Source of the DNA: Dimorphilus gyrociliatus | Lineage: Eukaryota; Animalia; Annelida | Assembly (NCBI GenBank): GCA_904063045.1 | Contig: CAJFCJ010000019.1 | Span: 2,309,700-2,373,699 of the forward strand | Length of the DNA stretch: 64,000 nt | Reading direction: 5' to 3' | Shown here: positions 1 to 64,000 of the stretch, piece after piece | Position numbering within the stretch: the first letter of the stretch is position 1 | Layout: every line of letters begins with the position of its first letter | Made by a program: the position numbers and the translations under genes | The notes under the pieces: generated by a model | The model's input: the letters and a program-made list of their open reading frames with translations, nothing else | What the model was told of the DNA's origin: nothing | Database searches by the model: none

Positions 1-341
1 TTAGTAACCATCCTTAGAGTTACCAGTTTATCTTGGCGGCAAGTATAGTGCAAAGTCGTTGAACTTAAGAAATTTAATAATAGAGCAATATTTTCTTTTA
101 ATATCAAAGCAGCGCTCAAGAGCTATTTTTATGTTCTTTTAGTTAGTATATCTCATATTACATAAAAGATTTAATTGCGTTCTACATAATGTAAAAATTG
201 TGTTTTTAGTCTTTTTATTAAAAAAAGAGAGCAAAATTAATTTAATAACATATGTTGTTTTATTTTTATAGTAATATTTTTATAGATTAAATAAAAATTG
301 AAAATACGGACGTTTTGTTTGAGTTTTACAGATGTCTTTGA

Positions 342-1032
342 TTAGCTGTGGACGGCTGAACCGATGACTTGAATATTATGCACACTTATAAAGTGATCAT
401 AGCCAGAATCGAAGATAAACTTTATATGTTTTGCTGAACCACTCGACACTGGCAGATCTTCTGTCTGAATTAGGTCATTAGCGTTGTCCAATTCTGTTGA
501 TTATAGTTAATTGTAGTTATTTTTAAAGCTTTTGTTATTATTTTATTTAGATAATGACAAAATTTGATTGTGTTTATCAAATGCGCAAGACAAAAAAAGA
601 CATTTACAACAAAGGCTTCACATATTTTACCTCTTTCATGTAGTGGTTCAAAATCTATCGGGTCGTTACTAACACTTCTCTCGATTCGAAAGTGTTTAAC
701 TAAAAGATTTTTGTTTTAATTAATAATTTGTAAAAGTCATAGTTATTTTATAGACTAACCGCTACTGCAATCAATTTTAATTGAGCTAACACTCATCAAT
801 CCTTGGAAACTCACAACGAGTTCTTGTGGAAAGAGACCAGTTGATGCCCAAAATGAGTTTGGAGATCTATTTTGATTATTATTAATAATTATTATTTAAT
901 GCTTCAATCTATTATTATGTGCATAGAATTTATGCTTTACCCATCTATAATACAATCTGGCTGATGTTTCTCGTCGCTTGATGAAGCGAGACTTACTTGA
1001 GCTCCAGAACTTGCGAGAGCGACATTAAACAT
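342..1032 (-). CDS. IFT25: Intraflagellar transport protein 25 (HSPB11/IFT25), 4 exons, missed by the ORF track
   Basis: Manual splicing gives MFNVALASSGAQVSLASSSDEKHQPDCIIDG / SPNSFWASTGLFPQELVVSF / KHFRIERSVSNDPIDFEPLHER / ...GSAKHIKFIFDSGYDHFISVHNIQVIGSAVHS*. This matches IFT25 motifs (SSDEKHP..IIDG, FW..TG.FPQE, DHF.SVH). GT-AG introns; ATG 1032, TAA 342-344. Confidence 0.9.
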
Positions 1033-1403
1033 CTTGAATACTCAACAGAAATATTTAGTAAAAAACTCTCCGGTGCAACGGGTTTCTACCAGTTTCTTTT
1101 AAAGTGGTCAAGTCCTCAACGCTCATATTGATCATTATTAAAGAAACTTGGGATATCGCCTAGTCACAGGAAAGCGGTAATTTTCAACAAAGTCTTAAGT
1201 AACTCGAAACTATACTTGTTGATGGCCTTTTTAATTGCAAAATGTAACTGGGTTACTTTTTCGAAATAATTTCGTAAGTCATTGTCTGTTTTTAATACGA
1301 TTTAGAGGATTTTGCTAATAATCTGCTGAAGGTAATCCTTTGCTGAATTAAATCAGAGCCACACCTCTCAAAAGTGACAGTTTGAAACAAGAAATCGACA
1401 AAT

Positions 1404-1679
1404 ATGAGTGAAGCACCAAAAGTTACTGAAGAGCAGGCCTGGCAGACTTGCGTTGAAGATCTACGTAGGCAAGTGCCTATGAATAGGATGCCAATGTCCG
1501 AAGCTCTAAAACTGTAAATTACATTTTTTTTCATAGTATAATTTGAGAAAGTAATTAATTTTAGGATGCTGGACTTCGTAGCGGAGAAGAAAGGTGAAGA
1601 TTTCTTGCTTACGCAAGTCGGCAGAAATAGCTGGACAGAAGCAAAGAATAATAAAAGTGGCGGATGTAATTTAAGTTAA
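1404..1679 (+). CDS. Divergent heterotrimeric G-protein gamma subunit (GGL domain), 74 aa, 2 exons, missed by the ORF track
   Basis: Exon 1 1404-1513, intron 1514-1564, exon 2 1565-1679: MSEAPKVTEEQAWQTCVEDLRRQVPMNRMPMSEALKLMLDFVAEKKGEDFLLTQVGRNSWTEAKNNKSGGCNLS*. G-gamma length and pattern (VE.LR....R..S....., DFLL for DPLL, NSW for NPF/W) with a terminal CaaX (CNLS). AATAAA at 1684-1689. Confidence 0.75.
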
Positions 1680-1749
1680 AAAAAATAAATAGTTATTTAT
1701 TAATATAAATGTGCAGTTGGACGGATAAGTTTTGTAAACAATATTTATA

Positions 1750-4352
1750 CTAATACATCAACTGCATTAACAATGCTTTCAAATGCCTAGCTTCATAGGT
1801 TACAGTATTCTTTCCCGGAGGTATAGGATCTTGTTCCAAAGGTTGTTCAATTACAGCTTTAACATCTTTTCCATAAACTAGAATGACGCAATAAATATAA
1901 ATAAATTTTATATGAAATATTACAGAACGATTTGTTGACTTACGTTCACACTGTTCCAGGAATTGTACACACTCGAGAAGAACTTGATCACGCAGCATCA
2001 CCATATGTTTCGAGAGGTTTTCTATTAAACTTAAGAAGCAACGTTTAGCATAGAACCATGTGTCCGTTCCTAGTTTCTTTTGAAACGGCTCAAGAGATTT
2101 GATTACACGGGAAATTCCAAATTCGTAGTTTCCTTTAGCGCAGTACAAAGTCCCAATTACAAGATTGACTATACTCAAATGAAATTGTTTTTTATCGGGA
2201 TCGTCATAAGCAGCCTGTTCCTCTTCCTTTTCAATCTTCCTCATCAACTCCTCAGCTTCTTCATTTTGAGAAGTCATTATATAGGAAACGCATAGATTTG
2301 CTAGGACAATAGCACTTACGTCGAGTATCTGTTATGAGAAATAAAGAGAACAATTGATTTTCTTATTTATGTTTTTTAATTGTAAATTGATATTTACATT
2401 ATCGAAATGTTTTTTAACAATAGGTTCGTAGAATCCAGCTGCCTCTTTAAATTTACCGTCTTGCATGAAAAGAACGTGAGCAACATTTAACTTCCATGTA
2501 TCATGTTCATTACAAAATTCGACGCTCTTTCTAAATATTTTTTCAACTTGAGTATAGTTCTCTAAATCCCAGTAAATTTTTGCCTGCTGCATTAGAACTG
2601 GAATATAACGATCTAAGCATTCGTCATATTCATTCACTTTTCTCTTTACAGCTTCGTCATCGTGACTCTGACGTGCTTCTTGAACATCTTTTGTCAATTT
2701 TCTTAACTGTTCAGTTTGTTTTGATGCCATATCGTCCAACTTCTTATAAGCCTCTTCGGGTGAGGTTTGTCTTGTGATAACAGCTTCAAGAAAATCATAG
2801 AGATACTGAAACAAGTAATAAATCAATTTGGAAAATAGTAAATTGAGCGAAAATAAAGCTAAGTTTAATTTACCGGTGTTAGATATTTTTCGCTCAGATG
2901 AATATTTTCAGCCAAAACATCTGCTGCCATGTCGTAATACTATAAAGTTATTAAATGCGAATAAGATTATTACAGGAATGAATTATAAGTTTTAAAGTTT
3001 TAACCTCGTATTTAACGTATAATAGTAATAAATTTCCAAATGTTTCTTTTGGGAATGGATTCTGTTGCAAAAGAAATTGAAGTTTTTCAAATCCTTCGCT
3101 TGGTTTTGTGTCCATATTCATTAAAGCGTGATTATGCAATGTCACGACATCGATTTCTTCCTCAGATCTTGGAGGCATATCCGTTAGGGCTTCTCTTGCG
3201 GCATCGTAGTTCTTTAATAAATATTCAATCGCCGCCTTTAAATTGAAAGCTTCAACTAATTGCGTTTCGTGTAAAGTTAAAGTATTGCCGACACTTCGAA
3301 CGTCGATACCTTCAGTTGTCATACCAACGCTCAATTCTATTATTAATTTAAATATTTGTAAGAAGTTTGAACTTTTAAATTGAAATTTTTAAGTAGTTAC
3401 CTGGATGATCTCTGATACCACGTTCAATTATATCTGCTATATGTTTTAAGGCTGGAGCAAAACGCTTCATTTCATAATTACAAAGGGCAATATTATAACT
3501 TAAATCGGGCCTGTAGCCAGCTGCATTCAAACCATCTTGAAACTTTTTGCAGGCTTCTTCGTAACGACCTAAAACGTTAGTGAATACGATGATAAATATA
3601 GAATCAATTTGGTGCTATTTTTCGTTAGACACCAACCTTCTTTATATAATAAACAAGCGAGGTTCACTTCTGTATCTGGATCATCGGATGGAGCTTGTTC
3701 AACTAAGCTCTGAGCACTTGGAATATCATCTTCTTCATATTTGATGGCGGACTGATAATAGTTTAATTAAAGTAAAAGACAGAATTAATGAAACTTTGAT
3801 AAATTCTTACTTGTAATTTCAAAACACGTCCTTGATAGTCAGGATTATCAATTTGACAAGATACTCTCATAGCTTCATCATACAAGCAAGCTTTATAAAG
3901 TGATTGGGCATAGTACATTTTATATTCTTCAACCTATAGGGAATGAATGACAGTATTTTAGAATGGTCTATTTTTTCCTTATCATATATTTACTTCGGGA
4001 TGTAATATTGACAATTGTTCATAACAATCTGAAGCGTTGACAAAGTCCTGCATTTGATAGTAGCAGTAACCAAGGAGTGAAAGAGCTGCTCTCGACTTTT
4101 TAAATAAACAATAATTTCCTTTAAAAATTAACATTTTAGAAAAGAAACTACCTTGCTATAGGTTTGAGTAATGTTATTTAATGTTTGTACGCATTCAAAG
4201 TATCGCTGATCCTTTATCTGAAAAAACGAATGTTTTGATTTTTATTAAAAACAAAATAAAGCATCTGTAAAAGAAATTTAATGTGAATGGCAACTTACCA
4301 TTCCATATATAGTAGAAGTTACTTCTCCTTCTTTTATGCCTCCTAAAGACAT
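1750..4352 (-). CDS. TTC30: Tetratricopeptide repeat protein 30 / IFT70 (fleer, DYF-1), multi-exon
   Basis: ORFs 1750-2277, 2332-2826 and 2951-3334 carry hallmark segments (EGIDVRSVGNTLTLHET.LVEAFNLKAA, YIPVLM.QAKIYW, HL.IVNLVIGTLYCAKGNYEFGISRVIKSLEP, NTVTYEAR.LK). First exon MSLGGIKEGEVTSTIYGM starts at 4352. Confidence 0.95.
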
Positions 4353-4760
4353 CTTGATCGCTGCTTTTTTCTGCTGTTTCAAAACGTAAGTTGAAAGCGG
4401 TTCAACTTAAAATTTTTGCAAATATTTTGCAAGTGTGGTTCTTTTTCCGTGGGACGGGTACCCCGTTTGTGACCATTTCCGGTTCCTACCTCTAGATTTG
4501 AAAGTTAACGGAGTATCTAATTTCTATACTCGTAAATTACAGCAAATTCTCCTGGTAATCATTCGTAATTAATGTTAATATTAAATATTTAATTATATTT
4601 GTCGTGTTCTGAGTTTTAAAATGGAATGTAAGCATTTTAAATTTGATTTTATAGGTTTACAAGCATAGGCGACATTAAGTTGTCAAATGTTATTTGAATA
4701 CTACTCTCTCTGTTTAAATACTTAAGTCTAAATAATAATTCTTTTAATTTCAGGTGCAAA

Positions 4761-5341
4761 ATGGCCGATTCGCCCGAATCTCAAAGTATCGAAAAAGCCA
4801 TACAAACCATCCTGAAAGATTTCGAAATCGAAGTTAGTTCGTATCTAGCAGACTTAGATGCTAAAGTGAAAATGATCGAGGGAAAAATGACACAAATTGT
4901 CGATCAACAACTATACAAATTACCTGAAAAGTATCGAAGTATGAAATATGACGATTTCGTAGCTCTTTGCGATGATGATATCGAGCAAAAGGAAGCAAAA
5001 AATGATGTTCCTTCAATAACTTCCACTCTTAGAGGTCGAAGAACTCGCAGGAGAGTTCCAGATCCTCTAACGCCAGGTCGTATGTAATTTTCCTATGTTA
5101 TTTAACAAAAATTGTTCGAAAAATGAGAGAAGAGGATTTGCTAACTGTATATATCTGTTTTATAGCCAATGAAAACAAAGAAAATGCCCAAACTCCAGTT
5201 ATTGGAAAACTACGTAAAGTTGAGGCAGAGGTTGATGGAATTTTAGCTAAAAAGAATCTTAATGGCGTAAACATCAAAGAGGCTAAATCGATGGTAGATA
5301 ATTTAATTTCAAAATTAAGAAGTGTGTCAGATTGTCTATAG
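4761..5341 (+). CDS. CDCA8: Borealin-like chromosomal passenger complex subunit, short (about 164 aa), 2 exons
   Basis: N-terminus ILKDFEIEVSSYLADLDAKVKMIEGKMTQIVDQQLYKLPEKYRSMKYDDFVAL resembles the Borealin N helix (LKDFD.EV...I.....LP..LR.M.W.DYFAL). Intron about 5080-5165; exon 2 ends ...SKLRSVSDCL*. Confidence 0.7.
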
Positions 5342-5512
5342 AAACTTATGAATTCATTCATTTTTCTGTTAATACTTTTTGTTCTAAAAAGATCTCCTCA
5401 GTTTTTATCCAATTCACTTAACATTTAAAATTAGTACATTTGTGGATTTTATGCCTAAAACTAATACTTTATTTTTTTTTTTTTGGAGAATTATAACATA
5501 CAAAGAAATCAT

Positions 5513-6478
5513 TTAAAAGTTTAATAAACCAACATCATTTATGTAAAGTATTATTTGTATCAGCTTATCTTCATAATCTGTTACGATACGATCCCAAAGA
5601 GGATCTTGAACACGTTTTTCATATATTGAAGAGAAGGCAGCCGATGCTCCTATATTCCAGTATCCTTTTCCAAATGAGGCAATATTTTGATAAAGTTCTT
5701 GTTTAGTTTGAATTTCTGAAATGAAAATAGAATTTTTTATAACAGAATAATTATAAATCGCTTTTAATTCATACTCAACACATAGTCAGATAATGTATCT
5801 ACAGATTTTCCCCATAAATTTGCTAGCCAAGGTTGCATAAGGTAGTCAGGTATAAGGGCGTACATCAGCCAATTTTTATCCATCAATCTCATCTCCTTTA
5901 ATTTATCTATTATATACTGTTTCTCAACAATTAATGGAAAATTTGGATAATTCACTCTTCTTAGCTCCGACACCAATTTCTTTCGAATTTTCACTATCTT
6001 ACCTAAAGACTTTATATCGCCTTTATACACAAATTTAACATAAGAATCGAAAACAAAGTCGTAATTGATTCTTGTGCCTTACCTATAAAGTTGCTAATAA
6101 TGTCTCTCAAAGTTTCATAGCACTCATAAAATATTTCTTGATCGATAAAGGAGAATATCAAAAGATGAAGATCATCTATCGATATTTCTACGAAAGTATA
6201 ATGGAATATAGAAAGAATAGAGAAAAAAAAGCAACCAACCACCTACTTTTCATTCTGTTAAAACGTCTTAGTTTGTCATAGAAATCTGTCTGATTAATTT
6301 CATCACGTTTATATTCATAAAACTTGTTATAAAATCTTCTAACATCCAATAGATTATTGGCGAATTCCCTAAAATTTTCATTATTATTTTTCAATTGATA
6401 TGGACCATCTTCTTCGTAGGGTTTTGTCAAACAACAAACGAAACATATTATAAGAATACTAATAGTATTTGTTAGCAT
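5513..6478 (-). CDS. Orphan predicted secreted protein, 4 exons, about 261 aa
   Basis: Phase-consistent GT-AG exons 6478-6247, 6187-6083, 6020-5775 and 5715-5513 (786 nt, open). Hydrophobic N-terminus MLTNTISILIICFVCCLT. No recognised family. Confidence 0.55.
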
Positions 6479-7304
6479 TAGTCCTTGTTTAATACGTTTC
6501 GTAGACAGGTAAGCTAGCTTCTATTTTCATAGGTTAATACTTCTTATGGGAGTTACTCCTATTCAAGCGTCCTGTACGGATAAGGAACGGCTTCAGAATG
6601 CTATTCAAAAAAGTAGAAGTAACAATTAAAGATAACTATTGAACTCTTTATATGTCGTTATTTACATAAGAATAATGGGCGGATTGAGTGTCTTATCGAT
6701 ATCGGTATAAATTTTATTTGTAGCCATCTTCAAAATATTAAAAAGACTGATGTTATTTTCAATTATTTAGTTGTTTATGAATAATTACTTTGAATTAATA
6801 TGATGAAATTAACATCTCCCTTAGAAAAACTTATCAAGAAATTGCGTTTCTTTGATAAAATTCAGTATTTTCGAAAAGTGGGAGTTCGTTCAAATATAGC
6901 CACTTTCTATTTTGTTGAATATTTTGTTATAAATCTATTTTGCATCCCTCTTTTACAATTTATATATACAGAATATGGATAATGATAACATTGTATGTGA
7001 TTTCTTTTAAACTTTTTAATATTTCGTATGATTGAAAAGGTATAGCCTTAGTCTCTTTTTCATTTTATCTAACAGTTTTACAACGCATGGTGTTGCAATT
7101 ATCTTCCAATTCTTCTTCTCTATAGATCATCTAGGTTATTATATAGATGTTTACATATCCTTCCTTCCTTACTTCAAGCAGGACCACAGATTTTCAATCT
7201 CAATCTTTTTAATATTTTTATGGTCTGCTGATACTGTCTATACATATGACATTAATACATTAATTGCTTGCATGTCTTATCTAATTCTATCTCAACGTGT
7301 TTGA

Positions 7305-8972
7305 TTAAGGCTCTCTTTGATCGGTTTGGAGATGTGTGTCTGAGTCATTTGAAATGATTTTCCTAGACCTAAGTGTATTGTTATGGTAGCAGGGGCAACA
7401 ACAACAGCAGCAACAATAAACCATATGTGTACAATGAATAATTTCTTCGTGGGATAAACTGCAGTCTGATTCGGATTGTTCATCAGAATAATTAGGTAAA
7501 TTTTCATTTATTTTATCGCTCTTTAAGAAAGTTGTGAAGTTTGTATCTTTACTATTTAACTCATCCCAATCTACTGTAATGGGAATTGTCGATATCTTTG
7601 TTTTAAAGTTAAAGAAACCAAGTGGAAAAGATGTCTCTAACGGCGATAGTAAAATTTCAATTATTGACTGTTCTGTTAAAGTAACTGTTGTTAAAATTGG
7701 TAGATAGTCGTTCAAGTTTATAAGTAATGCAGTTTCCAGCGGACTAAGGAGAATATTTAATTTACGATGTAAGTATTCGTGGGTAATTTTTAAATCAAGA
7801 TATATGTTCTCCGCTTTAATCTCTTCTTTAACTTTCCACTTATTCGTGTTCAAATTATACATAGGTTGATCCAATTTTGAAGTAAATAGTTTATTGGGGG
7901 TGCTCAGAGGAGACATTAACAAATTCAATAAATCGTTATCTTCCCTATCCGATTCGCTTTGAAAAGATTTTATAAAACTCGAATCCTTATTCAAAGGTAA
8001 TTCATCATCAATTTTAAAGAAATCGAATGGCTGTAAAAGCGCTTCGATAATAGGCCTTTTAATTCTAGGCTCAATTATTGCAGGTTTCTGGGAAATATTC
8101 TCGTCATTGCTTTTAGAGTCTAGACACGTAACAAAGTAATTTTCTCTTTCCGTCGCAACAATAACAGTGTAATTTTTACTAAAATGTCTTTGTAAAGATT
8201 TTCCTTCATTCGACTGTATTCTATCTGCTTTGATTTGATAAACAAAAGATATAAGGGTAGTTTTAATAGAATATTTTCCTTTCGTACCTACACCCAAATG
8301 AGAACATTTAGAGGAGATATTTCCTTGTAATATCTTCTGATTTTTTTCATATTTTTCATCATTTTTCGCACTTTTTAATGTATTTGTTCTATTATATTGA
8401 TAATTGTATAAATTACATGATTTATCAAGTTGTTCCCCAACAAAACGAGGAGATTTGGCATCATTATTTGTTAATAGAGTTTCATTAAGCTTCTCTTCTA
8501 ATATTGATATTTTCATTCTAAAGTAATTTTCATTGTCGTTTGAATGAGCGTTCATCTTTTTCATATTAACAGCCGTGGAGTCGTTAGTTAGAATATCGTT
8601 ATCAAATGTTTGAACAGATTTATCGCAATGCTCAATATCATTTAACTCTGATTGAGTAAAGGAGATAACATGTGTAATGTTCTTTGTTTTCTCAACCTCG
8701 CCCATATCTTCATTATTATGTAATTTTAAAGGGAGTACTATTAGTTTACTTTCTACGCTTGTCTTCTCGGAATAGCTATCACTATATTTTTCCAGCTTTA
8801 AGCAATCTTGATCGTTTTTACCATCACTAAAAGTTTGCGTGACATTGTCAATCATTAAGGAATTATTTGCTTGTACAGCCTCGCGAAAAGGTTGGTTTAA
8901 AAGGTCTATTCTTAATAATTTATTAGGTAGTGTAGAATTGACTTTAACATTTTGGAATTGTTTTCCCATCAT
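7305..8972 (-). CDS. Uncharacterised 555-aa low-complexity (N/K/S/D-rich) protein; may be one large exon of a longer gene
   Basis: 1668-nt uninterrupted ORF in AT-rich DNA, too long for chance. Contains repeated [IL]L[LM]SPL[ES]T motifs and a CCCCCCPC tract. Start and extra exons are uncertain. Confidence 0.55.
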   Translation of the reverse strand: MMGKQFQNVKVNSTLPNKLLRIDLLNQPFREAVQANNSLMIDNVTQTFSDGKNDQDCLKLEKYSDSYSEKTSVESKLIVLPLKLHNNEDMGEVEKTKNITHVISFTQSELNDIEHCDKSVQTFDNDILTNDSTAVNMKKMNAHSNDNENYFRMKISILEEKLNETLLTNNDAKSPRFVGEQLDKSCNLYNYQYNRTNTLKSAKNDEKYEKNQKILQGNISSKCSHLGVGTKGKYSIKTTLISFVYQIKADRIQSNEGKSLQRHFSKNYTVIVATERENYFVTCLDSKSNDENISQKPAIIEPRIKRPIIEALLQPFDFFKIDDELPLNKDSSFIKSFQSESDREDNDLLNLLMSPLSTPNKLFTSKLDQPMYNLNTNKWKVKEEIKAENIYLDLKITHEYLHRKLNILLSPLETALLINLNDYLPILTTVTLTEQSIIEILLSPLETSFPLGFFNFKTKISTIPITVDWDELNSKDTNFTTFLKSDKINENLPNYSDEQSESDCSLSHEEIIHCTHMVYCCCCCCCPCYHNNTLRSRKIISNDSDTHLQTDQREP

Positions 8973-9509
8973 AAATTTAATTATATATCTTATTTATTAA
9001 TAAAAAATTGGATTGTTTCTTGCCATTTCTTTGTAATTGAAGATTGTAGAAATTGTTTTTACCCTCCCCACCCCTAGTTATATTTTGTTTAATATTTAAA
9101 TAATCTTTTATATGATCAAAAAAATTCAAATTTTTTCCACTCAAATAACGTAAAGTTTGTATTAATAATTTTAACACTCTTTCCGACATTTACAAGGAAA
9201 AGCGAATTTGCTTTGTCTTAACAAGGAAAATTTGTAAAGAAATAACTTTTGTCGTATTAGAGCCACACGTTGGTATCGAATGGAAGAAAGTTTGCTTCAT
9301 ATAACAGTTTTTTATGTTTTTTTGAAGGACGGAGCAAGTTTCATTAATACAGCCTCTTGAAAAAAAAATAATAAAGAAAACATCAATTATCGACATTACC
9401 ATTCCAGTCTTCTCTATCAGCAATATCCAATGACTGTAAAAATTCTGACATCGTTTGCACCGGTAAATCTGTAAAAGAGGAATGAACAAATATTACCAAT
9501 ATTAGTACA

Positions 9510-12500
9510 TTAAAATTTTATCTTAGTCTTACTCTCGCCTTCCATGCATTCAAGCATGGTTTTTGCAATTGGTCTTAAACTCTCAGCCTCTGGTTTCTCG
9601 GCAAGGATTAAGTGTACAGAATTAGCTAACTGTTTCGATAGATATCTCGCGCAATCAATAATTTGTGTGAGTCTCCAGGAAATTCTATCTCTCTTTTTCA
9701 AATTTTTCTGAGCTCCAACGTCTGTACGCTCATCAGAACGCTGAATTCGTAACTTTTTAGATTTTCTCTTCACTGTATCCTCAAGCCACCTGATACAAGC
9801 CTGAGCTGATTTGTCAGTCATTTTCATTTCATCAAGGAGATCCAAAGCAGCCAAGGGAACAATAATCATTACGGCTGGTTGTTTCCATACTTTTTCGACA
9901 TCAGCCTGACGTTCTAACAATGTTCGACCGTCAATAACAGCATACAAAGGTTTGTTGGCTGAATTCGCAGAAATATCAGATTTAGAGTCTGCATCAATTG
10001 CTTTGAGACGGAGTTGAGCCATATCTTTCATAAGCCGTTCTCGTCTAGCCTCTTCAGCCGCTTTCCGTAAATCATTGGCAGCAGTTGAACAGCGATACGA
10101 TTCGCCGTCATATTTAATTGGTGCAGTTGGTTTAAGATTAGCAACTGATTGAGCAAAATTATGCAATGCCGATAAACGAAGGATAGTTTCTTCTTCGTCA
10201 TTTATTCGTCTACATTCAAAATTTAAGTTAGCTTCTAACTTTTGAAAAGGAGCAAATCCCCTTATAAGTATATTCTCCGTTAAAGGAATATTCTGTGATC
10301 CATTTGTAATTCTATCGAATTCTTTAGCCACACGATCTCCATGGCCAATAGCTATTTAAATAAATAATAATTAATAATTACAATAGATTTATAGCAATAT
10401 TATGATTATAATAATGTTATGGACAATTAATCGATTTACCTTCATTATGTAATTCTAAATGATTAGGAATGAAGTTAAGAAGCATACATATTCTTTGCCA
10501 AAGAGATTGCGATGAATCCGAGCATGTATGAACAAGCACCTCTTTGTTCTCTTTAAGCCAAATACAATATATTTGAATTGACATAAGAAGTCCTTCATCC
10601 TTAATAATTTGTAAAACTCTCTCTAATCGTAGTTTTGATTTTTCCAATCTATATATTAAGATAGCAAAAGTAGAAAAATAATTGTAATTTTAATGAGAAA
10701 CGGTTATTAAAGTGATTCTTACGCAGATTCCTCTTCATCGTCACCATCATCCGATCGAGCATCAGAAGTTTCTTTTATATAAAGTTAGATAAAAAAGCAT
10801 ATTTCAAATTTAATTAATTAAAATATGGCTAATAAATGTTAATTCTCACCTGTATCAGTTTGTATTGCACTTGCTTCAGTATCAGTGTCGAATTGGAATG
10901 TAGCTATTTTATTCGTTATTTCGTCTACATGCTGGCTTTCTGCCGTTTTCTCAAATCCTAAAACATCATTTATACATTTATTTTAGGAAATGTGCCCTCT
11001 TCACTTTTTGAAAAATGATCCATTAAATTCAATTAATTTAATTATTTATATCAAATAATATTTTTAGGAAATTAGTATGGCTAATCGGGCACTTATTGAT
11101 AATAGGGGAAATGCGTTAAGAAGCAAATGATTAAAAAACGAACCGGGTGGTGGCTTAACGAATTTTTTACCATCAACAATACCCGGATATAAGACAGAAT
11201 TTTCTGACATTTGCCGTATAAAGTGCGGTAGCTGGGTCATATACCGTTCGGATACGTTTTCTTCTTTTACAGTAGTTAAGTCAGATGAAACGGCTGCATT
11301 AATCGAACTGAAATTTTAATTTATATTGAGAATGAGTATGAAGACGTTGAATAAATAATATTAGTATAATTGGGAAACCTGCTAAAGCTGCCAGACAGTC
11401 CTGGGTTTAACCAGCTCCGATCTTGAGATATCATTAACTTATCAGCCTCTTCGTCGCTTTCCCCCTCAGACGGAGAATTTCTCAAAAACGAGCCCTCGGT
11501 ATCCGATTGACTGCTACTTATTTGTAATTCATTCTCTCCTTGGCCACCCTCGCTTAAGTCAGATCCATCGCTAGCACCGGAAACAGTGTTGCTTGACTCA
11601 GAACTAGATGATCGTTTTCTTCGTCTTCTACGTTGTCTTTTGCGTTGAACTGGCGTAGATTTTTCGCTATCTTCTCGACGTTCAAACGACTCCAAATTTA
11701 ACACACTCTCAGCAGCTGTTTATTGTGCTTCACTTAAGTAAGACAATTAAATATATAACTAATCTACTTACGAGTAGTACTCCCGGAAAGAGTAAAAATT
11801 GAAGGTTCCTCTAAATCTTGTAAAGCTTCTTGCAAACGTATAATGACTTGTTGTATTAGAATTGAAAAAAAAGCTAAACTGAAGGCAACAGCGGCGGGAA
11901 CAAGCTCTGAATTGTCTGTGAAAAACATAAAAATTACAATTCCATTATAGAATATAGAAGAAAATTTTTTGACTTACTTTGTTTCTTCAATAAATAAACA
12001 GACGCTAAACACATAACAGATACTTTAAATAACAAATCATTGTTCAAACCATCGAGGACGCCTTCTCTACTCTGATGTGAAGATCCGTGATACATACAAG
12101 CCTTAAAATCAGTTAAAACACTCTGACAGGTGGCATTTAATTCTTTTAAATCCTTTTCGCCCTTGTTTCGAGAGATTCCATTTACTTTACCATGTAAAAG
12201 TTGCATTACTTGTATGAAATTTATTATAAATCGACGAGCATCTCTGCAACGCTGAGCACTAGTCCCTAGATCACGTCCGTTTAGCACATCGAGTTCTTTG
12301 AATCGTTTAAAATTTTTATCAAATACTCTCTCTAGGTTTCCTTCCGCTGCTGACGTCAGAGGAGCAATGCTACTTAAGCTATGGGGTTAGGATAAATCTT
12401 CATTACTAGTATGCAAAAGAATTAATAGTTTTGTTATACCATCTCAAATAATGATAAACAGAATCAATGTTGTATCTGGACCCATCTAATAAGGTTCCAA

Positions 12501-13335
12501 TCTGGTTATGAGGATGCCCATTTTCAGGAAAAGCATTAAACGCTTGTAAATAAAATCGATGGGACAACAAGGCCGCTTGATCACCTTCGAAATCAACTTG
12601 ATAGCGAGCTATATCGCCCAAATACACTAGGCATCTATGGGCAGCCAATCTGGCCCAAGATATAACCTTATTATCAATCTCATTATTTTTTAATTGGTGA
12701 GGTTTCCTATGACACTTTGGCTCTTCTATGGCTGGTAAGTCAATAGAATTGTAGACCTTAATGTCGTATTTGTTTTGCAATTCAAACAACAGGTAAGTAT
12801 AATAGCCTATTGCGGAATCTAGATGGGTTCTATAAGCAGCCTCAAGATCGGTATATGGTTTCATATGCTGCAAGTTAAATAAAATATTAAATAAATACGT
12901 GAAAACAGAAAGATTTTAGCATACCTTTCGATTTTGCTTTACTATTTGAATGACATCGTAAAAAACTTTTCTCCACAGTAACTCCTCTGCTTTGCGGCCA
13001 TATTCATACGGATTATAAACAAAGAACAATTTTTCACAATAGTCTTGTAGCCTATATTGAGGAATGTGTTTAAACGTAATAAAGGCAGTGGACCAATAAT
13101 GAATAATAGATAATCTCTTACTTTCTCCTTAGAAATACGCTTTCCGTTAAGAAAACATCTCTATAGTTTCTTTTTGTTTTATTTATTTTATCTAGTTTTT
13201 TCGACAGTTCAACGGCATTCCTGAAATATATGTTTATTAAAGATTAAAAATAACCACTGAAAAAAATTACCGATATATAGTCTTTGCCTTGTCACTATCG
13301 AATGTAGATTCAGACTTAGCTGAGGATGTGATCAT
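9510..13335 (-). CDS. SMG5: Nonsense-mediated decay factor SMG5 (EST1B): 14-3-3-like TPR domain and C-terminal degenerate PIN domain
   Basis: Exons encode EYGRKAEELLWRKVFYDVIQ, HLDSAIGYY, AAHRCLVYLGDIARYQ, GHPHNQIGTL, and a PIN-like YAVIDGRTLL...IIVPLAALDLLDEMK...CIRWLE. Start MITSSAK at 13335, stop at 9510. Confidence 0.9.
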
Positions 13336-13729
13336 AATCACCAATTGTTAACATAAAAATATATATGCGATTTTCATTAAATTTTTGAGATACCCATGTT
13401 GTTCTGAAAGGTAAACGTTAAAAAAGAACAATTATAACCCGAAACATTGTTTTCTTCCGCCATCTTTAGGATAAAACTCACGTGATCAAGAGTTACCATT
13501 ATAAACTGGTTATTGAATTTTGCCACTAAGAAGAAATCATATTCTTTCAGAATAATATTTCCGAGAAATTATCTCTTAATAGGTTCTTTTTATTATTAAA
13601 CTATCTTCGGAATAGATGAGAGAATTGTAAATATCAACTTTGAATTATTTAAATTTTAATGTAAAATAATAATTCAACAGAGCGATATTGCAGAGTTTTT
13701 AGGAACACCCACCAAAATATTTTTTCGAA

Positions 13730-15303
13730 ATGAATGGTAAAACTTTCTCTGTGCCCATTGTTCACTCCGAACTACGGCGTGAAGAAATGATGCAACAAGT
13801 GGCAAGTGTTCTAGACTACGTGGATAAAGTATCTGAAAGTATCTTTGCGTCGATTACAAGTAAAATAACAGAGAGTCGTGAAAAATTACAAGCAATTAAT
13901 AGACGAGTTGATGTCGCTCAGGCTAAAATTGAAAAGATCAGGGGCTCAAGGAATGCTACAACAATATTTGCTACTTCCAAGTATCCAAAAGATGGAGAAG
14001 TAGACTTTTATAAATGTATGAATAACGAATTAAACCAAACTTTGTGTAGCTATAAGTATAAAACTGAGAGCGATCTTGAAAAATTTGAAGATGCTTCTCT
14101 AGTCGCTATGAAACAGTTTTTTAATGTTAAGGTACGCCTAAAGAAAGATAAAGAAAACTCCGAAGGAGGTCTTGGAAGACTTCCCCAGAATATTCAATCT
14201 GTTTCTTCCTTGCTTTTGTTCAATACTTCAGAAAATCCATACAAACAATACATAACACTAGATCCTCTTGGAGTTGTTAAAAAAATACGAAAGGAGCAAA
14301 ATGACGATGATAAAGATCAAATGGATGAAGCACCCCAAACCATAAGCAATAAAGAGGAACTAGAAAGAAACAGTCAAGAAATTGAAAAATATCGTCCAGT
14401 TTATGAACAAGTCCCAGATATAACCGTTCCAGATAATCTTCCAGACTTACTTAATATAGCTGATAATCTTACTTATAACGATACAGTTGACTTGTCTGAA
14501 GCGATTGTACCGTCAGCTCTGCCAGATTTGCCTGCAATTGATAATTCTACTCCTTTACCGGAAAGTCCAAGTCTTGATCAGAAAGAGGAAGTCCTATCAC
14601 AACCTCCTCCTCCTCCTCCAACGTCTGCTCCGCCTCCACCCCCACCGCCACCTCCGCCACCGCCTCCACCAGCAGAAGCCCCAACTGGTAAGTTAATTTC
14701 TTTGATATTGGTTAAGAACGTTTCATTCCTCCAATTGAAACAAGGTCCAATAGCAATTAATATAACAACTAAATCATTCCTAAAGTATACTAATTAATTA
14801 GAGCTGAATTGTTAATTATATATTAGGTAGCTGGGATTATTTTATGATTACAAGAGGTCATGCAAATAAAGAATTTATATTAATTTTGTTTGTTTAAAGC
14901 AGAAATATTAGTTATTAAACTTCTTAGTAACTGAGTAATGGAAAATTTTGTTTAATACAAAATCTTTTAATTTTTAGCATCCGAAACAGTTCCTGTTGCT
15001 CCACAACCATCAAATTTGCCTACTATATCTACAGAGACAAGTCAAGATAATAAGGAGTCTGTAGCTGACAACCAACCAGATAACAGTAGAGCAAGTTTAA
15101 TGTCAGCTATAAGAGAGGCAGGTGGCTCAAAAACCTTAAAGCCGTCAAAGCAAAGGGAAATTCGCAAAAAAGAACAAAAGAAGAATGATCCAGAGCCTCA
15201 AGATCTTATGTCAAGTTTACATTCACTATTAAATTTAAGGCGAAAGGCTGTTGCAGACAAACGTGAGGCAAATGGAGCTGAAGACGATGAGTGGGATGAT
15301 TAA
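13730..15303 (+). CDS. WASHC1: WASH complex subunit 1 (WAHD, poly-Pro, WH2/VCA), 2 exons
   Basis: WAHD motifs (LRREE..QQ, GLGRLP.NI.SVSSLLLFNTSENPYK.Y..LDPLG), poly-proline, WH2 RASLMSAIREAGG, central DLMSSL..LL.LRRK and acidic DDEWDD*. Intron 14688-14977. Confidence 0.95.
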
Positions 15304-16186
15304 AGTGATATATGCAAAAAAATAAATAAATTCGTTATTATTATACAGTCATTTTTTTGACATGTTAACACACTTTTTTTACTTAGTAGAGACCTTGCTC
15401 TCATTAACTGACTTGATGGGGAATTTCCATCAGTAAGAAACTTAATTACCTTCAGGGCTATTCTAAATATATCGTTAAGAGAATGAACTTATTCTTATGG
15501 TGTGAATTGGGGTTGAGACACTTTTTAGTGTATATTACTTTCAAGGCCAGATTGTATTGAGGTCATTGCGCAAATTTGCATTCCTGCAAAAAGTCATTTA
15601 ATTTGATTGATTGATGTTTGTACTTGACTGATAATTTAGGCTTTTCAAGTTAGGTAAAAATGTGTCACAATCCAAGGTTAACAGAGTTTTGAATTGATTA
15701 ATTCAACGAAATTAGTGTACTCACTTTTGATGCAGACCTTGTACTTGCCTAACCTCGACATCTTTTTTCAAGAGTATTAGTCGATTACAGGGACATTTTG
15801 TTACAAATGAAAAGAATTAGGAAGAAGATAAAATGGAAACAGTCATTACATGAAAAGATAAATTTTGCTCAAAAATATATCAACACCCGTTGTGTATTTA
15901 ACCACCTTAGAATGAAAAACACAAAATAAATATCATAAGAAAAATAGTAAGTTCATCCAAAAGTGGAAAAAGAGATAACATCAAATCCAGATAAAATACT
16001 ATCTAGTTAAATGTTAGAATAAAAAAAAAAAGTTTCAATCTTTACAAAGCTGAGAGAAACTTTGTCAAAAAGAAAATAAGAATAGCAAACAAACTTTATT
16101 TCACAAATTGAATATTGTTTGATTTTTTTAAAGAACTTTTAAGTGAAAGTGTATGAATGTTAGATGCAACTATATTCATACGACAT

Positions 16187-16188
<2 letters not shown>

Positions 16189-16220
<32 letters not shown>
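16189..16220. repeat. (TA)n microsatellite
   Basis: About 15-16 consecutive TA/AT dinucleotides between WASH1 and HIP1. Confidence 0.8.
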
Positions 16221-16223
<3 letters not shown>

Positions 16224-16933
16224 TATTTAAGAATTATAAACTAATTGCACTTTGCTCTATAAACAGAATCATAGAAGCAATTTTCCATTTAGCTCTTTTT
16301 TTTTCCCTGTTCGCTTTTGTATCATGTAGTTTATGTATATACAATTGCAGAGGAAATTGTTCATACCAAGATTATTTTTAAACGAATATTATCTATTTTG
16401 ACATGTAATTTTCCACAAATATAGCAGATATTTTGTGAACAACGTATATCGAACTAGATAAAATCCTCTTTTATAATAATCAATTTTTTTCAAACAAAAC
16501 TATGCCGGTTATCCTTTAAAATAATATCTGGTATGGAAAATTTCTCCTGCCGTTATATTGTACATATTAAATTTTTTTGAAACACATTTTCGTTTATCCT
16601 TTTCCCATTGCAAATTCAGTTCGATTGAATAGAGCCGTTTGATTCATTCTAAGGATTAAATAGATAAAATTAATAGCTTTATATAATGAATAATAGATTA
16701 TCTTATTAAAAGAAATGAGCATAGTCTAAAATAAAAAAAAGAAGCTACTATTATACCTTTTTACAGTATATACTTGAAAAAATAAATAAATAAATAGATA
16801 TATAAACTATATATGAACAGAAAATCTAACATTTAGCAAGCAAAAATGAAAATACAAATTGAATATATTTGTAAAAAAAACAAAGGTAAAAGGAAAATAC
16901 ATATTATAAAAGTTTTGATTAATCTTACATTCC

Positions 16934-19900
16934 TTAACCGCACTTCATCTGTTAGTTTTGTTTGTTTATTTGTTTGTATTTTTTATTAATTGTGGCAAAG
17001 AAGAATCGATAGATTGATAGGAGAGGAGAGTAAAGAAAAGATATTAGTTTAAATCGATTACGGTATGATTATAAAAATAAGGAAATAGACGAAACACTTA
17101 CAATATCTTCAGCATCCCATCCTTCACTTTCACCAGCTAACTGATAATGGCGTTTTCTCAATTCTGCAAAGTGTATCCTCTCCTTTTCCAAGGCGCTTTC
17201 AAGTTCTAAAACTTTAACTTGACTATCCATTTCCAATCTGAAATGATATATACAAAAAACTCAATGAATTTTCAATTATATTGGAATAAATGCTAATGAA
17301 AGAAGGCTGATATGCCCCTCTTTTACCTTTTCGCTTGATGTAAGGTAATTTTTGAATAATCCATAAGACTCTCTTCAACTATTCTCTTAGAGCCGGACTT
17401 TGCACACGCTACCACTGTTCCAGTAGCCTTTGTAACACCCTTGCTGGCCTCTGATAATCGGCTCATGGCTTTGCTACCACTGGAAGCCTTAACCTTTGAG
17501 GCGACGACAAGTTGTGTTGTTGATGCTGCTATTTCTTGAGAGCAAACAATAAGTTTCTCTAACTTAGCTTGTCCCTGAACGACTTTGTCAGCTGAATCTA
17601 CTAATGCATTTGCAGCCCAGCCTACTGCCTTAGCACCCGATAATAAGCCTTCTGTCCATCTATGATGTTTCTTATAAAACTCTTTAGCACTAGTAGATCC
17701 TCGACCTTGCTCGACTATCTCATCTTGAAGATCCTTTGAGCGTTCCACCAATATTTTAATGGCAAGCATCAAATCGGTGCACGAACCAAGAACAGATTCG
17801 TTTACTTCTAGTTCAACACCCTTATTCTTCGCTCTCGCAGCATCCATTATATCTTGTATTTTATTCGACGCCGCTTCAATTTGAGCGGACATTTCCGACA
17901 TTTCCATATTGAGTAAATCAACAACTTCTTCCTTTTGAATATCTTCAACTTTCGGAACTAAATTATTAGCTAATGATAATAATTTGTCAAGATCTTCCTT
18001 TAACAAATCTATTGAATCGTTCCATTTATCAACACTATCCGTTAATAAGTTATTTAGTAGACATACAGCACTGTCTGAACACTTCTTAGAAATGAAAACA
18101 AGCTGCTCTCCTTGTTCAATTGGCGTTGTATTAGAAGTACATTTGCTAAAAATAATAATTTCACTGATTTGATTGGCAAGAGAAATAAACTGTTCCATTA
18201 TTTTTGGCGTAATTGAGTCTTCGTCATGTTTTAAGCCTCTGACAATATTTTTAATTTCTTGAACAACTCTAACAGTTGGTTCGATTATATGTATAAGAAA
18301 TTCAGCATTACTCGTACACGAGGTCATTGCCTGATGTTCTGCAATAGTTTTTGACTCTTCAATCTCTAGTTTAGACTTATTTGAGACTACTAGAAATAAA
18401 TTATGGCGATTTATTTTAATTTCATTTAATAGTTTATCTCTTGTTAAGTTTAGTTCTTCCTTTTCTTTTTCAAAGAAACTCTGCTGTTGTTCCCCTTGAT
18501 TTTGGACCCTGTTTAGATCGGATTTTATTCTTTCAATTTTATTTCTTTCATCGTTTATTTCCATCCTTAGCATATCTGCCTCGCTACGCCTCTGTTCTAT
18601 TTCGGATTTTAATCTTTCGGCATTAAGTTTATCATCTTCCTTTTCTCTGGTAAGAACGTCGTTTTCGATCTTTAACTTTTCTAAATCGCTTTCAATTTGA
18701 TTAACATAATCTAATTTCGATGCTAACTCTTCGGCTCTAACGGACGTTGATTGAACAAGTGTATCTTTCGCCATATTGGCTTCGTGCAATGAAATTCTTA
18801 AACTCTTCTCTTGTCTTAATAGATCGGCGTGTTTATCTGTAAGAGAATTATACATTTCTCGTAGTTTATTGAATTTTTCGACTTGTAGACGGCTTGACTT
18901 TTCTGCCGACTGTAGCCTCTCCAAAAGCTCTTGTTTTGACTGTTCATTCGTTGCTTGAGATTTAACAACATTCTTTAACCCTTCATTTTCTTCGCAAGTT
19001 TGTCTAGCTATCATTTTTAATTCTTCAACTTCCTGTTCTAAATCTCTAATTCTACTATTTTGAGATTCTTGTATCATTTCCGATTCTCGTCGTGTAAAAT
19101 CAATTTCCGCATTTGACTCTTTTACTTTCCTGCGTAATGACTCTAAAATTACATCTCTTTCGTCAGGTACAGGGGCTTTTTGAACAGGTGCCGGTGATGG
19201 AGGTGGAGGTTCATTAGCAAGTGCCTCAGTTGTATCGATAAGGATGCCTTCCATTTGTTCTGGTTCTGGAGGTTGCGATTCCACAATAGCCACAGGTTTT
19301 TGATGATCAGTTATTTCGGAAGCAATTAGAAAATTTGGTGCTCTCTTTGAAATTTCATCACAAAAGAACTCAATAGTAATAAAGAAATATTATATTAATT
19401 ACTTACGTCTGGCAATTGAGGTAACTTGATAAGATTTTTGAAATAAATTAAATTTGATGATTTTTTATAAAACTCCTTTAATCTATAAATAATAAAAAAT
19501 ATATAATAAAAATATATAACAATTCTGATTTACTTGAAAAATGATAAACCTACTTCTCATACTGATGTTGAAATCTCCTTCGATGTCCGGAAAGTGTATC
19601 GGATGGTAAACCTATATAAAAATTAAAATATATTATAGATGGTGTTCAAGAGGAAAGCCTGAATAATTCGTAGTTAAAGAACAAGTAAAAACTGATTGTA
19701 CTTGTGTTTCTTGATAACATTTAGTTTTTGCTACAACTCAAACAAATGAAGCTAGTGTACTATATATACCTTCAAGAAATGAAGATATTTATATATAGAT
19801 ATATAAACCAATATATATATAATTGCTGTATTAAACAACATTATCTCTTGCAAGTCATTTATACACAAAAATAGCATTCCGTGCAAAAACAGACTGTCGT

Positions 19901-22590
19901 AATATTTCAATTTTATCACTATCCCTATTCTCGATTTCCACTTAGCCCTGTTATTACTATTTTTGTAGGACTAAATTATTTTATCTGGTAAAATCACACT
20001 TTCCTTGTCTCAACAAAAATAATAAAATACTAGTACGGGCTTTTTTACTCATTTAAGGCATATCTTTGGCAATGACTCATCTATAAGAAATTTCATATAC
20101 TGTATATATATATATTAGTATACTGTATAAATTTATATCTATATATGTAAATTATATTAAGTACAGTATAAGCGAAGGGTTAAAAATGTTTTTATTTTTC
20201 TCTTCTTATTCTTAATGATCTTAAATTTTTCTGTCAATAAAACAGTAATAGAAAAATAAAAACAAATAAAATCACTTGATAGGGAATTATATAATATTGA
20301 AAAAAAATGAAAGGTAAAAGGGAAGGCGAGAGGATGGAAAGGCTATTGACCGATAACCAATTTCACTATTTAACAAATTATATAGTAATATCGTATTAGA
20401 TGGCAAAGCAAAGAGTTTTTTTTTTCTATTAAATATTCTCCACCTTTAATGGGTTAAAATCAAATTACGGAAGAAAATCAAAGTAATCTATACTCTCCCC
20501 TCTTTTAATATTTTCAATAAAAAAGAATGATTTCTAATTCTTTTTTTTTTTATTTACTTACCATCCTTGATCACTGCATATTTTAAAATTATATATAATC
20601 TTAATTATTCAATTTTATATGTTAATATTATAATAATACATAGATTATTTAATTAATAAATTTTAAGGAATTAAACTGCTTCCTTTAGAAAGTTAATAAC
20701 ATTGATAACAACTTATGTTGATAAGAGACGTGAACGACAAGATCGAATAAATAACTTTACAATAATTAATTGTTTTTTTTTTTCATTTTACTTCCTTCAA
20801 CATCATATAATAACTAATAATTAAAATGTATAACAATCCCGTTTTTCTTAACTCGTACAACTACTTACCACTAGACTCGTTATCCGCATTATATTCGCTT
20901 TGAATTTGTAATAGAAGTCCTATGTTTACAAAAGTTTTTAACTATTTTTTTTTTGTTTTTTAACAAAAATATTTCATTCAACACTCGAAAATTGAAAAGT
21001 TAACAGATTTATAATTTTTGTTTTTGGTAGAAATATGAAAAAAAATAACAAAAATAAACGAAACTTACTTGCGTGAAGATCAAACAGTAATTTTACTATA
21101 TAATCGTATAGTGGGCAGGAATCTTGAATACAGATGATAAGTGGGGCCAGTCTGCATTGACCATGTGCGGTCATAGAAGCAGCCCTGGACATATCAATGG
21201 AAGAGAAGACTTGTTTTTGTACCAAGAGTATACCATCCATATAATCTAACATGTCGACGCATAATTCGAAGCTGTTTGTACGAATAATCAAAATCAAATA
21301 TGGGTTGACAACTAATAACGCGCTCAACAAGCAAAGAAACTAATACATACTAATTATTGATATCTTTTTTACACATTTTATGCATTTCATCATCCTTAAT
21401 TTCCATATTGCCAGGAAATTTTTCATACTGTTAAAAACCAAAAGAAAAATGTAAATTTACTTATTAATAATCGAGTTAAAGAAGAATAAACTGTTTATTA
21501 AAAAAATATCGATTTTTTTTTCTCTCTATTAATAATAGAAACTTTCTTTTATCTTATCGCAAAATATTTTTTTTTATAGATTCAATGTTATATTAGAATA
21601 AAAAATGTAATTTTAAGGTATATAATTTATTTAATAATAAACTATTACCTACCTTTGCATGAAATTTTAACTTGACTGTCAATAAATGAACGTAATGATA
21701 GATTAATTTTCCGTAACCATCTTCTAAATGACTCCATAAACGACCTATATTTGATATCCAGTCGATATAGTGTATAGAATCTCTAACTGTTCTAGGAGAG
21801 AATCCCTCTCTTAAAACTTTATGTAGGACATGACAAAATTTCCAACAAGTGATTTGATTCCCTTGTAAATCCATACGCCTTGCTATATTCCAAAAGCGGA
21901 TGGCATTTTTTTCATGGAATGTTCCAACAATAAGAGCTTTAGGCAAGAGAAAGTTAAGGAGAACAAATAAACTTTAATTATACTAGATTAGTCTTTGCAT
22001 ATTGATAAATTAAAATAACAATAATCTTTATTAGTTATCCCTTGTACTACTTAGTTTAATGCTGAAAATATAGGTTACGATATTCCATTAAATAAAAACT
22101 AGTCCATTCTATATCAATCTACATTATTAAAAGCCCTTTAAAACGATAGAGTTTGATGGGGATACAAAAGATATATGATTAAATTTCAAATAAATTAACA
22201 AATTAACTTCATAATCAGCCGTCGTATCATCATAAAAAGTGCATTTTCCAGTGCAAAATTTCATTTTACGGTGAATTGATTATTCGAAAATATTTTTATA
22301 CTGTGAAAAAAGGATACAACGTATATGTTTTTCTTTAACTGGACACTCAATTGTATTGACAGCTTTGGTCATACTTTGCAGCTGCAAAATAAAATAGATA
22401 ATTATCTTCTCCTTTTATTATATACATGTTGCCTTATTTTTAATAAAAAACTCTAATATTAATGCTGATAAAGTAAAACAAAAATTACAAAAAATATAAA
22501 AACCTGATGCTTTTCGAAATTTTCCTTTTCTATTTCCAATGAATTTTTCCCTCTTTGGGAAATAACTCTTGGAATACCTATATTTTGCAT
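16934..22590 (-). CDS. HIP1: Huntingtin-interacting protein 1 / HIP1R (Sla2 family): ANTH, coiled coil, talin-like I/LWEQ
   Basis: Exon 1 MQNIGIPRVISQRGKNSLEIEKENFEKHQ starts at 22590. ANTH exons (PVKEKHIR, CWKFCHVLHKVLREG, QCRLAPLIICIQDSC.LYDY). Large exon 17323-19293 contains EFYKKHHRWTEGLLSGAKAVGW and QEIAASTTQLVVASKVKA. Ends LRKRHYQLAG; probable tiny last exon 16934-16948 after a ctaacag acceptor, or read-through stop at 17069. Confidence 0.93.
21937..22317 (-). other. U12-type (minor spliceosome) GT-AG intron in HIP1
   Basis: 5' splice site GTATCCTTTT (22317-22308) and branch site TCCTTAAC (21960-21953) about 17 nt from the terminal AG. Splicing joins KEKHIR-S-LIVGTFHEK in frame. Confidence 0.85.
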
Positions 22591-23615
22591 TATTCTTTTT
22601 TACGATTGCCTTGCCCTCAAAACTCGATGTTTACTCATCAATAACTCTCAAGAAACTGATCCTATAGACAAATGAGATCTGTTTTTATTTACGAAAATAA
22701 TATTTAAATTTATTTACTACATTTATAATATATAGATTACATAAAAATAATTCTTGTTGGTAATTGTTATTTTATACGAAAATATCTTGACGACTTTGTA
22801 AATACACATGGTCATGTGACTGCTTACCTTTTATGGATTCAAATCTGGAGGATGTTTTAATCTTTAATATTCTAGACTAACCTGGAATAAAATTTTACTC
22901 AAAGATACTTAAAAATAAGCAATAAAACTTGAATGTGTAGTTCTTTGAACCAGAATATGTCAATTGCTCTCTCAATTGAAGCCTTTGTTTAATGTATATA
23001 AAGCATTTTAAAACACCACAACTAGTTTAATGAATTTATTACTCGCTAGCTACTAGTGAGTTGACCATCACTATTATATAAATATTAGTACATACATATA
23101 TATCTAATCCACATGACTAATTCAGTCCGCACTATATGAATAATATCCGAAGCCACTCTAGATAAGCTAAAGACTAATACAGTTTATTGGTTTGGTAACT
23201 AAAAAGCAAACGAAAAACTGCTTAGAAGGAAAATTTACCTGAATGGATTTAAAAATAAAGATCGTGTCTTATTTTCAATACGAAAGAGTGTTTCATTCTT
23301 TAAAAATAGCATGAAAAATTTTTGATGAAAGTATAAAATATTAAAAATTTAGAATTTTAATATTACACCTTTTATATTACTATTTTAAAGGTTTGATAGC
23401 TTGAATGGTCTTGAAATTGTATGATATAATAAATGTGATAATAAAAGGTCTAATCATATAGTTATATAATATATTTATATAAATATCAATATACTGTATA
23501 TACTGTATACAGGTGTGTAACACCATTTATTTCTTAGAGCTAAAAGTTAAAATCATAACAAAGTTAGAAACTAAATCAAATTGTCGTATTCTATTCTTTT
23601 CTTCCTAGTAAGTAA

Positions 23616-24208
23616 CTAGTTAAATTCCTTTACGCAATAGCCAGGACCATTTTGAGGTTCGGCTCTAATTCCCCGTCTGGGTTAAACAAATATAATTAGT
23701 CTCTTTTATACGTGATTAATTAACAGTTATTGCTTACCCGACCATTCTGCATCTGTGTTCCTTAAATCTTGGCGTTGCACTTGTTGCATCGGACATTGCT
23801 GAGGAACTCCACAATTTTTCAGCAACAGCACTTGCTCTAGGCCTAACAATTTGTTTTAATTGACGTGTGTTAAATATAATTCTATTTTAAATTACCAAAG
23901 TCTAGAAACAACATTTGAGGTATCAACAAATTCTCCCCATAGAGCTGCTTCACCACCCATTACTAACTTTTTTTGTGCGGCACTGCCTATAAGTAAATGG
24001 TGTTTTCTCGTTTTCATGTCTTATTAAGATTCCTACCTTGCCAATTAAGCGGTTCGCAATTGTAATAAGATGTCCAATCAGTTCCATATGATATATAATC
24101 AAGGTACCAACAAGTGGATAATAATGCTCTATGACCTAAAGCTGTTACCTTGGCAATATCTTGTTGCCATCCCCCTTTCCATACATGCACAACAGTATCT
24201 GGGCGAAC
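23616..24208 (-). CDS. Hexosaminidase C-terminal module B (exons 24208-24037, 23986-23896, 23842-23738, 23676-23616)
   Basis: [26 protein letters not shown]../[22 protein letters not shown]../[39 protein letters not shown]. Exon lengths 172/91/105 are identical to module A; AATAAA at 23531-23526. Confidence 0.9.
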
Positions 24209-26581
24209 CTAAATTTACAAGTGAGCTATTATAATATTAATGTTATTCATATGTTTCATAAAAGCAAATTTTCAAGTCAAAATTAGTGTCGTGAAAGAAA
24301 GATTAAAAGTTCATTATCATTTATTCTCTATAGTATCATTGCAAATACATATCACTGAGTATTATCAAACATATTTAGGGGATAGAATTGAATTCTTGGC
24401 TACAAAATCCTGGTCCACTTAATGGTTCTGCTCTAATGCCTCGTCTGTAGTAAGATTTTAAGAACACCTTATTTTGCTTTAACAGAGACAGGCGTTGATT
24501 TTAAAATAAACCATTTTAATTTACCTTATCATACGACAGCGATTTTCTTCAATTCTAGGTTTTGCCTTATCAGGATTCTTTACGGATTGTGCGCTCCATA
24601 GTCTTTCGGCAACAGCTGAATTCCTAGGCCTATAAAAGATGTTGAAAAAAGCTATTTGGATGAATACTGTATCAGATTTTATAAGCTATTTACCATAGTC
24701 TTGAGATGACGTTAGTAGAATCTACATACTCTCCCCACATGCAAGACTCGCCTCCAATAACTAAATTCTTCTGTTCAGCAGTACCTTAACATTAATTAAT
24801 GATGTTAATACTTTTCTAGCTCGAAGAAGTTTCTCACCTTCGAAATCCCATGGATCACATGAATAATACTTAGTCCAATCGCCTCCGTAGCTAATATAAT
24901 TTAGGTACCAGCAAGATGAAAGTATAGTTCTTAAGCCTTTCTTGGTGACTTTAGCTAACTCATCTTGATATCCACCTTTCCAAATTTCAACGACCGTGTC
25001 TGGTCTTACCTTTCAGACACTAATAATGACTCTTAAAGCTAAGAAAATCAGATATAACCTACTTTTACACCGTTATCTACAACTTCTTGCCAAATGATAT
25101 ATCCTGCATTTAGTTTTGCCATAATATTGAGTAATCTTTTGAAAGAAAAGAATAAATTAATATTATATATTATCTTATTTTCACTAAGATAGCTTAATTA
25201 TTTATTTAAAGCGATAGGGATAAATATGTATCTACCTTTGTTCGTAGTATTGTTCCAATCTTGAATAGTTTCCAGGGAAACCATGCTGTTGCATAAATTT
25301 TGTAATATCCGGATTACTTTTCCTATGAGAATGTGTATTAAAGTTTGAAAATAATGTTTGAAAATCGAACAAAAGGGATTTACTTACCAACAATCAAAAG
25401 ACACTTCGTCACCTCCCATATGTGTATATTTATCTGGGAATACTTGTTGAACTTCTGAAAAAAAACCTTCCAGGAATGTATATGTAGTGTTTACAATTGG
25501 ATTAATAGGTCCAAAATTTCCGTTTGGCTTTCCCTGACTATAACATTCTGTTAAGAGACCTTTTTGTCCCTTTCCCCAAGATTGAGAATGGCCTGGAGTA
25601 TCATATTCGGGTATGACTCTAATACCTCTTACACGAGCAAATTCAATAATTTCAGCAACGTCATTTTGAGTATAGATGTGAGTGAAACGATTGTAAGCAC
25701 CTTCGTCACTAAGCTTAGGATATTTACGACTTTGATAGGGAAATGATTGATCATCTACGATATGCCAATGAAAAACGTTCATTTTATTATAAGCCATTGC
25801 CTCCTGTTTAAAATTATTGCATTTTTATGAAATCCAGGTGATGTTTTTTATTGCAAGAACCTACAATGTTCTCCTTGATAACCTCTTTCGATAAATAGTG
25901 ACGAGATGTATCTAATAGCACACCTCTGTGGGAGAATCGGGGAAAGTCGACAATCTTCGTAGCGTTCAAGAGAAACTGTTAAAATTAAAAAAAAATCCGG
26001 CTTAGCAAGTGAAAAATTAATAGCATTAATGTATTGATCTCTTGTTTTACTTCGCCATAGTTGCCTCGATAAACCAGCTGGCTGAAAGTTTCCAAACCTC
26101 GAAGAATTCCCCATATAGTTGGAGATGCAAGATTGGCTGTCGAGGATGTAACGGTCAAGGTATCTAGTATAAAAAGATAAAAAGAATTATTTTTAGTCTT
26201 ATCAGCTAAGGGCGTATCTGCCTAACAATTCTCTTTCATTTCCAGAGATGGGTATTTTTCGCATTCATTCATCAAGTTGACGTCCAAATTAGCTAGGACA
26301 TTTACATTTGATTTAGGTCTAAATTTTAAAGCATTCGAAGGTCCAAAAATTATTAGTCTATATCGTCTGATAGCATCTTGAAGTATATCACAGCTATGGC
26401 CAACAGGACTAAGGTTGAAAGTTGCAGAATTAAGAAGAAGTAAATCTGGATAAGATTGATAGCTTTGAGGCATCGGCCATGGTTGTCCCAATGTTTGTCC
26501 TGGAGGTGCATTTACAGCCTCCACTGACAGATGAGACTCAAAAAAAGCTACAATTAACAACACCGTCAAGCACCGATGCAT
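23616..26581 (-). CDS. HEXB: Beta-hexosaminidase (GH20, HEXA/HEXB family) with two alternative C-terminal 4-exon modules
   Basis: Signal peptide [14 protein letters not shown].., [48 protein letters not shown] and catalytic HMGGDEV. Shared exons run down to 25063, then module A (25009-24375) or module B (24208-23616). Symbol denotes the family; orthology to HEXA versus HEXB is not resolved. Confidence 0.95.
24375..25009 (-). CDS. Hexosaminidase C-terminal module A (exons 25009-24838, 24784-24694, 24629-24525, 24444-24375)
   Basis: [26 protein letters not shown]../[22 protein letters not shown]../[44 protein letters not shown] flanks; AATAAA at 24325-24320. Confidence 0.9.
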
Positions 26582-26742
26582 ATTTTGTTGTAGAATGACT
26601 GTCACATGACAGTCACCTGGTTTAGTCACATGATTCAATACCATATGAAAGATATAGATGGCGTTACGAAAAAATTCGTAGTCATTGATAGATTGAATGT
26701 TATGCGTAAATTTAGGAAATTACAACAATATTTTTTTAAAAA

Positions 26743-27455
26743 ATGATACGTTTCGGACTTTTATTAGGAATATTAAATTCGATGTTAATTCTTATTTCAA
26801 AAACCGTCTGTTCGGAGATTGATATAAGGAGATGGAGCGAAGGAACTGGATTCCACAGGTTATTATCAAATTTACTTGATTAGAGCATTTAAAAAATTAC
26901 CGATAATTCTGTCATTTATTTTAAAAGGACTTTGTCATATGTAATTCAAGTAAATGGAAGAAATTGCTCCGTTTTTATCGAACAAGTGCTCCCATCTGGT
27001 GCATACATTGATAATCATGAATTAAAACGTTTAGGAATTAATGTAAGCTAATTGAAAGTTTAGAAGTTAATTTCTAATTATTTATAATATATATTTAGGC
27101 AAGCGTTAAAGGGTTAGTTGATATTGAAGCTCCGGAGTTTTCCGCTGATTTCCATACAATGGAGATCTACCAGAAAACTTCGGATTATGGAAACCTACTG
27201 TTGAATATACCCGTCCACTTACGCTATCACATTTCAACGAATGGAGGAAAGAGAGTCGAAATTTTTCTGTCGCAATCGAATGTTCATGTAGAATGTTCGA
27301 AAGGGCGATCTTGGAATAGAACAGTAAAATCTGAATCATTCCAAATTCCAACAGGAAACTTAAACGATTCAAACACTGTAATTGTGGGAACGTGCATGTG
27401 TTCAACACTTTCGCTTTTCATTGTATTATATGGAATTTATTCTTCAAACAATTAA
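26743..27455 (+). CDS. PIGX: GPI mannosyltransferase I stabilising subunit PIG-X/PBN1, 3 exons
   Basis: Signal peptide MIRFGLLLGILNSMLILIS, then GTGFHR / QVLPSGAYIDNHEL / DIEAPEF / PVHLRYH and a C-terminal TM (VIVGTCMCSTLSLFIVLYGIY). These match PIG-X motifs GFHR, P.G.Y.D..EL, DIEAP and P.H.RYH. Confidence 0.85.
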
Positions 27456-27984
27456 ATCGTACCGAAATGAAATTTAAAAAAATACTGTTTCAACTAGACG
27501 AGTGTTTTAATGCTGTGTAAATAGATTTTTGGCTGTTTTAAAACAAGAAATGCTGGTCAACTCCTCCTCCTTTTCTTCTTCTTCTTCTTCTTCATCTGCT
27601 TGTTTTACTTCCAATCTTCATCAATGTTCATCTTGTACCTTTCCTTCCAGTTATACTTTGAAATAGTTAATAAAGATTTTTCAACTTTGTTCTGTGTTTT
27701 TTCAACAACCTTCGCCGCTGCAATAATAATAATGAACTCTAAAAAAGTAGTCATTCTTAAACAAAATATTCACATCGGTACACTGTTTCATGCGTTTGTT
27801 TGGTTTTTTTTTTTGCTTTTTGTTTTTGCAGGCCATGCACGAGTAAAAGCATGCGCAGCACATTTATTCCACATTTATCACAATATGTCAAGGACGGATA
27901 TTATTGGACGGTTTGAACAATATTCTAAAAACTTTATATAGTTTATATAAATTATAATAATTTATATAAGAAAATATAATATTA

Positions 27985-30439
27985 TTAAAAGTTGTCGTCA
28001 TCTGAATCCTTATTTTGACCACCTGGCCCACCTGGAGGAATATTATCATCGTCGTCATCGTCGTCATCAATATCGTCATCATCATCGACATTTAACTCAG
28101 AATCGGAGAATTCCTGCGAAATTAAACGGTTACTTTAGGAAATCAGTCGTTGAAAGGGGAATAGTAAACTTTTACCTCATCATCGTCGTCGTCATCTTCA
28201 ATATCCATTCCCATGGATCCGATAGCTCGGCTACCTTCACCTGAAAACCAAATAAGTCAGAATGTTCTACAAATCTATTTTCATTTCATCAGCTTGAGGC
28301 GATGTGAAAGAGAAGAAAATAATAAAGGTATTGGTGACGAGAAAGCTTTGTCGCATTAAATTGACTGATTTAGCATTGTATCTCTTACTATCATCTTCAT
28401 CGTTATTTCCCTCGTCTACTTTAGGTAACTTGTTTTCTTCAATCGAATTCGGTGGTGCACTAACTTTTTTATTTTGATTCTCTACCTTTTCATCTTTCTC
28501 TATAATCCTTGAATCCGATTTTGGGGCTGGAGCTTGTACTTTCTTTTTCTCCTCCTTATCTTTTGTTTCCACTGCGGAAGCCACTACCGGCTTCTTAGCC
28601 CCTTTACTAGTTTTCGCTCGCAAAATTGCAGGGTTTTGTTGTTTAGCTTTTGCTGCCAAAGCCATAAAGGATTCCTCTCCAGCAGGAACATTTTTAGATT
28701 TTTTAGCAATATTCAACTTTGGTCCGACGCGTGTTAGCGACGGTGCTTCCAAAGGCGTAGTTATGTCTAAATTACGAAATCGCATGCATCGTGCACAAAA
28801 TGTATGACATTTGGAAAGAACGAATTTGAAACAAAAATAAAAGATATTCCGACTCGTGGAGATAGAGAAAACAATCATAAGGTTACAAACCTGGACGTCT
28901 TTGACCATGCCCTGGCTTAGGTCTTTCCTGGCCCGCCTTTGGCGGTTTGTTAGATGGACGATCCTCTTCATCGCCGCTATTTAAACTTTCTTCATCTTCT
29001 ATAAACATTTACGGACACTATTTACTAAGTAATTTATATATTGTAAACTAACCAGAACCGCTTGCAAGCATGTCGGCGGTTTGAGTTTTAGCCTGTTGCT
29101 TTTCGGCCATTTCTCGAATACGACTTTCTGTTTCTTCAAAACGATCACGTTCCGTTTTATTATACTCTTCTAATAGCTGTTCCAAATAAGCTTGATTGCG
29201 GAATTTTAATGTATAGTCGCAGTATAGCTGTTCCAATTCTTTTTCTAACTCCTCGTATTCATCCATATAAGCCGGTCGAACCGATTGCAATGTAGCTAAT
29301 CTCTTTTGATTTCTCTCCAATTCATTTTGCTTCTTCTCAATTCTTGCCTCTAAGTTTGCCTCATCAGACGCAACATTTTCGATATTCTGATTAATTTTCT
29401 TAATTTCCGCCTAAAAATGTATTCAATGATTAAATCCCTCTGCCCTTTTTTTTTGGTGTATTTTTGTTAACTATACAGTAACAGAGGAATTCGAAATCAT
29501 CAGGGATATCTTCTTTGAAGCATAAGAAATAGAAGTATACTAACCTCAACAGCCTTAACTGATTGTTTTAAGCTTTTTTCAACCTCATTTATTTCAAGAG
29601 ACTGTCCTAACACAGTCGATCTTTGTTCCTATTGTACGAGAGGAAATGTGTAAAAACATAATCTACCATTTGCGTGATTACTTACTCTTAGGTCCACTTC
29701 CTTTCCTAGTAAATCATACAGCGTCGCGCCTTTCGTTGTTATTTCGGTAGCCAATCTCCTAGCTTCTTTTAAGTCGTTTATCTTTTATGGTAGTACAAAA
29801 ATTAATGAATAATTATTGTTATGTGTCTTATCAATAAAGCCTACCCTGGCTGTAACATCGAATTGTAAACCAAGCTCTCCATCTGATGTATCAATTTCTG
29901 TGTCAACTTTCATACGCATAGCATTATATAGAACTGAAGTCACTTTTAATAATTCTTTCACTGCATAACCGTCTGCTTGGTATAATTTTTTCGTGTTCAT
30001 CTTTATATGAGCTTTTGTTGCCTGAAATGGCAATAAAAACTATTTATAAAATCAGATTGATATTTATGGAATCCACAATTACCATAAACTGGGCAACAGA
30101 TTTAATAAATATAACCCTATCCTGTTCGGTATCAATATCATTGGGTAGGTTAGCCTTCGGGTCATATCTGAAATAGGGTTGGAATTTTTTCATAATATTA
30201 AAACGATAGAGAGAAATTTTACCTTTTGACTAGCCAATCAAGAACTTCAGCGACTAGCTCGAAATTTGGGGATCTAAAGTTCTCCATTGAAATTAGACGA
30301 GGATAGCTAAGTCCCCTCATCATTTCGGTAAAATCTACAAACAGTAATATAACCAGTAAGCAAATACAAACATGTCCGATTGATATTATAGCAAGATTTA
30401 TAGATATTTATACTGACTTCTCAGATCCTTAAATGACAT
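27985..30439 (-). CDS. CLUAP1: Clusterin-associated protein 1 / IFT38
   Basis: [82 protein letters not shown], acidic tail ending DSDDDNF*. Confidence 0.95.
28389..28766 (-). CDS. 378-nt frame-preserving Lys/Ala/Glu-rich exon within the CLUAP1 tail (candidate cassette exon)
   Basis: Acceptor atttag at 28767 and donor GTAAGA at 28388; phase 1/phase 1 like both flanking exons; 126 codons with no stop ([25 protein letters not shown]...EGNNDEDD). Confidence 0.65.
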
Positions 30440-30706
30440 TTTCTTTAATTTATAGAAAATCCGTTATTTATTTTTGAATGAATTTATTTAAGTTTACCCA
30501 ACAACCAAATCTACGTTTGGAATGTTGCGAAATATTCATTTACTCGATCATGTGAGCGTCTATAAAAACTGGTTGAAATTGTATAGGAGCGCGCTGGTTT
30601 CAATTAACCTATAAATTGAACCAGAAAAAGGTGAGGAAATTCTTAGTAACCAATCTTTCAACTGTTGTTGATTAGAATCATATTTTAAAGCAGTTATTCT
30701 CAAGCC

Positions 30707-32403
30707 ATGGAAACCGAAGAAGAACTTTTCTCAGACGATCAGGTCGATAATGACGACATTGCAACAACCGATTGCGACATTAAACATGACAGATGCATTG
30801 TCCATATTGACATAGATTGCTTTTATGCTCAAGTTGAGATGATTGAGAATCCGAGCCTATATGATAAACCTTTGGGTAGGAGTTGTGTAACTGATAATTA
30901 AACTAATTAACCTCTATTTACCTTTTACCACTTGATAGGAATACAACAAAAAAATATTTTAGTAACTTGTAACTATGTTGCCCGGGAAAGAGGTATTGGA
31001 AAGTGCACCTCACTATTCGATGCAAAGAAAATTTGCCCAGAATTAGTTTTAGTAAATGGGGAAGATTTATCAAAATATAGAAAAATGTCTCATGCAATTA
31101 CTGAATTACTTAAGAATTTCTCAAAGCGAATACAGAGATTAGGATTCGACGAAAACTTTATAGACGTAACCGATATAGTCGATAGCAGAATTGGATTGGT
31201 GGATGAGAAAGCCACTGGCCACGTTTATCAAGGTTTATAGGCAATAATCTAGCAATGTTGAATATTTATTATAATTTAATTTTTATTATCGGTATCAGAA
31301 ATGAAAAATCCATGTATTTGCGATTGCCATAGAAGATTAAGAATTGCATCTTGTATAGCAGCGGAAATGCGTCAGAAACTCTTTGATGAATTAAAAATAA
31401 CTAGTTGTGCTGGTATTGCACACAATAAACTTCTCTCAAAACTCATATCAGGAAACCACAAGCCTAATCAACAAACGTTAATCTATCCTGAGTCGGCTAA
31501 ATCCTTTATGTACACCCTTCCTTCTCTTCGTAGAATACCTGGAGTAGGCCATACTATGTTCGAAAAGTTAAAAATGATTAATATTCAAACGGTTGAGAAC
31601 GCTTTAACTGGCGCAGCCGATAAATTAAGGGAAGCGCTTGGAGAAAAGCGGGCAATTTGGTTGAAACACTGTTGCTTAGGTATCGATTATTCTCCTGTTA
31701 CTCCATCGGGACCAGTGCTTGTAAGATTTGTCTTATCATTCATATATTATAGAAACTTCTTATTCTTTTTATTTTAAAGAGTATTAGTGACGAAGATTCG
31801 TTCAAAAAATGTTCGACTGTAAAAGAAGCGAAAGATTGTATGAGTAAACTGCTCGATAAATTAATTTTACGGATACTCGAAGATGGTAGACGTCCAAAAA
31901 CAGTACGTTTATCAGTTAGACACTACGAAGAGGGATCTTGGTCAAAACGTATTAGCAAACAGTACAATTTGGATAAATTAGATTTATTCTCTAATAGATA
32001 TGGGAGCGAAGAGAAGCGAAAAACCAAACTGAATGAAATAGGTTTCGAACTTTTTCAAAAGCTAGTTGTCATCAATAAGCCCTTTCACTTGACCTTAATT
32101 AGTTTAACTTTTGCTAATTTTACAAAATCAAATGAAAAGAATGGTTGTTTGCTATCTTATTTAACGAAAGAGACGATTACTTCTACAAACTCCTTAAAAC
32201 GCAAATCGGATGATTTTACTGACAAGGAAACCAACAAAAAAAAAAGCGAAAAAAGTATTAAATCGTTTTTTAATAACAAAGAGAAGAAAGCCAATACGAA
32301 GGACGAAGACGACGACGTGATAGAAATCTTAACTGACGTTTCTTCAACACATACACAAAAGCAACGTCCCAAACGCACCATTCTGGACTTTTATTTAAAG
32401 TAA
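30707..32403 (+). CDS. POLI: Y-family DNA polymerase iota, 4 exons, about 502 aa
   Basis: CIVHIDIDCFYAQVEM, IQQKN.LVTCNY.AR, LVNGEDL..YR.MS, RLGFDENFIDVT, CAGIAHNKLLSKL.SG.HKPNQQT. Exons 30707-30875, 30939-31232, 31299-31720 and 31780-32403. Confidence 0.92.
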
Positions 32404-34064
32404 TAAATGTTGTAATAACCTCTCAAATTTGGCTATTTTACATTAGCTGCTCCCTCTCTCTCCCCCTCTCCCTCTATGTTCGCTGTCATTTTTATAGATT
32501 TTTTTCAACTCATTTAGAAAAACAAATATTTGAAAAATAGAATATTTTTGTTTTAAAAAATATATACATAAAAAAACATAAATTCTAACTTTTTAATAGC
32601 GCTATAAAAGAATAAAAAGAACTGCGTGAGTTTCATATTTAGCCCTAGGCCTATTTGTACATTTGATGGATAACGTTTCGTATAGCAGCAGACTCTAATG
32701 GTTCATTTAGCAGCGAAAATATTTGCAGTCGAACTCCGTAAAAGACTAAAGAATTTGAAGAATTCCGTATAAGTTTATATTAAGCGTATTGGATTCTAAC
32801 TACATTATAATAGGACCCTGATTTGAATTGGAGAGAAGGCTAAAGGATGAAAGGGATGGTGGGAAGGAAATGAGAAAAGAGAAAGAAATGATATTAAATT
32901 TCAGTTATACAATATATTATACTACCGTATATATATATATATATAAAACCAAGGAGTTTGACTGTAGACAGTGAGATAAAGAGGTAAGAAGTGAAAAAAA
33001 ATATGTATGATAATTTTCTTATAGACAAGAAAAGATGGAGAAGTAAATCCGTCAAATTTAAGCATCACGCTATCAATCAGAAGCTAACGAGACTATTTAT
33101 TCAGTCCAGCCATAGTACAAATTTAGTAACGTTTAACACTTATATAAGTATAATTGATGTATCCATTGGTATTTTATACAGCTGCTGTCGACTTTTTAAA
33201 AGTGATTTTATGCATAAATGCCCACACTACACATGTTCGCCTTTTTAATTACATCGAACGCTCTCTTTCGAACTGACCCAATTCGTTATTCGACGTCAAT
33301 TAACGAAATTTCCTCTACCGGATTTGAAGACGCCGACCCAAGCTAATCGAATTCTAACGGACGTTTAGATAAAATGTTTGCTAAAGAATAGGAGCCAAAT
33401 ATGTAGATCAGGCAAGAAAGTGTAGGTCTGTTTATATTTAATATTCATTATTAGTTCTATTAAGAATTTTATTTTTACGCTAACCGCTAGGCGACGCCTG
33501 ATACGTGTAAGAATCAGATCCGTTCCTGGGACTATCGGTCGTACACCGTAGTTTATTTAGAGATACTATTATTTTTTCTTCTGTTTGTTTTTTTGTTTTT
33601 AAACATAATGAAAATCATTTAACGAAGCTTGTCATGGATGGAATTTGACTTTAAATTACATAAGCAGGTATGATAACAAGATATGCTTAAGAGGCTTTCA
33701 GTTTCTCTCTCGCATTTCGTTTCTTTCCGATTATTTATACGAGGAAACAAGCTGTTACTCTCAATAGAAAACCGACTTTTTCTAATTTTTTTCCCTTTAG
33801 CTTTCTCTTAATTCATTCAATGCTCATTTTGTTAACGTTAAACTAACACACTATAATTTTTATACCGTAACAAATATCCGTTAACATACAAGTGTTTGCA
33901 GTAAAAACGTATACAGTTTGTAAAATACTGCACCAATTGTAAATATGTATTTAAATGTAAAAAGTAGAAAATTGCTACTAATATCGAAAAAAAAAGGGGG
34001 AATTACTTTTTTTTTTACTTTATCCTTCTTCATTTTGTGTTTAGGTATCGTCAACGCATCTGTC

Positions 34065-37000
34065 ATGAGGATAACTATTATATTGTTAGGTCTATTTACC
34101 ATTGTCTCCATGAGATCAAGTAGGAGAAAGAATTATAAACCTAAAGCAAAACCTGAAGAAGTGAATTTTAATCCGGATAAGGCATTTACAATTGGTGTTA
34201 TAATTCCCAATTCTGTTTCAACGTCGAGAGTACCGCAAGAAAAAACTGATATTAGATCGGCTATTGAACTTTTTAACAGGAAATATGATAAGTTGCTCAA
34301 ATCGACTACTTTGCAGTTCGTTTTTAAAGACATTCAAGGAAATTTGAATACACCAGAATTGTACAGGACAATGTGCGGGAAAAATGGTTTACTTAAAAAT
34401 AAGATAAATGCGATTTTGTATATAGAAAATTTACTCTCTAAAAAATCGACTGGCCAACAACCATATTCTCAGCAGTTATTGAATATTGCTAATTTTTATC
34501 AAATACCAATTTTAACTTGGGATTTAACCGGAACTCTTCAGGTAAGTTTAAAATTTAAATAGAGGAAGACTTATACATTTCGACAAGAGAGCTTTTACTC
34601 AATCACACTTTTAGGCCAACAAAGACCGTCTAATGCTACAGTTGACGCCGTCCCTCGCTCAGCAGGCACAAGCAATGCTCCATCTCCTCAAACGATATAA
34701 CTGGCGTTCTTTCGCCATCGTTACGGGTCGTCTATACGGTTATGATAGATTTTCTACAGCTTTAATGGATCTAATTCGGGTCGATGACGAATTGTAGGTA
34801 TATTTTGAGAAACCCTTAGGACAAACTATAATAACCAACACCAACGTCTATTTATCGAACTAAAAAAATTGTTATAATCTTTCAGCGAGACCATGGAAAT
34901 GTTAACTAAGATTCATATATTATCATTTAAAAGCCTATTGCACGTTAAAGAGGAGCTGGGGAGGATAGCTACTGTAAAAGCAAGAGTAATGCTCATTTAT
35001 TCATCTAGGTATAATCAAATACCCTAGAACATTTATTTAGTTAAATAGATAAAAAATTACTTAGTCTCCCTTATGCTTCTATTTTTATCTTTAAAGAGAG
35101 GAAGCGACGCAAATATTCGACGTCGCCAGCGAAATGGGAATCACTGGTAAAAATTATGTATGGATAGCAGCCAAATGCGTTATATCCAGAACTAGACAAC
35201 TAAACGAAAATAATCCAGTCATGCTCGAATTTGACCACGTAAAATTCCCACCTGGAATGTTTGGTAAGTTTTTTTTAGATACACAAGCTGCTTATAAAGC
35301 CTAGTCTTGCAACTTTCTTCTTTTCCTCTTTAACCTTTATGATTAAACTTGGCTCAAAAAAGTCCAATTTTTTCCCTTCTGTTATAGCTATTCACTTTGC
35401 CGATAGTAGAGAGCACCAAAAGAAATATATCAGGAAAGGTCTATCACTATGGGTGAAAGCAGTTTTACACTTGCATCGGAATGCTCGTCTAAAAGGATTG
35501 AAGCTTCGCCCTCCATATAACTGTAGCTATAATGAAGGAAACGTATGGAAGTACGGCCATTTCATATTCGATTCTATGCTAGATAACGATATATGGCCAA
35601 ACGACACTAGTCTCATTATGAAACCTTTTTCTATGTCCGACGATGGATCTTTGAGAGAAACCAAGTTGGATATTTTAAATTTAGGACCGAATAATGAGCG
35701 AAATGAAAGGCAATGGACCACTGTTGGCGAGTGGAATTCTACTGAAAATAAATTGAAAATGAAAGATATTACATGGCCCGGTGAGGCTGCGGCGCCACCC
35801 ATTGGCCGACCTGAAAAGTATGAACTGAAAATTGTTACTCTAGATGAGAAGCCGTATGTAGTCTATAGTGATCCAGATCCTAACTTTGGTACCTGCCCAC
35901 CAATGGCGGTTTTATGCAGAATTGCTCCGGAAAATGAAACGAAAGGCGTCGCTAATGCAACAGCAAATCCGAAATTATATCAATGCTGCTCTGGGCTATG
36001 CATTGATCTTCTCAAGATGTTATCGGAAAAAATGCACTTCAATTTCGAACTCTTCCAAGTTTCTGACGCAAAATGGGGAGCATATGACAAAATTAACAAT
36101 GAATGGAACGGCCTAATCAAGGATATATTAGACGGCAAAGCTGATATGGTTGTCACTTCTTTAAAGATCAATCCTGAACGGTCACGTGCAATAGATTTTA
36201 GCGTGCCATTTCTCGAAACTGGAATAACGATAATTGTAGCTGTGCGAGACGGTGTTATATCACCTACGGCCTTTCTCGGTTGGTAACGTTAAGTGATATA
36301 ATTTTTCGCTAATTTTGTTTAAAAACAATATCATAATAATCTCTGTCTTTCTTTATAAATTGGTTCATATATCTTACTCTTCCTTCCTCTTCTCTTGCTA
36401 TATCTGTCCGTCTTTCTTTTTTTTTCTTTCCTGTCTTTTTCTATATAAATATGTCAATATTTATGTATAAACTGTAATATTTGTAATGCTTATGATATAT
36501 ATATTCGATTATTCTAAAGCCGTCATTTGATATTGACAGAACCTTATGATTATCCATCCTGGTGCTTAATCCTAATATTTAGTGTGCACGCTTCCGGGGC
36601 AGCCATATTCATTTTTGAGTGGTTATCACCCAGCGGATTAGACAAGGGTAGAAAACCGATAGGAGGTAAGCCCGATATAGTTATAAAAAAAAGCGCGACC
36701 GATAATTTGCTCGTTTGTATGCATGACGTTGGCGTGTTTTTGTAATGTATAAGCAATGCTTTTTCCAATTTTTCCCTCATAGAACATCGGTTCTCGTTGT
36801 TTCGAGGTTTTTGGCTTATTTGGGCAATGCTTTTTGGAGCTGCTGTACAAATTGACAACCCCAGAGGCGTGTCCAGCCGATTTTTGGGAAATATCTGGGC
36901 TTTATTCGCTGTTGTTTTCACGGCAAGTTATACTGCTAATCTAGCAGCTTTCATGATTACGAAAGAAGATTATGATCGTTTAAGCGGTATTCAAGACTGG

Positions 37001-38228
37001 AGATTAATGAATCCCAAAGCGCATAAGCCCCCTTTTAAATTTGCTACTGTACCTGATGGAAGTACGGAAACAAATTTGAGAAACAATTATCCAGCTATGT
37101 ACGATTATATGAAACAGTTCAACAGATCTAGGGTAGAGGATGGAGTCAAAGCGGTAAAGGATGGCGATATAAATGCTTTCATATATGATGCTACCGTTTT
37201 AGAATATTTGGCTGGGCAAGATGACGGATGCAAACTGCGAACAGTTGGTGCATGGTATGCAATGACTGGTTATGGAATTGGGTTTCCTAAGGGCTCAAAG
37301 TGGAAAGAAATTGTTAACAAGTACCTACTTCAATTTCAGCACGAGGGTCGAGAATTAGAGCGTCTTCAAAAGTTCTGGCTAGCTGGAGCATGCTCCCTCA
37401 ATAAAGATGAGGGAGAAAGTTCAATGCCATTAGGGATCTTAAACTTTACTTCGGCGTTTATTTTGCTTGCTGGAGGAATGTTTCTTGGTGTTTTACTTTT
37501 ATTACTTGAACACGTTTATTTTAAATTTTTTCGAGCAAAACTTCGAAGATGGGATAAGTGTGGTTGCTGTGGTTTAATTAGTTTGTCAATGGGAAAATCC
37601 TTGACTTTCGAAGAATCAGTTAGAGAAGCATTAACTTTTCAAAAATTACACAAGTGCAACAATGCCATGTGCGATGCCACTCGTTCTAAATTACGTCGTG
37701 AGTTGGACCTAGCGATATATCGAATCAATCGAATGGAAGAACAATTACGGTAAGTAGACCCCTTTGACTTCGGTCCCTTACATAGATCATTCGTTACACT
37801 AGAGTGACTAAAATATATCGATTTTTGAGTGTCGAAGATGAAACCCTTAAATCGACATTTTTTTGTTCGTGTTATGATTTAAATAGATAAAATAAGGCAT
37901 ATTCGTGACTAATGCTCTCAACAGTAACGTATATCATCTTTCTGTTACATTACACAGAAACACCTGCTCTCCAGAATCTTATCAAATGCTAAATGGTAAG
38001 AAAGCATTCTACGCGTCAAAGTCTGAACCGTCGACGCCGGAGCCTTGTCGTAAAGTTCACACATCTCCTCCCCTGGTAAGATATCCCTCTCTAGAAGCTG
38101 GTAAATGGTGTGATCCTACAGAAAGTTCTCACGAAAATGAAAATTATAGTAAATCTGCATTAAAAAAACGTCATAGAGGACTTTGCTACATTCCAATAGA
38201 AGATGTCGAAAAAGAGACTGTGCTTTAA
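34065..38228 (+). CDS. GRIN2: Ionotropic glutamate receptor, NMDA type, GluN2/Nmdar2-like subunit
   Basis: Signal peptide at 34065; ATD exons; S1 CCSGLCIDLL..FSVPFLETGITIIV; M2 WLIWAMLFGAAV; M3 SYTANLAAFMI; S2 FATVPDGSTE..AFIYDATVLEY..TGYGIGFPKGS; M4; C-terminal class I PDZ ligand ETVL*. Confidence 0.95.
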
Positions 38229-38894
38229 TATAAATAATAATCTACCTATTGTGATATAAACTCTTTTTTAAAACTGACAGATGTTGATGGCATTAAATCT
38301 ATTGTGTGCTAATTCGTAATATCTAAAGTATAAACTTTTAAAATTTTTTTTAACGTATATAGTTTAAATACATATGCTGCATCCTATGTATAGGCTTTAT
38401 TCATTAAATATGTATATAATTTGAAATAACAATAACAAAAACAAAGAATTTTATAAATATATATACATGCAACTTATTTTATGCAACAAATAGATGTAGA
38501 GATATAACATATATTATATTTAAATGTATATATATATTGTATATGTATATATTCCTCTATATAAATTGATTGAGTAAAAGGAAAAAGTGACAAAAATAAA
38601 GATATATCTTTTTGCATATCAAAAATTCACTAAAAATGTAAATTTGACTAAATTTTCTTAAAATGTTAAAAGAGATCAGACATTTAACGTGAAAGCCTTC
38701 AGTTGGTATTTTTTTATAATCATCTCAAGTATTTACAAAATATAAAGCTGTTATTTTTACCTTTCTTTTGTTTTTATATCCTAACGTTCTTTTATATGTA
38801 CCATTTATAAATTTATATGTTAATTCCCGATGGTTCAAGTCCGTTAATATTACTAAGTAATGTCTCTCACCAGGCTATTTATAAGAAGCCTCTT

Positions 38895-39256
38895 TTAACC
38901 CTTTCCAATGTTTCTATATTGCCATTCGGTACTTTCTAATTCTTTGGCTCGCTGACGGAGTATATGCATACGATTCTCGTGTTCTCTATGTTCTACTTCT
39001 TTTTCTGTTTTTAATTTTAAAAATAATGGTTACTAAATCATTTATGCCTTACTATGAATTGTATACTTACTATCACGACTTTCCTCCGAGTCGGGATAGG
39101 GATTAATAAATCGGGGTGCCGGAGGCACTGTTAAACCTGTAATAAACACATGGAAATTAGCATTGATGGTGTTTATTATGTAAGATCAACCATACCTGAT
39201 AGTCCATTCAACTCCAAATCAGACATTTTAAATAAGATCTTCTTTGGGTCAGACAT
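38895..39256 (-). CDS. ANAPC16: Anaphase-promoting complex subunit 16-like, 78 aa, 3 exons, missed by the ORF track
   Basis: Exons 39256-39196, 39136-39071 and 39004-38895 give MSDPKKILFKMSDLELNGLSGLTVPPAPRFINPYPDSEESRDKKEVEHREHENRMHILRQRAKELESTEWQYRNIGKG*. Resembles APC16 (P.K.LF; H.....RM..L.....ELE..EW.Y..I). Confidence 0.7.
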
Positions 39257-39674
39257 TTTTCGCTACTTATTACCTATTTTCAAATAAATACACAAGATTT
39301 GTCTACAAATTACACAAATCAGAAATGCAGATGTCGCTGTCGTGGCCAGTTACTATATTGAAAAAAACTACTTCCTGTTCCCGCCAATAGTGAGCTTTAA
39401 ATTATCTGCGTAAAATGATACTAAATTTAATCAAAATAATTCCATTTAAACATATTATTAGTTAAATATAAAGCAATAGTAATAGTGGCAAATTTTGGTT
39501 ATAATTAACGGTATTTATAAGAAAACTTCTTGGAATACTTATATCTCCCCAAGTAAATAGTTACAGTATTAAATAGATTAGAGTGAAACCAGATTTGATA
39601 AATTACATTTTAACATTTTTATTTTTTGAACAAAGAAATTTGAATATAAATTTGTTTCTTTTAAAAAAAATTGT

Positions 39675-40606
39675 CTATTTCGTTGTCACTTTATCTTCCG
39701 GAGAAGATTTGGTATTTTTTTCCATCATTGCCTTCATTGACGCTAACAATTTTTCTTGACGTTGTTCTTTCTTTTTTATTTTGCTTATACGTTTTTCTTC
39801 CTCTTCTTTCTCTTCTATCATCTTTATAAATCTAGGATCTCTCGAATCAACCTGTAAAATAATAATATTATCGGTTAAAATAAGAAGGAAAGAGAAAAGC
39901 AAACAAAAAAAAGAGTTTGCAATTAACTCTTATTTCCTTACCTTATAGCCAAAGTAATCGTAAGCTTCCTCAACTAGTTGTTTTTGTTTGTCTCGCCTCA
40001 AATCCTCTTCCTCTTCTACTTTTTCTAATTTCTTTTCGAATTGTGCGATATATTTTGGCATATTCTTTAAGTTTTTGGCTATTTCTTCCTCCCTAAGAAA
40101 ATGAATTATTATATATGAATAAATAAAGCAACTTTACGAATTCAAAATTACTTTTTCAGTTTGGTTGAACGAATCTCATTTTCTTCAGCTAATACAGTAT
40201 TCATTCGCTCAGCTAAAGAGGGCTCCCATATCTGTTCCTCTTCTATTAACTCTTTAAGTTCTTCCTTAGAAGGCCAATGTATGCCTGGATGTATACCGGA
40301 TTTAGATCCGTATTTACCAAACATTCTCATTTTGTGCTGTTTCGTAAAATGTAATTCAAATTCAGGCGAACTAGGCTCCATCACATGAGGTAATCTATCA
40401 CGAAACTTTTTCCTTAAGCCTGAGATGTTCCTCCTGGCAGTTTCTTCATCTACCTCCGGCTTTTCTTCATGAATTGGCCATGCCTGATCCCATAAGACAG
40501 CTTTACGACTTTTCAGCCCTGATCGATGTCGTATAGTTTGTCGAAGAATATATGACAACGAAGTCAGAAGCCGGGATTTATCTAGTGGCACTTGAATTAA
40601 ACGCAT
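39675..40606 (-). CDS. GADD45GIP1: GADD45G-interacting protein 1 / mitochondrial ribosomal protein mL64 (CRIF1), 3 exons
   Basis: RMFGKYGSKSGIHPGIHWPSKEEL..EEQIWEPSL, a middle exon REEEIAKNLKNMPKYIA..YFGY, and a last exon VDSRDPRFIKMIEEKEKEEK. Confidence 0.9.
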
Positions 40607-41753
40607 GTTTTTTATAACACGACTAAGGACATTCGTAAGATCTTCTGCTAATTTCCCGGAAACGGAAATACACGAGCGAAAACTTTAACAGACGAGCAGA
40701 AATTTTTCGTTAACAATTATCTAGAAAAAACTATTTTCTACTTAAAGCCAACAGATAACTCTGTAATTTGAACTTCTGAACAATTCACTATATATAAATT
40801 ATTATTTGCATTTCTACAGTAAGATTATATCTATAGAATTGTGTGTTATATGCCAAGTAACGCTAGAAATAATACATAGTACTTCGAATAAGTCGAACAA
40901 GAGTCTAATCGTCAAAATTCATGATAGATGTACATGCAGATTTTAGAGAATTTAGCAAGTATTAAAACATAGCTAAACTTAATAATAATATTAGAATATA
41001 TAAAGTTTTAAATATATTGCACTAAGTTTATTTGTAAAGCGTTTATAAACGCTTTTTCTTTAGCGACGGACAAGTTTTTATGTGCCGTTTAATGACAATG
41101 TAAGCTTTAGGATTCACATATATAAAAAATTTAATTATTTTATGTTTAAGAAACTGTTTAATATTCTATGCTTTTATGTCGATAAAGCAGCAATTCACTG
41201 TTGTATTGAATCTCGTAATCTAACAATAATCAGTAAATTTTTTATATACAATGCGAAGATTTACAAATCAAAGATTACTACTAGAAAAGCAGCGTTCGTA
41301 GTTACAGGTCCGGTAGGAACTAGGCGATATAGAAAAGAAGATAAATGATGATACAACTGTAATTTATGTTCATCAAGAAGTCACGATTCCTCTCTTTCGT
41401 TGGGTAACTCTCCTTGCATGTTTTACCAAACTTTCAACTTATAGTAATAAAAATATACAAGAAAGAAAGTCAGTAAAAATATTGATATAAGACGAAAGAT
41501 TTATTTTTGTTTTATGATTAGATAGCATTTCTATTTTGGTAATCGTTGAAACAATTTAAAAATATTGATATATTGAACTTTCTAAGCTGTATGTTATCCA
41601 TAATTTGTCTAGGGTATGTATTTATATATATATAAAAAAGCGAAAAAACAACAAAAACATGTAAAGAATTGGCTGTGGGGTCAGGTTTGCAAAAATAAGA
41701 ACACATAAAAAAGGGGGGAAAGAGAGGCAAGGGATAGTCCTGCTAATAAATAA

Positions 41754-43031
41754 CTATATTTCAGATCTTGTAGACATACTTGTGACTTCTTCTTCGTTAG
41801 ATTGAAAATTTTCCAACTTTTCGGCAGCAGTGTCATCCAGGGTTAGCACCAAGTCTACCAGGCCAGCATTATTCACCCACTCCTCTCCGGATTCAATTAC
41901 TAGATTACGAAGAACGTGGCGTAGAACATCATTTTTCCTTGCCTGAACCTCAACCTCATCCTCCGCTCTTTTTACCTCAGCTTGTTGCTCAACATTATGA
42001 GATCGTTCCTGTTGGCTTTTTCGTGCTTCCTCGAGTTGCTTAACCATGTGACGATGAGTAGTACGAATTTCTAATATAAATAAATTAAATTAATTACCCT
42101 ACATCTTAAACCTATCATTTAATTATTGAGACGTACTTTGATTTTTCACTCTAAACTCTCTAATTTCATCACGAATTCTTTGTAAGTTCTTAACGAAAAG
42201 GGGCAATGATTAATGGCATAAACTAAATTGAGGAAACCCTTACTCTCAATTTATCCACTATTTCCAGGGAAACATTAGCAGTTTTATCCATGGCTTTCTT
42301 TAGAGATCTGATTGAAATTATGCAAAAGATCATTTATTTTCAAGTTTTGTTTTCAATAGCTTACAGTTGTAGGTCTTTCTTTTCCTGTTCCTGAGGGTGT
42401 TCGTCAGGAAACAGAATTCCAGTTGATTCGTTTGTATCGGCAGCGTTTTGGACCATACCACTCTTTGCATTTTGTTTTTCTTGAAAAGATTTTAGTTTAT
42501 TCTTCATTTCTTCAATTCTATATTAATGGTAATCAATCTAATGACACTATATTTCAACAAATAATTTTCTTACTCTCTCTTAAGTTCTTCCGGACTCTTT
42601 TCCTCAATATGCTCTAAAAGAGGAACAGATACTTTATCAAGAAAATATTTAATTTATAGTATGTATTATATATATAGTAATATATCAATTAATCAATGAA
42701 ATCTTCTAACAAGTCGACCAAATGCATAGCATTGAATTAATTTTTCATATGAAATATGAAGAACTTCTTTTGCTTTTGATACTCAAAGTGATATTAATTA
42801 TAAAATAAAATTTCATAGCAAAAGTGTCAGTGACTGTGATCAATCGTAATAATTATCGTCAACATATACCTTCATTAGCTTTGCAAAGAGCCTCTAAAAG
42901 TAGTTTTTGAGAGGAAAGATTTTTTAACTGTTGTTCTTTTGTCGCTGAAATGAAGAAGGAAGTTAATAATCGGCAGAGATTGTTTTATATGGGCATATAC
43001 AATTTGCATCTGCTGCTTCAGATGATGCCAT
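41754..43031 (-). CDS. CENPH: Centromere protein H-like coiled-coil kinetochore protein, multi-exon
   Basis: Last exon LRHVLRNLVIESGEEWVNNAGLVDLVLTLD resembles the CENP-H C-terminal motif (FQNLILGS.VNWA.D..L.E.VL.L). Upstream GT-AG coiled-coil exons; start MASSEAADA at 43031. Confidence 0.55.
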
Positions 43032-43328
43032 TTTTTTGGTGGTCACTGATTCTGATATCGCTCAAACGTTATTTTTCTGGTTTTTCCTGAAATTTTAGTC
43101 TTTTTTATTAAACCAGAATTTAATATATTCGATTTTTTATCGTATAAAATAGTTCATCGAAATTTATCTCCTATTTACAGAACAAACGTGGGTAAAAAAA
43201 ATAAGTACACTTGGTTTCAACCAAATTTGGCAGAACTTTTCGACGATAGTGCCCTCTATTAAACTTGATATGAGAGAGAAACTGGTAGAGGTTTTGCGTA
43301 GTGTTTTATTCACACCAAACGCTTCAAA

Positions 43329-44786
43329 ATGGCGATGTCAAAGAGCGCTAATAATTATAACCGGCAAAATTGGGAAGAATCTGTGAGTTTCATTATTTAA
43401 ATAGCTTTAGATTGAATCTTTAATTGTTTGTTCCCGTTGACAGGAATTTCCGATTCTCTGCCAAACATGCTTAGGTGATAATCCATACATTAGAATGGTA
43501 AGTGAAAGACTGTTATAAACTTCTTATTGTTAATTAAACGCCTCACTTTTAGATGAAAGAAAGATATGGCAAGGAATGTAAAATTTGTCAACGACCTTTT
43601 ACTGTATTTCGATGGTGTCCAGGAGCTCGAATGCGCTTTAAGAAAACAGAAATTTGTCAAACTTGCAGTAAAATTAAAAATATATGCCAAACATGCCTTT
43701 TAGATTTGGAGTTTGGCTTACCTGTTCAAGTAAGAGACCAGGCACTTAAGGTGTCAAATGAAATGCCAAAGTCAGATGTGAATCGCGAATTTTATGCCCA
43801 AAACATGGAAAGAGCTATGTCAGAAAGTGGAGATGGAACTGTTCCACCTGGGGAACTTGGAAAAGCTCAAGCACCATCTGATATGCTGTTAAAATTAGCT
43901 CGAACTACTCCGTACTATAAAAGAAACAGACCGCACGTATGCTCATTCTGGGTTAAGGGTGAATGCAAGAGAGGCGAGGAATGTCCTTATAGGTTGGTGT
44001 TCTCAATTGTGTTAAAACGTGAAACCCTTCTAAAAACTTTTTTTTAATAGACACGAGAAACCTACTGATCCAGAAGATCCATTAAGCGATCAGAATATCA
44101 GGGACCGATTTTACGGTGTAAATGACCCTGTTGCAGATAAGCTATTAAAACGCTATGAAGGGATGCCAAAATTGGACCCTCCTGAAGACAAGACGATTAC
44201 AACACTATATATTGGTGGACTACCCGAAGGAACAACTGAAGATAATTTGAGAGATCACTTTTATCAATTTGGAGAGATCCGATCTATTACAATAGTTGCA
44301 AAGCAACAATGTGCTTTTGTACAATTTACTTCACGAATAGCTGCTGAAAAAGCCGCTGAAAAATCATTCAATAAAGTTATCATCCATGGACAACGAGTCA
44401 ACATCAAATGGGGTAGATCTCAGGCTCAGGCTCAGACAGCAATTGAAGATAAGGTTCGTGAAGGACGCAAATTAGACCCTGTTCCTGGTCTTCCTAACGT
44501 ACTACCAATACCAGAGGATTTAACTAGTAATTTCTTTAATCTTGGAAATCAAGCTCCTGGCCCCAGACTACCTCAGCCACCTCAGCCTGGTTTAGCAATG
44601 ACAATGATACCACCGATGAGTGGTCAACAACCATTGTTTTCCAATTTTATGCCCGCACCAAGACCACTAACAGTTCATTATCCATCACAAGATCCGAACA
44701 GAATGGGACAATCGGCAACGGCTGCTCCACCTGTTCCCGGATCTTCAGCTACTATTCCATCCGAACCACCAGCTGCAACTGAATAA
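43329..44786 (+). CDS. RBM22: Pre-mRNA splicing factor RBM22 (Cwc2/Slt11): CCCH zinc finger and RRM
   Basis: [94 protein letters not shown]. Confidence 0.97.
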
Positions 44787-45648
44787 CTTAAATCTTGTTT
44801 ATATACTTCAAGTAATAGTAGTCATATATCTTTGCATTAATGCTCTCAGTTATGAAGTTTACTAAGAAAAGTTAAATATACAAAATATGCATATTGCATA
44901 CGTAAGCCTAGACATTTATGCAATGAACTTGAATTTCTAATTATTTATATAGAAATAGGCGTCAATTTCCCATCAGAAAAGTCTACGAATTGATTAATAA
45001 GTACATATTACGACTGATCATTAAATCTACTCACTTTTCTTGGAAGTTGACTCATATAATCTTTTATATTGGTTTGTGAAAACGTCTACTTTAAATAGAA
45101 GCTACATTCCTTAATAGCATACTAAAAGTTCATTAATAGGCGAATGGAAGATTTGTTAGCGTTTAAGTAATAAGATAAAGCTAGAGAAACATAGAAGTAA
45201 CATTTCCTTAAAGGATGGTTGTATGACCTCAACCTAGTTTTTAGATTGTAAATTCTTGCAAATCACTGTAATTATGACTATCCTAACGACATTGTTAAAT
45301 ATACGACATCTAATATTACACAACCGCTTTTTACTGTCAACAAATCAATAATTTGTTTTACTATATCAAGGGTATTGAGGGAAAAAGTAGCTTAATAATT
45401 GAAAGGGAGAACTCTTTCGACTAACTCGTGTGATTGCAAAATGGATTTATCTTCAATCGTTTAAAGAATCATAAGTTTTATGCTTTATTTACTTTCATGC
45501 GTCTATGCTATCATTGTAGTCTGTAATGCGTATTGATTTACGATGTTTAGTACTAAATCTACATCAACATTGAAAAGAAAGTACATTGAGTATACTCTCC
45601 AGTATTTAAATAGTTAACAAATACTTTCATTTAATTAATTAGAAATCA

Positions 45649-47223
45649 ATGGATTCGTTCAATGGAAATATAGATTTTAACGATTTCATTGTATACGAGG
45701 ACACAATTTGTCTTCTCTGCAATAATTCTTGGATTGAGCGGGATCCTAGGTGCTTCCCATGTGGTCCCATTCTTCATATATTTTGTTTAGAATGCTTAGA
45801 AATACATTTTTCACTTGAGCATGGACGGTATTACAAATGCCCAAATTGTAATAAAAAGTATAATCTATCGGTGAAAGGTATATATTCTCTTGCACAATTA
45901 GGCTTTTTCGATAAGTTTCGTGGCTTGAAAAAGTCTAAAAATACTAATATTGATTCTTTCCTCAACACTGCCGACAAGAATTTAGAAGAAAATATAATGA
46001 CGTGCATAGAATACATGTCAAAAGAAGAAGAAGAAAAGGTAATAAAAGCTGTAGAAAATGCAACAGATGGTGCAATTAAGATGATTAAAGAGAGAAAAAA
46101 TCAATTGAATGACGAAATACATGTTTTTTTTAGGGAAAAGTTAAAAGAGCTCGATAATATTTTAAGTGATTTCCATAATCTGACCCTAGACTTAGAAGTT
46201 GAGATGAGAGAAAATAGGAAACTTTGGAATAATATTAAATTAAGAGAATTATCAAGATACAAAATTCAATTAACAAACGATGGCATATCTTGTTTAAACA
46301 GACAAATAGAGTTCTTACCAGATAATAATAATATAATGAAAATTGGATATAATATCATTAACAATATGTATGAGGAGGAGAATGCTGTTAAGCTAATACC
46401 TGAATGCAATAGTATTACAAATACAACAGTTGATGAATATTTCTTATACGTCATATGCAAAAAGTCGGTGAATAATTCATTTGAATATAAACTGTATAGA
46501 TATGATTCAGAAAATGAAAACTTAGAAAATCTATTCAGATGGTATACATGCGTTAACGAACAATACAAATTAGCCATTTGCAATAATGTCTGTTACTTGC
46601 TGCCTATAAACGATAATGCTATTCAATATTCAAGCTTAAATAATAATGGAAGAGTTGAACGTAGAATTTCCTTTCGAATATTTTGTAAGGCCAAAGAAGA
46701 ATCGAGTTATTATAATATGATTAGTTGGTCGGAAGGTATTGTTGCATGCGAAGAATCTTCGTTAGGAGCATCTATCATCCATAAATTGAAATATCCCTTT
46801 AAAAGGGAATGGAAACTGACATTACCTAAGTATTTTGGTCGTATTTTAGATATAAGAAGAAATGATGATACTTTATTTTTGTACTGCAAAGCTGAATGCT
46901 TCTGTCTAATTAACTTGCAGACGGGATTAATGAAAAACTCTTGGTCTCCTTCCAAAATATTATTAGAAAATTCCCACGAAAACTTAAAATCAACGCAGCT
47001 GGATTTGTTAAAGTTAATATTAAACAAGGGTTCCTATCTCAAGGTTAAAAGACCGTACGGTACTTGCATAGCCTTGGTTACCAATGACAACGCGTTTATG
47101 CAATTTTATAAGAATATTTTTGATATCTTCGATAATAAATTTGAATATCGAAAAGTCGAAGATGGATTTTTAATACATTTTATACTAGATTGCTGGATTA
47201 ACACAGTATATTTAAAGATGTAA
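45649..47223 (+). CDS. Intronless RING-finger / coiled-coil protein with a beta-rich C-terminus (divergent TRIM/NHL-like), 524 aa
   Basis: RING CLLC...CGPILHIFCLEC...CPNC, predicted coiled coil about aa 110-200, then short beta-strand-like hydrophobic segments. No B-box seen. Confidence 0.7.
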   Translation: MDSFNGNIDFNDFIVYEDTICLLCNNSWIERDPRCFPCGPILHIFCLECLEIHFSLEHGRYYKCPNCNKKYNLSVKGIYSLAQLGFFDKFRGLKKSKNTNIDSFLNTADKNLEENIMTCIEYMSKEEEEKVIKAVENATDGAIKMIKERKNQLNDEIHVFFREKLKELDNILSDFHNLTLDLEVEMRENRKLWNNIKLRELSRYKIQLTNDGISCLNRQIEFLPDNNNIMKIGYNIINNMYEEENAVKLIPECNSITNTTVDEYFLYVICKKSVNNSFEYKLYRYDSENENLENLFRWYTCVNEQYKLAICNNVCYLLPINDNAIQYSSLNNNGRVERRISFRIFCKAKEESSYYNMISWSEGIVACEESSLGASIIHKLKYPFKREWKLTLPKYFGRILDIRRNDDTLFLYCKAECFCLINLQTGLMKNSWSPSKILLENSHENLKSTQLDLLKLILNKGSYLKVKRPYGTCIALVTNDNAFMQFYKNIFDIFDNKFEYRKVEDGFLIHFILDCWINTVYLKM

Positions 47224-47623
47224 TTATTTTACTTTGAGAAACAATATATTTTAAAATATTATAATTAAAAGATATCAAATGTTTTAATTTTAAGATAATA
47301 ATTTTCCGGCGTCATTAGGCTTAAAGCTTTCTTATTTCAATCTTCTAAATAATATAGTTCCATACTATTGATAAAGAGAAAAAAGCATCTAACCTCTTTC
47401 AACTCTGATTATTCAACCTTTCAGCTATAACTTGTTTTACTGTTTTCATGTAAGTGCAATTTAAGTACATTGAAAAAAAGACTTAATAACAAGTAAAGGT
47501 AAAGGAAAGGAAAAAGGATTTCTTTTTAATTTCATAAATTATCTATTTATTTGAGAAAAGATGCGTAAAAAATTCAAAATGAAAACATCAATGACAAGAC
47601 GTATCTGTCGACTAGCTTCTAAT

Positions 47624-48857
47624 TCAGTCAAGATCAAGATCAGAATCAGTGTCATTTACGTGGCCACCTCCACACCTGATTATAGCTTTGTCAACCTCTT
47701 TATCGGGTAAAACTCCATGACTGGAAGTTAAAATAGATTGTTTACTTTTCTTATAAAGAGTACCTTATTTAACTTTAAATATTTACGATATTAGGAAATC
47801 TTCCACGTCAGTAGCATAGAAATCGTCACCGAATTCGTCAGTTAGTCGAATAAAGTTACCAATTAACTCCCTATTTTTATAAACCAAAATAGCGGGAACG
47901 CCGAATGAAGACTGCAAACAAAGAAATCAACAATAAAGAGATGAGTTTAATTTTTTGTATCGTTAATTTTATAAGCACTTACGAAATAAGTGCTTAATTT
48001 TGCGCTAGAAGCCTTTATTAGACAGAATTTCACGCTTTGGTATTCTTTAGCCAAGCATTGAAGACAACCGTTCATGGCTTCACATCCAGGGATATCCTAG
48101 AAAGTGGACAGAGTAGATATAAGTAGAAAAAAAGAAAAAATCGTTGTGAAATACATACATCTTCATATAGATGAATAACAATTTTAACTGAAGGATCCTC
48201 TTTGTCAATATTATCGAGAAAATTTTCCTTTGTGAGGGCAATAACCTTACCAAATCTCGGTCTAACATAAATATAAATAGAAATTTTTCAACTTATTAAA
48301 GTATAGTTTATAAAACTTACACATTTTCTAATCTTTTACGCATTTCTTCTATCCTCTTTTGTCTATATTCTTTGAGAAATTCATCTTCCAGCAAGTCCTC
48401 AAGATTTAATTCAAACTGTTCATCTTTCTCCTTTTCTTTTTTATCATCGAGCTGTTAAAAGAAATTCTGCCTTAGAAGACAGCAAAGAGCTATCAATTAG
48501 TATTATTTTACCTCAGATCTACAGGTTAGTTGAATTTTTTTCAAGACATCCAACCTTTCTAATTCTTGTTCTTCTCTTTTTTCATTTTCTAATTGTTTAT
48601 ACCTTCGAAAGTCATTAATGACACCTTTAGGCCCAGTCTGTTTATAAGATTTTATTATAAATATATATATTTTAATGATTTTATTTATTTCAAAATATTA
48701 CGTTAGTTGCATATTCTTTGAGTTCATTCATCGGTGGTTCCTGGAGCCCTTTATCAGGTCCTCCCGCCAAATTTTCTGATTCACCTTCATCCTCACTACT
48801 ACTACAATAATAGTGAGCTTTCTCACCTAAAAGTTTATCATCTAAGCTGACGGCCAT
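47624..48857 (-). CDS. PDCL: Phosducin-like protein 1 (PhLP1), multi-exon
   Basis: MAVSLDDKLLGEKAHYYCSSSEDE, TGPKGVINDFRRYKQLE, DFLLEKYRKKRMQEM, LAKEYQSVKFC, F..FGVPAILVYK, FGDDFYATDVEDFL. Stop at 47624. Confidence 0.92.
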
Positions 48858-49161
48858 CTAAACTGAAATCGGATACTATTGATTTATCGTCTATATAGTA
48901 TATAACACAATATCTTTACCAAAATGTATGAAAAATAACAAAAAAAATTGCAAACAGCAATATAATTCTTACTTGATTATTAAGGTTTAATTTGGTTTTG
49001 TATTAAAGCATATACTTTTCCTAAGCTGGTTTGATGAAAAATGAGAAAAATGATCAATGCTAACGTTAGGAGTATTTAGAGTAAACGGTATACCTAAATA
49101 CCGTAAAGAAGTAATTTTTATAAGAATGGTACTTTAGGAAAATATTGCGCAATTTCTCCAA

Positions 49162-49911
49162 NNNNNNNNNNNNNNNNNNNNNNNNNNNNNNNNNNNNNNN
49201 NNNNNNNNNNNNNNNNNNNNNNNNNNNNNNNNNNNNNNNNNNNNNNNNNNNNNNNNNNNNNNNNNNNNNNNNNNNNNNNNNNNNNNNNNNNNNNNNNNNN
49301 NNNNNNNNNNNNNNNNNNNNNNNNNNNNNNNNNNNNNNNNNNNNNNNNNNNNNNNNNNNNNNNNNNNNNNNNNNNNNNNNNNNNNNNNNNNNNNNNNNNN
49401 NNNNNNNNNNNNNNNNNNNNNNNNNNNNNNNNNNNNNNNNNNNNNNNNNNNNNNNNNNNNNNNNNNNNNNNNNNNNNNNNNNNNNNNNNNNNNNNNNNNN
49501 NNNNNNNNNNNNNNNNNNNNNNNNNNNNNNNNNNNNNNNNNNNNNNNNNNNNNNNNNNNNNNNNNNNNNNNNNNNNNNNNNNNNNNNNNNNNNNNNNNNN
49601 NNNNNNNNNNNNNNNNNNNNNNNNNNNNNNNNNNNNNNNNNNNNNNNNNNNNNNNNNNNNNNNNNNNNNNNNNNNNNNNNNNNNNNNNNNNNNNNNNNNN
49701 NNNNNNNNNNNNNNNNNNNNNNNNNNNNNNNNNNNNNNNNNNNNNNNNNNNNNNNNNNNNNNNNNNNNNNNNNNNNNNNNNNNNNNNNNNNNNNNNNNNN
49801 NNNNNNNNNNNNNNNNNNNNNNNNNNNNNNNNNNNNNNNNNNNNNNNNNNNNNNNNNNNNNNNNNNNNNNNNNNNNNNNNNNNNNNNNNNNNNNNNNNNN
49901 NNNNNNNNNNN
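49162..49911. other. Assembly gap (750 N)
   Basis: Run of N; it hides the CYB5R4 start codon and part of the PDCL/CYB5R4 intergenic region. Confidence 1.
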
Positions 49912-52391
49912 AATATACCGAAGCCAAGTTTTCCCGCTCCAGAATCCCAACAACGATCAAGTAATGGTCGAAATAAAGTTGTTCTCAAACCTGGCCATTC
50001 TTTGATGGATTGGATTAGATTAGGTAAATCAAAACCGGACCTAGCAGGAACTCGTGGAAAAATTCTAACTGTGACAGCTGAAGAACTAGCAAAACATAAT
50101 AAGCCAAATGATGCCTGGATGGCAATCAGGGGACGAGTGTATAATGTAACTCCATATATGGATTTTCATCCAGGAGGTATTATGGAACTTATGAGAGGAG
50201 TAGGAATGGATGCAACAGAACTCTTTATGGAAGTTCATAAATGGGTAAACGCAGAATCTATGCTTGAAAAATGTTACGTAGGAAAAATGGAAACAAACTT
50301 ACCAGTGCCGCAAGGTAAATACAAGAAAAAAACCGATTTCCTCATCATTTACAATATTAAACTCCTTTATTATTTCTAAATTCACTAAAAGTCACTTTAT
50401 TAATCAAAAAATTCCATCTTTTACTTATCTAATTCCATTTTTTATGACTTTGTTTTCTCTACCTAGGCCTACAAGCTAATTCCCAAGATATTAAAGGTAA
50501 AAAATAAGTAATATATTCTTTTTGCATAATTTAAGAAATTAATATAAAACCATATTAACTTTTTTACAACATTCTTAGAAATTCCTAAATCGGAAATGGA
50601 AAAGGATATAGCATCAGCTTATTCATACAAAGGAAATGAACCAATGTTAGTTAATTCCTTCTGTATATTCATTTGTGTGAATTTTATACTTTTAAGTTTT
50701 TATAATAAGGGGCACACTATTTAATTAGAGGAATTTAATTTTTATATTATCTATAGTACAAGCTGGGAAGAGTCTGATCTGAATCTTAATTTTATTGTCT
50801 ACGGAAAGAGACCTTTACAAGAGGAAGATGTCGTTATAGATCGATTAAATAACCGCTACGAAATCCATATATTCTGTGAGAAACCATCAAAGAAAGCTTG
50901 GTTGATTCATTTCGGTACGATTATGCAAATATGTTAAGATATTACGAATTACAACTTCTGTTTTATTTGTTTAATTTATAGAACCTAAATATAAACTATC
51001 TGATAAAAACATTTCAACCACTGTTGAAAACATACAGGGAGAAATTTATAGATTAATCATTACGTTTAAAAAAGCTTTACCTGGAAAATGGAATAGCCTT
51101 GGGAAGTTTTTAAACTCAAATTTATCTTTTGATAATAGACCTGATTGGAGTAAGACCACTGAGTTTATATGATATTATCTTAATGTTGTCTAAGATGGTA
51201 TGGTACTTTTCAGCATTACGCGAGAGACACTGCTTAATCGAAAGGATCGAAAACGTCACGCACGACACGAAACTGTTTTGCATACGTTTTCCACAGGGTT
51301 GTAGGATGCTCATTCCTATCGGCTATCACATCTACCTACATTCATCGATCGATGGTAGGAATAGTTATAATCAGAAGACGCCTGATTACACTATAGGCCT
51401 GTTAACCTTACTCGTATTCTTTCTTCTTAAAAAAACTCAGGTATGACTATCTCTAAGCCTTATACGGTTGTGCCACAAAATCTCCTTCCTCAAGCAAATG
51501 ATAAAAATGATCTCGGCTCTACTTGCTCATTAATGATTAAAATATACGACAATGGTTTTACGACTTGCTTAAGAGGTTTGAAAGTTGGTTAGTGTTGTAT
51601 TAAACGTCAAAAATTTCCATTATTTTATTTTTTTACCTGACCATTAAAGGATATCCATTACTAATCTCTCTTTTTCTTTTTTTTATCTTTTCCCTTTGTT
51701 TGAAGGTGAGTCAATAATTGCTGGTAATTACGAGGGCAGTTTTGACTTGGAAAAGTTGAAGAGAGCAGAAAATCTAGTTATGATTGCAGCCGGTACAGGC
51801 TTCACTCCAATGACTTCTCTTATTCATTACTGCCTCCAAAATCAAGATGACAAGTAAGTAGTATCTATTCTCTATCGATTTAGAAGTAGTCAGGTAACTC
51901 AGCTGGTAATTTATCAATGTTAATAAACAATTTTTATTTCGTAGGAAAGTAAAATTAATGTTCTTTAATAAGACGGAAGAAGATATATTATGGGCACGAG
52001 ATTTATGTGTCCTACAAGAAACTAATTCCAAGTAAACAATCTACGTATAATTAAAGAGCATATGTTGTTTGATACAAATTTTTTCCCTTTTAGTTTTAAT
52101 GTAATAAATGTACTTTCTCAACCGTCTGCTAATTGGCAAGGCCCAACTGGTAGAATTCGAAAAGAAATACTTGAAAACTGGCTACCAGCTGCAATATCAC
52201 CGGCTCTAGTTTGTGTATGTGGACCAAGTCCTTTTACAGAAACAACCTTTTTGTAAGTGTTTCTTTGATCATACTTTTCTATTTTAACTTAATATCCCCT
52301 ATCATAAATCTAATTATTGTTTAATTAACCCAGATTATTAAAAGACGAATTCCATTTTCCAGAAGAGAAATTACACATGTTCATAAGTTAA
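49912..52391 (+). CDS. CYB5R4: Cytochrome b5 reductase 4 (cyt b5, CS, FAD- and NAD-binding domains); 5' end in the gap
   Basis: Directly after the gap NIPKPSFPAPESQQRSS.GRNKVVLKPGHSLMDWIRL; heme domain VYNVTPYMDFHPGG; VTHDTKLFC, KPYTVV, IKIYDNG, LVMIAAGTGFTPM, LMFFNKTEEDILW, VCVCGPSPF. Stop at 52389-52391. Confidence 0.93.
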
Positions 52392-52471
52392 TAGGTTGAT
52401 TATTTATTTTGTTATTACAGACTGAATAAAAATATTTTAATAACAAAAAAATATCAAGTTCAAGGATTTTC

Positions 52472-54731
52472 TTATTTACTGCCACTTGCGCCGCCTTCAT
52501 CAGGTTTCTTAGGGTCTTCGCGGTCTTCGTCAGAACTATGATTACTATCACCTGCAAACTTTTTCGATGTCTCATCTTTTTTTTTCCAAAATCGTTTAAA
52601 TTTTTTAGCTCCCAACAGTACATTGGTTTGAGTGTCTGTAGCTGGTCTGCCTGCATGGCATAACTCTAAACATGCATCATCAACAGGTTTACAAAATTCC
52701 TTGCAATTTACATAAGCATCTCTATTTGTGCTTTTATTACGGTTCATCATTCTTAAATATGAAATGTTTGACAGACGGGCTTTTTCCGGTGAAGATTGTA
52801 GAGCAAACTTTGAACTTTGTTGAGGCAGATGAGACCCTACAGTGGACCACCTGATTTTGCTCTCAGCTTTTTCTCTTTCCATCGTAATAGGCTTAAATTC
52901 AGTGATAACTCTCAAAGCTCTTGCTTCTTCAGTATCGGTGTATTCAATTTGCAACTGGAATGGTAGCTTTTTTTCCATATTAGAATCCTTACCGTCAACC
53001 TTCTCCTTAAACTTTCTGGCACCTGGCTTCACACCGTATTCAAAAGTGATTTCAGTTTCTTTTGTTACATTTCCAAACACTTTTTCAACACGACTTTCCT
53101 GGTTGGTTTCATACCGGAAATAAAGTTCATTATGTAATAAAAGCGTTGCTTTAACGTTTGTCGCAATTATCGGAACTGCTAATATGTTACTAAACTCTTC
53201 AGACAGCTTTAGAGGATCGACTATGTTGACGTCTCCCTCGGTTTCATGAGCAACTCGTCCAATTTGAGATAAGTTACAGTCTGTTCCTTCGATGGTTATT
53301 ACAGATATAGCAATGCCCATGTCTCTAGCAAGAGTCGACACTTTTTCATAAAATTGGGAGGATTCTTTCAAATCTTTCTCTTCTTCTACACTACCACAAC
53401 CAATGTTAGCTTTTCCGTCTGTGCATAAAATTATCTTTGATCTGGGTGATTTTGAAGCTAAACCTATGGAAGTCATAAGGGCTGGTCCAAGAGCCGTTCG
53501 ACCATTTGCTTCCAATTCGAATAAAGCTTTACATAGTTGTTTATGTTTATTTTTGATCGAGTCTGGTTCAGGAAATTCTTTACCAATATTAAATAGAGCA
53601 TCGCTATCAGATAATTTATCTCCAGAAATATGAACTGTTTCTCCAGGTTTATCACCTACAAGAGTTACTTCGTTATTGAATGTAACTAACGCAACTCTTC
53701 TTTTCGGATGTTTAGCTTCCATATCGGACAATTGACTGTCAATAGCTGCTTGTACGCCTTGTAATCTGCTTACCCAAGTGACGTTGTTTTTTTCGTTTGG
53801 TAAAAGTTGAGGTTCTCTCGGATGATCCATGAATGATTCAAGTTGGCTTGTGTCATCACCCCGAAATTTCAGTTTACCGGGAACTTCCTTAGTCACGCAC
53901 ATACTGCCAGAAATATCAATGCAAAATATAACTATGCTCGCATCGCCATCAACCGTCATTTGTGCCGTTGAAGGGGCAGGTTGAAGCATATAAGTAGTAT
54001 CATTATTCTGAGGTATTTCTTCATCAACAATATTTAAAATATTCTCTGTTGAACAAAATTCGCAAATCCATTTCTTTTCAAATTCATTCAGATCTTCAAC
54101 TGTTGACATTTTATTCAAAATTCCAGTACAAGATTTACATCTTGTAGCATCACCAGTATGCATATAGTTTGGAGCAACTAGCTCTTGAAATCCAACAGAT
54201 ATAATGTTAGTATCAGCCTTACGAACACGTTTATGTAATTTCCCTGCCTTCCCTTCTGATCCTTTTCTAAATTTAGCTACTTTCGCCAATGGCTTTTTAA
54301 CGAAGCCAAAAAAACTCTTGGTTCTGAAACAATTCATTTGCATATCATTATTTATCTTGAATTTCAATTATTCATAGCCTACAAAAAGTATTACGTAAGA
54401 TAAGGAAATTTTTTGGAGTTACTATTTCTTCCTGGTTTCTGGGATTTAAATTTGTTTGATACTCTGTTATGATGTATGCTTAAGTATATCTATCGTGCAA
54501 AGTAGTAATTACTTAATTTAAAAAGGAAACATGTAATATATAAGGCAGACATTTTAATTAATTTTAATAATAAAAATAGCGGGGACTTTTATCAAAATAT
54601 AGTTCAACTTACTGTCTTTTTTCAACTTCTTCGTCGCTGCTAGAATTAACACCCATCTCGAAGGTATCTTCATCGACTTCTTCAGAGTCGGAGCCATCGT
54701 AGAAATATACATATTTAGAACCGAAATTCAT
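52472..54731 (-). CDS. Sec23/24-type zinc finger + VWA protein (circularly permuted Ras protein 1-like family, no Ras domain), 2 exons
   Basis: Exon 1 MNFGSKYVY..(54731) splices phase 2 to the gtttcag acceptor at about 54323. Zinc finger RCKSCTGIL..WICEFCSTEN; VWA IFCIDISGSMC..GRTALGPAL..LCTDGKAN. Confidence 0.8.
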
Positions 54732-54958
54732 AGTTTCTCTTTGGATTCTCCAGAGAGAAATGGCGATCTATGCTTACTTGCTTGCGTTTGTATTTCACAA
54801 TCGTGTTAATCATAACCTTAAAATGCGCCATCTGTAGTTTTCAAACAAAAATATCAGATAGATGTCGCGTCCGCTCGTTGCCATAACATCTAACAAGCCC
54901 TTAGTATACTGAAGGAAAAAGGCCAAAGTTAGGATATCTAAAGGAAAAAACGAAGAAA

Positions 54959-56417
54959 ATGTCGGCTAGTAAACAAGATCTTGGTCCTGGTTCTAAGCAT
55001 ATCCTTCAGAGCCGGGGAGCGGATAAGGATTTAACACATTTTTATATAACTCAGAATTCTACCACTTACGGCAGAAAGTTTCAAAACTTTCAACCTCGAA
55101 CTGGAAAGCATACTGGAACTGGCTATGCATCCAACTTTAGACCACAGGTCTATTACTCTTCACGTTTGGATGAAGTTGATAATCCATCAATGGGACGTAT
55201 AGTATCTGATAATTATCACTCTGTAACTGAAAAATCCTACAGACCATACGTTGGCCCAAATGGGACTGAACCTGTTCCTATTGACTGTAGAAAAAATAGA
55301 AGTGGTTTTACTTCCGAAATGGCTTTAGCAGGAATACCTCGGGAACGTCATGTACGAAACACCTTCATTGATACACGAAGTATGTCTGCTCCACTCGATT
55401 ATAGACCACGCCATAAGCCTTTACTACACAAGATTCAATCAAAAGATCCCATTGAAGCAGAAAATTATGGATATGGCCCGGTTTCAAATGCTTCGGAGAC
55501 CAGAGTAAAATTTCAAGGAGAAAGAGGCGATTCTTCGTATAATCAAGGACAGGCAGTGGGTCCTCAAGAAGGTTCAGGCTTCACTCATAATAAGAATGTT
55601 GAACCAGTAACTTTCCATCCTGATCAACAACACAGCAATGAAACTCCTGGCTGGTATACGAACAGACCAACTGGAATACCAATAACAACAACAGACTTTG
55701 GACCATTTAAATGGAAGGCTCGCGAAGAAAGAATCCCTGGACTTGTACCAAGAGGCGATCGAGATTCTGGTTTTGTCAATTCAATGAAGCCTAAACCCGA
55801 ATTCACTTCCCGAGTGATGAGCGATGCTTACGATAAAGCCTCAGACCAACCAGAATTGAAAGCTGATAGAGTTAGAAAGAATGATCCAGCCGAGTATATC
55901 AACATGCAACAGCCTAATAATTATAGCAGGTATATTCAAATATAGTCAAATTTTCCAAATATCTTTCTAATATGAAAATATTTGCAGTGTATCCAAAAAT
56001 GTCTATTTGGGTCGACAGAATAATCCTCAAACACTACCGGAACTATTAAACACGAAGGGCGTTGGTTGGAAGGAGAATACCGGATTTAGTAGTAACGAAT
56101 TAACTTATGGCGAAAAACCTGAAAATTACCCTGACCGATTTATAACACATTATCAAACAAAGTTCGTTGATAGGACTCCAGTTGGAAAAGCAAGAGAAGG
56201 TCACACATGGGGAAATGTACAAGAACAATGGCATGATGGGTTTACTAAAAGTACTGCAGTCCATAATTTTGGATCGGATATAAATACTACTGAAATGATA
56301 CACAATCACCCTCCATATCAAGCGAGGAGCACTGTGGCAAGAGACCCCTTCTTTGACGACCATACGTATGACACCAAAATGCATATTTATCAAAGAAGTA
56401 TGCAACAGGCTAGCTGA
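54959..56417 (+). CDS. PPP1R32: PPP1R32 / SAXO4-like axonemal microtubule inner protein, 2 exons
   Basis: FYITQNSTTYG..F.PRTG.H.GTGY.SNFRP, VG.QEGSGFT, G.KE.TGFS.N, RF.T.Y, ..VARDPFF match the PPP1R32 (C11orf66) repeats. Intron 55930-55987. Confidence 0.85.
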
Positions 56418-56604
56418 ATATATAAATAAATTAACTATATTATAATTCTGTTACAAATCAAACATTATTTCTTTTGGATGCATTAAACTGTATGCACAGC
56501 AAGCGAGTAAACATACAAACAAAAGGATAAACATAGGCCTATATTAATGTCATTATTTTTCGTTTTTTAAAAATAAAAATAAAAAATAGTAAAAATTGAT
56601 TAGA

Positions 56605-56958
56605 ATGACGAAGATTTTATTATTTACTGCTCTTCGAATAATAGCAGCTTTGTCTGAAGATAATTATGCGAAGGATAATTGGGATCCCTTAACGAAAACA
56701 CAAAGATACTATCCGGACGCGGCAGTGAGAAGTGAAAGAGCTCCACTTCCACGACATATCCGCCTTATAGTCGAAGCTAGAGATGCCAAACAACGACGAA
56801 CATATACAGATATTGTAATTGTCTTAGTCGTAGTATTCTTGATTTGGTCATTTGTTATTTGGACAATTTATTGCCCTTGTTTACACAAATATTCGCAAAA
56901 ACATTTTCCTGAAGATTGCGATTGTACCAATCCCGGTCGAAAGTCAGCTTTGAAATAA
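56605..56958 (+). CDS. Small orphan single-pass membrane protein (about 117 aa), intronless
   Basis: Possible signal peptide MTKILLFTALRIIAALS, TM IVIVLVVVFLIWSFVIWTIY followed by CPC. No family recognised. Confidence 0.5.
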   Translation: MTKILLFTALRIIAALSEDNYAKDNWDPLTKTQRYYPDAAVRSERAPLPRHIRLIVEARDAKQRRTYTDIVIVLVVVFLIWSFVIWTIYCPCLHKYSQKHFPEDCDCTNPGRKSALK

Positions 56959-57042
56959 AACCTCAAAGAGAAAAAAGGTATTTTTTAATAAAGAAAAGAG
57001 ACATAAAGAAAAATATCAATCTAGAAAACTGATGAAGTATTT

Positions 57043-58097
57043 TCAGGTCTTATGATAAAGATATAAAGCGCCAACAACCAATATGAAAGAAATACAAAAG
57101 TAAATGTTTAAAACCAATCCGAAAACCACCATTGATAAGGCTGTCGTGATAACCATTGCAGTTGAGACAATAAACATTCTTGTTATGTTGTTTCCATGCT
57201 TCATAATAGCTGCCATAATTAATCCAACTGAACTCAAGTTCAAGACAAGTAAAAAAGTTATAAAGGTGTATCCATGAAAAAGATTCCAGGCATCTAATGA
57301 AAACATATTTTGTTAGTGGATGTTTGATAGTTTAAAATATATATTCGTTTCTTACTCTTTTCGGTTGAGTTCATTGCTCCTACAATAAAAGAACCGCCGT
57401 TTATAATAATACCATAGACATATAGAAGTGAATTTTGCAGATGTATCGACATTTCATAACGATTTTTTAATATCAGTTCTGTATAAACACCTGATAAACC
57501 AGATACAAAACAATATAAACTTATCATAATGAGCCCTTTTCCTGTAATGTGAACGTAGTTCGCCGAAGCTATACTTTTATCTTGAATTTTTTGATGAATT
57601 CCCCCATAGCTATTGGATGCTCCAGCCATCATAAGCATAACCAAAGCTACCCATTGGAGTGGCGCTATAGGCTTTTTAATAATTAGTCGATAGAGGAAAG
57701 CTGTTGACAATATTTTCATATTTCCTAAGACTTGATAGGTTGCAGGATCCATTTCAACTTGCATTAACACTGATATATTATTATTAAAGGCATAGAGTAT
57801 TGCTGGAATTGCAAAAGGAAGGGACACTTTTAGGCCGGGCCATTCAAATTTCGTTTCGGCTTTTCTTAGTTGGGCATAGAGCATACCTAACGACATTACT
57901 AATTTGCAAAATTCAGCTACAAGTACTAGTGACGCTGATGAGAATGCCAGTTTTCCATTTTTCTCTTCTAAATGTACTAATATAGAATATGTGCCATAAA
58001 TGAGTACTCCAGCTAAACATAACAACTTCCATACTTGTGCATTCATTGGCTTTTTATGTTCGACCGCATTTTTACTTCCTTCTACATCGACAGTCAT
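57043..58097 (-). CDS. SLC35A4: Nucleotide-sugar transporter SLC35A4-like, 2 exons
   Basis: SSASLVLVAEFCKL, PFAIPAILYAFNNN, MDPATYQVLGNMKILSTAFLY, LHIT..G..LYCFVSGLSGVYTE, MKHGNNITRMFIVS fit SLC35A4 better than SLC35A1-3. One short phase-1 intron about 57294-57351. Confidence 0.85.
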
Positions 58098-58536
58098 TTC
58101 GTCTGAGTTTGAATTTTTAACCTAGAAAAAAGTGAAAATATTAATACTCTTTGAGTAATATAGAATACATTAACTAGACCTCCATTAGTAGTATTTAAGA
58201 TAAGCACAAGCGAATTCAAAAACGACTACGAAAATGGTATATAAAGGCGTATACTTGTTTTGAATAGGGTACCAGTTTTTTTTTTACAATGATATATCTA
58301 CTTTTTTTATAAAATAAAATTAGTTAAAATGTACAGTAAAATGTCTTATATAAACATTATATTTTATATTTGTAAGTTGAAGGATTTTTTTTTGAAAATC
58401 GAAAAAAATATCTTTAGAAGCCATTTTGGATGTTGTAGAGCCCTGAGTTTGTACCATACACCAAGACATTTTGACGATTACGATCAAATATCTCGATTTT
58501 TCTTAGTGTCACACGCAATTTTCACAATCTAGCGAA

Positions 58537-59295
58537 ATGCCTAGTATTAAGCTTAGCAGTTCAGATGGAGAAGTCTTCTCTGTAGAAGTAGAAATCGCTA
58601 AACAATCAAATACTATCAAAACTATGTTGGAAGATCTAGGAATGGACGAAGAGGATGACGAAGCTGTTCCTCTTCCAAACGTTAATGCGGCTATTTTGAA
58701 GCGTGTTATTCAATGGTGCACATATCACAAAGATGACCCACCACCTCCAGAAGACGATGAAAATAAAGAAAAAAGAACTGATGACATCTCAAGTTGGGAT
58801 GCTGACTTTTTGAAAGTTGATCAAGGTATATTTTCGATTAATGATTCTTCAATGAGAGCTAAAAGAATAAACTATTACCTTGTATCCCTACGAGCTTATT
58901 AATCCGGCGAGTATAGTGATTCAGACTAACCTATATTGTTTCGTGTTCTTAAAAGTAGTACAAGGGTCAGAGCTTTCTCAGAGAGTGTAATTGTTGTAGT
59001 GTTCTGATAATGGAGCTGAATTACTATACTACAATTTACAGGCTCAAATCGTCTTTTAACAGATTAATTAAACAATTTTGTCTCTTCCGTTGCAGGAACT
59101 CTCTTTGAATTGATCTTGGCAGCAAATTATCTGGATATTAAAGGTTTATTGGATGTTACTTGTAAAACAGTTGCCAATATGATAAAAGGCAAAAGTCCAG
59201 AAGAAATAAGAAAGACATTCAACATTAAAAATGATTTTACTCAAGCAGAAGAAGATCAGGTCAGACGTGAGAACGAATGGTGCGAAGAAAAGTAA
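58537..59295 (+). CDS. SKP1: S-phase kinase-associated protein 1 (SCF adaptor), 2 exons
   Basis: [15 protein letters not shown]...[92 protein letters not shown]. Confidence 0.99.
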
Positions 59296-59777
59296 TTTGC
59301 ATTGTATCATATTGAATTTCTCTTTCTTTTCCTCACTGTTACCATTACTCTTCCCTGTTTATCTTCACTTTTAAAAAATAAAAACGGGTTTACCTATCGA
59401 GTATATGTTTTTCCTATTTTCTATATTTTTAAATGGAGTGTCTCAGTCATAGATTATTTAGTGATATTGTGTTCTTTTCATAGAAAATTTTTTTTTAGCA
59501 GAAAACCAAGAGAAAACAAAGTCACATATTCTTCTTTATAAAACTGAAAATTTTATGTTTATGATAGATAATTAACAAATAAACAAACAAAAACTACTAT
59601 CATATTATTAATTTGAAGTATTATAATCATCTTTGCTTGAAGTATAAAAATACTGTTAACATTTACTTCAAATATTAAGTATAATACAATGGAATTTAAT
59701 ATAACAACTTTTATATTTAATACCTTATATTATACTTTAAAACAATACTGAATAAACACAAAGTACATTATGAAAAA

Positions 59778-59790
59778 CCCCATCTGGTGG
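59778..59790 (-). promoter_or_regulatory. CTCF-like motif CCACCAGATGGGG
   Basis: Close match to the CTCF core consensus CCASYAGRKGGCRS, in an AT-rich region between SKP1 and SLC26. Confidence 0.4.
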
Positions 59791-61831
59791 CTAATTAACC
59801 AAGTACTTTTCTAAGTGCGCAACATATCTTACATGCTTTCTAAAATTCTATCTATGATAGTAATTACTATCTGTAATACATAGGCCTGAGGATATAAAGT
59901 CAAATAATAACTTCCCCAATTGCGTATACTTAATTCCTGGTAGAAATCAATTTTCATCCTTCAAACAGACGAAACAAGAATTAAAGGAAGAAATTTCCAT
60001 ACGAAAACATATCCTCCGGTTAATGAACTCGGCTATAAAAGTTGAATGTACTCTACGTGGACCTCGTAGATCAATTTTATTAAATAGTATAAAATAATCG
60101 TATTTACCAATTTTTCAAAACTTAAGTCCTGGCCTGTTTGCACGTATATTTTTATTATTAATCTAAGATTTTAACTGCGTTTCATATTGGCTCTTAAGCT
60201 TTGCAGTAGAATCAAGGGATAGAAAATTTTTGATATTAAGTTATCTCCATAGTTACGGTAAAACAAGATTTCTCTCTTTAAAAGCGCTAATCCTTAGAAA
60301 ACTCTCTAATACATACAAGCTTTAAATTACTATCTATCTCTAAAGTGGGTGAAATATCTTAATAAGTTATTTAATTAAGGCCTACTGACAGTCCTTTGTA
60401 AATAAACAATTGTTGTAATTTCGAAGAGGAAGGAAAACTACAATGCTCCGTAGGATGAGTTTGCAAATGGCGTCGCAGTTTCTTACTTCAGCAACCATGA
60501 TAAATAATACATTTCTTGATAGACAATTCTACTTCTGAAGTTGAATATTTTACGTCATGTTTCAAGGACGGTCATTATAAACACGTTTACGTTATTAAAT
60601 GTTGTATTTTATATTGAATCGTGTGATTTAAAGCATATAGACATCAAACTTGATAAACTATTCCAAATAGTGTCATTGCTGTGAAAGTAACTTGAACTCT
60701 TATTACAAATGAGGTAAGATGAGCATCATTTCGCCCTAGTCTTTTAATTCGCTTCATATATGAATTCTATTGCATATTGTTAGACTAGAGAAGAGAAACA
60801 CATAATCGTATTCACTTGAAAACCAATATTTTTCTTCCAAACCAATTAGTTTTGAAAACTTTTTCATTGATTATAACAATATGATATAGCTCTAGGCCTA
60901 ACATTTTAGTACGTAATCAGTGATTTATTTATTTTTTAATGTAATAGCTACGCTCGATAGTAATTTTACGGGTAAACCTGTAAAACTGAATATTAAACGA
61001 TGTACTGTTTATTTTGTTTAGTGGCGACACCCAGTTGTTTGCACCTAGACTGTTATATCGTGGCTATCAGGCAAAGAAAGCGGTTGGTTTGAAAATAGAG
61101 CTTTTTCTAATAGTAAACGCTTGTAATCCAATTTCTGTTTAAAGGTTAGATGATTTTTTAAAATTTATCAATTATATTTCTTTCATATTTACTCATAGTA
61201 TTTTAGTATAATAATAAATTAATGGAATGTTTTACCGTTTTAAAATACTTTTTCCCGGTCTTTTTTCTCCTCGTTTGACCATATTTGTAAATTTAGAAAA
61301 GGAGAGAGAGAGAGTAAGAGATGCATGTATGTATGCGGATGTCTGCGTTTATGTTTGTATGTGAGGAATTGAGATACTGAGATAGGGACGAAAAATGAAC
61401 CTTTCTACCTCTCTTCAACCTTCTTGATCAGTCTTCTTTTATTTTATCCAGAATAGCTATTATGAGAAATAATATTTGCTTATTTTGCTTGTGAAAGTTG
61501 TAATTAAATTTAAATTTTATCTTTGCAGCTATAAATAGAAACTATTTTGCAGATAAAAACTTTCTCAAGTATTTTTTGATCTATACCTACTCATTATTTT
61601 ACAAAACAAAAGCCGAAATCGATCGTCTAAATCCCAGCTTTCATCAAAGGTTCATATTCCATAAAGATTTTCAATAATATTTAATTTTTTATAAAATCTT
61701 CCCCTTTTTTATATAAATTATACATTATATAAAATAAATCACTGAGTCGCTATTATCAAAATTATCTTTTGTATCTTATCATGTTCATCATTAATGACGT
61801 CTGTGCAAATATCTTTTTTTCAGTCTTGAAA

Positions 61832-63924
61832 ATGTCGATGGAAGGTAACGGAACGGTACCCTTTGGGAGGTCTAGTAGCGAAGAAGAGATATGTCCGAAA
61901 GTGAAAGTATCGAGAAAAGTTTTAAATCAGCCAAACTTTGAAGCTCGCTTCTATTCTGGTGACAGATATTCAAAAACAGTTAAAGAAAGATTTGGCGAAG
62001 TAAAGCAAAAATGTACTGTTTCTACATCTTGCATGAAGAGTGTACTCTTCAAAATCTTTCCGTTTATCGGCATAATGGGTAATTACAAGGTCAAAGAAGA
62101 TTTACTTGGAGACCTTGTTAGCGGGTTTACTGTTGGTATTATGCATATTCCTCAAGGTAAGGAATTATTTTATGACACTCGTAAACTGAACTTGTCTTGG
62201 CTCTGAAAGATATATTTTTTTCTGACTACTATTAAGTACAAAACGCGTAATTGGTAATTTATTTAAAAGATACATAAATATGCTATTTGTATATACGATC
62301 TAGTCACTATAACATAATATAAAAAGTATACACATGTCTATATATAGACATAAATTTTTAGAAGTAGTATTTAAGACAATAGACTTTTTTCCCTCTCCTA
62401 GTAATACTTTTCTTATTCACTCTTGTTATTTTGTCCTTTTTTATGCGCATTTGTTCCTAAAAAACGTAGACACACTATGCTATTATTTCTTTATATATTA
62501 AAAAAAAAAAAAGAGAGAGAGAGAGAGAGACATGCAGCAGAGTAAAAAAAAATTAAACTAAAAAAACAAATCATTAAAGAGGAAAGATTGAAAACTTTCT
62601 TCTATTGTTTTTTTTTTATTAAAATGAAAGCGTCTCCATTTGATTTATGTTTCTAATAGAAATATATAAATTTAGTAGTAGATTATACTAAGGAAAAATA
62701 TTTGAGACTTTTTTTATATGCTTTTAGCCTATTGTATATAACGTTATGATTAAGCAATTTAAAATAACGTATACATAAATATAAATATATTTTTTAAATA
62801 ATCTTATCTTAAAGTATCGTTTGTATAGTTCAAGTTTAAAGACTTAACTACAAAAGCTAATATGACAAGCATCGTTATAGCCTAATAGAGCAAAAATTTC
62901 AGTGTACAAACTTATAAAGTTGGGTGTGGCATGTTTTGCTAGTCTTAATTGGGCGTCGCCTTTTCAAAGAGGAAGAATTGTATATAAATTTCCTCTACAA
63001 TATTTTGATTTCCCCCATTGATTGATTTATCCTAAATTATAAACTTTACTCTAAATAAGAAACTTAACGTATATGTTATTTTTAATATAAATTAAAGAGA
63101 TAGAAACATTAATGTTATAATTATAATATAAAAATGGTGTTTTAAGAATATCTACTCACTCAATTAACCAACTTTATCATATTTTGATGGAAGTATAATT
63201 GACGATTTAATAGATTTTTTTCAATTTACATGTATACATATACATTTATTTAGTAATATAAAGAGTATATATATATATATATATATATATATTCTCATTC
63301 CCTTACAACTTAGACATAAAACGATTAAAAAGTAGTATTTTATTTCAATACAATTAATGAAATATATTGATATGTAATATTCTTATGGTATAATTATCTC
63401 AGTCTTTCTTTTCCTAAATTACTATTTGTACATTTTATATTAAAAAACATGAAAATATTGGCAAAAGCATATCAATTCTTTTTCTTTTATATAATATAAC
63501 ACAGGAATGGCATATGGCCTTCTAACAGGTCTATCTCCAGTTTACGGCCTATACGTGTCTTTCTTTCCTGTGTTTTTCTATTTTTTTTTTGGAAGCTCTA
63601 AGCATGTATCCATTGGTAAGTCTAAGAGGAATTGTAATAGCTCCACTTCCGTGTATTATCTCTCTTTACTTTATTATTCTTTATTTCCCTCAATTTTCCC
63701 TTTATTACAAAATTTACTTTTTCTTTTTTTGCTCCTCTAATTTTACTTTTTTTTCTTTTTTTTCATTTCACTGACTTTTCTTTTCCTATTCTCTAAAAAT
63801 TCTTAACATTTAGGCATGGCTTATTCAACTCTTGCTGGACTTTCTCCTGTTTATGGTTTATACGTGTCCTTCTTTCCTGTTATCCTTTACTTTTTCTTTG
63901 GAACATCAAAGCATGTTTCACTTG
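61832..63924 (+). CDS. SLC26/SulP anion transporter (prestin-like), 5' part only, with tandem duplicated second coding exon
   Basis: Exon 61832-62156 ends [19 protein letters not shown](G). Exons 63505-63615 and 63814-63924 each encode the [18 protein letters not shown]...Y.FFG.SKHVS.G signature. The gene continues beyond the window. Confidence 0.92.
63267..63290. repeat. (TA)n microsatellite in SLC26 intron
   Basis: About 12 TA repeats. Confidence 0.75.
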
Positions 63925-64000
63925 GTTTGTTGTACTTAGCTAATGCTTTGCCTGATTCTACCTTTTGATTATTATTTTTTTTTGCATTCATTCAATTTTA

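Follow-up and report, generated by a model that had tools for sequence, protein, structure and literature searches.

The human hexosaminidase isozymes derive from two genes, HEXA and HEXB, which have diverged mostly in the segment corresponding to their exons 11-14 and whose products differ in substrate range and stability. In the human enzyme, much of the subunit interface is carried by this same segment. Tandem homologous sets of alternative 3' exons, or alternative terminal exons, within a single gene are known from C. elegans unc-60, which encodes ADF/cofilin A and B, and from Drosophila aldolase. In the insect genes Dscam1, 14-3-3zeta and Mhc, competing or looping-out pairing between intronic sequences selects among duplicated exons. 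Human Hex is an obligate dimer in which the active site is stabilised by the partner subunit, and the monomers are inactive (PMC4774620). The Asn423-Arg424 pair of the human alpha subunit binds the 6-sulfate or sialate group, and Asp452 of the beta subunit excludes anionic substrates (PMC8162980).

We analyzed a GH20 beta-hexosaminidase gene of the tiny marine annelid Dimorphilus gyrociliatus. Our reading, to which as a whole we assign a probability of roughly 85%, is that an old tandem duplication gave this one gene two copies of its last four exons, which correspond to human HEXA/HEXB exons 11-14, and that these copies are used alternatively. Like unc-60 and aldolase, the gene has one promoter, shared 5' exons and tandem 3' sets with their own poly(A) sites, but those genes belong to other protein families. 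Because the exchange point lies inside the catalytic TIM barrel, each Dimorphilus module must complete the same active site. As with vertebrate HEXA and HEXB, there are two subunit types of the same fold that are about 60% identical and show an Asn/Asp difference in the pocket; the interface would also differ, and homo- and heterodimers would be possible in principle. The last four exons of the vertebrate genes keep the same structure (172-183, 91 and 105 nt). Vertebrates, however, use two whole genes to make HexA, HexB and HexS, not alternative modules of a single gene.

Gene structure and transcripts of the two modules

The gene lies on the minus strand, to which all of the following coordinates refer, and consists of six common exons followed by two tandem four-exon modules, A and B. 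In the gene model rebuilt from the sequence, the shared exons (26581-26227, 26163-26051, 25975-25865, 25803-25388, 25322-25236 and 25135-25063) encode residues 1-385, with exon 6 ending in phase 0. They provide a signal peptide, the N-terminal GH20b domain and the start of the catalytic barrel, including the catalytic pair D325-E326. Module A (25009-24838, 24784-24694, 24629-24525 and 24444-24375, including the TAA) encodes 145 amino acids, and module B (24208-24037, 23986-23896, 23842-23738 and 23676-23616, including the TAG) encodes 142, giving isoforms of 530 and 527 amino acids, respectively. The first three exons are 172, 91 and 105 nt long in both modules and have identical phases; each intron is bounded by GT..AG, and frames and splice sites are intact in all eight module exons. 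An AATAAA signal follows each module, at 24325-24320 for A and at 23531-23526 for B. The intron from exon 6 to A1 is 53 nt long and that from exon 6 to B1 is 854 nt long, enclosing the whole of module A, and 165 nt separate the stop codon of module A from the acceptor of module B. The first-pass annotation had described two tandem modules of equal exon lengths and phases, each with its own stop and AATAAA, and had given the same 854-nt and 165-bp figures; the rebuilt model bears it out on all of these. Its manual count of 63-65% identity came close to the computed protein identity of 62% (88/142), with DNA identity ranging from 55 to 65% exon by exon. No extra module copies and no second set of shared exons were found in the window, that is, in the whole 64-kb stretch of DNA analyzed. 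The D. gyrociliatus genome is very compact, with a median intron of 66 bp (PMC7854359).

The RNA evidence consisted of assembled contigs, not reads, so depths are rough and rare hybrid isoforms would be missed. Three runs (X1, X2 and X4) are RNA-derived and come from three independent samples, and a fourth (X3) is a DNA run; two of the three RNA-derived runs carry no RNA label and were taken as RNA because their contigs are spliced. The joint between exon 6 and B1 (24206/25061, 854 nt skipped), the transcript junction on which the expression of module B had been made to depend, was present in contigs of X1, X2 and X4. The joint between exon 6 and A1 (53 nt skipped) was present in X2 and X4, and all internal joints of modules A and B, together with all five shared junctions, were present in X1, X2 and X4. 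A single 1591-nt contig of X1, starting at 26560, runs through exons 1-6 and B1-B4, with a side of 75 nt at the exon 6-B1 joint. The short side is just 31 nt at the exon 6-A1 joint and 28-30 nt at the exon 6-B1 joint in X2 and X4; such sides are what a branch in an assembly graph produces, yet they are short. No splice joints were found in the DNA run X3. A/B hybrid joints, which would be in frame, were not listed in any run, contigs being prone to drop rare variants.

The 3' ends of the transcripts, read as contig ends since contigs keep no poly(A) tails, fell after each AATAAA. The module A contig of X2 ends at 24309, and those of module B end at 23499 in X2 and at 23503 in X4, in agreement with the ends expected near 24300 and 23500; X4 also has a read-through contig spanning 24444-24179. 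The contig word depths of B and A in the three RNA-derived runs were 9.45 and 4.3, 3112 and 1378, and 176 and 202, indicating that the two modules are represented at comparable depths, with B about twice A in two of the three samples. Taken together, these results demonstrate that alternative splicing and polyadenylation at one locus yield two full-length subunit isoforms, as had been proposed from the sequence, which share residues 1-385 and of which each takes its stop codon and poly(A) site from its own module.

Both products are already public. Isoform A is identical to CAD5123530.1 (DgyrCDS11867) and isoform B to CAD5123529.1 (DgyrCDS11869); they equal the database entries P0318 and P0192, two coding sequences of one annotated gene that spans exactly the ATG to the stop of module B. 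The contig look-up lists only the longer isoform A for this gene, and clustering at 90% places isoform A within the cluster of P0192.

Choice between the modules

Two complementary segments lie between exon 6 and B1. The upstream arm (25045-25003) begins within the 53-nt intron, of which it spans the 3' two thirds, and continues through the AG of the A1 acceptor and the first 7 nt of A1; the downstream arm (24303-24254) lies in the spacer just past the cleavage site of module A, 45 nt upstream of the B1 acceptor. The arms form the top inverted repeat of the region, and the MFE and centroid folds both contain their pairing. The downstream arm is contained in the read-through RNA contig of X4. 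The helix was found post hoc and in a single species; we regard it, speculatively, as a candidate isoform switch that would act by masking the A1 acceptor.

More speculatively still, isoform choice could be a kinetic competition. Isoform A would result if the weak A1 acceptor were used promptly and the transcript were then cleaved at about 24309. Transcription past this site would expose the spacer, which could then pair with the upstream arm, hiding the A1 acceptor, looping out module A and directing exon 6 to B1. In many cases, removal of the 53-nt intron may precede transcription of the spacer. Such a helix would resemble the pairing in Dscam1, 14-3-3zeta and Mhc in that it links the regions before the first and second alternatives, and would mask one acceptor while drawing the other nearer. 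Unlike those systems, it is a single candidate helix in one species, and the choice of poly(A) site is also involved.

The balance tips slightly towards a choice made without RNA structure, through splice-site or poly(A) strength, elongation rate or trans-acting factors, with the complementarity being fortuitous. The genome is AT-rich, the helix was noticed only after looking, and the entire 871-nt fold is no stabler than shuffled sequences (z 0.25); moreover, alternative last exons generally need no such helices. Nonetheless, the duplex is an outlier: its energy of -33.1 kcal/mol was reached by 4 of 2476 and 0 of 2475 duplexes in two empirical nulls, and the 11 other acceptor regions of the gene gave energies of only -9 to -18. 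Its arms also fall exactly on the A1 acceptor and just beyond the cleavage site of module A.

The modules as parts of a hexosaminidase

The gene encodes a lysosomal-type GH20 beta-N-acetylhexosaminidase (animal HEX). The profile PF00728 (Glyco_hydro_20) matches exon 4 with an E value of 5.5e-45, and A1 and B1 both match its positions 232-276. PF14845 matches exon 1 at 21 bits, under the curated cut-off of 27; for P0192 the precomputed Pfam annotation consists of PF14845 and PF00728. Across 50 animal sequences, both isoforms included, the invariant columns of the shared part are R173, D210, H265, D325-E326 and W376, which, judged by their motifs, correspond to human beta R211, D240, H294, D354-E355 and W405. 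The invariant columns within the modules are W395, Y420, W459 and E461, and both isoforms keep all of them. Aligned to human beta numbering, the module residues include the equivalents of W424, Y450, D452/L453, W489 and E491, and A and B both have the Tyr that corresponds to beta Y456. AlphaFold2 models of isoforms A and B had pLDDT values of 89.2 and 90.4 with secondary-structure elements in the same order, and both superposed on human HexA/HexB chains (2gjx, 1o7a, 1nou and 3lmy) with TM scores of 0.95-0.96 and rmsd of 1.1-1.5 Å. These data suggest that each module would complete the (beta/alpha)8 barrel and carry the pocket residues.

Comparison of the two modules gave pN 0.26 and pS 0.88, the latter saturated, with a third-position identity of 34%. 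A dN/dS near 1 in module B had been named as the sign of a decaying copy; pN is far below pS, and only this inequality is stated because saturation of dS makes the ratio itself not computable. Of the 54 module columns with conservation of 90% or more among 68 other animal HEX proteins, A keeps 52 and B keeps 49. The likeness of A and B is therefore not due to chance, and these results show that the duplication of the last four exons is old and that both modules are under purifying selection. Whole-protein searches (P0002, P0192) returned nothing above about 62% identity besides the gene's own products, and a search with exon A1 returned just five short fragments, the best of them 76% identical. 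The closest full-length relatives (P0173, P0176 and P0171) are transcript contigs without genomic context.

It might be argued that only one module gives a working enzyme and that the transcripts of the other, being functionless, reflect tolerated noise in splicing or polyadenylation or stem from a partial duplicate in decay. Module B departs from five of the columns conserved at 90% or more, including an Arg to Lys change at the equivalent of human beta R505, and 164 of 189 homologues are closer to A than to B. We consider this improbable, however: synonymous sites are saturated and yet the protein is 62% conserved with frames and splice sites intact, both modules keep every invariant GH20 column and both model confidently, and their mRNA contig depths are comparable in three samples, with B about twice A in two.

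At the position of human alpha-423/beta-452, residue 422 of the isoforms, module A has Asn (WYLNY, codon 24901-24899) and module B has Asp (WYLDY, codon 24100-24098), and the next residue is Tyr in both; the first-pass annotation had already read WYLN, WYLD and a Tyr in place of Arg at the 424/453 position correctly. Because this position governs the acceptance of 6-sulfated or anionic substrates in human Hex, the isoforms should differ in substrate preference, although what Asn versus Asp would do by itself is hard to predict, since the Arg to which human alpha owes its activity on anionic substrates is missing from both modules. By analogy with the human enzyme, the dimers that A and B form may differ in stability, or the two subunits in their choice of partner, and AA, AB and BB enzymes would be possible.

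The Asn/Asp alternation recalls the vertebrate subunits, and the first-pass annotation had called module A alpha-like and module B beta-like. The alternation stands, but the remainder of this claim is not supported: module A scored 176.7 bits against human beta and 176.0 against alpha, module B scored 159.0 and 158.0, and, taken singly, exons A1, B1 and A3 favour beta and exon A2 favours alpha, with no consistent pattern. Most of the motifs quoted as alpha- or beta-like are general animal consensus. The alpha-type Asn-Arg pair is in neither module (Asn-Tyr in A, Asp-Tyr in B); WYLDY of module B aligns with WYLDL 449-453 of 3lmy_A, with Tyr replacing Leu. Dimorphilus differs from vertebrate alpha in having neither Arg424 nor the alpha loop, and neither module is nearer alpha than beta.

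That the modules are annelid counterparts of HEXA and HEXB, an ancient alpha/beta split kept as alternative modules, is very unlikely. WYLN in A as in alpha and WYLD in B as in beta would fit such a history, as would the separation of A and B in the module tree. The backbone of that tree is weak, however, and a sister relationship of A and B is not rejected by an AU test (p 0.365); vertebrates, represented by HEXB-type sequences only and no true HEXA, fall into a single starred clade, sister to tunicates, that contains neither module. The scores noted above do not separate human alpha from beta for either module, and the exon copies of a species are mostly nearest one another. NY and DY are merely the two commonest pairs across animal HEX (64 and 60 of the sequences scanned), and the Asp state, widespread in animals, does not indicate orthology of module B to HEXB. 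In a tree of the shared part, the gene groups with P0176 (SH-aLRT 91); module B shows a weak affinity to the same sequences. A fusion of two old paralogues was also considered; the tree signal is too weak to argue for it.

An assembly artefact, in which two full-length paralogues were collapsed into one locus, has a negligible probability, since a 46-kb DNA contig of X3, from an independent Logan assembly, covers this whole locus collinearly with zero differences and X3 contains all sampled 31-mers from 23480-25140 (X3 may be the source sample of the genome assembly itself), a single RNA contig joins exons 1-6 to B1-B4, and the public gene model spans both modules in a window without a second copy of the shared exons. 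With both RNA junctions, the 3' ends and this collinear DNA contig in hand, module B is neither an unexpressed partial duplicate nor a product of the misassembly that had been raised as a concern.

Homologous exon clusters and subunit diversity

In other animals, too, the homologous segment is varied by alternative exons, according to their annotation. The exon compared was the equivalent of human exon 11, which encodes the WYL[N/D] pocket loop. Capitella teleta (L004) has three intact copies and one decayed copy, reading NR, DY and NY, of which the annotated product includes only one. Mya arenaria (L005) has four exon copies with annotated isoforms X1-X4, in the hexb gene of Conger conger (L001) two copies, reading DY and NR, account for the only difference between two products, and the isoforms of Pecten and Crassostrea differ in this same block. 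An exon copy with the Asn-Arg pair of the alpha type is present in Capitella and in teleost hexb. In several fish gene models the two copies are mistakenly joined one after the other. These clusters resemble the Dimorphilus gene in family, exon boundaries, phase and the pocket loop that is varied, but they exchange a single exon of about 57 amino acids and have downstream exons and one poly(A) site in common, whereas Dimorphilus exchanges a four-exon block of 145 amino acids that reaches to the gene end, each with its own stop and poly(A) site. The exon copies look like separate duplications, as those within a species are mostly nearest each other.

We found no publication on the two Dimorphilus products or on homologous alternative exons elsewhere, and literature searches on mutually exclusive exons or exon duplication in hexosaminidase and on teleost hexb/hexa splicing returned nothing relevant; a search on the aldolase case was equally unproductive. 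The earlier statement that no description was known therefore holds for papers, but both proteins are deposited and homologous alternative exons are annotated in other animals. One paper names hexb among differentially spliced genes of a reef fish, without detail.

It is possible, although we would not bet on it, that the segment containing the Asn/Asp loop and the interface has been recurrently duplicated and alternatively spliced in annelids, bivalves, teleosts and possibly a frog, that many animals obtain a HexA/HexB/HexS-like set from one gene, and that Dimorphilus is the extreme case, in which alternative last-exon modules swap the entire C-terminal third and a long-range helix over the acceptor of the first module sets the choice.

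The Dimorphilus gene and the exon clusters of Capitella, bivalves and fish point to a second route to hexosaminidase subunit diversity, splicing within one gene. Protein catalogues that keep one product per gene can lose one subunit type at this gene, and knock-outs or morpholinos against teleost hexb may take out alpha-like and beta-like subunits together. As a natural pair, A and B offer a compact means of studying how Asn versus Asp and changes in the interface affect GH20 specificity and dimerisation. For Dimorphilus itself, the gene provides a transcript-supported case of an alternative 3' module made of several exons, in a genome that is very compact, along with a candidate RNA switch.

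A single locus with two terminal modules

We rebuilt the gene model from the sequence and found a complete GH20 beta-hexosaminidase gene on the minus strand of the window. Six shared exons (26581-26227, 26163-26051, 25975-25865, 25803-25388, 25322-25236 and 25135-25063) encode 385 residues, and the shared part stops in phase 0 (last residues ...[10 protein letters not shown]). Module A (exons A1-A4 at 25009-24838, 24784-24694, 24629-24525 and 24444-24375, minus strand, stop TAA) is followed directly in gene order by module B (exons B1-B4 at 24208-24037, 23986-23896, 23842-23738 and 23676-23616, minus strand, stop TAG). The first three exons measure 172, 91 and 105 nt in each module, with equal phases, and the modules share 62% identity in protein and 55-65% in DNA, exon by exon. 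Every intron is GT..AG and 50-100 nt long, except for the 854-nt intron leading to B1, and an AATAAA signal lies 3' of each module, at 24325-24320 for A and 23531-23526 for B (minus strand). Pfam Glyco_hydro_20 matched exon 4, A1 and B1, and no further copy of any part of a hexosaminidase gene was found elsewhere in the 64-kb window. The model bore out every anatomical detail of the first-pass annotation, which had proposed that alternative splicing and polyadenylation produce two subunit isoforms here.

Contigs assembled from four sequencing runs were compared with window positions 22900-26750: X1, a coral-tank metatranscriptome of 2024; X2, dated 2017 and filed under a different organism name; X4, a 2020 run of the genome study; and X3, a DNA run from which the assembly was probably built. 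Neither X2 nor X4 is labelled as RNA, and their contigs are spliced. The joint from exon 6 to A1 (25063-25009, 53 nt skipped) was present in X2 and X4 contigs, and that from exon 6 to B1 (25063-24208, 854 nt skipped, GT..AG) in X1, X2 and X4, as were all internal joints of both modules. A single 1591-nt X1 contig, starting at 26560, contains the six shared exons and B1-B4, including the exon 6-B1 joint; its eight single-base mismatches to the window, all in shared exons between 25437 and 26492, place the worm of the coral-tank sample in an independent population or different strain. No splice joint occurred in the DNA run X3, whose 46-kb contig spans 22900-26750 with zero differences from the window; 100% of sampled 31-mers were in X3.

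Contigs ended at 24309 for module A (X2) and at 23499 and 23503 for module B, a few to about 25 nt beyond each module's own AATAAA; the predicted ends had been near 24300 and 23500. Both joints and both 3' ends are therefore present in transcripts, and the proposal of two isoforms from one locus holds. Contig word depth, a rough measure, was 9.45 for B versus 4.3 for A in X1, 3112 versus 1378 in X2, and 176 versus 202 in X4, and by these values neither isoform is marginal. One X4 contig is unspliced from A4 to 24179, indicating that part of the RNA passes A's cleavage site into B1. Joints between A and B exons, which would be in frame, were absent among the contig joints of X1-X4, and contigs would lose rare ones.

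At its other end, the hexosaminidase gene stands head to head with a PIG-X family gene (about 26630-27455, plus strand, from L006:3127-3952), the two start codons being 49 nt apart. The 5' contig of hexosaminidase in X2 extends more than 1 kb into this neighbor. This extension points to transcripts that overlap or to a tiny promoter common to both genes.

Constraint on the modules and the comparison with HEXA and HEXB

Synonymous differences between A and B are saturated (pS 0.88, against a pN of 0.26), and third-position identity is 34%. The module duplication is old, and purifying selection has acted on both copies. In a set of 68 other animal HEX proteins, 54 module columns reach at least 90% conservation; A agrees with 52 of them and B with 49. 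Columns invariant in 50 animal sequences are all retained in both isoforms; the invariant module residues W395, Y420, W459 and E461 align with human beta W424, Y450, W489 and E491. Where A and B differ, the consensus residue is in A 25 times, in B 13 times and in neither 17 times, and 164 of 189 homologues scored higher with A than with B, so module B is the more derived copy. In AlphaFold2 models, mean pLDDT was 89.2 for A and 90.4 for B, strands and helices follow one another identically in the two modules, and superposition on human HexA/HexB chains gave TM 0.95-0.96 and rmsd 1.1-1.5 A. Residue 482 in module B is Lys, in a column (human beta R505 / alpha R504) that is Arg in 68/68 other animal HEX proteins; mutations of this human Arg presumably alter stability or subunit association.

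We then asked how far the modules echo vertebrate HEXA and HEXB, A having been called alpha-like and B beta-like. Overall scores were nearly equal: A scored 176.7 bits with human beta and 176.0 with alpha, and B 159.0 and 158.0. Exon-by-exon alpha versus beta scores were patternless, and the motifs cited for the echo are mostly general animal consensus. What survives is one pocket residue, encoded by codon 24901-24899 in A (Asn) and by codon 24100-24098 in B (Asp); its position corresponds to human alpha N423 / beta D452 and adjoins alpha R424. In human Hex, 6-sulfated substrates are disfavored by the beta Asp and bound by the alpha Arg (PMC8162980). The next residue is Tyr, not Arg, in both modules, as the first reading had seen. 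The two dominant states of this pair among the animal proteins fetched are NY (64) and DY (60). In the module tree, A and B were not paired, an AU test left their pairing unrejected (p 0.365), and the sampled vertebrates (HEXB-type only) formed a separate starred clade containing neither A nor B. We take the resemblance to be a functional parallel confined to a single site rather than a sign that the split is homologous.

A candidate RNA switch between A and B

The pyrimidine tract of the A1 acceptor is poor, and the intron before it is 53 nt long. The region's strongest inverted repeat pairs 25045-25003 (the AG, the larger part of that intron and the first 7 nt of A1) with 24303-24254, directly beyond A's cleavage site and 45 nt ahead of B1 (both minus strand). 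When the 871-nt interval was folded, this candidate helix was present in the minimum-energy structure and in the centroid; its duplex energy is -33.1 kcal/mol. That value was reached by 4/2476 random 166-nt window pieces against the real acceptor arm and by 0/2475 random 48-mers against the real spacer; the other 11 acceptor regions of the gene gave -9 to -18 kcal/mol. With the two arms paired, the A1 acceptor would be hidden and module A looped out. The helix was noticed post hoc and in one species, and we give RNA pairing less than an even chance of being the A/B switch.

The same segment in other animals

Isoform A is exactly the deposited DgyrCDS11867 (P0318, CAD5123530.1, 530 aa), and isoform B matches DgyrCDS11869 (P0192, CAD5123529.1, 527 aa) at 100% identity. 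Since the annotated gene range in GCA_904063045.1 (2966 nt) also runs from the ATG exactly to B's stop, the gene with both products is already in the reference annotation. The D. gyrociliatus genome paper does not mention a two-product hexosaminidase gene, and our literature searches found alternative or duplicated exons described for no hexosaminidase gene. A protein search with exon 4 returned animal HEX proteins. In Mya, Pecten and Crassostrea, the only difference between annotated isoforms is a stretch of about 57 aa equivalent to A1/B1. The claim that the arrangement was undescribed is smaller than supposed, because its products are deposited and annotations of other animals show alternative splicing of this segment.

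The Mya arenaria locus has four tandem exon copies (L005:11486-14376; WYLSD, WYLDY, WYVNI and WYVNY), which match the NCBI isoforms named X1-X4. The annelid Capitella teleta also has four (L004:8683-9682), each preceded by an AG acceptor: WYLNR at 8683, which reads like human alpha, a decayed copy with stop codons at 8935, WYLDY at 9248 (annotated) and WYLNY at 9512; a single copy is represented in the public protein fetched. In hexb of the eel Conger conger, two tandem exon 11-equivalents about 55% identical, WYLDY (beta-type) and WYLNR (alpha-type) (L001:7137-7319 and L001:8311-8493), alternate in two otherwise identical products (P0236, P0266), so one teleost hexb gene may yield both subunit types, beta-like and alpha-like. 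Copies in these three species have AG acceptors throughout and a 3' boundary at equal position and phase. Two copies are read in tandem in about ten to a dozen fish gene models, in one frog model (Gastrophryne) and in the clam Mya arenaria (P0216, P0221, P0241, P0242, P0278-P0280, P0286, P0291, P0203, P0209, P0194), which makes the proteins about 50-100 aa over-long; these are probable annotation errors from exon duplication. Copies of one species are mostly nearest to each other, which points to recurrent duplication or homogenization.

In Mya, Capitella and Conger the copies are internal exons, whereas in Dimorphilus the duplicated unit extends to the gene end, so the choice there is between alternative last-exon modules and not mutually exclusive internal exons. 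Tandemly duplicated alternative 3' exon sets are a known kind of arrangement, exemplified by C. elegans unc-60 and Drosophila aldolase, and the hexosaminidase gene is of this kind. Taken together, the Dimorphilus gene is a variant of a widespread, apparently undescribed theme.
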